A DNA stretch of 63,276 nt, the filler included, from Reticulomyxa filosa (taxonomy: Eukaryota > Protista > Foraminifera), in the NCBI GenBank assembly GCA_000512085.1. It is 17 parts of 17 records of this genome, joined end to end, with 100 filler letters (N's around TTAATTAATTAA, not from the genome) between each part and the next. Parts side by side here need not be neighbours in the genome. Positions count along the whole stretch, not along the records: positions 15,053 to 22,381 come from ASPP01003120.1; 16 more parts are not named here. The stretch is one strand, 5' to 3'. The translations under genes were made by a program, and so were the position numbers. Under the pieces are notes generated by a model, which was not told where the DNA came from, did no database searches, and saw only the letters and a program-made list of their open reading frames with translations. Of this stretch, positions 1 to 63,276 are shown in pieces (the first letter of the stretch is position 1; each line of letters begins with the position of its first letter).

Positions 1-1730
1 GCTATTAAAATTATTCAAATTGATCTTTGTACAATTCATTTAAGTGATTGTTTGTAAAGATGAAATTATGTTATATGTTCATTTCGTAATACATTTATCA
101 TTTTATCTAAGAGTTCTACAATGAAGTTATATTAACATGTTATACCTAAAGACAGCCATGTAAAATTTTCTTTTAGGAAAAAAACATAGTTGGTAGATGC
201 ACTCTTTAGAAAGATTTTTAAAAATTTTTATTTACTAAATCTATAAATAAAACTTTGCAATATATCTTGAATACTTGTCGTAAATACAAATAAATCAAAA
301 TCAGTTTCTTTTACGCATTTTAATTGACAAAGAAAGTAAGAAATACAACAGAATATTTCTTTACTGAATTATATTTAAAAAAAAAACATTCCCGAGAGGC
401 TGGTGATTATGAAAAGTAAAAGAGAATGAGAGATCAAATTAGAAGGATAATTTGGCATAATAACAACATATATACAAAATGGTTAGAAAATATCAAAAAG
501 ATATTCTAAAATTTGTATTAAAGATGCAATGATAGTATATTATTACATAAAAAATAGCAGCAAATAATACGAGAATATTTTTATTAATATAAGTTTATGT
601 GGAACCGTTCAAACTAGATCAATTACAGGATCTTTTACCAATTCCTGTTTTGATCAGAATTGGATATTAAAAATGAACAGTAAAGATAAAGTAGACATTT
701 TTCTTTGCAGTTTTTGCAAAAAATTTGCAACTATCCAATTGAAATTATTTGTAAACAATACAAAGATAGCAAGCCATTGATTGCTGGAGAAAGTTGTCTT
801 AGACAATTTATCAAAAAGATAAAATAAAATGTGCCATAACGATTGCAATTATTTTAAGGTAATGGCTGTCCATTGGGCTTTTTGAATCAGTCAAAAATAT
901 CTTTCCTCCAATGTTCCTTTCGTAGGCATTTTTGCAACATTAATTGCAACTGTCAAAGAAGATTTGCATTATTTGCTTCTTTTGTTTGATTCTTCTAAAA
1001 AGTGAAAAAGAATTTGCAATGATTCATAAATATTTTATCGGCCATCACAAGTCTCTTTTTACACTGGGGTCAGAATACACTGTATATTGTACGATCTTGT
1101 GAGAGCAGCCCATTGTCTGTTTTTTTTGTCAATGTTAGAAATGTTCAAAAAAAAAAAAATCTTAATATAAATTTTGGGTTGTACTTTTGTCATTGATACC
1201 TAAAACAAAAACAAGGTTTTTGCTGCTTTTTATTTTTCTTAAAGATATTTTTTATCACTTGAAAAATGTTTAAATTACATATTGATTTCATTCTTACACA
1301 TATATAATCCAACTAATACAACGGGACATCATAATTGCAACAAGGACATAGTGAGTGTTCTTGGCTTTCATCCTTGTCCCCAGTTGATGGATTTCTAGGA
1401 CAAACTCCAATCACTCAACTGTAACCAATCCGAATCGAGTGACTTGTCAGAGGAAAAGATCAGCTTTGGCAACAAAAAAGTATAGCCTTAGCAATAAATA
1501 GTGGACGTGAAAATGCAGAATGCAAAGCAGGAGGGCAAGCTCAGAAAAAAAAAGGGAGTGGCAATAACAATACCAAAGTAAAAAAAAGTAAATCGTTCAA
1601 TTGCTTTTTAATAAAAAAAAAGGAATATTGGCATGAAAAATCATTTTATGATAAAAATGAAAAGAACAAAATACTATAATCAGTTAAAAAAGATAAAAAT
1701 AACAATTCTAAACTCTAAATATTACAAAAA

Positions 1731-1863
1731 TTTAAAAAAAAAATCAAATGAAGGAAGAATTGAAATAGAAAAGATTAAATAAGGCGGCGCCTCAGGAACA
1801 TCGTGGCGCATCCCAATTTAATCTATTCTTTTTGATTTTGTCTTCATTTGTTTTTTTTTTAAA
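1731..1863 (+). repeat. Long imperfect inverted repeat / RNA hairpin (~60-nt arms, 13-nt loop)
   Basis: Left arm 1731-1791 (tttaaaaaaaaaatcaaatgaagg...aaggcggcgcc) pairs with right arm 1805-1863 (ggcgcatccc...cttcatttgttttttttttaaa). Several differences between the arms are G:U-compatible on the + strand. Confidence 0.85.
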
Positions 1864-2099
1864 CGCCACTTGGTTAGGTTGTGTGATGTTTAGCATTGGA
1901 GTACTGTAATGAATGAGGAACTAAGGGATTATAAAAGGATCTAAGTGGACAAGAAAATAAATGTTCAACAAATGTCCGAATAGTCATATTTGGAAAAATA
2001 TTTGACACATATTTGAATTAAGGAAACTTAATAGTTGTAATGACTGCGACGGGGGTGGAAAGAGTTGATTTTGGCAAACTGAGATTCTAATCATACACC

Positions 2100-2900
2100 G
2101 AGGCAAAGCAAGTAGCAAGAGAACAATGCATATTAACATTATTAGGCATACAGAAAGCTTTTGAAAGTGTTTGGCATGAAGAGCTCATATACAAGCTATA
2201 TAAAATAGGAGCCGTTATTCAAAATGATATACCCGATGCGAACGCAGGGCGAACTATTAGTAGCAAATGGAGATTGGATGTTCACTCTATTTGCCATACA
2301 AAAGGGAACTGAGCAACGAATAATAGCCGGAATGCCATCACTAATGCAAGAAATTATGTATTAATAATAACGAACTGGCTAGAGGTAATAAAAAGAACAC
2401 TTGCAATAAAACTAGTCATTGAAGAATATGATTACGTCAAAAGTAGGACAGCATACTATCTGGCAAAGATTATTATTTAATGTGGAGATATTGCAAGCAC
2501 TAGCATACAACAATTTACTCTATTATTGGTTTAGCCCACCAACACAAATATCCAAAGATGAGTGGAAGAAGCACATAGAGAAAACGGTATATACAATTGA
2601 ATATAAAATGGTATAAGAGTAATATAGTAGCACATGGACACAAGGTCATTATTTGAAATGATCTAAATACTAAGCTAACGAAACAACCATATAAACCAAT
2701 AATAGACCAAATACAGAAAAATGTAAACACAACAACGATTTCAAAAACAATTAGTATACTTACAGTAAATCCGAGGTTCAACTGAAAAACAAAAAACCAG
2801 CAAATAATATCCAAACCAATAATGAAAAATTATGCATGATTTAAGAAGCAATGGACAACCAAATAATATGTACAATACTGGAATGCGGAAATTATTAGCA
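2100..2900 (+). mobile_element. Decayed non-LTR retrotransposon ORF2 remnant (RT motif + C-terminal region)
   Basis: 2124-2210 translates to QCILTLLGIQKAFESVWHEELIYKLYKIG, matching the LINE RT motif LDIxKAFDSVWHxGLxxKL with both Asp residues mutated. 2470-2890 gives YYWFSPPTQISKDEWKKHIE, QPYKPII, RFN*K and a broken CxxC..ILEC knuckle. It has many stops and frameshifts. Confidence 0.75.
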
Positions 2901-3198
2901 TTTAGTTTGTACTTTAAACAAAAGGCTGGACATGTGACTGATATTTTGTTCTACAAACATTACTGTTATAGTTTTGCTTTACCTTTGGTTCGACAAAGTG
3001 AGCGAATTGATATATTCATAATAAATATTTTCATAAATCATTTTTTGATCCAGTCTGAGCTTCGTTCTTCCCTTTTAATTAAAAACCTAGTTTTTTACTT
3101 TGTAAAAAAGCAAATGTTGAACATAAATATTTATAAAATTCAAATTCTTTTTTCAATTAAAAATAAAATCTCATTTTGTTGCAAGAAATCATTCAATT

Positions 3199-3514
3199 TT
3201 GAATTACATTTTTAAACTGTTGATACAATATTTTATCAAAAATGATGAATATTTAAGCAATTATAATAAATTTAAAACAGTTTTTGAAAAGCTAAAATAT
3301 TTCAAACCATTAAAAGTGCTTCAAGCACACTCTGATTATGTGCAAAGTGTACATTTTTCATTTGACGGTGCCAATATTGTATCATCTTCATTTGATAAAA
3401 CGATCAAAATATGGGATGTCAAGTCAGGAAATATAATCAAAGAACTGAAAGGAGATTTTGGATGCGCTTGTGATGCAAAATTTTCTCCAGATGGAAATAC
3501 AATTGTGTCGTGCT
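3199..3514 (+). CDS. WD40-repeat protein, partial (truncated by linker; true 5' end uncertain)
   Basis: KYFKPLKVLQAHSDYVQSVHFSFDGANIVSSSFDKTIKIWDVKSG...DAKFSPDGNTIVSC contains canonical WD40 repeats. Confidence 0.85.
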
Positions 3515-3614
3515 NNNNNNNNNNNNNNNNNNNNNNNNNNNNNNNNNNNNNNNNNNNNTTAATTAATTAANNNNNNNNNNNNNNNNNNNNNNNNNNNNNN
3601 NNNNNNNNNNNNNN
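3515..3614. other. Artificial contig-joining linker (N44-TTAATTAATTAA-N44), first of 16
   Basis: The same 100-nt spacer, with stops in all six frames, occurs at 3515-3614, 11529-11628, 14953-15052, 22382-22481, 27488-27587, 28610-28709, 31394-31493, 33323-33422, 34664-34763, 40188-40287, 42350-42449, 43450-43549, 47252-47351, 49087-49186, 50235-50334 and 61302-61401. Confidence 0.98.
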
Positions 3615-3648
<34 letters not shown>

Positions 3649-3721
3649 GTCATTTTTTATTTTTTAAAATATTCAAAAAAAAGTTAGTTTGTTGTGAGTT
3701 GACACTTACTTCAAAAGACTT

Positions 3722-4181
3722 ACCCAAATTGAATCAAATGTTGTAACATTTGCTGCAATAAGTCAGGTTTGACGAACTGCAGCAAGTCGTTGGACGACAG
3801 AAATTGTAACAACTCCAACATGTCTCGGCTATTGCCGGAAGTCGAGTTCGATGCCAGGGTTAACAGTTCGTTCAGTGCAACTGAGTCAGTGTAAAAACGC
3901 TCACGTAACTCGAGTGGGGTCTCGCTCTTTTGGTATGTGTTAAATATGTCCAGTGCTGCTACCACTTGCAAAGGCAGTGTGTTCACATCTTTGTGAAGTA
4001 AGTAGAGCGGACTTTGCAACATATTGCTTATAAATTTTGGTACTCGCAGGTCACTTGTTTTCAGGTTCCATTGTATATCCGACGATGATTGAGAAGAATA
4101 TCTCCAGAAAGGGCCTGCTATCCGCCGAAAAACGCAAAGAGGAAGTGGATTTTTTCTCAATGGAAATGCCAATGTGTTCAT
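3722..4181 (-). CDS. Hypothetical protein, first exon; possible mitochondrial presequence
   Basis: ATG at 4181, an Arg-rich, acid-poor N-terminus (MNTLAFPLRKNPLPLCVFRRIAGPFWRYSS), a helical body, and a G|GTAAGT donor just before the gap. Confidence 0.55.
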
Positions 4182-4785
4182 TTAACGCGCTTTAGAGTTT
4201 TTTTGTTTAATTTCGACGTTTGCTCCTTTCTGCAGTTTTTTTGGAACAAGTACGGAAACGTTTTTATAGGTTTCCTTGCCTCGATAATTTAAAAAAAAGG
4301 ACGCTTTTAAATCAAAAAAAAAAAAATTAACTATAACAACCTTGATCACAAAACAAAAAAAGGACAAGAATGATCGCACTCAAAAGTCATTTCACTTCTG
4401 AAGCAAAAAGCTACATTGTATAAATTTTCTTGCAAACCAAAAGGCCGTCAACTATTTCTAATTTACAATTATCTATTTAAAAAATATTGAGATTTAGTCA
4501 CTTCATGCAAATAACAAAAAAGAGTGTAATAAATGAAAAAAATAACTGTTTACAAAAAATGTAATAATTTTGGCACATTGAAAAGTAATTTTGAAACTTT
4601 CATTAAACATAGTTGACGGTGGACAATGTAAAATCTAAAATCTAGTACTCTTAGTAATGTTAATTCCACGACCATATTTAATGTATTTTGTAAATAGTAT
4701 CGGTTTTTATATTAACAAGTACAAGTTTTAAAAGGGTTTTTTAAAGAATTTCCATTTTAGATAGTCAAGACGTGAATTGTAATAA

Positions 4786-7304
4786 ATGGATTCTAGGGAT
4801 TCTCTCAAATTAAGTAGCAATGTTGCTTGCCAGCGCATGTTGACACGAATAGGTTCATATTTTATTTTTTTTTTACATGTCCTGTGACTCGACGGAACAA
4901 AAAAAAACTCCAAAAAACCAATCTCAAAGGGAACGCTTTTCCTGCCGAAGAAAAAGTACAATTTTCATGTAAGGTGAGAAAATTTAACAAAAGGAACAAA
5001 GAACAAGACCGGGTTCTATTGATCACAGATAAAGCAATGTAATAAATGAATTTGAGAAACAGTGAGGAGGAGAGAGAAGAGAGGGGAAGAAAAATAAAAG
5101 ATGTGAACCCTATGTATAGTGTAATATGTTTGAGATGAGAGTGTTGAAGAGACGAATAAGACCACCATATGACACAAGTAAAAAACACAACAATAAAACA
5201 AAACAGCTACAATCTGATGCCAGTTGAGAGAGAGACAAAAAGCCGTGCAATTGGTTGATTATGCCCCGTCCCCCCCCTCCCCCCCCGCTTTCCCATACTT
5301 ACCAAACAATATATACACACACGCATACTACAACATACACGCTTACTATGCATATCCATCTGTGCACGCATTTTCAAAACTATGTTGGTTGTATATAATA
5401 GAAGTTGACTTTTTTTGTTTTGTTTTGTTTTAATTTTATTCGCATGTATCGAATGAAAGAACGACTTTGGAAAATGTAAGCGTCGCATTGACATAAAGAA
5501 TTTGGACTCGATGACGATAAGCACGACATCGGACGAGTTTGCGTTCCATATCCCGGAGGAGTACGACTACCGATTTAAAGCCGAACAAAAGAACGAAATT
5601 GTGAATGTGGTGAAGGAAGCATATACCAACATTCACAACCAAAGCGGTGAGAAGTTGCGAGTGCAAAGCACCGACCAATACTCGTTGCTCCCGTTGGTCA
5701 TCCAAAAAGGTGCCACCACTATTGTGGACAGAGAAGTACGATTGAGAAGATATCGTGAATTAATGGACAGTTGAGATTACGTATTCTTTTGTCAACAAAA
5801 AAAAATAAAAAAAAATTAAATTTTTTTTTTTTTTTTTTTCTAATTAAAAAAATAAAAAGATGTCTTGGAAGGAAATGTAGAAGACGAAGAAGATCAACAA
5901 GCATTCTTTTCATCAGCAGGGGCTTATGACGGAGACACCAACAAAAGAATGTCCACAAGTTCTCAAGTGTCCCCTTCCGATTTTGAGTTTTTAAAAGTGA
6001 TTGGCAGAGGATCTTTTGGCAAAGTCATGCTCGTTCGACAGAAAACCACCAAACAAGTGTTTGCCATGAAAATACTGAAAAAAAAGGCCATCATTGAGAG
6101 AAACCAAGTCGAACATACCAAAGCAGAAAAGTCGATCCTTTTGGCTTTGCAGCACCCATTTTGCATGACTTTACACTGTGCTTTTCAAACTGATACCAAG
6201 TTGTATTTCGTATTGGACTATTTCAGAGGGTATGTATGAAATCGTGCTTCGTCTACAGACATTGTGTATACATTGGAAATCAACCCTTTTTTTTTTATTT
6301 ATAATAATTATTATAAGTTATTTATTATCATTTTGTTATTATTAACAAAAATAAAAATAAAAAAAGAGGCGAGCTATTCTTTCATTTGAAGAAAGTCAGA
6401 CGCTTCAAGGAAAATGAAGCAAGATTTTTTTGCGCAGAAGTCGCTAGTGCATTGGGTCATTTGCACTCATTAGGAATTGTGTATAGAGATTTGAAACCGG
6501 AAAACATTTTATTGGATCACACTGGCCACATTTGTGTCACCGACTTTGGCTTGTCCAAAGAGTTGGGAGATGATCTACATTCCTATACATTTTGTGGAAC
6601 ACCTGAATATCTGGGTATGCCAACTTTTATTTGTTTGTTTGTTGTTTACTTCAAGAAAGTCTTTGCATTAGTTTTTTTTGTTTTTCGTTAATGCAATGAT
6701 TTGTTTATGTTAGCACCCGAAATTGTATTGAACAAGGGACATGGCAAAGGCGTAGATTGGTGGTCTTTGGGCGTGTTATTATTTGAGCTGAGTGTAGGTA
6801 TGATCAGATAAAATTGCTTTTTACACATCTTTTTTTTTTATCCTCGATTACTTTTTTTTGGAAAAAAACTTGTATAACTTCCAAACAGGTATCCCACCCT
6901 TTTATTCTCAAAACGTGAATGAAATGTATCGAAAAATTCAAAGCAGCCCATTGATGTTTCCTTCCAACATTTTCTTGACACTACCTTGCAAAGCCATCAT
7001 TAGTGAGTTTTTGGAAAGAAATCCAAAGAAAAGGCTTGGTTGTGGAAAAGATGATGTCAAAGAAATAATGAGACATCCATTTTACCAAGACTTGGACTGG
7101 GATTTGTTGTACAAAAAAGAACTTGAGCCTCCGTATAATCCTCAAGTCAAAGGAGGAGACACAGATACATCCATGTTTGACAAACAGTTCACCAGCGAGC
7201 CAACTGTTGATTCATACTTGTCTGAACCTGTAATTGCTGACTCAGAAGATTTCAAGGATTTCAATTATAATGGGAAACCAAAACCCGATGAAGATGCAGA
7301 GTAA
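4786..7304 (+). CDS. AGC-family (Akt/SGK/S6K-like) Ser/Thr kinase with N-terminal myosin-TH1 (PH-like) domain; 8 exons
   Basis: Exons 4786-4852, 4930-5038, 5207-5222, 5460-5769, 5860-6229, 6367-6614, 6714-6797 and 6889-7304 join in frame with GT-AG introns. TH1-like region: [31 protein letters not shown]...CKRRIDI...[15 protein letters not shown]. Kinase motifs: [42 protein letters not shown], and hydrophobic motif FKDFNY. Confidence 0.92.
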
Positions 7305-7469
7305 AAATTTTTTAAAGTTTGAGTGACGACTTCAAAAAAACAACAACAAAACGATAAATTTACGTCAAAATGAAATTTGTTAGTGTTTTCTCTTATAAAT
7401 TTGTTAAGTAGCACAAGGAAAAAATGATGACTATTGACATTTTTTTTTTTTCCTTTTCAAATTCATTTC

Positions 7470-10400
7470 TTATGTTTGAGGAATTCCCTTGATGGGATTT
7501 GTTTTGATATGGGAATAAACATATTGCACATGATCAGCAATTAACCCGTCAATACCGTGACGCCTTTGAGCGTCTACTGATTGTATATCATTGTTTGAAT
7601 CGCCATATGTCAATACCAAAAGCTCTGATTTGTGAATGAAATTGATCAAATGTGGCGCAGCTACAAACGGAACCGCAGATGATACAATTCCAAATAAATC
7701 ATTTTTTCGTGCAAATTGCACTGCATTGTTCAAACTTGAAGTTCTTGGGTCCGAGTACTAAATTTTTTGTGAGATTCTCATAGGCATAAAAAAACAAAAA
7801 AGGCAAATGCATAAAGCACATACACGAGAATCGGCAGTTGTGAGGAAAAATACTGGGTATTGTGGTTGTTTTGCCATTAAAAGCACACAGATATCAGGGT
7901 GAAAAGAGGAAAACATAATTTTCCTGTTTCCAACGCAGTCAAAAATTACTTGCAAAATTTTGTCAAGATATTCGTTGATGTCAACGACGGATAAATCATC
8001 TTCTACGCATTCGTCGTAGTTCGGATATTTGATCTCAATGTTAAACCCGACAGAAGAAGGCACCTGATGAAAAGCTTCTTCCAGTGTACAATAATCATCT
8101 TGCAGCCAATCCAAACCCTCCATACCGTTTTGTAACATATCCACTTTTTCGTCATCAGGTTTCGCTGATTTTTCCAAACCAGGTGCGTCCTTGTTTTTTT
8201 TTTTTTTTTGGATGCAAGTTCCCAGCATAAGATATTGATCCTTTCAACGAAGGAGTATTTGGCGGTAGGTCTGCATTGTCGCCTCCGGGTGACTTTTTAG
8301 ATCGAGTTTCATCATCTATATTGGCTTGATGTTGATGTAGCGCTTTTCTTTCCTTGTAGAGGAGTTTACTTTTTTTGAATTAAGTGCAAATCAACAACAC
8401 ACGTAAAACATGTATTATTTCTTTTTTTTTTTTTTTTTTTGGTAAAATTATGTCTACATGTTGCAACATGACGCAAAACTTGTATTTCTTCCATTGTTTC
8501 AAGTAAATATGATTGACAGGGATTGTGAAATCTCTGCTGTGAAATAAGAAATCATGATAAATTACTGGGACTCTAAACAAATAAATAAGCATATAACATG
8601 TTGCCAAACAGAAAAGAAGAATTTTTTTTTTTGTAATAATAATAATATTATTATTATAACAAACAACAAAAAAATTCTTCAACTTATCACGAGTTAGTTG
8701 TACATCAAATTCCACAAATTGTGCTCCCAAAGCCGAGGCAGCGTTGAATGCCAAAATGGTATTTTCCTTGAGATGGGTTCGTCTCTGTCCAGGACGAAAT
8801 ATGGATCTCCACGAACCAGTGCCTCGATGTCCGACCAAAATCTTTTCATTTGGAAAACTGCGCTGCGACGCAATTCCACAGTTCGGATGTGAAAATGGTC
8901 GAATCAACACATACTCAAAGTAAAACTTGCCTACGAATCGATTCGCACTATCGCCAATGGCATGTAATGGGACACTAAGTGCGCCCGTTGACGCTTTCAT
9001 CAGCTGTTCATACAAAATATAGCCCCTGGCGACTGCAGGTCCAAACTTTGGGAAGAAATCGAATTGCAATGTACACATCGATCTGTACATTTCCACACAA
9101 GGTTAAACTTACTAAATAGCTTTATTGTTTATCTCCAGAACTTTGATGTCATTTTCTTAAAAAAAGATAACAAATTTGAATGAAGTTTTAATAATCTCGA
9201 CCCCTTTCGTGATCTCAACTTGATGCGTTTTGGTTTAGCAACAAATTTGCATTCGAACAATGGATCAGTGAGCGGCAGCGGAACTTGCACGGCAACCCCT
9301 TGGAAATTGTTTCCCTTTGTGTATCCGCTTTGAATATTGACGTAAGCGATTTCCAAGTCGTCGCGCATGAACACACAGCTATCCGGTCGTTTGGGTTGGG
9401 TGGGATGTCCAAGCCTCAGATGCAGCTGCACTTCGTTTTGTGTCGAGCTGTTGAACTTCCACGTTGCGTCACTGTCTTCGTGTGTTTCTTTGGTCTCTGT
9501 GTCCACGCTACTTTGTGCTGACACATCTGCGCTACGAATACTTTGAGCCACTTTTTTTGTCGCAAATAGTCCGTCATTGATTATCGTGGATTCGTTGATC
9601 ACTACAGTTTTGCTCTCTGACTGCACGTGTGCTGTTACTTTTTTGTCCTTAAGGATATTTTTGTGTTTGGCAACACCACGCACACACACACACATACATA
9701 CACATGTGTGTGTGGCAATGCTTTGATCAAACAAGCATCACTACTAACTACTGCAATTAAAAAAAAAAAAAAAAAAGCAAAAACATATATGAACCACAAA
9801 CATAAAAAATGTTATACCTCCAAGGATGCAATTACATATCGATATTGGATTTTCGTGTCCTTGGGCAAGATAACGTTGCAAGTCCAAAAGTTCGTATCAT
9901 TTTCGACATCTTTATCCAGTACGGTTGTCTACAAAAAAACAAAGCCATATCATTTGAGTGTTCGAACATTATTTCAATCCAAAAAAAAAAAAAAAAAAAA
10001 TGAATGAATAAATGAATGAACAAATAAAGAAATAACTTGAATAGATGTCATTTGAACGCCTTTGCCGACCTCCCACAAACCCAAAGACAGACAGTCGCCG
10101 ACCAGATACACGTGCTGACTTTGTTTGGCATGGCATTGCACGTGGAAGCGAACATCGCACTCCTTTTTGTCAGTGGTGTCAATGAGATCGTAGGGTTTGT
10201 TCGGATAGTTTGCAGGATATTGTCGCACGCACGGAGTTAATAAATCATACAGCTGCAAGCGGCCAAAAAACACGGCCACACAATGAGGACAAAATCCATG
10301 CTTGTCAGTCACGGACGAGTCTGCGCCAACCGACAGCAAATACTTGACAACAGACCTGTCTCCACTGGCCGATGCGTGGTGCAGCAATGTCCACCCTTTA

Positions 10401-11425
10401 TCATCGTTTTGATGACACACAGCCAAAATCTTTTGCGACAGCTGATCACCTTGGGTCGCATTGTCAACAACAGCGACGGCGACGGCGACGGATGCAGAGC
10501 TGACAAGATATTCCATCAGTTGCTTCAATAGTGCACTGTTGCCATTGGCCGATACAATATGGAATGGCGATAGACCTTGGTCATTCGTTTGGAATATGTC
10601 GATCCCATGTTTGAACAGCACGTTCACGGCCTCACTGTTGTTGCTCTTGCACGCGTAGTGCAAGCTGTTTTGCCCGGTCCAATCCACCGCATTCACGCTT
10701 GTCGTGTATTGCAGACACAACTCGGTTATCTTCACATTGTGCTTCCAACACGACAACATCAATGGACTTTGGCCATTGCAATCCGGCGCGTCCACCATTT
10801 CGCTGTTCTTCTCCAACAACGCCACGCATATGTCGTAATGCTCGTTCTTGATGGCCAAGTGCAAGGGATTGTTATGGTCCAAGTCGACGTCATCAATCCT
10901 TGCTTCTCCCTTGTTTCAATCGTGTAAATTGTTTTCACACAATCCCCCCGATCATTGCCAATCATGTACCCACCATACATACATACATAATATGTTACAA
11001 CACAAAACACAAACATCGCAAAGTAGGGCAACAGCTATTGCATGCATTTTTTATTCGCATTGGATAATGCTTTTACAATCCATATATACCATACAAATAT
11101 ATATACATATATATGTACACATATTTGTATGTATGCAATGTTATTGTACAATTTGTGTTATGTGTACAATATATACATATATGTATGTATATGTATATAT
11201 ATGCATGCGTCTTAGTTACAAAATAATATATGCTATACTTGTTGTTTGTGTTTTTTTTTTTTTTTTTTTTGGTATAACAATGAGCTAGTTGGTAAAAGGT
11301 CTACTAAACATGTAACAACAGCTTTAGGCATTCCATATTTCCCGTCTGAGCGCATACATGAACCGCATTTCGTCCATAGTTATTCACCGCGTGGATGTCA
11401 CACCCCGATTTTGATTAGCAGCTCT
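7470..11425 (-). CDS. Glycerophosphodiester phosphodiesterase (GDE1/GPCPD1-like): ankyrin repeats + CBM20-like + GDPD; multi-exon, 5' end lost in gap
   Basis: Ankyrin repeats: GRNAVHVCAQTGN in an exon at ~11310-11425, then NNPLHLAI, GQSPLMLS, GQNSLHYAC and GWTLLHHAS. CBM20-like: VRFHVQCHAKQSQHVYLVGDCLSLGLW. GDPD motifs: VGHRG, ENTILAF, VEFDVQLTRD, PVIYHDF, GFNIEIKYP, FSSFHPDIC, GIDGLIAD. Confidence 0.88.
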
Positions 11426-11699
11426 TACACCGCAATACACACATATACATATATATGTGCACATATATGCATATATACCCCCAGTTTTGTACAATCATTT
11501 TAAATATGTAATGCGATCAAAAAAAAAANNNNNNNNNNNNNNNNNNNNNNNNNNNNNNNNNNNNNNNNNNNNTTAATTAATTAANNNNNNNNNNNNNNNN
11601 NNNNNNNNNNNNNNNNNNNNNNNNNNNNTTATTATTATTATTATTATTATGTAATTGTTGATTCACAACAAACAAACAAACAAACAAACATATGGCATA

Positions 11700-14511
11700 C
11701 CCCGAAACGATCAAATTGGCAAATTCAGAACTGACTTTTCTTTTTTCTCCATCACCACTTTGAAAGCGTCGACCAACACATGTCGAATGCGATTGAATTT
11801 GTAGACTGCCTTTGGGTTGTTGTGACCATGCATGGTGTTGGTGGGATCAAAGTCATTTGCTTCAAGGTTGAAGGCCGTTGGGTTGTTGATTTTGCAATTA
11901 TGGAAGTGCGTTCCAAACGAAATGAGAGACGTGGCAATACAAAGAATGTTGTACAACTCATCCTCTTCCGCGCTGAATGTCGATGACGCCGACATGGGGC
12001 CTTCTTTCGTTGTTGGCATCTGCGATGCAGGTTTGCTTGATACTGGCGACTTGTCGAGCAAGCCACTACGAGCTTTTTCCACCAATGTTAAAAACGCAGG
12101 GATCAATATATCCACGCCTTGCAAGTTTTTTCCGAACAAACAGCCCTTGGCACACTCTCGAATCGCGACATTGCGAATACTGGTATTTGAAGACTCCAAA
12201 GTCTAGGTCATCCATAATATCATATACGTACATATATGTATATATATATATTTTTTTTTTTTGGAGTCTGAACTTTGAAAATTAGTTTGTAAAATTGAGC
12301 CAAGATGATATCTTCAAATGGAACTTGCGAAGGTGTAAGAAAAATGTTGGCGAGACATTGAAAAGCAGTTTCAAAGAGTTTGTAGCCCTTGACAACTCGT
12401 GGTGACGACGACAACGACGACGACGACGATGATGATGATGATGATGATGATGACATGTGTTGGAAGGAGAGAAAATCAAAGCAGAAATGAAATAAAAACG
12501 GGGCAAACATCTTGGCTAAAGTATTCCCTTGTGGCAACAGATGTCTTGGTGGCAGCGGCAACACGTCGATGATGGCGGTATGGAAATGCTCCAAATCTCC
12601 CAACTCGATGGACCCACTGAAATGGTGGAAAAGGGGAAGTATCCATCAGGCATCTTCGACTCACTTGGACTGGTCACGTCTCGAGACGAACGCTCCGAAC
12701 TACTAACACTACTCGACGACGAGATGGCGTGCACATTACCACTACTGCCGCCAATGCCTCCTGTCGTCATCGTGGCTGAGCTCTGTTTCATTCGCTTGAA
12801 GCGTCCTTTCACTCGTCGCGCTCTCGACATCTGCACACTGTGCAACGCTATTATTAACAGCTTCAAGGCATCCGTATAGCCCTCCATATGCAACATTTGC
12901 GACGCTTCGTTTATGTTCCGCGTCGGGTCGCCCAATAAATGAAGCATCCGATCCCATATCATATACACTTGCTCAAATCCTTTTTTGTTTCTTTTTTTTT
13001 TTTTTTTTTTTTTGGTCAAATTATGACTGAATTGTTTTTTATCAATAACTCCAAATATACGTTATCTATGTTTTGAAATAAAATAAAAATTACTTTGAAA
13101 TCAAACACATCCACATTGACTTCTTTGCATCGGTCTTCGATTGGAAAAGGCTGTTTCTCAAATTCAGCGTAGACACGGTCTTGTAAAAAGGATGGAAGCT
13201 CAGTCACATCTGTTCTGTTGGACTGTCGGTAGATTTCCGTTTTTGTCTTGCTCGCAGACTCATTACTGTCTTCTTCATCCGCGTTCTTCTCCACGTGCAT
13301 CCTTAGCATTTCCACCGTCAATGTACGCACCATTTCCTTTTTTTTTTTGATGTACGTTTTCCATCCCCTTCCCTTCCCCCTCCAACACATACACTCTCTT
13401 TTTGAAACATATGTTCACTTTATTCAGTTCAAGCCAATTGCTTTTTAGTCAAAAAAAGTGTTTGAAAAGTGGAGACAAATATGTTCGGCAGGACAAAACT
13501 CTCCACACAATAACAAAAGGCGGGAATAGGATCAATTTTTCCATGTGTTGTATCAACACCTCAAACATTTCATTCGCGGTCACAGGGTCGCAAATTGAAC
13601 ATAGTACCAGAGATCGCAATAAGCACTTTTTTGTTTTGTTTTGTTTTGTTTTTGTGGAAAGAAATGAGCATAAGAAGGAATGATGTCTTAATAATTACAA
13701 ATACATATATATATATATATATATATAACAGAGAATGGAGATAACATGAATTAATGGATACACTAATAGATGTAAGCAGTCCTTGTCGTGGGCATGATTT
13801 TGTGCGAGATAGATGACTGCGGACAGTTGACAACGAAGCAGCACTAGCCATGTTTGAGGCTCCCAATTCACGTAGGGCTGCCCCGAGGCAGTTCGAAACA
13901 GATAGATGACAAAGCCACTCAATTGTAGTTTGGTGTGCAATGGCGAGAGCAGGGGCGCAGAGGGGGAGTTGGGCAAGGGCGACGGTAGTGACACCAAAGA
14001 CGTGGAGGATGGGAAAGTAGGCGAAAATGGACTTATGGTCCCAACGTACAGCATTAAGGCTAACCGTTCAAAGATTTCTTGACAGTACTCTTGATATTTG
14101 GACTTGAGTTCTTCCGAAACTTTAAATCCCTTTTTTTTTTTGGTTGGTTGGTTTGTTTGTTTGTTTGTTTATAATTTAACATTCGTAACACTCAATGATA
14201 TTATTATTACATGAGTGTTTCTTTCTCTCGAAACAAACCGAAATTTCTTTTATTCAAAAGAAAAACTGACCAAAAACCAAAACTCGACACATCGCAATAT
14301 TCGAAAGATCATGGCGCTGGACGTCAAAGGGAGGTTCATGGCCCTGTATATGATATCAATAAAGTAGCGTACGTGCAGCTCGGTTTTGAAAATCTTGAAC
14401 CATTTCTGTTCATTTTGAACAACCGGCCAAAGCCAGTCAATCAGAGTCGCAAGTATCTCTGGTGGGGGTGGGCCACTTCCAAATCCGGATGCTTCTACAT
14501 CTTTCAACTCA

Positions 14512-14549
<38 letters not shown>

Positions 14550-14900
14550 AAAAGATTCACACATATGCATATTACATATACATATGCATATGTATATATA
14601 TATATGTATATGTACATATACATATATAAATATATGTATATATATATATATATATATAAGATACAAACAAAACTAGATTTTTCATCATCTTCCTTGACAT
14701 TGCGATAAATCAAATGCTGATAGTCATAAGTGCATTGAAAAAACAATTGTGGATAGATATGCTCCACCAAAAACCCATACCAAAAATCGAAATCATTTGC
14801 TTGCGAGATCAAATCCAATATTTTCTTGAATATCTTCACTGTGTGCTGTTGACTTGCACGTGTTTTTCTTGTCCATGGAATTGTATCAGTAGTTGGTTTT
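11700..14900 (-). CDS. RalGAP alpha/beta-family (tuberin-related) GAP subunit, internal multi-exon fragment
   Basis: By-eye resemblance to RalGAP N-terminal blocks: WDRMLHLLGDP, PQGNTLAKMFAPFLF, AFQCLANIF...ILAQFYKL, LFGKNLQGVDILIPAFL, TSLISFGTHF. Both ends run into linkers and the GAP domain is not present here. Confidence 0.6.
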
Positions 14901-15744
14901 ACTTTTTTTGTTTGTTTATTTTTCACTTTTTTTTTTTTTTTTTTTTTTTTTTNNNNNNNNNNNNNNNNNNNNNNNNNNNNNNNNNNNNNNNNNNNNTTAA
15001 TTAATTAANNNNNNNNNNNNNNNNNNNNNNNNNNNNNNNNNNNNNNNNNNNNTTGTCCATTGTTGCTAGCTTCTTTTGTAGTGTTAAAAAAAAGCAGCAG
15101 TAAAGCTGAAACAAATAAAACAACATCTACCTTACCATGATTACAGTTTTTGAGAAGTTTGAACCTTCCCAACAACAGCATAAGTTTTGCAAACTCGTTT
15201 AGCTAAAAAAAGATAATGATTTCTTTTTTTTTTTTTTTATTTGTCCACAATTGATTTAGTCTTTTCCAACAGTTGCTAATTGTTAACACAATCTCTAATG
15301 ATAAAGTCAAAACACAAAATTATAGATCTTCATATTTCATATAATTTTTTAATGATGTATTGACACGACGATATTGTCACAATACAACTCTAATCATCAT
15401 CATCAAATTAAATCAGCAACTAAGATCCCTAAATGATGTCAGATGTGACAACAATGCGGCCTTTCTTTTTTCATTTTTTTTTAAAGAAATTAATAAAATA
15501 TATTGCAGATGAAGTAAATAATTATTTGCGGAACTAAATGAAGATGTAATTCTACCATATTTGAAATGGAAGAGTTAATTCAACATCACATTTAACACTT
15601 TTAGATTTCTATCTAACAACATAATCAACTATTATTCAAGAAATTTTGGGAGACATCTATACTGTCAAAGCACTTGCAAATCAACGAAAGCTATGAAGCA
15701 CTTTCGTTGACAAAAAAAGGTTATTAAAAAAAGTGCCAAGATCT

Positions 15745-17181
15745 TCAACTATCGCTATTTTCTTCTTGAGGTTCTTTCAACATGTCAAGATAGTCCTTTT
15801 CCAACAAGCCTAAATTCTCACGTGCTTCGGCGAACTCACCTTCCTCCATGCCTTCGCCGACATACCAATGCACAAATGCACGTTGAGAATACATCAAGTC
15901 GTATTTTTGTGCAATGCGTTTATGAAAGACCCTGACAATACCCGTGTTATTTGCAATCATGACAGCATTTTTGGGAAAGGCTCCAATGTCATCTGACTCC
16001 AAAGTTGCAGCGGGTACGTCATTGAGTCCGATTTTAAATCCGGTAGGACACCATTCCACCAGAGTGACTTTGCTGTGACTTTTCAGCCACTGGACAGCCG
16101 CATTTGCATCTTTGGCTTGCACATCTCCGCGATACGTAAGTGAAATGGCCATATATTTATCTTCAGCAGGATCAAAATCAGTAAATTTGACAAACCAATT
16201 GTGAGGCTTGAAGCAATCATCTGTGATTTTATATACCTCATTGGAGGACGTTTCCAAATCCGTCTTTGCAACAATGGGACTAATTCCAGATGTCATAAAA
16301 TGCAAACGAGGGAATGGCACCAAGTTGGTGAGAAAGTCGGAAATATCTTCCGACAACTCTCCACTGAACCTCAGCGAGGCCGTCATTGAAGATATCACTT
16401 TCGATATCAACCGGTTCAAATTTGTGACATCAGGTTTGATGATATGCAGCTGCTTTTGACAAATGTCATAAATCGCCTCGTTGTCCAATACCAATGACAC
16501 CTGTGTATGTTCGATCAGATAGTGCGTCGCCAATAATGCATTGTATGGCTCCACAACACACGTGGACAGGTTTGGAGATGGATACACTTCAAATCCCAAT
16601 TTGGTCTTTTTGCTACCATAATCAGTGGTCAGGTGCTCCAATAGCAATGAGCCCAATCCGGAGCCTGTACCACCTCCCACACTATGTGCCATTATGAATC
16701 CTATCACATTGTCACAGTGGTCCACCAGCTTCCTTATTCGGTCCAATACTTTGCTCAATATTTGCTTGCCCATCGAACAATATCCTCGTGCAAAATTATT
16801 GGATCCATCTTCTTGTCCGTTTATTAAAAACTCATGGTTAAATATCGCTCCATACTCTCCGTTTTTCACATCGTCGATCACATTGGGCTCCAAATCTATC
16901 TATATATTCGTTGCAAGAGGAGGAGGTGTTTCTTTGTGATTAAAAAAAGGTATATGGAAAGGGACAAAAAAAAAAAAAAAAATATCAACTGCCAAATTCC
17001 TTGGCACAAATTGCCCATTACCAGCCTCCTCGAAAAAAATTTTTAACGAATGGTCACGTTGTTCGTTCTCCTTGCGTTTACCCTTTTTGTCAATCCCATG
17101 CTCACAACAGTATTGTTCCCAAATCGCATTGCCCATTTGAATGCCTGCTTGACCAACTTCTATTGTAATCACCTCTCTCAT
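15745..17181 (-). CDS. TUBA: Divergent alpha-tubulin (retarian alpha2-like); 2 exons (17181-16990, 16899-15745)
   Basis: MREVITIEVGQAGIQMGNAIWEQYCCEHGI, VPRNLA|IDLEP across a 90-nt GT-AG intron, NNFARG, HSVGGGTGSG, VVEPYNA, WCPTGFKIG, RAFVHWYVGEGMEEGEF. Confidence 0.96.
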
Positions 17182-17481
17182 TTTTTTGTGTTCAAATGAT
17201 TTGAATTTTATTAAAGAGTTTTTTTGAATGACCTCGGGATTTTAAACATTCAAATTTTTTCTCGAGCATATTTGACACAACTGTTTCTTTTATTTACTAA
17301 AAAACAGTACAATTGCCGAGGCTTGGTGTAATAGTCATACATTGAGAAAAATTTGCCACGCTGAATCTTTTCAACTGGAAGAATCACGAAATTTCTAAAA
17401 GATTTTGGTTTTGCTCACTGTTACAAAAGGAACCTTTTTATTTCAAAAATTCTTGGTCTCGATAGTATTAAAACCTAAGCA
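17182..17481. promoter_or_regulatory. Putative bidirectional promoter between alpha-tubulin and uL13m
   Basis: Only 300 nt separate the two divergent ATGs (17181 on -, 17482 on +). No specific motifs were identified. Confidence 0.5.
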
Positions 17482-18309
17482 ATGTCCCTGGGCTTTTATT
17501 CAAGACATTATGTCGTTCCTTCTTGGCGTCTCTTTGATGCCACAGGCAAAGTTACAATTTTGTGTTTGTTCCAAGACATTGTACTTTTGCGCGGCAGCTC
17601 GTATTGTGCTTATGCATAGAGCGTAGGGAAGCTAGCAAGTGGGCTTTCGCGTTACATTCAAGGAAAACACAAGCCAAATTATGATCCAACAATGATAAAT
17701 GGAGATTTTTGCGTCGTAGTAAATGCAAGATATCTGCAATTCCGAGGAGAAAATAAATGGTATGACAAGCGATATTTTTATCATAGTAGATATCCAGGAG
17801 GATTGAAGATCACGCAAGCGTGGAAGATGATGCAAAAAGACCCTTGCTATGTATTGCGAAGGGCAGTATATGGGATGTTACCAAAAAACAAGAAACGTCA
17901 ATACAACATGAATTTTTTAAAAATCTATCCAGGACCTTATCATCCTCATCAGCACCAATTTAAATCAATTGATCATTTAAAACGTGAAAATGAAAAATTA
18001 CCACGATTGACAGAAAAAGATAAAAAGTCAATTCCTAATTATATTATCAAAGATCGCAAATTTTTGCGACATCGATTTCGTCCGTTTGTGGATGTCACTA
18101 ACAACACCACCGACTCTCAAAAAGCCCTTGCAGGTAGCACTTCTGATCCAAACGTTAAACAACCTAAAGTTGTGCAAAAAACCACTGAGTATGATGATGC
18201 TTTTCGATTCTCACCAAGGAGACCTCATACAATTGATGTCATGAGAAAACAACAGCATTTGCTTCGAGATGCTGCTAAAAAAAGGGAAGAACTTGATAAG
18301 ACTGCTTAA
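17482..18309 (+). CDS. MRPL13: Mitochondrial (bacterial-type) ribosomal protein uL13; 2 exons (17482-17550, 17620-18309)
   Basis: WRLFDATGK|SVGKLASGLSRYIQGKHKPNYDP...GDFCVVVNA...YHSRYPGGLK...LRRAVYGMLPKN...LKIYPGPYHPH, plus a C-terminal extension. Confidence 0.93.
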
Positions 18310-19087
18310 TTTTCTTTTTTTTTCCATCGCACATTCTCGCACTTTCTTTTATTTGCTGAATTATTTCAAATGAATGGGCAACTCTAATCTTTTTGTTTCT
18401 TTTCTTTCCTCGTAGTGGATTGTATAAAAACGAAAAGACTTCTTTTCAAATACTCTTGATTAAAATGTTGGCAATAGTTTTTACTACGATTTAATCGAAA
18501 TAAATCAGAGATTTACACCCTTTTTACAATATTGCTTCTGGGAGGATACCGCTATAAAAAAAAAATTATTTGGAAAAAAATAATTCGTTGTGCTAGACTA
18601 TTAAAAGTGAAAACAAAATAATAAGTGTTGTGCATGTTCCAAAAACTATAAATTATTGCTATGTATATAAAATACGTATTTTTGATTAAATTTTTGCATT
18701 TATATGTGCATTATTAAGAATATAATGTCAACAAATGAAACCAGAGTATAAAATTTATAATAATTCGCATTAACGTTATTTTATTGTTTTTATTAGCGTG
18801 TTTTGAATTGTATATTTAACATTTCATTTTATTACAATCATAAAACAAATTTAGTATAATTCGTTCATGTTCTGTTTTTGTCAAAAGCAAAGTTGATTAG
18901 ATATTCGCTCTTACTCTAGCACTAGTGTGTACTTGTTATGTTTTTTGGAGACTTTATAGTTCAAAATTTCGAGTTTAATCACACAAATCGCTACCACTTT
19001 ATGATATAAACAAAGTAAATAAATCAAAGCGTGTTTTTCTGTTGGCCTGAAAAAGGGAAAACGTGGGACTAAACAAAGAACAGCGCT

Positions 19088-22000
19088 ATGGCCTTGACAA
19101 CCAAAGATTTTGAAGTGGGGGATTATGTTCAATTGATAAAAGACAATCGTCGTGGTTATGTCCGTTTCATTGGAAGAATTCAATCCATAGGTTTCAATTA
19201 TTGTCTTTTTTTTGCCTAGCTTTTATTTGATCATTTGAAGCATTTCCTTATCAAATGAATACAGGCAAAGTTTGCATCGGCGTAGAATGCGACAAAGAAA
19301 TACCAAACGGCCACGATGGTACCTTCAAGGGAACAAAATACTTTACCTGTCCACCAGGCAAAGGAATATTTCTCGTCCCTGACAAAATTCGTTCCATTGT
19401 GAAAAGAGTTGATTATTGACCAACATTGCATGAATATGTGTAATATATTCATTGTGAACACAACAATTTTTTTTTTGCATATTTGCACGCGAACATATTG
19501 GTAATGTGGGAATACAAACAAATAAAAATAAAAAATTATATATGTACATACATATATGCATATACATATACATACATATATATGTATACGTATATAAGAA
19601 AGCATCACCATCTCGCGGACGAGCAAGTCAGAGCGAACAAGCAAAATCTCCAAGTCAAAGCACGACAAGAAGCGGATCAACCCGAGTGCAAAGAGGGACT
19701 GCGAGCGGAGCCAAGGACGGGTCTAGAACAGCTACCTCCGTGCCACGCAAGCCAGTCGGAACGGCGAGCAAAACGAGTGACAAGAGCAAGCCGTTTGAGA
19801 TTCCAAAGGACATGACCACACCAAAGCAAATGATCGATTACATGCTGGGCTTATTGCCAGACAAAAGCACATCGGACAAACAACGTCTCCAAATCTTTGA
19901 TAAGTTCTCCCAACTCATTACATCCACTGATTCACCATTGTCTATTGAAGACGCTCAATATGCCATCACTCAATTCAAAACCCCTATGCCTACACTAGTT
20001 TTAGTTTTTTTTTTTTTTTTTTTTTGAGATCTAAGTATTATTGAATCCTTTTTTAATGTGCAGTTAAAAATGGCAAGCTCAGAAACACACGAAAAAGTAT
20101 TTGGACTAATCGTCGCAATGGCGAAACATCACTCGAATGAATTCAACACATATGCCATCTTTTACATTAAAAAGTTGATGAGCCATTTGACCGACAAACA
20201 CATTCAGTCCGTCTCTTCTTGCGAAAATGCCATTTTTCTCATTATCAACACCAGTGTCGATCATAGTTTTGTTCGTGTTGTCAATGACTTGTGTGTTGAA
20301 GAAAAATGGGTGTAGAAACGTATACATACATATATATATACATATACATATATATATACATATACATATATATATAAATTAAATGTATATGTGATATGCG
20401 ATAGAAAAATTAGTGGCAGCATTTGTGGGAACAGTTCAAGACAAGTCCCCAATAGTGAAAAAGCACTCATTCATGTTTTTGAAAACAATGCTGACGACGG
20501 TGCTTGGAAAGACTGGCCATGATGGCAGTGTAGTCATATCCAAAGAAAATGAAGATGTCAAAAAGGACGAAACAAAGAGTGACTCGACAGCAAATGCCAA
20601 TGGCAACAGCAATAACAATAACAATAACAATAACAATAACAATAACAATAACAATAACAATAAAACAGTAGTGGACAAAGAGATATTAGACTTGACCACC
20701 GAGGCATTGAAGCTTGGCTTGCAAGACAAAGACAAAGCAGTTCGAACCGAGGCAATGGAATGTGTGAATGTATTCAGCAGGTTCGACGAGAGTCGATCCG
20801 AGGCACTGGTTGCGAATATGCCTGTCCAATTCAAAAAGACCTACCACCAAAAATATGGTGGTAATTCCAACACCTCACCACTCGCGCAAGATGCGCAAAC
20901 TACCTCTTCTTCGCCAAAGACCGACAAACAAAAGCCCGTGCCAAATGTCAGAGCAAAGCCGACAACTACGACCACTACGACCACTGCTGCCAAAGATTCT
21001 CGCTCTGCAAGTGTTGGTGCTCCAAACTCTCGCACTACAAGTGCAACGAAATCGATGACATTATCAGATCGAAAACCAACGTCCAAAACCACTATCGTAT
21101 CTCCCAAATCCAAATCTAATCCTAATTCCAATTCCAATTCCAATTCCAATTCCAATTCCAATTCCAATTCCAATTCCAATTCCAATGGGTCTGCCAACCA
21201 AAAAACACCTCCAAAAACAAAAGACAAAGACACTCCCGCTAAGACGCTTCATCGCACCACGTCCTCGACCAATATCAAAACAACGCCCAAAGGTAAATGT
21301 CTTCTTCTTTTGATTGGCTCCTTACATCATGTGTGTGTGTGCATAATATGTTATATGTGCAAACCATACATAGGTCGCACAAATAGTGAGATCGGGAAAA
21401 CCAATGCAAATGGCAAAAAACCTGGCGAAGTGACAAAAGATCAAGGCAAAGGGGTCTCTGCAAAAGCAAATGGACAAGATGCAAAGGGGGATGACTCAAA
21501 GGCCACTGCAAAGACAACGACGGCAAAGGGCCAAAGTGAAAATGCGAATGAAAAAGGAAAGGGAAAAGAACAGTCCAACGGAAATAACACGGCGGTGCCA
21601 CTAAATGTGGCAATCATGGCCATCACCAACGCAAAGGACAACAACGAACCCGATGACGAAGAAGAGGAACCGGCCACTACCAAAACAAAAAAAGAAGCAG
21701 AAACACTTTGAGCTTGGGTGGAGGCATTGATTCTCAAAACTTTATGTCACAACTCTTGGACATGCCTGAAATGTATAATATATACACATATACATATATA
21801 TATATATATTTATTTATTATATTGTGCATTGTGTGTTGCGTATTTATCATTTTGTCAACTTTTTTGGCTTTTATTGCTTTTGGGTCAATATCTTGATCTT
21901 AATCGCTTTTTTTTTTTTTGAATAAAATAAAAGAAAAAATATGAATTAAAAAAAAAACAGAAAGGATAAGGCACCAACGGATACACCGACGGATGCAAGG

Positions 22001-22349
22001 GAAGATGAGAAGAAAGAGCCAACTCACGAAAGCGATGACGAGGACAAAGACAAAACGAGCAACGGCAGCACGCAAGAAAAAGATGCGTTGGCAAATGCAA
22101 ATGGCGATACAACGGATAAACACATCATTGTGGACAGCGTAGATAATGAAACCGGAAATGAAACCGAAACGGAGACAGAAGTGGAAACGACACCACAACC
22201 CGGCGAAACGAGCAGCAACAAAGACGAAAATGCAGATATGGATACAAACGGGACGGACGAAGAAAGAGCTCAATTGATTGAGTCCTTTTTAGAACTGAAA
22301 GAACCACAACTCAATTGGAAAATGGTCGAATTCTTTGCGAAAACCAGTT
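19088..22349 (+). CDS. CAP-Gly + CLASP-type TOG (HEAT) domain protein with long low-complexity tail; multi-exon, 3' end lost in gap
   Basis: Exons 19088-19190 and 19265-19407 give a CAP-Gly domain (VGDYVQL...GYVRFIG...IGVECD...GHDGTFKGTKYFTCPPGKGIFL). Later exons give SCENAIFLIINT..KKLVAAFVGTVQDKSPIVKKHSFMFL...LTTEALKLGLQDKDKAVRTEAMEC, which resembles CLASP TOG2/CLASP_N. S/T/K-rich and acidic regions follow. Confidence 0.8.
21123..21186 (+). repeat. (AATTCC)n coding microsatellite (Asn-Ser repeat)
   Basis: About 10 tandem copies. A second (AACAAT)n poly-Asn tract lies at ~20611-20661. Confidence 0.9.
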
Positions 22350-22569
22350 GAGATGTATGCTTTTACTACTTTTTTTTTTTTNNNNNNNNNNNNNNNNNNN
22401 NNNNNNNNNNNNNNNNNNNNNNNNNTTAATTAATTAANNNNNNNNNNNNNNNNNNNNNNNNNNNNNNNNNNNNNNNNNNNNGTATACGTATACAAAATAT
22501 GTATGTATATTTTATTATTATTATTTGTACATATATCTTCCCTTTTTTTTTTCGGGGGGGGGGGGGGGG

Positions 22570-23513
22570 ATAAAGAAAGCAATAAAGCCATGTCGACACG
22601 CTATTATGGTTATGCTGCGTGCATGGGTGGATCGGTGTTGGCGGCGTTTATTTTAGTCATTGTCAGGAAATTGCACTTTATGCCGTCGTCGTTTCATGTG
22701 ATTAGCCATGGCATTGTCCAGTTGATCGTTGGGGTTGTCATGACTCTCTGGTTGCAAGGAGGATTTCACATGGGCTCCAGCGGCTGGAACGCGGGCCTTT
22801 GTCTGCTAGGCATTGGCATCATCGGCTGGCTCGCCCAAGTTACATTCAATTATTCCGCCCAAAAAATCCCTGCTGGTCTGTCTAGTCTCTTGCGTGCAGG
22901 AGATGTTGTCTGGTCCTATCTTTGGCAAGTTATCTTACTTTACAAAAAAAAACAAAACAAACTAGACAAGAGATTAAATAATTCTAACACATTATTTCGT
23001 TTGTTTTTGTTTTTTTTTTTTTTTTTTTTTTTATTCATTTGGGGGCAAACAAAAAAAAATCTTACATGTTAATAGTGTGGTTTGTAGATAACGATACTGA
23101 AAGAACATATCAGCTGGCTGACGCTTACTGGTGCTGGCATGGTCCTACTTGCCATAAGCTGCGTTTCGATTGAAAAGTTAAATGCGAGCAGACGAAAGTT
23201 CGTCACGCTTCACAAAATGAAGGCTAAAGAATATGTCATCGACAATTCACAGTCCAATGCAAATAGTGAACCCGTCCATGCCTCCGCAAAATTGGCCATG
23301 GCAACTGGCCAACATCACTTGAGCCGGACTGAAAATCCTGACTGTACACTCGAAATACAAAAAGCTGACATTTCTCCGTTTGCATCCACTACCACCAGTG
23401 CAAACACAAGTCCTCGAAAAGATAATGCTGATACGCAAAAAATTAATAATGTTCAACACAACCCAGAAACTATGTCTTTGAAAAAACATCTTTCCACAAG
23501 CCCATTAAATTAA
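22570..23513 (+). CDS. EamA/DMT-superfamily (SLC35G-like) transporter, 3' part
   Basis: Several TM helices, ILVIVRKL, GIIGWLAQVTFNYSAQKIPAGLSSLLRAGDVVWSYLWQ, and a last exon ISWLTLTGAGMVLLAI. Confidence 0.8.
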
Positions 23514-25066
23514 ATTACACTTTCTTAGGATTTCTGCAAATTTTGTGTAAGCTTCATTTCAAATTTCCTTGGAGGGAGAAGGGGAGAGTCAACGCTTTTT
23601 ACTTTTTAATCTTTGGTTTTCATTGTATGTTAGCAGTAATTGTTTAAAGTAATTAATGCTTCGAGGTTATTCTTAAATACATATGATTATGTCCATACAT
23701 TAAACGCACAGCGTATCAACTAAAATGTCGCCTAAGATTACTTGGTTTTCGGATGGTGGAAATTATTTACACAAAATGAATTATAATTTTGTGACATACT
23801 ACTTTCATATACATATTATTATACAATTTTTTTTTTTTTTTTTGAGTTTTATTTCGCAAACAATCTTCTAAGTGTTTGTGTTCAACGTTTTTATGGTTCT
23901 GGAAATTTCTGTGCTCTTTAGCTTTTTTATACTTGTCAGATTTTTAAAGTTTGTGATGGTGTTACTTAATTAATAAAACATTTTTAATTCTTTTGTTTAC
24001 TGGTTGAAAAAATTTGTCTAAGTGCTTGCTTTTTTTCAGCAGTCAAAATAATTTTTGTTTGTAGGAGGCATATGTACACAAAAACTTAGTACATATCGTT
24101 TACAGGTAAATGCTTGACATTTATATCTAAGTTCTTAGTCTAGTGTTTGCGTCTTAGGTGTTTGTGATTGATTATTTTTTTAAGGTGTATGAGCTGATCG
24201 AATTTAAGTTCGACTGTCCACAGGACATAATAGCATTCATAAAAATGACAACCAAATTAAATTCAAAGTACAACTATTTATTTTTGTAAAATATAAAAAA
24301 GACAAGAATTTATCAAACTTAAAACTTGTTTTTCTTTGATTACAACCGCTCAAGTAGTAAAAAAGAGGAAACGTTCATCTCAAAGAAAATGAAATCCCAT
24401 GGAAAACACAGACTTGAAATGGTGTGGGAATGAAAGAGCATTGAGATTTTATTTTTTGTCAAAACTAAGCTTTTTGTTTTTTAATTTTTTGTGTAAGAAC
24501 TTCATACAAACAGTACTAGAGAACAAAACAGCAAAGCTAGAGCATGAACAAAATTTTTAAAATTTTTTTCAAAATGTCTATTTTTTAGTGCAAAGAGGAG
24601 TCTTTTGGATCTTTATGCCTGTTGTACGCATTCATTGTCATTGATAAAGAAGTATAGTCTTTGCAAGTGTAACAAAAACCATAGCTAAGAATCTTTGAAC
24701 TACCTCAAGCACGTGCAATAGTTTTTTACTCAGTATGTATCCCTTTTTTGTTGCAACGCACGTGTTGCTTTGATTGTGCAGGGATGCAGAGGCCACTTTT
24801 GGCTCTATGCTCGCAATATAGCCGAATTTAAAATATGTTTGAAAATTTGGGCATTACGAATTTTTTAATAATTTAAAAAAAAACGATACGAGTAATGATT
24901 TGAACCACTTACAACAGCGCAAAAAAAAAAAGATGAAAAAGAAAGTATATTTTTGCAAATTAAAAAGCGTCTCCCTCATCAAGACTCCCTCTTTTCTTTG
25001 GCACATAGAAGACGAGCAAACGAGGAAGAAAAAATTCAATTGCGGGATGATACAGCTATACGTATG

Positions 25067-26144
25067 TCAGCGTGTACACAAACAAATGCGATCAAAAACG
25101 GGTTTTGCAAAGCCAAATGACAAGAGCATAGTGGAGCAATTGATACAGAGATCAATGACTACAACCGACCAAAGTGCTTCATTCCAACCGCGCATAGATA
25201 CTATCAAATAGACAGAAAACGTAGATAGCTCCGTGATCAAAAACAACCGCAATAGTTTTTTTAAATATCCTTTCAAGTCGTTTTGAAGTTGATTGTTCGG
25301 CATTTCATTCTCGTTTGCTACCTTTTATTTTTTTTTTTAAAAGATACCTGACAAAAGTTTAGAGGGAAAATTAAAAAAAAAAAAAAAAATTGGACCTAAT
25401 CACTATAAAGTACTTTGTTTAAAATTTGCAAGACCATCCCATTCCAAAAAAAAAAAAAAAAAAAAAATTGTATATAACTTTGCAGGTATGATAGACTAAA
25501 AAGGAAAATAAAGTGATATTCCAAAACAAATGAACAATGAGGAGCAACCCAAGGAGCACAGAGGTGATGATGTTGGTATCGTCACAATGGGCGAGTTGCA
25601 ACTGTAGGTTATAACCAAATAACGCAATACCAAAGGTAATCGTTGGAGCAATCCTAAAAAACATCTCTTGGTGTTTGGAGATTTCAAAGATACTCCCTTG
25701 CAGAATTACCGTTGTGCGCACCAAATAGAAGGAATATAAAAGTCCTTCGATGAACACTCGCAAATATATGATATAGAATCCGCGAATACATGCCTTACCG
25801 GAACTTTCCACCAATGCATAGATCAAGTGCTCACATATGTTTCCAACACATATCGCAAAACAACCAATTATGTACAGCGTCATGATCCACTTAATCCTGA
25901 TGTCAATGTCTGCTGGACTAGGGTCAGTTGTACTCACTTCTATCGTCATATCTCTCCTTTGCGTGGACAGCTGAATTTCTTTGATCATCTCACTGCTTAC
26001 TTTCCCTTGTGTCACTGTCCACATGTTGCGCCGGACTATCTGCAACAGCCAAAGACAATACACACTGCAGAACAAATTTATCACAAGGGTGATAATCAAA
26101 GCAGTCTCGGAATGATAACCCGCTTTTTGAGCATCCAAGTGCAT
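25067..26144 (-). CDS. 7-TM GPCR-like membrane protein; 2 exons (26144-25479, 25321-25067)
   Basis: Five hydrophobic helices in exon 1 and two in exon 2. The exons join in frame (HTCK|VANENE) across GT-AG intron 25478-25322. There is a Cys-containing C-tail (DRICLC). Confidence 0.7.
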
Positions 26145-28709
26145 CTATTTGAAAAATCTTTTTTAAAAAGACGTGTAAAGGGGTTTTCAACAACTAGTAT
26201 CCACTAAAACATACAGATTTATTTGGTTCAAATAGGGAAATAATAGAGCACAATAATCCTCAACATCAAATTTTCAATTGAAAGAAACCTGATAATCTAT
26301 CATAACTGAAGGAATATTTTTTTAAGAGTTTTTCTGCAAGTTCAGTTTACGCTAAACAGCTTGAAAGGATATTTAAACAGTTGTTGCAGTTACTTTTCAT
26401 CAGAGATATCCACATTTTGGGTCTATTTGACAGTGTGTGTTTGGAATAAAGTCTTTATTCGATTGTGATCATTAAGCTCTGTAGTTAGTTTTGTACCTGT
26501 TTCCGACTCTGTAACATTCTATGGGCAGCGCATACAGTAGAGAGAAATACATCATGAAATCTTTTGAACTTGTTATATTTGCTTATTTCGTTAGTTTGTC
26601 TTTATTATATCTCTTTCTTCATATTATGATTATTAACTCGTGTTTGTGTTTGAAGCATCCAAAGATTATTCATTTTTTTTTCAAAAAAGATGGAGTTTTA
26701 TCGATAAAATATATTCCAAAATAAATTTTGTGAATTTCAATAATTATTATAAACGAAAATATGTGCTACGACTGATCGATAATAAATATTATTTGCTTAT
26801 GATTTATTTTCATTTCACTGACTGATTCTTTCGTATAATCACGAAGTGTGGCATTGTATGTTTACAGTTGTACGTTTTTTCAATGAAATTTCAAAAAAAA
26901 AATATCGAGAAATAAACTAATATTATCACTACGGATTGTAAAGAAGTGTAAGTTGTTCTCTTTTGTGGAAGAAGAAGGCCAGAGAAAAAAAAGAGGAAGC
27001 AGATCTCAAAAAAAAAAAAAAAAAGATGAGTCTAGTTCTTGCTGGACTACGAAGGATAGTGTGGTTCGTAAGCGAATGCAAGAGACATGCACATACATTG
27101 TTGACAAGTCCTTGGGGTCAGCTACTGTTGTTTCTGACATCAGTCAATTATGTAAGGATCAAATGGTAAACAAGTGCGCAAAGGTAGCACGTCTAACTTA
27201 ACAACAGCAATTAAAAACAAAGGTCATCCATTAGCACCCTGGGTGTCCCTCCCTCTTCCCCTTCCCAAAATATTCAACTACCTCCACATTCACTGCAATC
27301 AAAAAAACAGCAAGCAGACAGCCCAACTCAACCCAACACAACACACCATCAAAAAAAAAAAAAAAAAAAAAGGCCAACAATCAAAGGACATTGGAAGCGA
27401 ATGAAACAACTACGATCATTTGTCATGTTGGTATACGACCTGACCAAAACCCCTTCCCAACAGTTCAACTTCAAAAAAAAAAAAAAANNNNNNNNNNNNN
27501 NNNNNNNNNNNNNNNNNNNNNNNNNNNNNNNTTAATTAATTAANNNNNNNNNNNNNNNNNNNNNNNNNNNNNNNNNNNNNNNNNNNNATTTATTTTGGAA
27601 TTTTTGTCCATTTGATAAAGATACGTGAAAAATATTTGCACTAAAATTGAATTTTGATATTTGATACTTTTGAGAAAACAGACCAATAACACAATAATAG
27701 ACTTAAACTATAATTACTGAATTAAAAAACAATTTTCTATTTACACAAACAAAAACAGTGTCATTTCAAAAAAAGGTTCAAAAAAATTAAAAAATGACTC
27801 ACAATTTTAAATATTACCACATTTTTATTAAAAAATACTGATTAAAAGTAATTTTTCGGTTTTGTACAGATTTTTTAAAATCAGGCTAATTTTATGCAGG
27901 AATTTCTGAAGATATTTTTCTTGAATTATTTGCATAAAAGGGCTTTGTGGTGTAAAGTCGAATAAAAATATTTTTATTTCTTTCGTAGTATGTGAACAAT
28001 CACTTCAGTTACATTAATATCTTTAAAACAGGATAAAAACAGAAAATCAGCTAAAGTGTGAGTACAAGGGGCATAGTTCATTTTTTTTATTTTGGCAGAT
28101 GTAATGTTTTTCTTTTGAAAACAAGCTAAAAGATCTTGTTCCTTACCTATTGTCAGTGAACATGAAGATGTTTTCATGTGATTACAAGCAAGGTTTTGAT
28201 TTTTTTTTGTTCAACCTCAGTCACCGTTACGAAACGTTGGGGAAAATAATGTATGATTACAATAGATTCACGCAAAAGAGGACCACTTGTGCACGCACAA
28301 TAGCTTTTATTTTATCAATATTAATAATCACAAACGATTTATATATTCTCTCCCAAGACTTTTTTGAAGTGTGAAATAAAGAATTTTTTAATGAGTGATA
28401 ACCAAAGGGAAAGACAAATATTTTTATTTTTTCATCGCATTAAGATCTACAATGGAAAAATTGTACTGTTTATAATTCAAAAATAATCATCAATTACAAA
28501 ATTATCATTTTCATCTTCTTCTATTGTTACATTAACTCCATCAAAATTATCAATATATAAAAATTTTTAATTGTTGGAATTAATAATTTCTGAGAGGATT
28601 TGTTTTGTTNNNNNNNNNNNNNNNNNNNNNNNNNNNNNNNNNNNNNNNNNNNNTTAATTAATTAANNNNNNNNNNNNNNNNNNNNNNNNNNNNNNNNNNN
28701 NNNNNNNNN

Positions 28710-30900
28710 TAAAGCGAAAACTGTAGTTGGTAGCGGTAATAGCATTTTGTGGTGTGTACCTGATATCTTGCGTAACAGGAAAAGCGCGGCCTGATTTCGT
28801 ATGCAATGGTAGCAATCGTAAATGGATTTTTGTTGACAATGCTGTCTCTATTTTGAAACGTGATAGCGAACGTTCAACAACAAAGACCATGACGACAGGC
28901 ACAGCCATGACGCAGACCTCTTCAATGTGCTCAAACATTGGAATCAGTGGTGGTGATGCGTCATCCAATTCCAACGGCGCCCAAAGAAAGAGCTAATAAA
29001 ATAGCGAAATCAGAATTACGACACAAAGAAATTGTATTTGAAAATGTTAGCAGGACAGCAAGACGACCGCCGATGAACAAGAAAAACTTGTCGTTGTGGA
29101 AATTTGTACTAGTTTATAGATTGCTCACTTTTACTGGACTGTCTCGGAATCGGAGACATGCATTTTATTGTTCTTCAAGTGACGGACAATGCGGTGGATA
29201 CAAGTATCGAGTCGCATCCAACAAATCGTCCGTCAGCCCATAGCCACTTTGATTTGGGTTTGAATCGACGTGAGTTTTGAATTGTAATGCCGTTGAATCA
29301 TGGTACGAGAAACAAGAAAAGCGAAACAAATGCAAAAAGAAAGAAAAATAATAGAATAAGTCCAAGACTGAAGAAAAAGAATAAAATAATGGTATCCTCC
29401 CTCCTTGGATCGTGCCAGTCCAAACGTCGGACATGTTTGTTATTGTAAATACTCTCATTACAAGGGCGACGAGAACGGATGGGCTTCGTATTTTGAAAGA
29501 ATCCAATCGTGATATGGTATTATAATAGTTGGACAAGATTCTCTCAAATAAATCCCGGACAATCTTGATTTTGCAGTCAGGCGGCACCAAGGTCCAGTTT
29601 CCGAGATAAAAGAAAAGGAAAATGTGATAATATCGCCCAAAGTACTAACGATATGGAAATTATGGCGTCACAGCGAGAAAAAGATGAAGAAAAAGAAGTG
29701 AAAGTGGTTACATGTGGCGGTCGAGCAAACCACGACATCGGAAGAGGATGAGAAAGAGAAGAAAGAGCTCCAAGACTCTGGGAAGGACTATACAGCGTTG
29801 GATTATTTTTTTTAAATAAAAAAAAGCTATTGTCGACTTTGCTGCGTTTAGCTATGAAATGGCTCTTTACGCAAGCAACTGGCGACTTTGCGCATTCTTG
29901 GGTATATACTGGCTTGTCATAGTGCGTCGCAACGGAAGTTGATGGAAGAGTGTGAAAATGGAAATGGTGACAATGACGAAATTCAGCACATGTTCTTCAT
30001 TGTCAATTGTTGCAAGATATTGGACTGGTGTTGTGTTTATGCCAATATTTGCATGCCATTTCTGTATTCAATAGGCTTGGCTCGGTGTGCACGGAAGAGC
30101 TAATCTTGCTGTGTCATTGATTACGAAAAGCATCACGCCGTGGTAACCGACAATTGAATCAGCAATTCGAAAGTCACTTCACCATTTAGCTAAACAATAC
30201 AATGGATCGCTTCAATGTGTTGGGCCTGCTGGGTGGATACGTGGGCAAGGTCAGTGTCAGAGGTCGATTGTATCATACTCACTCACTCCTCATACTGAAG
30301 ACATCATCGCTGTGGATACGAATTATTTGGTTACCAAAAACAGAATCACTCGGATTCGAGAAGTGGAAAAATTTGTTATTGACAAGGCCTCCACTCAAAA
30401 AATGATAGCGCTATAGTGGACGAGCCTTTCAATGTTACCAACTTCTACAGAGTCCGTTTAACCGTCCAAAATGGATACTTGATGGGGCATTGCCATAACA
30501 TTCGAAAGAGCTCAATTTACGGCATCACACAAACTTGTTGTTATGGTTGGTCACTTATGTGCGCCGGGCCCTTTCATGTTATACCGGACATTATAAATCG
30601 TATTTGGGTCCATCGCTTGAAAAAGTTTTTATATGTACATATATTTTTTTTTTATGTATACATCAAATAATTATTATACGTATATTGATTATATTTTATA
30701 TGTGTTGCTTCAAATTTTTGAATAGACATTTCAAAGTGTACACTACGTGAAGTTTTGGAATGCAGATGGACACGCTGTTGCTACTTACATTGCAATTGGT
30801 GCTACAGATAGTCCCCACAACAACAGCAATGGCAACAATAGCAGCAGTATCGATGGTTATTACAGTACATGAACGTAAAAGAAGTGGGGCAATATCATAG
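28710..30900 (+). pseudogene. Decayed copy of a large protein-coding gene (identity not determined)
   Basis: About 2 kb of coding-like composition with short protein-like ORFs (LRILGYILAC, MDRFNVLGLLGGYVGKVSV) broken by stops and frameshifts in all frames. Confidence 0.45.
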
Positions 30901-31493
30901 TCGAACTGTTGCTGATGGAAATATAATATGTCAAATTATAGAGCCACACAACACATGCAGCTGTCATTTCTTCAATGAAATTCATTTTGTTCATTATTGA
31001 ACAAAAATCTATTTTAGTGACGGTGTGCATCTAGTATGGATTATGGTATTGCGCTTTGAGTGGCGTATAATTATTTTTTTAAAAAAAAAGGTCCATATCA
31101 AACGTAGTGTGGTGCATGATGAATTGAAAGTGGTGAACTGATTATATGCAACCTATATCCCAAGTTATAATGTTTTCTTATAATGTGGTTGGAAGATATT
31201 TGAAACATGTATAATCAATACACAAATATATAACACAGATCTTCAAAGAACACAAAATTTGTCTATCTAGCAATTGGAGAGGGTTGCGGTGCCAGCAAGC
31301 AAGCGGAGCAAAGTTCAAACAACTCCAAAGTTGATGGCATTATCGATCTCAAGGTGTTTATTTGACAATTGACTCAATTTTTTGCTCAAAAAANNNNNNN
31401 NNNNNNNNNNNNNNNNNNNNNNNNNNNNNNNNNNNNNTTAATTAATTAANNNNNNNNNNNNNNNNNNNNNNNNNNNNNNNNNNNNNNNNNNNN

Positions 31494-33182
31494 GCGTTGG
31501 AGAAACAAACACAAACTGCTGTGATGGACGACGACACGGAAATGAAACAAATAGCCAAAGTGGACGAAATCAAGAGCGATGAAATTGACATCCTCGAATT
31601 TGATCATCGCGATATTTTTGTATTGGAGGCCTGCTATGACTTGAATCGCTTGCTACCAACCCAAATCGAGAAATTAGCAAAGCAACGTATTCGACAACTC
31701 TTAAACAACAAGCGTCCCATGAGCGAACGCGAAACTGCAGCCAAGCGCTTGACATTGCTGCCCAGTTTCACATATTCCGACATTGTCGAGTTTTTGTCGG
31801 AACACAAGCCCAAAGAGTTGGGAGTCAAAATTACCGAGGCTTTGATTAAAGGTGTTATGTATGGAGACGACATGTTGGCCCCCTTGCATTATCTATTGAC
31901 ACCGGAAATGCTGAGCTCACAGCAAGCTCGAGTTGCAGCCTATGCCATCCCCAAGTGTCTGTCGTATGCTCCTCATACCACGTTTACAAATATTATGAAG
32001 GCAGTGCTGACTGGAGAACGACGAACGAAAATGAAAATCACCGCGTATAAACAAGTGATTCGCATGCTTACCAGCAATCCCACGCCCAGACATTTGCGTA
32101 TGGTGCTGTACGAATGGAAACGCAAGAACCTGCACCGAGATGTCCGCATTGTGATATTGACCGAGGTGTTCAAGATCTTGGCGGCAGATCGTCCTTTGGA
32201 GTCACTCGTGAACACGGCTTGGAAAATCTTGGAGTCGTGCGTGAATGATCCGAACACCAATTCGAACGACGAAATCATGATTGCACTCATCGGTCGGTTC
32301 AACACGTCGAGTCATAGTTTCAAGGAGATTAGTTTCAAACCAAGAATTTTGGAGCACTTGGACACGTTTTCTTCGATTGCGTTCAAAACGGAATATCGAG
32401 ACCGATTACGTGACAAACTGTTGTTGGTGTTGGTAAAGCGAATTTATGAAATCTATTTCACAAAAGAGAATCCGGAAGAAACAAAGAAAGACAAGGCCAC
32501 AGAAGAAAATGAGAAGAAGACAAAAGACAAAAAAGATGTTGCCAACGAAAAGCGTAAAAAAAAGAGCCGAATTGCAGAAGATGAACGGCTGATCCGAGAT
32601 CAATGGGAAGCTAATGATGACAATATTGAAGTGAGTGTGGATGGTAGCAGCACATGGGTCAGTGGAGTGATTTCAAAGCGTCACATTGAAAGCAATGTTG
32701 GTGAGTTTATTACTGTGTCTTACAAAGACTCCTCTTCTTCGCAAACAAAGACCAAGGAATTCCGAATCTTTGATACCAAACATATTCGTCCCAAGCACAA
32801 AGAGCTGAAACGATCGATTCGTATCGACAGCGCCGCTGATATGCCTTACATTGCCTTGCGTGTAGCATTGGACACCATTTCCACTTTTTACCAATCGTCA
32901 CATGAACACGACACTGGATCCAAGTTATTTGTTGATACCATGGGCCAAGTCAGTCAAGATATTGTTCTGAACTTTGACGAAAAGTTTTTATATCATCCCA
33001 AGCCCGATATTCGTCGAATTTACGAACAGAGATTCATCATGGCTGTCCAAATCTTACGAAAGCTTTTAGGCTTTGAATGCAACAGATATAACACATATCT
33101 CTTGGATGAAAAAATATGGCTTAATATTATATCCACCATTTTCAATCGTTTCTTGGATAGATTGGAAGCTTGCACTCCACAT
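31494..33182 (+). CDS. Large helical-repeat hypothetical protein with inserted Tudor/Agenet-like module, internal fragment
   Basis: Uninterrupted ~560-codon ORF with an alpha-helical body (ARVAAYAIPKCL, KITAYKQVIRML, WKRKNLHRDVRIVIL) and a beta-rich insert (WEANDDNIEV..TWVSGVISK..GEFITVSY..HIRP). Confidence 0.8.
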
Positions 33183-33559
33183 GTTAATATATATGTACAT
33201 ATACATATACATATATATCGAATTAACATATTATACCATATACATATATAAATATATAAATAGGAAAATCGATTGTGTTCCGCTTTGACCCATCGATTAA
33301 ATTTATTGATGGAAAATCTGCANNNNNNNNNNNNNNNNNNNNNNNNNNNNNNNNNNNNNNNNNNNNTTAATTAATTAANNNNNNNNNNNNNNNNNNNNNN
33401 NNNNNNNNNNNNNNNNNNNNNNAAAGAGATTGCAGTTAGAAGTGTCAAGATACTTCGATATCTCTTAAGTTTTGAAGGATATTTTAAAAGTCAAGTAAGG
33501 ATTTCAAACGTCGTCTAGTCCAAGAAAATTCCGGACCAAGAAAGAAACAATAAAATTCT

Positions 33560-34640
33560 AACTAGAAAATTTTTAACTAGTAAAATTTGATTTTGTGAGA
33601 TTGTGGCATAAATATTTTTGTTACCTTTTGGCAACGTTTTTTGTTGCAGTTCATTTTGGGGGAGCTTCGTCGGTTCAGCATCGTGTGACTGTGAGAGGTG
33701 GAAGTGCTTTTAAACTTACTGCGTATCATGTCATCAGTCGCTTTAAATGTACCGATCAATCCTTGTTTAGCCTTAAGAGTGTTAGACGCTTTCGGGAAAT
33801 TAGCATTCTCGAGGCAAATACCTGTCTTTTGTGTTTGGCAGAACTACGGTCGGGTAATTTCTACTAAACATCGGGCAAAACCGAAATACACTCGCTGATA
33901 ACAAGGCTTGTGAAGGCGATCCGGACGGTCGAGGCAAGGTGTCTTTACCCCAATTGGCTCTACTGCAAGCCATGCTGTGACAAATCCCCCACATGGAATT
34001 GGATTAAGAATCCAATCTAATGGTAAGGCAGACATGTTAACTACACTTTCGAACATGCCTGCCACTAGTGAATTATCAAATGCCAGTATGCATGGTGGTA
34101 TTGGAAATGGTATTGATATGCCTGACACCGCAACGACAATCCAAAATGACGTCGAATAATGACATGGACGTCGACACAAATGGCACAAGGCGAATAGCCA
34201 TAAAACGAAAGACGCCAGATGACAGATTAAAGGATGAAGTTTCAAAGAAAGCAAAGCACCAATCTTCGACGTTTCAGCTCGAGTATGCAACAAAACGAAG
34301 AAAAGAATATTGATGAAATCACATTTGAAAATGTGTGGAAGAAAGACACGCAAGTTTCAACTAGCTCATAACTTCAATGATGAGAAGGATGGACAAATAG
34401 AATAAAAAGAAAATCAAGATGGTAAACATATTGTAAGGCAGCCAAGATGTGACATTTATCATAAAATATTCGCTGCTGAACAAAAGAAAAAGCGTGAAGA
34501 AGCAGTGACTAATATCAACTCGCGAAAGCGAGTGCAAAATCAGATAGACATTGGATATCAAATACAAGAAGTAAAACGATTTTATAAGATGCCAATTGTC
34601 AAGGTGCTTCTATCCAAGACTGAAGATGTTGTCAAGATGA
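33560..34640 (+). mobile_element. Dispersed repeat: probable 5' region/ORF1 start of a decayed non-LTR retrotransposon
   Basis: Homologous to 47830-48400 (-), including an identical 35-mer (33894-33928). It carries a frameshifted ORF1-like sequence (KRKTPDD..KKAK; IGYQIQEVKRFYKMPIVKV). Confidence 0.55.
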
Positions 34641-34784
34641 AAAATAAATAAATAAATAAATATNNNNNNNNNNNNNNNNNNNNNNNNNNNNNNNNNNNNN
34701 NNNNNNNTTAATTAATTAANNNNNNNNNNNNNNNNNNNNNNNNNNNNNNNNNNNNNNNNNNNNGATTTTGTGTTTTATGCTTGC

Positions 34785-35030
34785 TTAAGCGGAAAACGCT
34801 ACTCGGATTCTTTTCGTACTTTGTTGCAACTCAACTTGGGCTAAATGAATGTTGCCCTTCGCTTTCGTTCGACACTTTGTGTGCTCTGGTTTTTCATAGT
34901 AGGCAAGGGTGCGGTCGTCGTACAGAACAAAGTAACGCTTTTTCCAATCTGTATTAAAACTCCCTTTTTTATATAGCCAGCCTTCAAACAATTTCTCACT
35001 GTCGATCTCTATATTTGACATTGGCACGGG
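34785..35030 (-). CDS. PH-domain exon (partial gene)
   Basis: FEGWLYKKGSFNTDWKKRYFVLYDDRTLAYYEKP...AKGNIHL is a classic PH domain N-half and runs toward the linker. Confidence 0.8.
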   Translation of the reverse strand, partial: PVPMSNIEIDSEKLFEGWLYKKGSFNTDWKKRYFVLYDDRTLAYYEKPEHTKCRTKAKGNIHLAQVELQQSTKRIRVAFSA

Positions 35031-38000
35031 AAAATGAATTCCTTTTTTTTTTGTTTAAAAAATTGATTCTAAGGTCTTAGTCTGACAAGGGGGAGAGTAC
35101 GTCAAACAGTGAAGGTGCAGCCTTTTTTTGTTTATTTTTGAAATTTTTGTAATTGTCATCAATAAGTTTTTTTATTTTCTAGGTCAACAAAGTACGACAT
35201 TGCACACAATAGAATAAAACAGCTGGTATCCAACTCAAATTGTTGCAGAACTGAATGATGAACATTTTAATGTATTTTCTTGAAGATTAACTTTCGCTGT
35301 GAATAAAAAAATGTCTTTCTGAACGTTGAAGTCGAAAAGGGAAGAGCTCATTTCATAGAGTAAAAATAATAATTCACTTTTATATAAACTGAAAAGTCAA
35401 AATCTCGTCAAAAATGAATCTAATTGCTCTAACCATCAAAGAGACTTTACACTTGCTCACGACAGCTTCCTTAAATTTGATCTATATGTTAATTCCACTC
35501 CAAGACGTAAACACGAAATCCTGATTGTGGATAATTACAAAAGAGACGTTCCTCTTATGATGCACAAAAACAAGTACAAGTTTATTTACTCGTGTCAGGG
35601 TATATCAGATTAAATGGACATTGTGTGAATACCTCAGGCCAAAATGGCAACAGTATTCAAATGAAATTGCTTTGCTACCTTTTGGCGAGAAATATAAAGA
35701 CGAAATACATTGGCAATGGAATATGCAAGTGTTTGAGGTAATGATAAAAAGTAACAAGGAAAAGTAATTTATTGACAAAACAAACGAATTTCAATTGAAA
35801 GAAATAAAGACTGCTATAAGGAGATATATGCAGTAATTGATAGAAGCAATAATCGCCATTCTTGAAACAATATTGCTGTGTTTAATTTGAATCGTGACCA
35901 AAACAAAATTAATATAATTGTATTAAAATTAGAGTATGATGCTTGAATTAATGGATCAAAATAAAGAGAAAAACAAACAATGATAAAATTGTGTTATTTT
36001 GTTCAAAGAATTAAGATGAAAATGACATCATGGCTGTATTTCATAAAGTGCATGTTTGTAAAGCAATCAAATTGTTTTCTTTCATTATGCTTTTGTATTT
36101 GTCAATAATATTATTTATCAGAAATGGAAGAGATTAATATAGACTTTGAAAAATATAAATGTAAAAGTCAAAAATAAATGAATTTTTTTCTGAACACCGA
36201 ACACGTTATGTCAATTTGTTTGGAAATTCAGAAGCTTTGATTCAGTGTTCATATCCTTTATTATTTGAATTTGCTTTCTTAATTGAGTTCTTTTTACTTT
36301 TCAGGATCGTTAAAAAAAATTAGCTTTCAAAAAAGAAAATGACGTTGTCTTTTTTGCAAAAACATTATTAATCGCAAAAGTTTGAGGAAACAGAAAAATG
36401 AATGCACAAACGAACTATCCAAGGAGGAAACACGTGGAGATAAAAGATGTTTTCAGCAGCACCAACAGAGAAGAATGCAAGAAGTATTAAAATCTGGACC
36501 TTATTTGGATTGTTTATTTCAGATATCAAAATACAATTACATTGAAAAACAACGACAACCATTAGAGTACGGCACACTTGACAATAACGAATCACAAAAC
36601 GAAACGAATTGTATTAAAAGAAACACAAAACAAATCAATGTGTTGACTTGTTATATCATCGAAGAAATTGTGCAGACAAAATTGCCAAAATATATATATT
36701 TGGCAATGTTGTGTTCATTTTTATCTTGTGTGCACTCCAAGGTCGTGATTAGTTTTGGTTTGCTTTTGCTCGATAATAACAATGGTATTCAATCGAATGC
36801 GCCTTTGGCAACAGCCAATACAATCGGCGAAGAACATAGAGAAAGTGCGCTGGTGCAACTGTGATCCCAAGATTAGACCATTGCATCGACGCGACTTCAA
36901 GTGCCCAATGACGAAATAGCGACAAAATGGAATCAATAGAAATGATAATGGAAATCGCAATGGATTGTAAGGCAGTATTTGTGGCATTATTTTTATTCAC
37001 ATTAAATACAATGACTTGGTCATTGCTATAATGCATGCGTTCTCAAGGATCGCTTCATTTCGCCAATGTAGGAACAGTCCTGCCATCGCAAATGAGAGTA
37101 CGACCCATGCCAGTCCCCTTGCCTAGGACAAAGCGACGACTCAACGCATTAAACAAGGACGGGATATGGTATTAAGTGTTTGTGCATTGTGCGAAGGATG
37201 TCTACTATTTTCTCGACTCGCATGCCACCTTGGAAAAGATCAACCAATTTGTACTTACCTGAGTGGAGATGGTACTCTCAATATTGTAGATGGACCGATA
37301 TTGTTTCCCGATCCAACTTCTTCTTCTTCATTTGCGGTTCCATCATCTACACCATCAATGGACTTAATATATCCTAGTTGTTGTAAACACAAAGACAACA
37401 AAACAATAACTTAATTCAAACTGCTTTAAAAGAAAGACAAAATAATCAATATTTCCTAACTTCGATCTTCTTTCAAATGTATTATAATAATATAATGAAA
37501 TCACCCAATTCAATCATTTCCTTCCAATCTCCCTTGACGACAATAGCCAATGTTCTTTTGTAATCAAATTGCAATATACTATCTTCCACCAAATCATCAC
37601 GAAGATCATACCAATTCTATATCGGAAATGTCTCCATGGATCTTTGGTGTGTCGATGTCGGGAGCCACATATATATATGTATATATAATCGCAAATGCAT
37701 GTGAATGATAACGACTGATATTTAATCAATTATGCATATCGATAGCTTGATTGAAAGTTGTGTGCCAAGTTGAATGGGTTATGTGACCATAAGCACATAA
37801 CGTTCATTGTCACTGTACTTCGTCTCGATTAATATCATTCATAACAACTCATAGTCTTGGTGACACATGTCAACACCTTTTAGAGGTTGGTTGTGCAGAT
37901 CCTCTTTATTTGCACTTGCTTCTTTTGATAAGTTTATCATGCACGACTCATTAGCACTTGTTATATTTCTTGAATCCATATGTTCGTAATATAATTGATG

Positions 38001-38174
38001 GGCATTTTTTTTCCTTTCTTTTTCTTTTTCCCTTCCTTAATGTTCTCTTTCTTTTTCTTTTACTACAAACCTGAAAAGATCTATGTCCACATTGTTACAT
38101 ATTACAACAACTGAAAACAGAATAAAAATAAAATATATAACTTGAACTAGAACATATGATTGATCTTTGCCATT

Positions 38175-39440
38175 TTATATGCTAGAGGAGTTGTTCTTGG
38201 AATATACATTTGCTCGAACATTTTTATCACTTGTATTTATATTCATCACAACTCTGGTAAAGATATTTTCTTGGATTGATGTATTGTGATTGACTTGTGA
38301 GCTTACCACAAAGCAATCCACTTTTGAATTGTGATTACAATATATCAAAAGAGATCGAGTTTGATGACGATATAATTGTACTGCACTTTGTCGATAGAGC
38401 GGATCAATATCGTTTCTGTCATTCTCGGTGATGACTCGTGACACTGGATACATTTTAATATCTGGCAATGCAATTGTAAATTTCTTTTCAGATTTCAATT
38501 GACCAATTTGTAAAGCAGATCCCAATATTAATGAACTTGATTCCGATTTATTTGTCTGCCTACCATTTAATAATTTAATTATTTGAGTAGACTATTTATC
38601 GGAGATGCTCACATGGATCATAGACAGTGCAAATACAGCCAAAACATGACTACGTATAATATACTGACTCAACTTTGGACAAATTATTCATAAGTTTTAA
38701 TGATTTCGTCTGGACAATATTTTTTGTTATTTCAAATCTATTTATATGTATACATACGCATAACACATCAATTGTATATTATTGAAGAAAGAAAGGTAAA
38801 TACTTGTTCAAAATTTAATTCAACCGATTGGTTTTTATCTTCTTTTGATAGCGATATTTGGGTACTTACGATTTGGTCTTGGATGTCATTTTCAACTCGT
38901 AAGAATGCAGCCATCGCGATAACGTAGAATTTCTTCGAGTTGAAGGTAAGCGTATCGATACTTTGTAATATTTGCTTGAGATTGACAAATCTGCATCAGG
39001 TTCGAAAATAGATAAAGCTGGACTGTTTGGACAAATATGGTCCAATTGGTAGTCAATTTGAAAACAATTCCAGAAATGGCCTGGAAGCGCAAGCTGTTCA
39101 AACGAATATCGGTGGGATCTTTTTTAATGGGATTGAATGATGCAACTGTTGTCGCTGTGAGTGTATGGATTTTGAGTTTATGTTTGCAATTGAGCATAGC
39201 GTTCTAGAGGCTGTTGACGAGTATTATTAGAATGTTTAAATTAAAGTGGATGTAGTAGCATGTTTGTCCCCAGGAGCTGTATGGAAACAACGAATACATA
39301 TTTATTTTTCTTCACTGATAACTATCATATGTTGACGTTGGCGCAAAAGTTAGATTGAATGCATATCATATTACCCATTGCATTGCATAATTATTACCAA
39401 CAATTCACTTGATATCTTCCACTTCAAACCACCATTCATT
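38175..39440 (-). pseudogene. Decayed unidentified protein-coding sequence
   Basis: Consecutive same-strand protein-like ORFs (39197-38892, 38525-38175) are separated by stop-ridden segments and an intron-like (TA)-rich piece. Confidence 0.3.
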
Positions 39441-39479
39441 TCGCTTTTGATTGTGGATATTATATAGACAATATTCTTG

Positions 39480-40187
39480 TTCGATTGTTCGCAAAATTAA
39501 TATTATTCTTTTCTGTGCTATCGTTCTCAATGCTGTTTGTTGTTTGGTACTTCTTCTCAATACTTTTCCGGATCTTATCTAATTCTTTACACTCAGCAAT
39601 TATATGTTTCATTGGCTTCTTCCATTTTCTTTACAATAAATACACTTCTACCATATTCTCACTTCTTCATTGTTGTTCCCTTTTTTTTTCCAATTAAACT
39701 TTGTACTCCCCATCATCACCTTTAGAACTTCTTTAATCTTCTCTATCTCCATTTCCAGCTCCTTTATCAATGGCTTGTATGGGCTCATGTTCTGGTTATA
39801 CTCCTTGATTATTTCCACAAACTGTGCTTTACTTTCATTTTTTGATAACAACTCCATGTCTTCCATATATGCTTTGCTATAAATTGATTGCTCCAACATT
39901 TTTTTCCACTCATTTTTTGATAGATACATTGGTGGATCGTCCCAATAATGCTCCAATTGATTTTCGACTAATGCTTTCAACACATCTGTGTTATACGTTG
40001 TTGGATATCTGTATCCTCCCATTATCTTTGTCAAATAAAAGTTTTTATGTCTTTTAATATATTCACATTCATTTTTTTACCATTCTTCCAACCAAATCCC
40101 CCCTTTTTATTTTTTGTAACCATGCTGTTAATAGAATCACGCAATTTCTTGCATATAATGGTGGACTACCCGTTAATACTCTTATCA
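39480..40187 (-). mobile_element. Non-LTR retrotransposon ORF2 C-terminal remnant with CCHC knuckle
   Basis: YNTDVLKALVENQLEHYWDDPPMYLSKNEWKKMLEQSIY...PYKPLI...KFNWKK, then *KCIYCKE/WKKPMKHIIAEC (frameshifted). It aligns with the RT-bearing remnant at 2470-2890. Confidence 0.7.
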
Positions 40188-40287
40188 NNNNNNNNNNNNN
40201 NNNNNNNNNNNNNNNNNNNNNNNNNNNNNNNTTAATTAATTAANNNNNNNNNNNNNNNNNNNNNNNNNNNNNNNNNNNNNNNNNNNN

Positions 40288-40319
<32 letters not shown>

Positions 40320-40369
40320 ATGTATATGTATATATGTATGCATATGTAAAGAAATTTTAAAAAAGTTGT

Positions 40370-42283
40370 AACCAATGAAAATGTTTCGGCCTCGTGAATA
40401 GTCAATTCGATTCAACACTTCTTCTCTTCTTTCCCCCAACAATTTGACGTTCAGATCGGGAACGTCTTTGCCAATCTCTTGAATAAGCTGCTGCATGTAG
40501 CTGCAGTGTTGGTCATGACCGCAGATGATAAGAATGTGTGCGGGGTCTTTTTTCACGTACAAGCGATACAATGCGGCAATGGTCAAGAGCGTGGACTTGC
40601 CACTGCCAGCAGGAGATATGATAACGACGTCTTTACCTTCGGTCAGCAATGGCAGTGCTTGTTCCTGCACGTTGCGCCATTTGTCAATAGCCTTTGCTTT
40701 CAATCCAGATTGCAAGAACACCGGCAGTTGATCCCTGCGAATCACTTTCTCTTCGGGATAGCACATGGCCGCATGTTCCGACACTTGTCCCAATGGTCGA
40801 TTGTCCTTGTTGTCATATCTTCTGTTGTGGTCACGAGAGCCTCTATTGCGGTCCTCTCCATGATTCCTATCTCTGTCGCGATTTCTGGAGTCCCCATAGT
40901 CTCTTCGGCGAGAATCCGTCGAGGACATTCCTCTCCCTCCTCGTCCCCGTTCCCAAAGCCTCTATCTCCATTGTTCCAATGTGTGGAATCATTGCCAAAG
41001 CGGTCGTCTCGTTTGGGATAGTCACGATACGTGGTTGAAGATGCAAAGCCTCGATTGTCGCGGGGACTTTGCAAGTCTTCGTTGCCTTGGCCAAAGTCTC
41101 CCCCTCTGCCCTTGTCTCTATCTCTATCTCTATCTCTATCTCTATCACTGCCTCTGCCTCTGCCTCTAGGAAAGCGACCTCCAAAATTTCGTCCGACTCC
41201 GTTCTCGCGTTCTTGATAATCGGAGGAAGAAGACGACGGATTCACACGAATGACTCGACTAACCAACGTGCCATTTTCTCTTGGCCGTGCGACAGTAGCA
41301 TCCGCGCCAGTATTAGTATTAGAGTTAGTACTAGTATTAGAGTTAGTACTAGTACTAGTGCTAGTGCTAGTGATAGTACTAGTGCTTGCCGTAGTAGTCG
41401 TGGTGGAGATTGCATTGGACGAGCCTCCAATCGTTGGACCTTCACGAATATTGCGAGTCGTTGGAGTGTATCCTCGTCGCACGGCCTCCGTCACTGCGCG
41501 AGTAAGATACTGGAAGATAGTCGCTTCGTTGAGTTCATGTCCCAGAAAAAGGGAAAAGTCATGCCAATCTTTGCACCTGGCAATTTCGGTACATACGTTC
41601 TGTCCCCGTTCCCCAAGTCCATATCATTTGATGAATAGATGCATCAAGCAAAATACAACTGATTGGAATATATCCATTGAAAAAAAAAGAAGAAGAAGAA
41701 GAAGAAGAAGAAGAAGAAGGGGGAAAAAAAAAACAACTTACGTGCAATCGGGAAGGGGCTCCTAATTCGTATCCTCCATATGCGCGATGATACATGTCCA
41801 AAGACTTGTTGATGTCGACGCCGTCCTTGGGCCCCCATTGTTTGAAGAATGCGAATTGGAACATGAGATGTCGCCGCGACTTTTGCGTGCACTCAAAGGT
41901 CAGACGCAGCCGCTCTTTGGAGGACATTTGCATATCTTGCAAGTGTTTGTGCGTAATCAGATACAGCGATGCGTCGCGACGGAATAGCTCTTCGATCACT
42001 TGCTTGCGGATCGAGTGCCAATTGTATGAGGGCGCCAACAGCAAGTACATCACCAACTTGCCCAAGTGCGGCCAGTTCTCACGACTGTATGCGTCCTTGC
42101 TTTGCACTACAACGTCGTGGATCACCGCCTCCGCGTGCTCAACCATTTCCGGAAAACGTGAGTTCAGATATAACAATAAATGATGCAACGACGACCACAC
42201 AAACAACGTGTGCTCTATTTGGTCTCGAGAGGGGATTCTTGTGCCGACAGATTGGTTGCTGAGGGACTCGACATTTCTGTTTA
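40370..42283 (-). CDS. Fusion protein fragment: helical domain + RG/RD-rich linker + degenerate DEAD-box-like helicase N-lobe
   Basis: Exon ~42283-41741 (LHHLLLYL..WPHLGKLV..EELFRR..RLRLTFE..RHLMFQ) splices to NVCTEIARCKDW...LTRAVTEAVRRGY. RGRG/RDRD repeats follow, then VQEQALPLLTEGKDVVIISPAGSGKS (Q-motif + Walker A). One frameshift in a G run near 40945 is needed. Confidence 0.65.
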
Positions 42284-43587
42284 GAACAAATTATTATTGT
42301 TGTGTCATACATGCAATATACGTATACATATTGTTTTTTTTTTTTTTTTNNNNNNNNNNNNNNNNNNNNNNNNNNNNNNNNNNNNNNNNNNNNTTAATTA
42401 ATTAANNNNNNNNNNNNNNNNNNNNNNNNNNNNNNNNNNNNNNNNNNNNACTTAAAAAATATATCAAATGCATTTTCATTTTAAGCAATATATATGCACA
42501 TTCATGGAAAAACAATGATCAAACTAGATTTTTTGCTTGAAATAAATTCTCAAAACTTAACATAGTTAAATTTTGAGAATTTAATATATTTTAATGTCAT
42601 TTGTAAATTGAGTCTCTTTTTTTCATATTAAGACTAAACAATATCACTTTGGTGCTTACGTTGGATGTTTCTATTAAAGAGATCCGTCCATGTGAACTTG
42701 AGTTAAATGTTTCCTCACCAAAGAGGTGCTGCACACACAACGGATCTATATATGCTCAGTAGAAGAAGACACGACACATAGCCCAGACAACTTCAGCAGA
42801 ACGTCCAATGCAGACTCAAGTTGCGTTTGGAATAATGCTTTATCGAGCTGAAAAAAACAGCTAGTCCAAACAACTTGGACTAGTGTTTGATGCTTTGTCG
42901 GACAATTTTGTTCAACAACCGGAAAGTATCAAATGCCACCTTACTCGCTTTCATGTTCATCGCTACTGTGCAGATTGTTTTTACTGTTTACGACGATATC
43001 CATTTTTTTGCATTTATTTCAATCGTTTGGATCATGTGCAGTAGCGTGGGATTAAATACTGACTGAGATTATTGATACATTTAGCTCAAATAATAAGACA
43101 AAAGCAAGTATAATATAAGTTATCACTTGCAGTGATAGTTGTTGAAACATGATTTTTTTTGCACGTTGAAGTCAAGTTGCAAATCCCATCTGCAGTTTGC
43201 ATATCAAACTCAATGTATGGCATGGGTGTAACTCTATTCTTTCATATTCTCCAGTCAAAGGCTCTGCTATCGAACAGTTTGAAGAATATGCGCTGATTGC
43301 ATAATTTCAAAGTCTTTTCAAACAAAGACATTACACAAGTAAACAGCACTTAATATGGTTTAAAAAAAGGTCAATCCACAAGTATGGATAAATACCAAGC
43401 CTGTAAAAGTGTCATTTTGTTATACGTGTTTGCTTTTGCAAAAAAAATTNNNNNNNNNNNNNNNNNNNNNNNNNNNNNNNNNNNNNNNNNNNNTTAATTA
43501 ATTAANNNNNNNNNNNNNNNNNNNNNNNNNNNNNNNNNNNNNNNNNNNNCAAGTTGTGTATACGTATATATATATATACGTATACAC

Positions 43588-44229
43588 AACTTGAAATGGC
43601 TTGATACCACATTTCCAAATCAAAGCTGCTAATTTCGGCAAAATAAATGTGTCGGAGAATGATATCGACACAAAAGATTGGCACAATAAAGCACTGACAA
43701 TGATCGCCGATGAGGACTTTGGACGGAAGCCAGACAATGTCTTGTTTCAAATCGTTCAGCAGCAACTTTTTCACGCCGACTGTATGCTCGACGTATTCGT
43801 CAAGATTTAAATGTACGTATACGCGCACGTAACATTGCATAAACTCCTTGTCGGTCGTCTCAATAAAGGCACGGTCTTTTTCGTAAGCGACGCTATCAAA
43901 GTTCCATGTCGGCTTGCATTTCTTGCCCGTCCATACGTTTTGATGAACTTCACGCTCTGTGTAGGTCTCAAAGTGCTGTCCACATGTCTCACACACTGCC
44001 AATTTGTCGCTGTGCTTGCGCTTGTAATTCAATATCAAGTCTTGTATCTCCTTTAGTGTGTGCTTCGCTTCTTTGCTTGACTCGTTGCCAAATGTTAGCG
44101 CGTAGGGTAACATGTCCACGTCGGTCAGATTGTTCGTATTAAATGTCTTCTCTTTCAATCCTCTTCTTCCGCATTATCCACATACTCCAACCATGAAGGG
44201 CATTTCGACTCTTCTTGCTCGGCTGTCAT
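43588..44229 (-). CDS. Hypothetical protein with zinc-finger-like motif (CETC-x12-H), 5' part
   Basis: ORF 44158-43588 contains CETCGQHFETYTEREVHQ..KKC. The likely ATG at 44229 is out of frame unless there is a 20/23-nt intron or a one-base error. Confidence 0.6.
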
Positions 44230-44465
44230 TTGCAATTCTTATTTATGTACTTGTGTGTTTGATCCCTTTCAACTTTTTTGAGTTTGTGTTTCAAGTGACG
44301 TAATTTTTAAAGATCGTCTTTTAATGAAATTGTTCAAACTTTATCAAGAACATCAATTTTGATTTCATATTTGAAATGATGAAACAATGTGACAGATATT
44401 GTATATGCAACATTGAACAATTGAAAATATTTTGGAAAATGGGAAAGTAAAGTAATTAAAATATA

Positions 44466-45421
44466 CGGTTGCGGGCAAAAGTGTTCAGATGTTGTGAATT
44501 TTCATTCGTTTTTTACTTAAATGCAAATATCTCCATAATGAAAAAAGAGCTTATTATATTTATACTCTAGAAATATGCAATTTTTTGATTTTTCAGATTG
44601 ATAATTTATAATATATTTAATTTTCAAAATTATCACTACGTAAATATACTTTTTCTAAAAACACTAATAAAAAAATACTTTGAAAAAACTACTATTTTTT
44701 ATAACATCATTTTATTTCATTCAGTTCTAAACAATATCAGGCATACTGCTAATTAATTTCTGACAAAATTCTACATGTATTTTTCACCATTCCTATTGAC
44801 AATATCACACAAGCTTTGGACTGATTTTAGTTGATTTTTATTACTTTTAATACATGTTTTAATTCATCCAACAAATATTCAATCTGGCTCATATCTGGCG
44901 ACTTTGAAGGCCACTGAAGAACATTAATATTATTTTTTGCAATCCATTATTGTGTATATTTTGATGTATGTTTTAGGTCATTGTCACGTTGAAAAATAAT
45001 ATCATGCTTTTCCATTTGATATAGTCATTTTTTTAATCAAATTTATACATTCCTAATTTTTCTGGATTCAATTTATTTCATAATAATTTTTTCTTATATT
45101 GTGCCGTTTCAATCCAAATTCATAATTTTTGAGTTAATTTTAAACTAAAAATAAATATTTTAGTTTAATTGATTTTTAACAGATGAAAATAATCAAAAAG
45201 TACATTGAACTAAAAGGTTAATAAAACATTCAAAGTGCATGTACGTAGTTGATAATTTTGAAAATTAAATATATTATAAATTATCAATCTGAAAAATCAA
45301 AAAATTGCATATTTCTAGAGTAAATATAATATATAGCTCTTTTTTCATTATGAAGATATTTGCATTTAAGTAAAAAAACGAATGAAAATTCACAACGTCT
45401 GGACACTTTTGACCGCAACTA
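44466..45421 (-). mobile_element. Internally deleted Tc1-family (DD34E) DNA transposon with ~180-bp TIRs and TA target duplication
   Basis: TA|CGGTTGCGGGCAAAAGTGTTCAGATG... (44466-44642) is the inverse of ...CGTCTGGACACTTTTGACCGCAACTA|TA (45242-45421). The minus-strand remnant FQRDNDLKHTSKYTQ*W..VLQWPSKSPDMSQIE has exactly 34 residues between D and E. Confidence 0.95.
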
Positions 45422-46733
45422 TATTTACATAAACAAATTAATTTTTTTGTGTTTGATAGATATTAAAACAATTGATTTTATTAACATTTACATTTTTAGT
45501 GATTGAAATAAATGTAATTCTATATGTTTTATTTTTTTATGTTAGTATTTTTAAATTTCATTTATTATTTGTAATTTTTTTATCTTAATTATCGACAAAT
45601 AATGTCCATGGTAAAATAATTGTGTACGCATTTTTTTTAAATTTTAATTACTTCAAATTTGAATTTTACAATCGTCAGAACATAATGCAAAAGAAAGCTG
45701 CACCTTATATATGATTTTCTTCACGAAAAAAACAACATTCAAACATAATTTTTTTTATATTTAAAATAAATATCTACGAATCGTGTAATTTTTTATATTA
45801 AATCTTTCATAATTGTTTAAAACATTTGTATGTATTACTTAACATATTTTATAATAATTGTGTTAGAATCATTTATTCATCCTAATCTTATTTATCTCTT
45901 CAAAATTTGAATCCAATGTCCAATAGCAATCCTTATTTCATTTTTTAACTCACAAATAAAATTTATTTTATATTTCTTCATTAAAAAAAAAAAATATTGC
46001 CAAATATGAGGCATTTTTCAATTCATTCACTTCTATCTTCATATGTATTGATACACGCTCATTTTGTCATCAATGGAATAGGCAAAGTATGCTATAATGT
46101 AATTCATTTATTTCTTGTATTGAATCATTCATATACACATACATAATAATTGAATGATGCAATTCCTTACAAACGGGTAGTTGATAAAATTGAAAAATGT
46201 ATATTAAAAAAGAACAACAAAGTATTAAATTGATTGTAGTTATGGTCCAAGAAGAGGTCTCATTCATATTTAGGGATAAATTTTTGGTTGATAATTTTAT
46301 TTTGTAATGCTCAAAGAAAAAAAGATAAAATGATAATAATTTATTTTTTTTTTTTGCGTTGTAAAATAGAAATAAAAAAGAATGCATACATTTGTTTTTT
46401 ATTTATTTATTATTGTTAAATTATTGTATATCATTTACTAGTGCAATTATGTATGCATCTTTTTCCAGAACCCTATAAATAATTTTAAAAATAGAAATGT
46501 GTATATTATTGAAGAACTGTAAAAGTTGAATCTACTCCAAAAAATTAGGCTAGTTTCCCGAGAAAGAGTTCAATTTGTGTTTAGTATTTTTAATTTTTCC
46601 TGCTTGGATTCCATTTTCTTTGTTTGGTAAGTATTATATTTGAAACATGTCCAAATAATGCAAGCATTTTTTTTTCCCTCTCCCCTCCTCATATAACAAT
46701 GTTGAAAGTCAAATCTAATTCATTAAGCACGAA

Positions 46734-47213
46734 ATGTCGAAGAAAGTTGAACGTCCAGACGCGGCCGCGCAAGCAGCTGGAAACTTGACAAAATGGGAAG
46801 TGGCCGAATTCAAAGAAGCATTTGCATTGTTTGACAGTAAAAAAGACGGCAACATCGATCCAGAGGAGTTGAAAGAGATGATGGGCCACTTGGGACAAGA
46901 ATGTAGCGACGAAGAGATTAAAGATATGATCGATGTTGCGGATGAATTGAGCACTGGCCGCATTGATTTCCCGTCGTTTTTGAAGCAGTTTCAGCACGAT
47001 GAAAACGACAATACGGAGCAATTTGTGCAACAGGCTTTTGCCTTAATTGGTGGAGGGGGTGATATCACTGGCGATGCCATTGAACAATTCTTCGCACGAA
47101 TTGGTTTGAAATTGATCAGTGACGAAGTCAATGAGATTGTTAAAATCGCTGATGAAGATGGAGACGGGAAAGTTGGGTTGGAAGACTTTCAAAAATTGTA
47201 CACCAGAAAATAA
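46734..47213 (+). CDS. Calmodulin-like EF-hand protein, intronless
   Basis: EVAEFKEAFALFDSKKDGNIDPEEL (EF1) and ADEDGDGKVGLEDF (EF4). EF2 is degenerate and the EF3 loop is shortened. Confidence 0.9.
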   Translation: MSKKVERPDAAAQAAGNLTKWEVAEFKEAFALFDSKKDGNIDPEELKEMMGHLGQECSDEEIKDMIDVADELSTGRIDFPSFLKQFQHDENDNTEQFVQQAFALIGGGGDITGDAIEQFFARIGLKLISDEVNEIVKIADEDGDGKVGLEDFQKLYTRK

Positions 47214-47351
47214 CAACTTTCGCAAATTTTTTTTTTTTTTTTTTTTTTTTANNNNNNNNNNNNNNNNNNNNNNNNNNNNNNNNNNNNNNNNNNNNTTAAT
47301 TAATTAANNNNNNNNNNNNNNNNNNNNNNNNNNNNNNNNNNNNNNNNNNNN

Positions 47352-47800
47352 AAGAATGTTTCCACTCGGGAAACAGAAAAAGAGATCATTGAAACCTTCA
47401 AGAAATGGAATATGATGTGGAGAAAAAATGACATTTTCGAACACAGAAAATGCAAAAAGGGCATTGAGAGAAGACTATTGGTATTGGATATAACATGGCA
47501 GAGTGTGAGTACTATGATAAATATCGAAATCGTCCAAGATCACACTTCCATTAGTGCAAGAATTGCTTTGGAATCAATCATTTCGCCAAAGATTGTGTCA
47601 AGAAAAGAAAGTGCAAGTTTTGTGGACGAACGAATCACGCTTCAGATGATTGCTATCACAAAAGAAATGCAAAGAGAATGATATGTATTTTGTGCAAAGG
47701 CAATCATTCGAGAGACTCCATTTTATGTCCTATCATCCAGAAAACAATGCCAAATATTGGACAAAGACAAGAACGGAACCAGATGAACAGACGAATCCGA
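47352..47800 (+). mobile_element. Gag-like ORF1 remnant of a non-LTR retrotransposon with three CCHC zinc knuckles
   Basis: From 47555: CKNCFGINHFAKDC, CKFCGRTNHASDDC, CILCKGNHSRDSILC. They are preceded by an in-frame TAG and frameshifts. Confidence 0.85.
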
Positions 47801-47829
47801 CAGAACAGTCAACAAGACGAAATCACTCA

Positions 47830-48400
47830 AATGATACCAGATATGCTAGGAAGTGTAGTTAACAGGTCTATTTTACAATTATATTTGATTCTTGATCCAA
47901 TTCCAAGTGGTGTATTTTGTCCCAACATGGTACATTAGATCCGATTAGTGTAAAAACACATTGCCTCTGCCGTCCGGATCGCCTTCACAAGCCTTGTTAT
48001 CAGCTAGTGGTCCATTAGAAGTTACCCGACCATCTGGGTTCTGTCAAACAGAAAAAACCTGGTATTTGCATATAGATTGCCAATTTCTCAAAGGTGTCAA
48101 ACACTCTTAAGGCAAGCAATGTTCGATCTTCTCCCAGCAAGCAGACCGTTTCCAGTAAAAGGATTACTATCCCAGTTACCAGGAGTTTGCACCTTGTAAG
48201 TCAATGTACGCTTGAAGTTTTAAAAGCACTTTCACTTCTCAAAGTCACACACCACACTACTGCGAAAACTCCCGAAAATGAATTGCAACAAAGACGCTGC
48301 CAAAAACAATAACAAAAGGGAAGAAGTCACAATATTACAAAATCCAACTACTATAAAAAAAACCTTATATCGCTAAAAAAAAATTTTCACTAGTTGAAAT
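47830..48400 (-). repeat. Second copy of the dispersed repeat at 33560-34070
   Basis: Shares an identical 35-mer (47970-48004) and collinear similarity on both sides (LALRVFDTFEKLA vs LALRVLDAFGKLA; PLGIGSRIK vs PHGIGLRIQ). Confidence 0.85.
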
Positions 48401-49186
48401 TTCTTCTGATTTTGTCTTGCGATATCTGGTTGGTTTGAAAATTGTCGATTTTTTATGATCTTTCGATATCTTTCGAAATATCTAGTTTATATTGCTTTGC
48501 TTTCTAGACCTTGGTAATCTTTCACGATGATCGTCTATGATATAGATTTTTTTTAGTGTATGATAAGGATAGCAAGCCCTTTGAAAATAACCTCCACAAA
48601 TGATGAGTTTGTGTTTATGTATCACATTGAGCATAAGAAAATTGAATATGCAAATCCTTCAAGCCTTGGAAATATGCAGTTGTTTGAATGCTCATACTAT
48701 TAATAGTGGGTGACTGACTATTAAGTAGCTAATTTTTTATTGAAAAAGAATGTTCACGAACTAAACTATCTAAACAAAGCATTTCTTATCTTAACTTTTT
48801 CGTGTTGGTGTAATAGAAGAAAAAAGTAATTTTATTTTTGAAACCATTTTGATACAAATCCAGTTTTTTTCAAAGCACGATTGGCTGTCTTGTCTCTTTC
48901 CTTCAGTTTATAATTGTCGTTTTCTCTTGCTATGTAATTTTTGGATATTGATGACGCTATATTAAAACTGGCACAAAGAGTTTTATTATCAGCATGAGAA
49001 AAAATAAAAAAATGGCTTTGAACGATAAATTATTATAATCACGTGACTGTCATTCTCCATTCTATTTTATGTCGCTGATATGTTGANNNNNNNNNNNNNN
49101 NNNNNNNNNNNNNNNNNNNNNNNNNNNNNNTTAATTAATTAANNNNNNNNNNNNNNNNNNNNNNNNNNNNNNNNNNNNNNNNNNNN

Positions 49187-49202
<16 letters not shown>

Positions 49203-49224
<22 letters not shown>

Positions 49225-50090
49225 ACATTCCCCAGCAATTATTGACAATGATTCAATGATTCCCAGTCACACGTCATCCTCACAACCACCTCCTCCAATA
49301 TCCAACTTAGCGCATTATTTCCAAATGCAAAATGAAGACCACTGTGACCACTACGATCAAAACGGTGCTAAAGGCGACACCAACGGCGATGACTGCAACA
49401 GTGATGACGACAACAGCAACAATCACAATCACAATCACAATCACAATGGCAACAGTGGTAGACTAACCATGTCATTGGGGTCTTCCGGATTGGGTCAATT
49501 CCAGGCCTCGGAAGCCAACTCCGCCTCGTGGACGTCTCAAGCAAAAACTCATGGCTATGGTACTTTGACCAGCAGCTCTTCCACGATACCGACACATCCG
49601 TATGCTGTGCTGTCCGATCATCCTTTTCCCACTACTTCCTTTGGCGTCATGCCTTTCCATGCACGTGCTCAAATCACTTCAGGAGTTGCGACGTCTACTC
49701 TTCATCAACATCCTCACTATCAACATCCTCACTATCAACATCCTCACTATCAACATCAATATCAACACCAACATCGACAGCAATACTATTCACAACAACA
49801 ACAACAACAACAACGGAAAGTCCAGTTAACGAATGATAGCAATAGCAATAGCAATAGCAATCGCAAAAAACATTCACATGGCACCACACTGACGATGGAA
49901 GTGGCTCAACCCGACGACGAACATCCTGGATATCGCCGCGTTCCAATTCTGGGACAAGCTCCTCGCACCAACCACGTCAATGTTAGTGTCCATATCGATC
50001 GAAAGAAAAAAGCGCTGCGGCCATACTTGGTCCGCGCACGTCGCATCTTGCGTTTGAAGGATGAGTGCATCATTTGCGGAATCGGACAAG
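49203..50090 (+). CDS. Low-complexity (N/H/Q-rich) protein exon ending at the start of a CxxC zinc finger
   Basis: Open ~290 codons with NH, QHPHY x3, poly-Q and SN repeats. It ends with LKDECIICGIGQ|GTATTG donor. Both flanks are gaps. Confidence 0.65.
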
Positions 50091-50334
50091 GTATTGTGTA
50101 TGTGTACGTCCTTAACTGACGTAAAGGAAAGAAATCAAAAAATAAAAATGTTGTGCGTTGTCCCTCTCTTTTTTTTTTTTTTTTTTAATTTTTTTTGCTC
50201 TGTCTTTTTTTTTCTTATTCTTTTGGATTCACAANNNNNNNNNNNNNNNNNNNNNNNNNNNNNNNNNNNNNNNNNNNNTTAATTAATTAANNNNNNNNNN
50301 NNNNNNNNNNNNNNNNNNNNNNNNNNNNNNNNNN

Positions 50335-52075
50335 GAAGAAGAAGAAGAAGAAGAGAAAAAAAAAAAGAAAGACAAAGGGAAATACAATAGTAAGAATAAA
50401 AGTAAAAAGCTAAAAAAAAAAAAGAAAAAGAAAAGACGAAAAAAAAACTCAAGTCAAAATTAAAGGAAGTAACAAACGACGACGACGACGACGACGAGCA
50501 AAGTGAAAAAAAAAGCGAAAACGAAAAAGATAAAAAATTAAAAAACGCGGAAAAGAAACCAAACAAGATGAGTGGCGGTCGTAAAGTTAAGAAAGCTCAA
50601 GGATGTACAGTCGAATTAGACCTTTCTAATTTAGAAACTAATCACTTCACATTCAATGACGAAATCGAGCTTAAGACACAAGAGAGAGCACGCACTAATA
50701 GTTTATTTTTATAAAAATACGTTATATATGTATAAATATTGTCTAACAGCGGAGCCAGATATTGTTACAATTGTATGTATGTATGTGATTGTGTGTACGT
50801 GTGTAAATAAAATCTATTCAAATAATGATAATGAATGCATTCCAAAAAGACAACCCATTCTACAAAACATTGAATGGATATTCGGACAAGAGCTGGAAAA
50901 TCATACTAGATCGTGCCTTAGGCTTGTGCTATGGGTCTGCGATTGGCGATTCAATCGGAAGCTTTTTCCCAGTGTCGGAAGGGGTGACGAACAAGCTGGA
51001 AGAAGCAATGTCGATGAAGACACCAGGAATGCGATACAAGAGAGCTATTCCAGGTCAAGGGACGGATGACACCGAAACGGCCATGTGTATTGCACGCGGT
51101 TTATTGCGTATGATAGCAAGGAACGCAGACAAAGATAAACAACATCACGTCACCATGAAATTCGTAGCGGAAGAATATAACACGTGGTGGCAGACAGACC
51201 CATTGGATCAGGGCAGTACCTTCTTTGCACATGCGGTGAGAGACAAAGGATTAAATAAAATGCGTGAAAATGCCTATCTCAAAAACGAGGAAATCAAGGA
51301 AGAGCACGGCGAACCAAAGGGGGTATTGACCAATGGAAGTCTTATTCGATGCATGCCTTTAATTGTCTATGGCATACGTTTGCAGCCCGAACAAACCTTT
51401 AATCTCATGCGATTGGATAGCTCATTAACTCATGCTAGCTATACCGTTTATTACACCGTTACTGTCTACGCTCTCGCGGCACAGTACTTAATTCGATATC
51501 CACAACAAGGAGAACGCAATAAAAATGCCATCAAATTCGCCATGGAATTCTTGAGCGCACAAAAGCAAGAACGCAAACGCTCAAAAACACATAATCCGGC
51601 CATCGAGGAGGTCTTGCGGTGGATCGAACGAGCCAAAAGTGCTGCTGACGACAAAAGTACGTATGCACCTCAGAAATTGGATGAGTTCCGTGAATTTCAC
51701 AGCCATATCAAAATTTCTTTCCAAAGAGCTTTTTATCACTTATGGAAAGGGGACTCCTACGATGTTGCCATTAAAGAGACCCTCATATTTGGAGGCAATG
51801 CCGACAGCAATTGCTGTGTCGTCGGCGGTTTGATTGGAGCCTATCATGGAATGAAGCCTTTAGTCGAGAAAAGAGAAATCATTGACAACTGGCCCGGCAA
51901 TTCAGACAATCACGAAAATACTGATCAAGAGAAAAGAGATCCTTATCAAGCCAAATGGTATAGGCAATATGTTCCTCTTTTACTCAATTACGCTCTTCCC
52001 CCAAAAGGCTATCATCTTAGTGACAAAACTGCTACTTATGATCCCAAATCTAAAGAAGAAGAATTTGTGTTGTAA
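50335..52075 (+). CDS. ADP-ribosylglycohydrolase (ARH/DraG family) with Lys/acid-rich N-terminal extension; intron 50701-50849
   Basis: ALGLCYGSAIGDSIG, GQGTDDTE, NGSLIRCMPL, DSSLTH, GGNADSNCCVVGGLIGAYHG. The upstream K/D/E-rich exon joins in frame (RTN-N|NPFY). Confidence 0.88.
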
Positions 52076-52426
52076 CGAAATATTATAATGGAGAAAAAAA
52101 AAGAAGGGCTATGTTTATGTGCAAAAAAGACAAAATATTTCATGAACGTTAATTTTGTGTTTATTTTTGCTTTCATTAATAAAAAGTTACATTGTCATGG
52201 ATAATCTATTGTTTGTCTTTTTAAATTTTTTCTCCTCTCATTTCCGGAAAATTTATTCGCAATTTAAATAAGCAAATACCTTTTTTTTTAATATGCACGT
52301 GGTTATACACTTAATTTGTCTTTGGATGTGTATGGGTATACTCAAAAAAAAATTGTTTTTTGAAAAGAAGGGATTTTTTTTTAATTCAACGTTTGCTTCA
52401 TATTGATGTCAATCCGCCAACACATT

Positions 52427-54028
52427 ATGACAGCAAATATGGTTCGATCAAATCTTTTGAATGGAGACGAGCCGAATAGCATGGTTCCAGCAACACAATC
52501 GCTATCAACCCATTCTCAAGTAAGTCAAGGTTGTTCCACACGTGACCGCAACATATCAAATGAAAGTCGGCAAGCTCCCTACCAAGAGTTAGAACAAATG
52601 ACCATGGGGCAATTGACACAAAGTGAAAGTGCTTATACTTCACTGGGTGATCGAAGTGGGCAGTATTATGCAACATTTGATCTCCCATCATTGCAACCCG
52701 TGAATTCAATTATCATTGACAGGGTAAATAAAGACAAATCTTCGTCTTCATCATCTCATCCCAATGACAAGTGGATGATATCAGATTGGAACTCACTTTT
52801 TTTTGCATATCATCATCAAACCAGTTTTTTTTCAATCCTTTAATTTCTGCGCACAAATATACATACGTACATATATAGGCATATGTGTATGTATATTTGT
52901 ATACAATGCCGAGACTTCAATCTATTTTTATAAAAAAAAAGGTAATAATTTATATCGTCATGTGATAATATCATTGATTGGGATTATAATGATAGCAGGC
53001 ACATTTGTGATAGAATTTGAATACATACCATGTTATTGTTTATTGTTTACTCGCTTTAATGACTATTGCAATTTGTTGTTATTTCTATTGTTTCTTATTC
53101 ACTTGATCAGTCTTTCCAAATATTCGAATGTGCATTGGGTAGAATGTTATAAATACTTGTTTGTGACATTATATTGCAATAGTATTGTCGCCTTTGGCAT
53201 GGGAGTTACATGGGCAATATTCAATCACGGCTTGAGCCATCCTCAGTTGTTGTTTATTGATTGTTTGAAGACAAGCAACCATCAGAATGAAAAAGATAAA
53301 TGGTGTTCAGAACAATCGCAAAATACCTTTGTCATTGTTACCGTTATCATTTCTTATTGTCTGCCATTTTTCTATTCACTCTATTTTTTGATTGGTTAGT
53401 CCTTTTTCTTGTGTCTTGTTTTTATAAGTTAAATGCTATCCTTTGAACAACTGCAAAAAAAAAACAAAAAAACAACGTGTTTTTGTATTTGAATCCATTA
53501 GGCTGCTTGCCTGTCCCTATTTTCAAAAATATGAAAATGGGAATGTTTGTAGTGTTTATGAATTTGATTTGCTATTTAAGTTGGAATTTTGTTGGATTTG
53601 GAGTGAATAATCAATGGAGTTATGATTTTTTTCAAGAAATATGGAGCCCTTCTCAAAGTGAACAAAAAGAACTATCTTCATGGCACCAGAAACAACGATG
53701 GATATTCGTTATTATATTTGTAATCGCTGCTATATTGGTCATTGAAGCTGTTTACTTGTTTTTATTTTGTTTGAATGATAAAATTTATCATTGCGGAAAA
53801 TACATTACCAAATGTCAATGTTACTACGAATACTGTCGTCCACGTGATCCCAAAAAACTCCAAATTTCTGCCACGCGTTGCTCTTTTTTTTCCAAATGCT
53901 GTTGCCCTAAAACTGCCTCTCCTTTCGAGTCGAACATGTCATATTTTGCTAAACGACATAAACCTTCTGTTTCTTATCAGGTGGATGAAAAAATCAAAGA
54001 GCTTGTTACCATGCCCGGTGGAGATTGA
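52427..54028 (+). CDS. Multi-pass membrane protein, multi-exon, Cys-rich C-tail
   Basis: Hydrophilic N-terminal exon followed by exons with about six hydrophobic segments. The tail contains CQCYYEYC...CSFFSKCCCP. Confidence 0.6.
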
Positions 54029-55693
54029 CACTTTTTTAGTGTTGTTTTGTTTTCTCTTCGCCTCCCTACAAAAAAATGGCCAGCCCTTGAAATTAATATT
54101 TTGGCTTTCTTGGAAATGTTGACTCGTTAATTCAACGTCTCCATTTATTTGATACGCTTTCTGAATATTTCTTTTATCTTGTGGTGAGTGTGACAACAAA
54201 CAGTGGTGTTTGATGTAGGAATATTAATTATGTGTTAGCAAAAGAATAAAAATAAATAAAACAAATTAAGTCAACAAAACAACCCCACCCAACGAAAGCA
54301 AGCTTTTTTTGAATGATATCGTCCCAATTTTTTTGTTAATCAATTTAACAATTTTAGAATGCTCTAAGCTATGATGAGCAATTGAACTATATTGCTTAAA
54401 CCTTTTATTTTTTTCTCTAAAGATTTTTTGAAGGGTGATCTGTTTGGATAGTGATGAAAACAATTAATTTGGATTGATCAAAACGTCCATTTAAAAAAAT
54501 TCAAAATTGTTATTAAGACCATGGACATTCATAAAACAGTATTATTACAAAAAAAAAATATTATGTTTGAAGTGCCCCTTGCCAGTCTTGATAAGTCTAT
54601 GAAGACTACAAGCCAGACAATAATCTTCGTTGTATTCATCGTCCTAATTGAACAAGCTGCTTTGATGATCATACATATTTTTCGATTGCATTTGCGTTAG
54701 TACGCTTCGGTCTTTTATCTGGCAATAGCTTCATATACACAAGATGACGACAGGCTTTTCTATGATTTGAAAAATAATATTTTTAGATAAAACAAAGATT
54801 AATTTGAGTGAAAGCAATTGAACAAATACGTTTGAAAAAAATCAAACAAAGACTTAGTAGACAGTTGCATAATAAAAAGGTCAAGATTTGGCAGATTTAG
54901 CATAATGATTTTTGCTTGTTTGACACAAAAGGTATTGAAATTCATGCAAGATATATAGTGGAATAAATTCTGAAATTTATAAAGAAATATTAGAATATGA
55001 TATGTTAACATTGTATATGATTAAAATGACTTGTTGTTTCAATAAGACAATGAGGCATGCCACAATACTAAAGAAGTAATGAATTAATTTGAAAAAATAA
55101 AATAAAACTAATAAAATTTTCACCAAATTCACCAGATATTAATCAAATAGAAAATCTTTGTTATATAATAAAAAAAATTACACAAAAGCAAAAATTAACA
55201 CAAAACAATAACTGTGTGAAAAGTTTGAAAAACATGTTAAATCATTAACATTCAATATTGGTCACTTCCAGATTTGTGTCTTTTTGCGATTGATTAAGCA
55301 ACAACCAAACCTTTACCTTTTTTAGGAATATCTTTTACTTAGTTGCAGAAAAGAAAGTCAAAATCAATGCTATGGAAACTCCACAATTCACCGCAAATGT
55401 GGAAACAATTGTTTAAGTGAACTGTATTTTTCATGATTTTTATTTTTTTTGCTTGGTATGATTTCATTTCATTTGAGTTGAATTTATGATATTGAAGACT
55501 TTAAGTCAAAGTGAATTGAACTGAAAATTTCGTAAACATTAGTGAATAAAAAATTAACAAATAAAAACAACCGAATGAATTGCTCTCTTTGTAATAATTT
55601 CTTGAAGAAAGAAATTAGAACTTGTATTTAGTGTAGTACAAGTCCATATTCTAAAGGTTTGAACTCGGGAGGACCCGAGGAACCCCCAGTGGG

Positions 55694-58362
55694 TTAAACT
55701 TCCTTTACAACCTTCTTCACTTTGCCTTGTTTTGTTTTCCTCTTTTTCGTGTCATTTCTCTTTAATTTGTTTTAATTTACTTGTTTGTTGACAATCAGGC
55801 TCTTTGAGCAAAAAAGCACTTTCGTATTACATTTAGTGCGAACTCTTTTCTGGCTGGCGTCTCACAAGCGTAATAGGAATGATTGCCCTTTTGAGTAAAT
55901 TTCAACAAAAATCAAAATAATTAAAGAAAAGAAAAGACAAACGAGAACAAACAAAAAAGTAAGGAAGTAAATTTTGCGAAAAGGATTTCTGAGCTTCCCT
56001 TTACATTTACAGTGCTTGCTCTGTTGTTGAAAAGAATACAATTACAGTGTTTAAAAAATCGCACGAAATATGCAAGAAAAAATTACAAATTTGTTTAAAT
56101 GAAGGAAAATGCAAATTGCAAATCATGAATATTTGTAACAATTTCAGAAAACAATCAAATTTTGCACAAACTACTGCTTGTGGTCATCTTTGCTGAGATT
56201 TGTGTGTGTTTGTGTTGTGTTCTTTCTCTGAGTTTAATGGATAGTGTTTTCGATAATCTGCATATAATTTGTCAATAAGTTCCAAAACTTGTCCTTCGGC
56301 TATAAGATTTTGAGTATAAAATTGTTTGACTGCCAGCATGTGAGACCACAGCTTTTGATTATTTGCTCGATCCAAATCAATGGTCATTTGAACGACCTGT
56401 TTGTGTGTGTTCGCGAGCGTAAATTAATTTTAAATTAGAAACAAAAATTAAATAAATAAATAATAAATATTTTGTAAATAAATGACAAGAGAGACACCAA
56501 GCCATAAAAAAGTTTACAAAAACAAGGTCACATGTACCATTGCTTTCCATTCGTTGTGTCTATCTTCGGAAATTATGCCAACTCCCAGCTTTTCTTTCAA
56601 ACTGTAAAACATCTCGAATAGGCTTCGATAATCTTCTTGAGTACAAAAACGTACACTTAAAGTGCTTAAATTACTTAAAACTAATCAATGCACAACAGCA
56701 ATACAACAACTGTCAACATTTTTGTTAAAAAAAAAATGGAAAAAAGCACAGAATAAACAAAGGAGTACAAACCTTGCAATGCTTCGTCTAAAATTTCTGG
56801 ATCAACTGGATTTGCTCTTGTCTTTTTCTTTCCTTTGTTATTATTCCAATGTCTTGTATCATATTGTATGTTTTTTTCGCTTTCCTTTTGTTCTGTATCA
56901 CTTTCTACTGTATTTTGCTTTTGTTTTGTATACGTCATATCATTCCCAAACAAATCAATTTGTTCCAAACTTTTTGTATCCGAATTTGTTGATTTTGTAA
57001 ACATTTCCTCATTTGAATTTTCTTTTTTGATTAGTTTTCTTCGTTTTCTGGTATTGATTTTCAAATCAATATCTTTTTGTGTTTGCTCATGACTATCCCA
57101 TTGAGTATCTTTATCGATATAATGCTGTCCACAGGTTTTGGCGGAAGCCGCAACTTTGCCACTTCGATTTTCGTTTTCATTGTAAGTACTGGTGTTATTT
57201 TTGGAAAAGCTTTCATCCGTATGAACATTGATGCTCATACAAATGGAAGACCCATCTTCTGTCATTGATTCACTATCGCTGCGATACTTATCCCTTCGAT
57301 TGACAGTTTTCCCACGGCTTCGCCTGCGTTTGCGTGGCTTCAATGTGCTGTCCCCTTGTTTTTCTTTGTCAAATCCCGTACCATGATTTTTGTAATTTGC
57401 CCTTTCAAGTTCTGATGACGCTTTCTTTGCTGTTAGGTGCGTGGCTATTGCCGACATACGAGGTGGGTGAGAAACATATGGCGTCGTCCAATTCACTTTC
57501 TGTAGCAAAAAAAAAAATAATTGCAATAATGCTGAAAGCGTTATTTTTTTTTTATCATGTCTTTTATGTGTTTTTTTGTTATCGTAAGCCTATCTTTTGT
57601 CTCGTGCAAAAAAAAAAAATCTTAAGTGTAAAACGTAAAGAACACTTTCGTATTACATTTAACCTTTTTTCAAAAAAAAAAATTCATTGCCTTGAAAAAC
57701 AATAAAAAAAACAAATTAATGTGTCCGGTTTTATTTTGTTTTTTTTTACACGCAACTTGTACTGTTTCAGCTGCTCCATCAATTAAATTATTGTTCGGTT
57801 CACAATGGACTGCTTTTGGAATGACGTTAGAAACTTTTTGAGAGACTTGCTGCTGCTCCTGTCGCATCAACGCACTGATTTCTACCGTCTCGAAATCACC
57901 TTTGGGGGGCTGTTGAAAACAAGACGAAAAAATATTTGCGTGTGTGTGGTACACCTTCCGCGGGTAAAGCAAAACAACAGATATACGTAACAAATGGATA
58001 TTGCAGCAACCAAAGTGGAATATTACGTCTCCATTCAGGCTTCAATTGAAAGCTTGACAACCAATCGTCAGGGTTTATTCGCTCGTTTGGTGCGGGATGC
58101 GATTTCGAACATTGTCTTGTTTTTTTTTAAATTTCTTCTTATATTTGTGTCTTCAAATGTGAACAAAAATTTCACAATTTATTGAGAAGTGGATAGTAGA
58201 CACTTTGACTTACAGTAGGACTGCCGGAGAAAAATCATAGCGCTTTGGTGCAGTATTTAAACTGAAAGTTAAATGTTGGATATCACTCAATACGCGACGA
58301 ACACTTTCATCATCAGTGCTAGTACTGGAGTACAGGTTTGAATGACTCGAGGTGGAACTCAT
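55694..58362 (-). CDS. Hypothetical multi-exon protein, basic/charged central region
   Basis: ATG at 58362 (MSSTSSHSNLYS...) and a series of exons bounded by GT-AG (e.g. PDDWLSSFQLKPEWRRNIPLWLLQYPF; 57500-56772; VVQMTIDLDRANNQKLWSH). The frame of the last exon is uncertain. Confidence 0.55.
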
Positions 58363-58964
58363 ACCTTACCTACTACAAGTCAATTGACTGCCATGCAATG
58401 TGAAACCTCAAAGAAATGAATGCCAAAGTTTATATCTTAGAAATCACCTTATATGTTGTGGTAGCTGACCGTGTCCGACCTTGTTCCCGTTTTTGCCAAA
58501 CTAGAAGTTCAATTTGCACTGCAAAGCAGCTGCACGATAGTTTTCCACACTTGCAATTTTGTTTTATTTGTTTTAAGCAGAGCTTTAATTGTTTCTGAAC
58601 GGGTTTTTTTTTTACACTGTTTATATTTTGTATCTCCAGCTTGTTTTGAAAATTGATTAAGTTATCATTTTGCTTTTGAAAAATCAGTTATTGCATTAGC
58701 TGTAATCTGTGTTTTTTTTACTTTGTTTTGATTGGACGTAAGTGTGTTTCCTTTGTTAAAAAGGAGCTATTGAAAAACACCATATTTTCACAGTTTTAAA
58801 AACAGAGGGAAGAAATTGCAATTAGGACTTTACAAAATGCGATCCCTTGTCAAATGTCCTCTTTTTTGTTTACGAAAAAAAGAAATGGAAAGAAAAAAAA
58901 AAAAAAAAAAGAAGAGAAAGAGAAAATGCACACAATTAAAAGTAAAACTTCAAACGAGATTGTT

Positions 58965-61270
58965 TCAAGCAAGTTTTGAATGTGTTGCCTTCCAATTTTT
59001 GATAGCGACGTCGTCATTGGCATTGACACCACTTCGAACGCATTCGACAAGGCTTCCATCGGACAGCATATCTTCAAATTGGGAAAGATATTCTTGGACG
59101 AAGGCCTCTTCATCGGAATCCATACCAGCGTAAATATCAAAGGCCAGACGCATTCCATTTTCGTCTTGCAAAGCCTCCGACTTGACATTGCGTACTTGCC
59201 CTTTGCTCAGCACTTGTGCCAATTGTCCGCTCAGTTCGTCATCGTCAATTTGAGTCGCGTCGATATCCTCACTCCACAGCACGTCGCAAGAGAAGTGTAT
59301 TGCGCATTTTTGGATTTTGTTTTTGTTGGATGCGGCAGCAGTAGCAGTAGCAGTAGTAGTAGTAGCAGCAGTAGCAGTGGTAGTAGCAGCGGTAGTAGTA
59401 GAAGCAGTGGCAATAGGGATTGCACTTGCCTTGTTAGGCAAAGGTTGTACGGATGCAAGAGTAGGAAGAGGACGACTTGGAACTTTCTGTAAAGACCATC
59501 CAACAAAATAATCCCAAGATATTTGAGAATAGGGATTATCTGCAAAGGAAAAAAAAAAACACACACACACACACATATACATATACAAACAAATAAACGT
59601 AACGGTGCGTGAGAATCTTTTCTCTTGCTTTTTTTCAGAGGCACTTTCGTCGTTATCAATGGCGGCCGAATTTGCGTTGATATTTGGATTGGGCTGGCCC
59701 GCCTTTCTCGATGGCATCATCATCGCCATCGACATACTTCGCGCCCGGTCGCGTTTCAATTTGACGCGCAATAGCTCAATTTGCTTTGTGTCTTCGGCCA
59801 GGCGTTTCTTTGCTTTTGCCAGAGCTTTCAATCGCTTCTTGTGATCATCGTCGCCATCGCCCTGGCCCTTTTTGTTTTTGCTATCAGCTTCGGCGTTCTC
59901 GTTACTTTTGGAATTTCGTTCATTTGGGTTACCCCCAATTTTTTTTTTTTTTTTTTTATTATTTACAAAAAAAAAAAACAAAGATGAATCAAAAGTATAA
60001 ACATTCAAACATAAATAGCATTCGTTCTAAATGCTAAGCAGGCTGTTAAAAAAAAAAAAAAAGCAAAACATCACTTTGAGTTTGCAGTTGCGTGTTTATC
60101 AGAAGCTTCTTCTTCTGCTTGTTCTTGTTCTGGTTCTGGTTCTCGTTCTGGTTCCTGTTCCGGCTCTGGTTCTGGTTCTGGTTCTAGTTCCGGTTCTGGT
60201 ACTTGAAGCTCATTCTTCTTTCTTTCGATATCCTCTTGGAACAATTTTCTTTGCTTTTCAATTTCCATGCGCTCATTTGCTAGTTGATTTCTTAACTCGG
60301 TTATACGTGTAATTTCTCTGTCCACTTCCTCTTTTTCTTTTTTTCTTCATTCATTTTTTTGGTATATATGTGTGGTACATATTTATTATTATTTTCAAAA
60401 AAAAAAAAAAAAAAAAAGGGGGGGTATCATTATGGGACACAACATTAATATATCGAACATACAGCGATACAAATAAATATATGTTAATATGTTGTTATTT
60501 AAAAAAAAATGTTGTGAAATAACTTTTGTTCCTCCCATTTTTTCATTTCTTCTTGTAGGGAAGTGGTTTGCTTTTGCGTGAGTTCTTTGGACAATCGTTG
60601 CAGATTTTCTCTTTCCACTGTCAATTTTTTCCTTTCTACTGCTAAGTTTTGTTGCTCTTTTTTCCTTGCAGCACACACACACACAGTAATCACATACAAA
60701 AAAGAATGCAATATATTTAAGTGAAAAACGTGTTTTTCCTCTCCTTCTTTCTTCTTTTTTTTTTGGTCTAACCTTAGTTCTTCAAGTTCTTGTCGCTGCT
60801 GCAGAATCAATTTCAATTGCTCCTTTTCGTGTTCGATGAGCAGACGCTGCTTTGCGGTTTCCAACTTGTCTTGTTCGATTTGCATTTTCTCTTGCTCGAG
60901 CTTTTCTTTTTCGAGATTGATCAAGTTCTGTTCAGCATTGGTCGTAGCGGGTTGTTTGGCCTTTCGCTCTTGGAGTTGGGAATGCCGTGCCTGCGATTGT
61001 TGTTGCGATTGTGATTGCTGTTGTGGTTGTTGTGGTTGTTGTTGTTGTTGTTGTTGTTGTTGTTGCGGATGTTCCGTTCGATCGTCGCCATTCTGTTTGT
61101 CCAACATCCATTGTTCCTCCTCCCCATTGAAGAACACCTGGCTGGACTCCACATTGGGTGATGCCGCCGCACTCGTCGCAGGACTGGTCCGACTTACTTG
61201 AGGCGATGTCGGCATGGCAGAATTAAGTCCGCCATATTGCGAGAGTTTTCTTTTTTCGGTCCCTTTTGAC
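58965..61270 (-). CDS. Coiled-coil protein with poly-Q, EP repeats and an acidic C-terminal globular domain; 5' end lost in gap
   Basis: E/K/Q-rich heptad exons (61215-60760, 60660-60520, 60330-60075, 59935-59600) and a final exon ending KNWKATHSKLA*. Confidence 0.65.
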
Positions 61271-61923
61271 CTTTTTTTTTTTTTTTTTTTTTTTAAAAAA
61301 ANNNNNNNNNNNNNNNNNNNNNNNNNNNNNNNNNNNNNNNNNNNNTTAATTAATTAANNNNNNNNNNNNNNNNNNNNNNNNNNNNNNNNNNNNNNNNNNN
61401 NCTACGAAATTTTCTTGTTCTCAAAAATTGGTTTTAAAAAGCAATGATAAGAAATATTTTTTCCAAATGAACAAATTAAGGAAAAGAGAGCAATCAAACC
61501 TGAACTTAGTGTGGATATCCTTTCTGATTGTTGCCTTCAATTTGACATTACATGTTATGGGTTGGAGAACAAAGCATGTAGCAAGGAAAGACCAATTCTC
61601 CTTTAGAAAAAAAAAATTAAACATAAACCCATGTTTTTAAGTATATTTCTTGGATTCCACCAACATAGATGGTTGGAGGAAAATAAACCAAATTTCACAT
61701 TTGAATGGAAGGAACACCAATATTTTTCTTCTGTTGTAGTTTGTACAAGAAGAAAAAAGTAAACAAAAAAATTTCACCAAATGCCCTAAATCTCTCATTT
61801 ATTCCCTGTTCAAAAATCAAAAAGATGTTGATAAGAAATTATAAAAAAACAAAACCAAAGTTGTGCCTTAGATCCTCAAACCATTTGTTTTTCACCTCAC
61901 CCTTGTTTGAACTCAATAGGAGT

Positions 61924-63013
61924 TCAGGTAGTTTTAGTAGGCGTGACAACACTCGTATCTTCAGTGATTGCACTCCCCTCTTGATGATGATGTGTGCAGG
62001 CTGGACTATTCACATGTTCAGCTGTGTGAGGTTGCACTTTGTCATTCTTATCCTTTTCATGATTGCTCTTGGCACACTCGTTATTGACATTGGTATTGAT
62101 ACTAGTATTAACAATGGTATTGGAAGCATCCGTTTGGGTGACAGTAGATGAATCAGAGCTGATTTGATCGGAGATAGTAGTATTTCGACAATCAGCTGTG
62201 TTCAAGGAGTCTTTCGATTCCTCGTGACTAGTAGTGCTGCCGTCACAGCTATTGTTATGTTGTTTCATATTCACATCGCCCGTTGTCTCTGTAGTAAGCG
62301 ATGGTATAGCCTTCAAATCGCTCGGATATACTTCCTCAATAGGAGGGAACAACTCGGGTACCAACGCGACCACTATCAAAGAGGTATCGTCAAACGAGGT
62401 GTCCCCAAAACAAGACTTGGCACGTGTGACAGTATGTCGCAACGCAGTTTGTACTACTTTGTCTGTTTGAATCCGCATTTTCGTCAAGTTACCGTTGATA
62501 TAATCGGCAAATGCTTCCCATTTCCAACAATCCCAAATGCCATCCGAGCCAATTGTTACAAGATCTATTTTCCCATTGTAATTAATCATTAGTTTAATTT
62601 AATTCAATTCAACATTTAAAAATAAATAAATAAATAAATATAGCAAGTAACATTCGTCATTGCAATCCACATCACAAAAAGTGATATCCGGTTGGTGCGA
62701 CAATCCAAACTGATGCGCATAAAAATCTCCGAGTGATCGTGTCATGGCAATGCACGTGACATCGTTTGTAACCCCAAAGGGAGACACGGCATAGACCGCG
62801 GGGTCATAGCGGACGTTTGTTGGCCGAAGGTTATACCCCCAAGGATTTTTTACATACTTGGGGTCTTTTGTACCATTTTCCAAAAACACCAACGGGCACT
62901 CGTATTTCTTTGTCACATTGGCCTGGTCGTATACAAACAACAGCTTCAACGGATATTCACTTGTGGGGAGTTCTTTGATGCGCAGATACTCCACTGAACT
63001 ATCCGGGCTGTGA
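61924..63013 (-). CDS. PP2C/PPM-family protein phosphatase, 3' part
   Basis: IAMTRSLGDF, HQPDI, IGSDGIWD and FDDTSLIVV are PPM motifs. An S/T-rich tail follows. Confidence 0.9.
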
Positions 63014-63276
63014 TCCTGTGATATTCACACAATACAAGCTCAAATGTTTACATTTTCTTTTTGTATACATATATGTATATATTCAAACTGACCCCTTTTT
63101 TTTTAAAAAAAAAAAAAAAAATTATTTTGAAATTTGTTTCCATTCAGTTGAGTCACAATCACACCATTAAAAAAAAAAACAACTCATAAGGAGAGTGATG
63201 TAACCATCACACACACATACACACGGAAAAGCGAACGTCATAAAAGCAAAAGGGGGTGGAGAAAAAAAAATAAAAA

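What the first reader, a model, noticed from the sequence alone, without database searches (positions are those of the whole stretch)
16330..16365. Alpha-tubulin with a natural E254D + N249S change in the GTPase-activating T7 loop/H8
Seen: this gene reads SLRFSGELSEDISDFLTNLVP where canonical alpha-tubulin has [21 protein letters not shown]. The near-invariant E254 is Asp (GAC, 16338-16336), and the GxxNxD synergy-loop Asn is Ser. The rest of the ORF is intact, including GGGTGSG. Established: alpha-E254 completes the beta-tubulin GTPase site across the inter-dimer interface, and engineered E254D slows hydrolysis and lengthens the GTP cap. Inference: this may be a naturally slow-hydrolysis isotype that tunes microtubule dynamics, which would be relevant to foraminiferan reticulopodia and their helical tubulin filaments.
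Basis: partly seen in the sequence, partly recalled or inferred. Interest (0 to 1): 0.8.

Follow-up and report, generated by a model that had tools for sequence, protein, structure and literature searches.

The report
Conserved alpha-tubulin subfamily with Asp at E254
This is an intact alpha-tubulin gene of the foraminiferan Reticulomyxa filosa whose GTPase-activating glutamate (E254) is an aspartate; the change is shared, with two neighbouring changes and a short tail, by a small selectively maintained subfamily, so it probably makes a specialised tubulin, although its effect on GTP hydrolysis is untested.

Summary
On the minus strand (exons 17181-16990 and 16899-15745, with a 90-nt GT-AG intron) lies a 448-aa alpha-tubulin identical to Reticulomyxa filosa RFI_03287. 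Aligned to solved alpha-tubulins, it reads S at 245, S at 249, E at 250, D at 254 (GAC, 16338-16336) and L at 256.

It is not a one-off or an error. N249S/A + E254D + Q256L is fixed in seven proteins: two R. filosa paralogues and five mRNA-like environmental contigs. They form a supported clade (SH-aLRT 99) even with the motif columns removed. In 137 other relatives, N249 is kept in 100%, E254 in 98% and Q256 in 99%.

Synonymous sites are saturated while pN is 0.13-0.16, and dN/dS inside the clade is about 0.13. Asp is encoded by GAC here and GAT elsewhere. The clade also has unusually short C-terminal tails. A second, separate lineage acquired E254D + Q256P (AU test p 5e-59).

The family is the retarian alpha2-tubulin of Krabberød 2017, where T7/H8 was called variable; I found no mention of this subfamily. 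The other catalytic-site residues R2, D251 and K352 are kept.

Slower GTP hydrolysis is plausible by analogy with engineered human E254D, which hydrolyses about four times slower, but it is unproven. FtsZ uses Asp at this position natively.

The parts
16990..17181 (-). Exon 1 of the alpha-tubulin gene (64 codons, MREVITIEVGQAG...PRNLA)
   Evidence: Translation. Pfam Tubulin match at E 9.8e-13. Joined with exon 2 it equals RFI_03287 / P0001.
16900..16989 (-). Intron of 90 nt, GT...AG, phase 0, T-rich
   Evidence: Read directly from the sequence (GCA|GTTGAT...ATATATAG|ATAGAT). Removing it restores ...NLA-IDLEP... and the 448-aa database protein. The environmental mRNA-like contigs L003 and L005 are continuous across this site.
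15745..16899 (-). Exon 2 (384 codons plus TGA stop). It holds most of the GTPase domain, T7/H8, the C-terminal domain and a short tail ...LDMLKEPQEENSDS.
   Evidence: Pfam Tubulin 2.2e-39 and Tubulin_C 4.4e-30. All of the best 60 PDB matches are alpha-tubulin chains.
16315..16374 (-). T7 loop / helix H8 segment LRFSGELSEDISDFLTNLVP (canonical residues 242-261)
   Evidence: Alignment; codons; coordinates.
16336..16338 (-). Asp codon GAC at the position of the catalytic alpha-E254
   Evidence: Asp is present in 7 of 7 clade members, encoded GAT in four environmental cDNAs and GAC here.
16351..16353 (-). Ser codon TCG at the position of T7-loop N249 (the GxxNxD Asn)
   Evidence: The clade has S or A, while all 137 other relatives have N.
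16330..16332 (-). Leu codon CTC at the position of H8 Q256
   Evidence: L is present in 7 of 7 clade members, and Q in 135 of 137 others; the two exceptions are the other E254D lineage, which has P.
16657..16677 (-). G-box GGGTGSG (T4 loop), intact
16795..16809 (-). T3-loop region DGSNN. A99G and A100S are changes private to this copy.
   Evidence: relatives have DAANN in 135-136 of 137.
15748..15789 (-). Short C-terminal tail of 14 residues after ...EKDY, with 5 acidic residues and no terminal Tyr
   Evidence: clade tails are 6-14 residues, against a median of 19 (9 acidic) in 181 relatives, of which only 2 have 12 or fewer.

Best explanation
RFI_03287 is a functional member of a small subfamily of the retarian alpha2-tubulins. 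The subfamily is selectively maintained and is defined by a remodelled GTPase-activating surface (N249S/A, E254D, Q256L) and a truncated C-terminal tail. This part is shown. The mechanism is inferred as follows. When this alpha subunit docks on the beta subunit of the dimer below, its T7 loop and H8 still present both carboxylates, D251 and residue 254, together with R2 and K352. However, the catalytic carboxylate sits on a side chain one methylene shorter, and the neighbouring Asn and Gln amides are gone. The attacking water would then be positioned less well, and polymerisation-triggered GTP hydrolysis would be attenuated but not abolished. Lattices or lattice patches containing this isotype would keep a GTP-like state longer, nucleate more easily and undergo fewer catastrophes. 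The missing acidic tail would also change how motors, MAPs and tail-modifying enzymes read those microtubules. R. filosa keeps at least six copies with E254 and could dose this isotype to tune stability.
For: Identity and integrity.
Signature: it is fixed in 7 proteins, comprising two R. filosa paralogues (P0001, P0011) and the JGI proteins P0003, P0004, P0006, P0068 and P0123.
Clade support: SH-aLRT 98 with the motif columns and 99 without them.
Selection: pS is 0.77-0.87 (saturated) against pN 0.13-0.16 for RFI_03287. dN/dS is 0.10-0.15 where it can be measured inside the clade. Asp codons are synonymous, GAC versus GAT.
Expression of relatives: the environmental members are intron-less contigs of 1.3-1.6 kb, two of them ending in A-runs, so they look like expressed mRNAs.
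Catalytic site: R2, D251 and K352 are conserved, as are the N-site residues. The QM/MM paper PMC10319017 names R2, D251, E254 and K352 as the alpha side of the site.
Precedent: human E254D hydrolyses about four times slower, has a longer EB cap, few catastrophes and more nucleation (PMC7018511).
Convergence: E254D arose a second time together with a Q256 change, here Q256P, in a separate lineage (AU p 5e-59).
Tails: short in the whole clade.
Against: No biochemical, structural or expression data exist for this protein, and no sequencing run was listed. Asp is the native and essential catalytic residue at this position in FtsZ (PMC2171859), so a shorter carboxylate can be fully active if the interface geometry fits. 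The partner beta2-tubulin of Foraminifera is itself highly divergent, at about 45% identity to bovine beta (PMC4990898). The co-fixed N249S and Q256L changes could be compensatory. V250E, private to this copy, adds another carboxylate next to D251, with unknown effect. Foraminiferal microtubules are known for very fast turnover, which does not obviously call for a stabilising isotype.
Confidence: 0.45

Rival explanations
1. This is a compensated active site. In the divergent alpha2/beta2 inter-dimer interface, Asp reaches the catalytic water as it does in FtsZ, helped by the smaller residue at 249 and Leu at 256. Hydrolysis is then normal, or even faster, and the subfamily is specialised for something else, for example tail-dependent interactions.
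For: FtsZ uses a completely conserved Asp (D212) at the equivalent position (PMC2171859). The three changes are always inherited together, and both independent E254D lineages also replaced Q256. This is what coupled, compensating substitutions look like. The truncated tail is an independent specialisation.
Against: In the only tubulin tested, E254D alone clearly slows hydrolysis. N249 is invariant in all 137 other relatives, and losing its amide is more easily read as loss of a contact than as a gain.
Confidence: 0.3
2. This is a tubulin for a non-dynamic or non-microtubule polymer, or a capping/nucleating subunit. Examples are helical filaments, paracrystalline stores and stable bundles. GTPase activation would then be under relaxed or altered constraint rather than tuned.
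For: Krabberød 2017 report T7/H8 and the lateral contacts as generally less conserved in alpha2. Neighbouring positions 245, 250, 252 and 253 vary within the clade. Another R. filosa copy, P0005, has Gly at 254. Apicomplexan alpha3 isotypes that lost D251 and E254 are proposed to build stable polymers (PMC10056924).
Against: Residue 254 is not free to drift. It is Asp in all 7 clade members across saturated synonymous divergence, and the other catalytic-site and polymerisation residues are kept. No localisation data exist.
Confidence: 0.15
3. This is an artefact or a dead gene: a sequencing or assembly error at the codon, or an unexpressed decaying duplicate among the many R. filosa tubulin copies.
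For: The assembly is fragmented (this contig is 7.3 kb) and holds about 25 alpha2 copies. No reads or RNA runs could be examined. This copy has private changes (A99G, A100S, V250E) and a terminal branch of 0.26.
Against: The ORF is complete at 448 codons with canonical splice sites. Synonymous sites are saturated while pN is only 0.13-0.16. The same three-residue signature is present in a second paralogue and in five environmental sequences, so one miscalled base cannot explain it.
Confidence: 0.04

Closest known systems
Retarian alpha2-tubulin (Krabberød et al. 2017, Mol Biol Evol, PMC5455982)
   Same: It is a divergent alpha-tubulin paralogue family found only in Foraminifera and Radiolaria, with about 25 copies in R. 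filosa, and its T7 loop and H8 are reported as less conserved than in canonical alpha1. RFI_03287 groups with Nonionella, Globobulimina and Astrolonche sequences, apart from metazoan alpha.
   Different: The paper describes region-level variability. The passages I read do not describe a subfamily with a fixed N249S/A-E254D-Q256L signature and short tails. Most alpha2 sequences sampled here keep N249, E254 and Q256.
Engineered human TUBA1B E254D (Roostalu et al. 2020, eLife, PMC7018511)
   Same: It carries the same residue change at the same catalytic position.
   Different: It is a single laboratory substitution in a canonical alpha paired with TUBB3. Here the change is natural and ancient, is accompanied by N249S and Q256L (and V250E in this copy), and sits in a 60%-identical alpha2 background with a divergent beta partner.
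Apicomplexan alpha3-tubulin isotypes lacking D251/E254 (Morrissette et al. 2023, PMC10056924)
   Same: They are natural alpha isotypes with an altered GTPase-activating motif, proposed to slow or abolish hydrolysis and to stabilise polymers.
   Different: Those proteins replace both acidic residues (T and H/Q) and have very long tails. This subfamily keeps D251, keeps a carboxylate at 254 and has a very short tail.
FtsZ T7 synergy loop (NxDxxD; E. coli D212)
   Same: An Asp occupies the position equivalent to alpha-E254 and is essential for hydrolysis (PMC2171859).
   Different: FtsZ keeps the T7 Asn, which this subfamily has lost, and it is a homopolymer with a different interface. The similarity concerns one residue and is not evidence of relatedness beyond the superfamily.

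Membership tests
alpha-tubulin | Tubulin/FtsZ GTPase domain plus Tubulin C-terminal domain | tested here: met
   PF00091 matches at 2.2e-39 (exon 2) and 9.8e-13 (exon 1); PF03953 matches at 4.4e-30.
alpha-tubulin | Closer to alpha than to beta, gamma or other tubulins | tested here: met
   All 60 listed PDB matches are alpha chains, the best at E 2.5e-136. The alpha-type motifs FVHWYVGEGMEEGEF and WCPTGFK are present.
alpha-tubulin | G-box GGGTGSG and N-site nucleotide contacts | tested here: met
   GGGTGSG lies at 16677-16657. Q11, D69, E71, D98, N101, S140, T145, T179, E183, N206 and N228 are conserved. The exceptions are Y224V (shared by the whole Reticulomyxa-like group) and the private changes A99G and A100S.
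alpha-tubulin | Alpha-specific S9-S10 insertion (about residues 361-368) | tested here: met
   The alignment to 6u0h_A is ungapped through ...GLNDVPAATLESDDIGAF....
alpha-tubulin | Catalytic Glu at 254 (called 'completely conserved' in PMC2171859) | tested here: not met
   The residue is Asp, codon GAC at 16338-16336. D251, R2 and K352 are met.
alpha-tubulin | T7 GxxNxD Asn (N249) | tested here: not met
   The residue is Ser, codon TCG at 16353-16351.
alpha-tubulin | Long acidic C-terminal tail, usually ending in Tyr or Phe | tested here: not met
   The tail is LDMLKEPQEENSDS: 14 residues, 5 acidic, ending in Ser.
retarian alpha2-tubulin | Groups with foraminiferan and radiolarian alpha sequences, separated from canonical alpha | tested here: met
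   A 50-row clade is separated from the two metazoan alpha outgroups by a 100* branch. It contains named sequences from Nonionella stella, Globobulimina turgida and Astrolonche serrata. The outgroup was limited to two metazoan alphas, and no retarian alpha1 or cercozoan sequences were included.
retarian alpha2-tubulin | Paired in vivo with the divergent beta2-tubulin | not testable with these tools
   No partner data are available, and Krabberød 2017 leave the pairing open.
GAP-deficient alpha isotypes (apicomplexan alpha3 type) | Loss of both D251 and E254 carboxylates | tested here: not met
   D251 is kept and residue 254 is still acidic.

The most novel reading that the evidence does not exclude
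Retaria have twice evolved natural alpha-tubulin isotypes with a shortened catalytic residue (E254D), each time also replacing Q256. In the Reticulomyxa lineage N249 and the acidic tail were lost as well. These isotypes would act as built-in hydrolysis-rate modulators that set GTP-cap length, nucleation and lattice state in reticulopodial microtubules. That would make them a natural counterpart of the laboratory E254D mutant and a genetic handle on how foraminifera control their unusually fast tubulin polymer transitions.
Probability: 0.35. Interest if true: 0.8.

Novelty: new variant of a known kind. Interest (0 to 1): 0.55.

Why it matters
Alpha-E254 is treated as invariant and is the residue that couples polymerisation to GTP hydrolysis. 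All current knowledge of what happens when it is shortened comes from engineered human or yeast tubulin. A naturally fixed E254D that is under selection, has co-evolved neighbours and arose twice would do three things. It would show that evolution uses this position to tune microtubule dynamics. It would point to residues 249 and 256 as functional partners of the catalytic carboxylate. And it would give a concrete, expressible candidate for asking how foraminifera regulate their very rapid microtubule and helical-filament transitions. If hydrolysis turns out to be normal, the subfamily instead shows how the tubulin active site can be rebuilt around an FtsZ-like Asp.

Tried and rejected
- **Raw reads and RNA:** The look-up of sequencing runs on the gene listed no run. 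The codon and the expression of this exact locus remain unverified by reads.
- **dN/dS for RFI_03287:** pS exceeds the Jukes-Cantor limit against every relative. Only pN/pS bounds and within-clade ratios could be given, and no branch-site test was attempted.
- **Single origin of all E254D sequences:** rejected by the AU test (p 5e-59). The caveat is that the group was named after seeing the tree.
- **Pseudogene or error reading:** rejected on the intact ORF, the saturation pattern and the shared signature.
- **K352 apparently lost:** this was my own misreading of the alignment. The column check shows CPTGFK conserved.
- **Literature:** four searches found no description of E254D in retarian tubulins. 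The library omits much of the subscription literature, so this is not proof of novelty.
- **Structure and complex prediction:** not run.
- **Spliced model:** it was searched exon by exon, by reference. For full-length work I used P0001, the database protein returned. The two exons were concatenated only inside scripts, to check identity with P0001 and to count codons.
- **JGI samples:** the nature of samples 3300030740, 3300030741, 3300030614 and 3300030628 could not be looked up.

Full report
**Gene and observation**

The piece 15053-22381 is a 7329-base contig. Its minus strand carries a two-exon gene.
- Exon 1 is 17181-16990 (64 codons).
- The intron is 90 nt, T-rich, with GT and AG ends, at 16989-16900.
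- Exon 2 is 16899-15745 (384 codons plus TGA).

The product is 448 aa and is identical to the database protein 'hypothetical protein RFI_03287 [Reticulomyxa filosa]', also named 'Tubulin alpha chain' in UniRef (P0001; identity checked). Pfam finds the Tubulin and Tubulin_C domains. All 60 listed PDB matches are alpha-tubulin chains, the best at E 2.5e-136.

The printed alignment puts 'lrfsgelsedisdfltnlvp' against '[20 protein letters not shown]'. In canonical numbering the gene therefore has D245S, A247E, N249S, V250E, T253S, E254D and Q256L. Ser-249 is TCG at 16353-16351, and Leu-256 is CTC at 16332-16330. GGGTGSG is intact at 16677-16657.

**Not an isolated oddity**

I scanned the T7/H8 motif in the 120 best full-length hits. 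I then scanned the 120 best hits of a search scored on residues 222-272 alone, which ranks proteins by similarity in this very segment. Among 192 proteins, 181 have the canonical N249/D251/E254/Q256.

Seven share S or A at 249, D at 254 and L at 256:
- RFI_03287;
- a second R. filosa gene on another contig (P0011, ASPP01024095);
- five JGI proteins (P0003, P0004, P0006, P0068, P0123) that are 73-79% identical to RFI_03287.

The JGI members sit on contigs of 1.0-1.6 kb with uninterrupted reading frames. These frames run straight across the site where both R. filosa genes have an intron, and two contigs end in A-runs. They look like transcripts of related organisms, which is indirect evidence that this kind of tubulin is expressed.

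**Phylogeny**

A maximum-likelihood tree of 52 sequences, built with the 20 motif columns removed, still recovers the seven as a clade (SH-aLRT 99). That clade lies inside an 18-sequence group (100) holding all the R. filosa copies. The tree that included the motif columns gave 98.

The wider 50-sequence family contains named sequences from the foraminifera Nonionella stella and Globobulimina turgida and from the acantharean Astrolonche serrata. A long, fully supported branch separates it from the metazoan alpha-tubulins. This matches the retarian 'alpha2-tubulin' of Krabberød et al. 2017. They counted 25 alpha2 copies in R. filosa and noted that the T7 loop and H8 are less conserved in alpha2 than in alpha1 (PMC5455982).

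**Selection**

Against every relative, RFI_03287 differs at 77-87% of synonymous sites, which is saturation. It differs at only 13-16% of non-synonymous sites. Where dS can still be measured inside the clade, dN/dS is 0.10-0.15; for P0006 against P0068, dS is 0.52 and dN is 0.066.

Asp-254 is GAC here and GAT in four environmental sequences, so the amino acid has been held while the codon drifted. An intact 448-codon frame after that much divergence excludes a decaying pseudogene. The shared signature excludes a miscalled base.

**What defines the subfamily**

I looked for columns where the clade never carries the residue that at least 90% of 137 other relatives carry. There are only ten: 109, 128, 133, 158, 165, 224, 249, 254, 256 and 343. 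Three of them lie within eight residues of T7/H8. They are the most conserved elsewhere, with N249 at 100%, E254 at 98% and Q256 at 99%.

Within the clade these three are fixed, while neighbouring positions 245, 250, 252 and 253 vary. The other residues on the alpha side of the catalytic site are conserved, namely R2, D251 and K352 (the set named in PMC10319017). So are the N-site contacts, except Y224, which is V, F, L or T throughout the Reticulomyxa-like group. RFI_03287 has private changes A99G, A100S and V250E.

A second clade feature is the tail. After ...EKDY the clade has 6-14 residues. The median in 181 relatives is 19 residues with 9 acidic, and only two relatives have 12 or fewer. 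The second R. filosa paralogue also ends shortly (...EYLDVLKEPSD*) if its doubtful last annotated intron is not spliced.

**Convergence**

Three further environmental proteins (P0139, P0144, P0150) have E254D with Q256P but keep N249 and a normal acidic tail. They sit elsewhere in the tree, beside sequences that group with Astrolonche. Forcing all E254D sequences into one clade costs 146 log-likelihood units (AU p 5e-59; the group was defined after seeing the tree).

E254D therefore arose at least twice in alpha2-tubulins. Both times Q256 changed too, and those are the only departures from Q256 in the sample. With only two events this is suggestive coupling, not a statistical proof.

**Mechanism**

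The following is established. Alpha-E254, with D251, completes the beta E-site of the dimer below and triggers hydrolysis. In recombinant human tubulin, E254D slows hydrolysis about four-fold, lengthens the EB-binding cap, nearly abolishes catastrophes and raises nucleation (PMC7018511).

The following is inferred. This subfamily keeps the carboxylate but shortens it and removes two neighbouring amides. The most likely outcome is attenuated GTPase activation, giving a stabilising or cap-extending isotype. Its short tail would also change recognition by motors, MAPs and tail-modifying enzymes. I put this at about 0.45.

The main rival, at about 0.3, is compensation. FtsZ uses an essential Asp at this position (PMC2171859), the beta partner in forams is very divergent, and the three changes travel together. 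A role in a non-dynamic polymer (about 0.15) and an artefact or dead gene (about 0.04) are less likely.

**Comparison with what is known**

The gene is already annotated, and its family (alpha2) is published, including the remark that T7/H8 is variable. Within the papers I could search, I did not find a subfamily with a fixed catalytic-residue substitution, co-fixed N249 and Q256 changes and truncated tails, nor the recurrence of E254D.

The nearest natural parallel is the apicomplexan alpha3 isotype, which has lost both D251 and E254 and is proposed to have slow or no GAP activity (PMC10056924). That is a more drastic change and a different one. I therefore rate this a new variant of a known kind. 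It is of moderate to good interest, because E254 is described as completely conserved and because the hypothesis can be tested directly with recombinant tubulin.

**Limits**

- No sequencing run was listed for this locus, so neither the base call nor expression of this exact gene was verified.
- The spliced model was searched exon by exon, by reference.
- The outgroup for the alpha2 assignment was limited to metazoan sequences.
- The trees are 'quick' searches with SH-aLRT support only.

Noticed in passing
L007:4053-5413 (R. filosa contig ASPP01009711; protein P0005): Another R. filosa alpha2-tubulin copy reads ...NVDLSGLQTNLIP, that is E254G plus F255L. It has no carboxylate at the catalytic position, a more drastic change than E254D. 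Its annotated model also skips the PRNLAV residues at the exon junction.
   Followed up: partly
Proteins P0139, P0144, P0150 (JGI; no window coordinates): This is a second, independent E254D lineage with Q256P. N249 and a normal acidic tail are kept. It lies near acantharean-like alpha2 sequences, and the AU test rejects a common origin with the Reticulomyxa clade.
   Followed up: partly
L004:2312-2431 (R. filosa contig ASPP01024095; protein P0011): The annotated last intron and exon of the second E254D paralogue look spurious, because the model's C-terminus is hydrophobic junk. Read without splicing, the frame ends ...EYLDVLKEPSD*, a short tail like that of RFI_03287.
   Followed up: partly
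window 17692-18309 (+), probably with upstream exons around 17500-17690: A ribosomal protein L13-domain gene (PF00572, E 2.4e-23) lies head-to-head with the tubulin gene. The sequence upstream of the listed ORF continues the L13 motif (...SVGKLASGLSRYIQGKHKPNYDP) after an apparent GT-AG intron.
   Followed up: partly
window 19506-21711 (+): A string of ORFs is rich in Asn, Ser-Asn and Thr runs. The piece at 20413-21708 gives a sub-threshold CLASP_N / HEAT-type match (E 8.6e-5, 22.6 bits against a cut-off of 27). This may be a TOG/HEAT-repeat protein next to the tubulin gene. The evidence is weak.
   Followed up: partly
window 16441-16443 (-), canonical residue 224: In canonical alpha-tubulin, Y224 stacks on the guanine of the N-site GTP (from my own knowledge of the family, not tested here). 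It is Val here and V, F, L or T in the whole Reticulomyxa-like alpha2 group, but Tyr in 131 of 137 other relatives.
   Followed up: no
window 19230-19700 and 20330-20400, 21780-21830: AT-rich (TA/CA)n-like microsatellite tracts, translating as YIYIYV... in several frames, flank the genes. These are typical low-complexity intergenic or intronic sequence.
   Followed up: no
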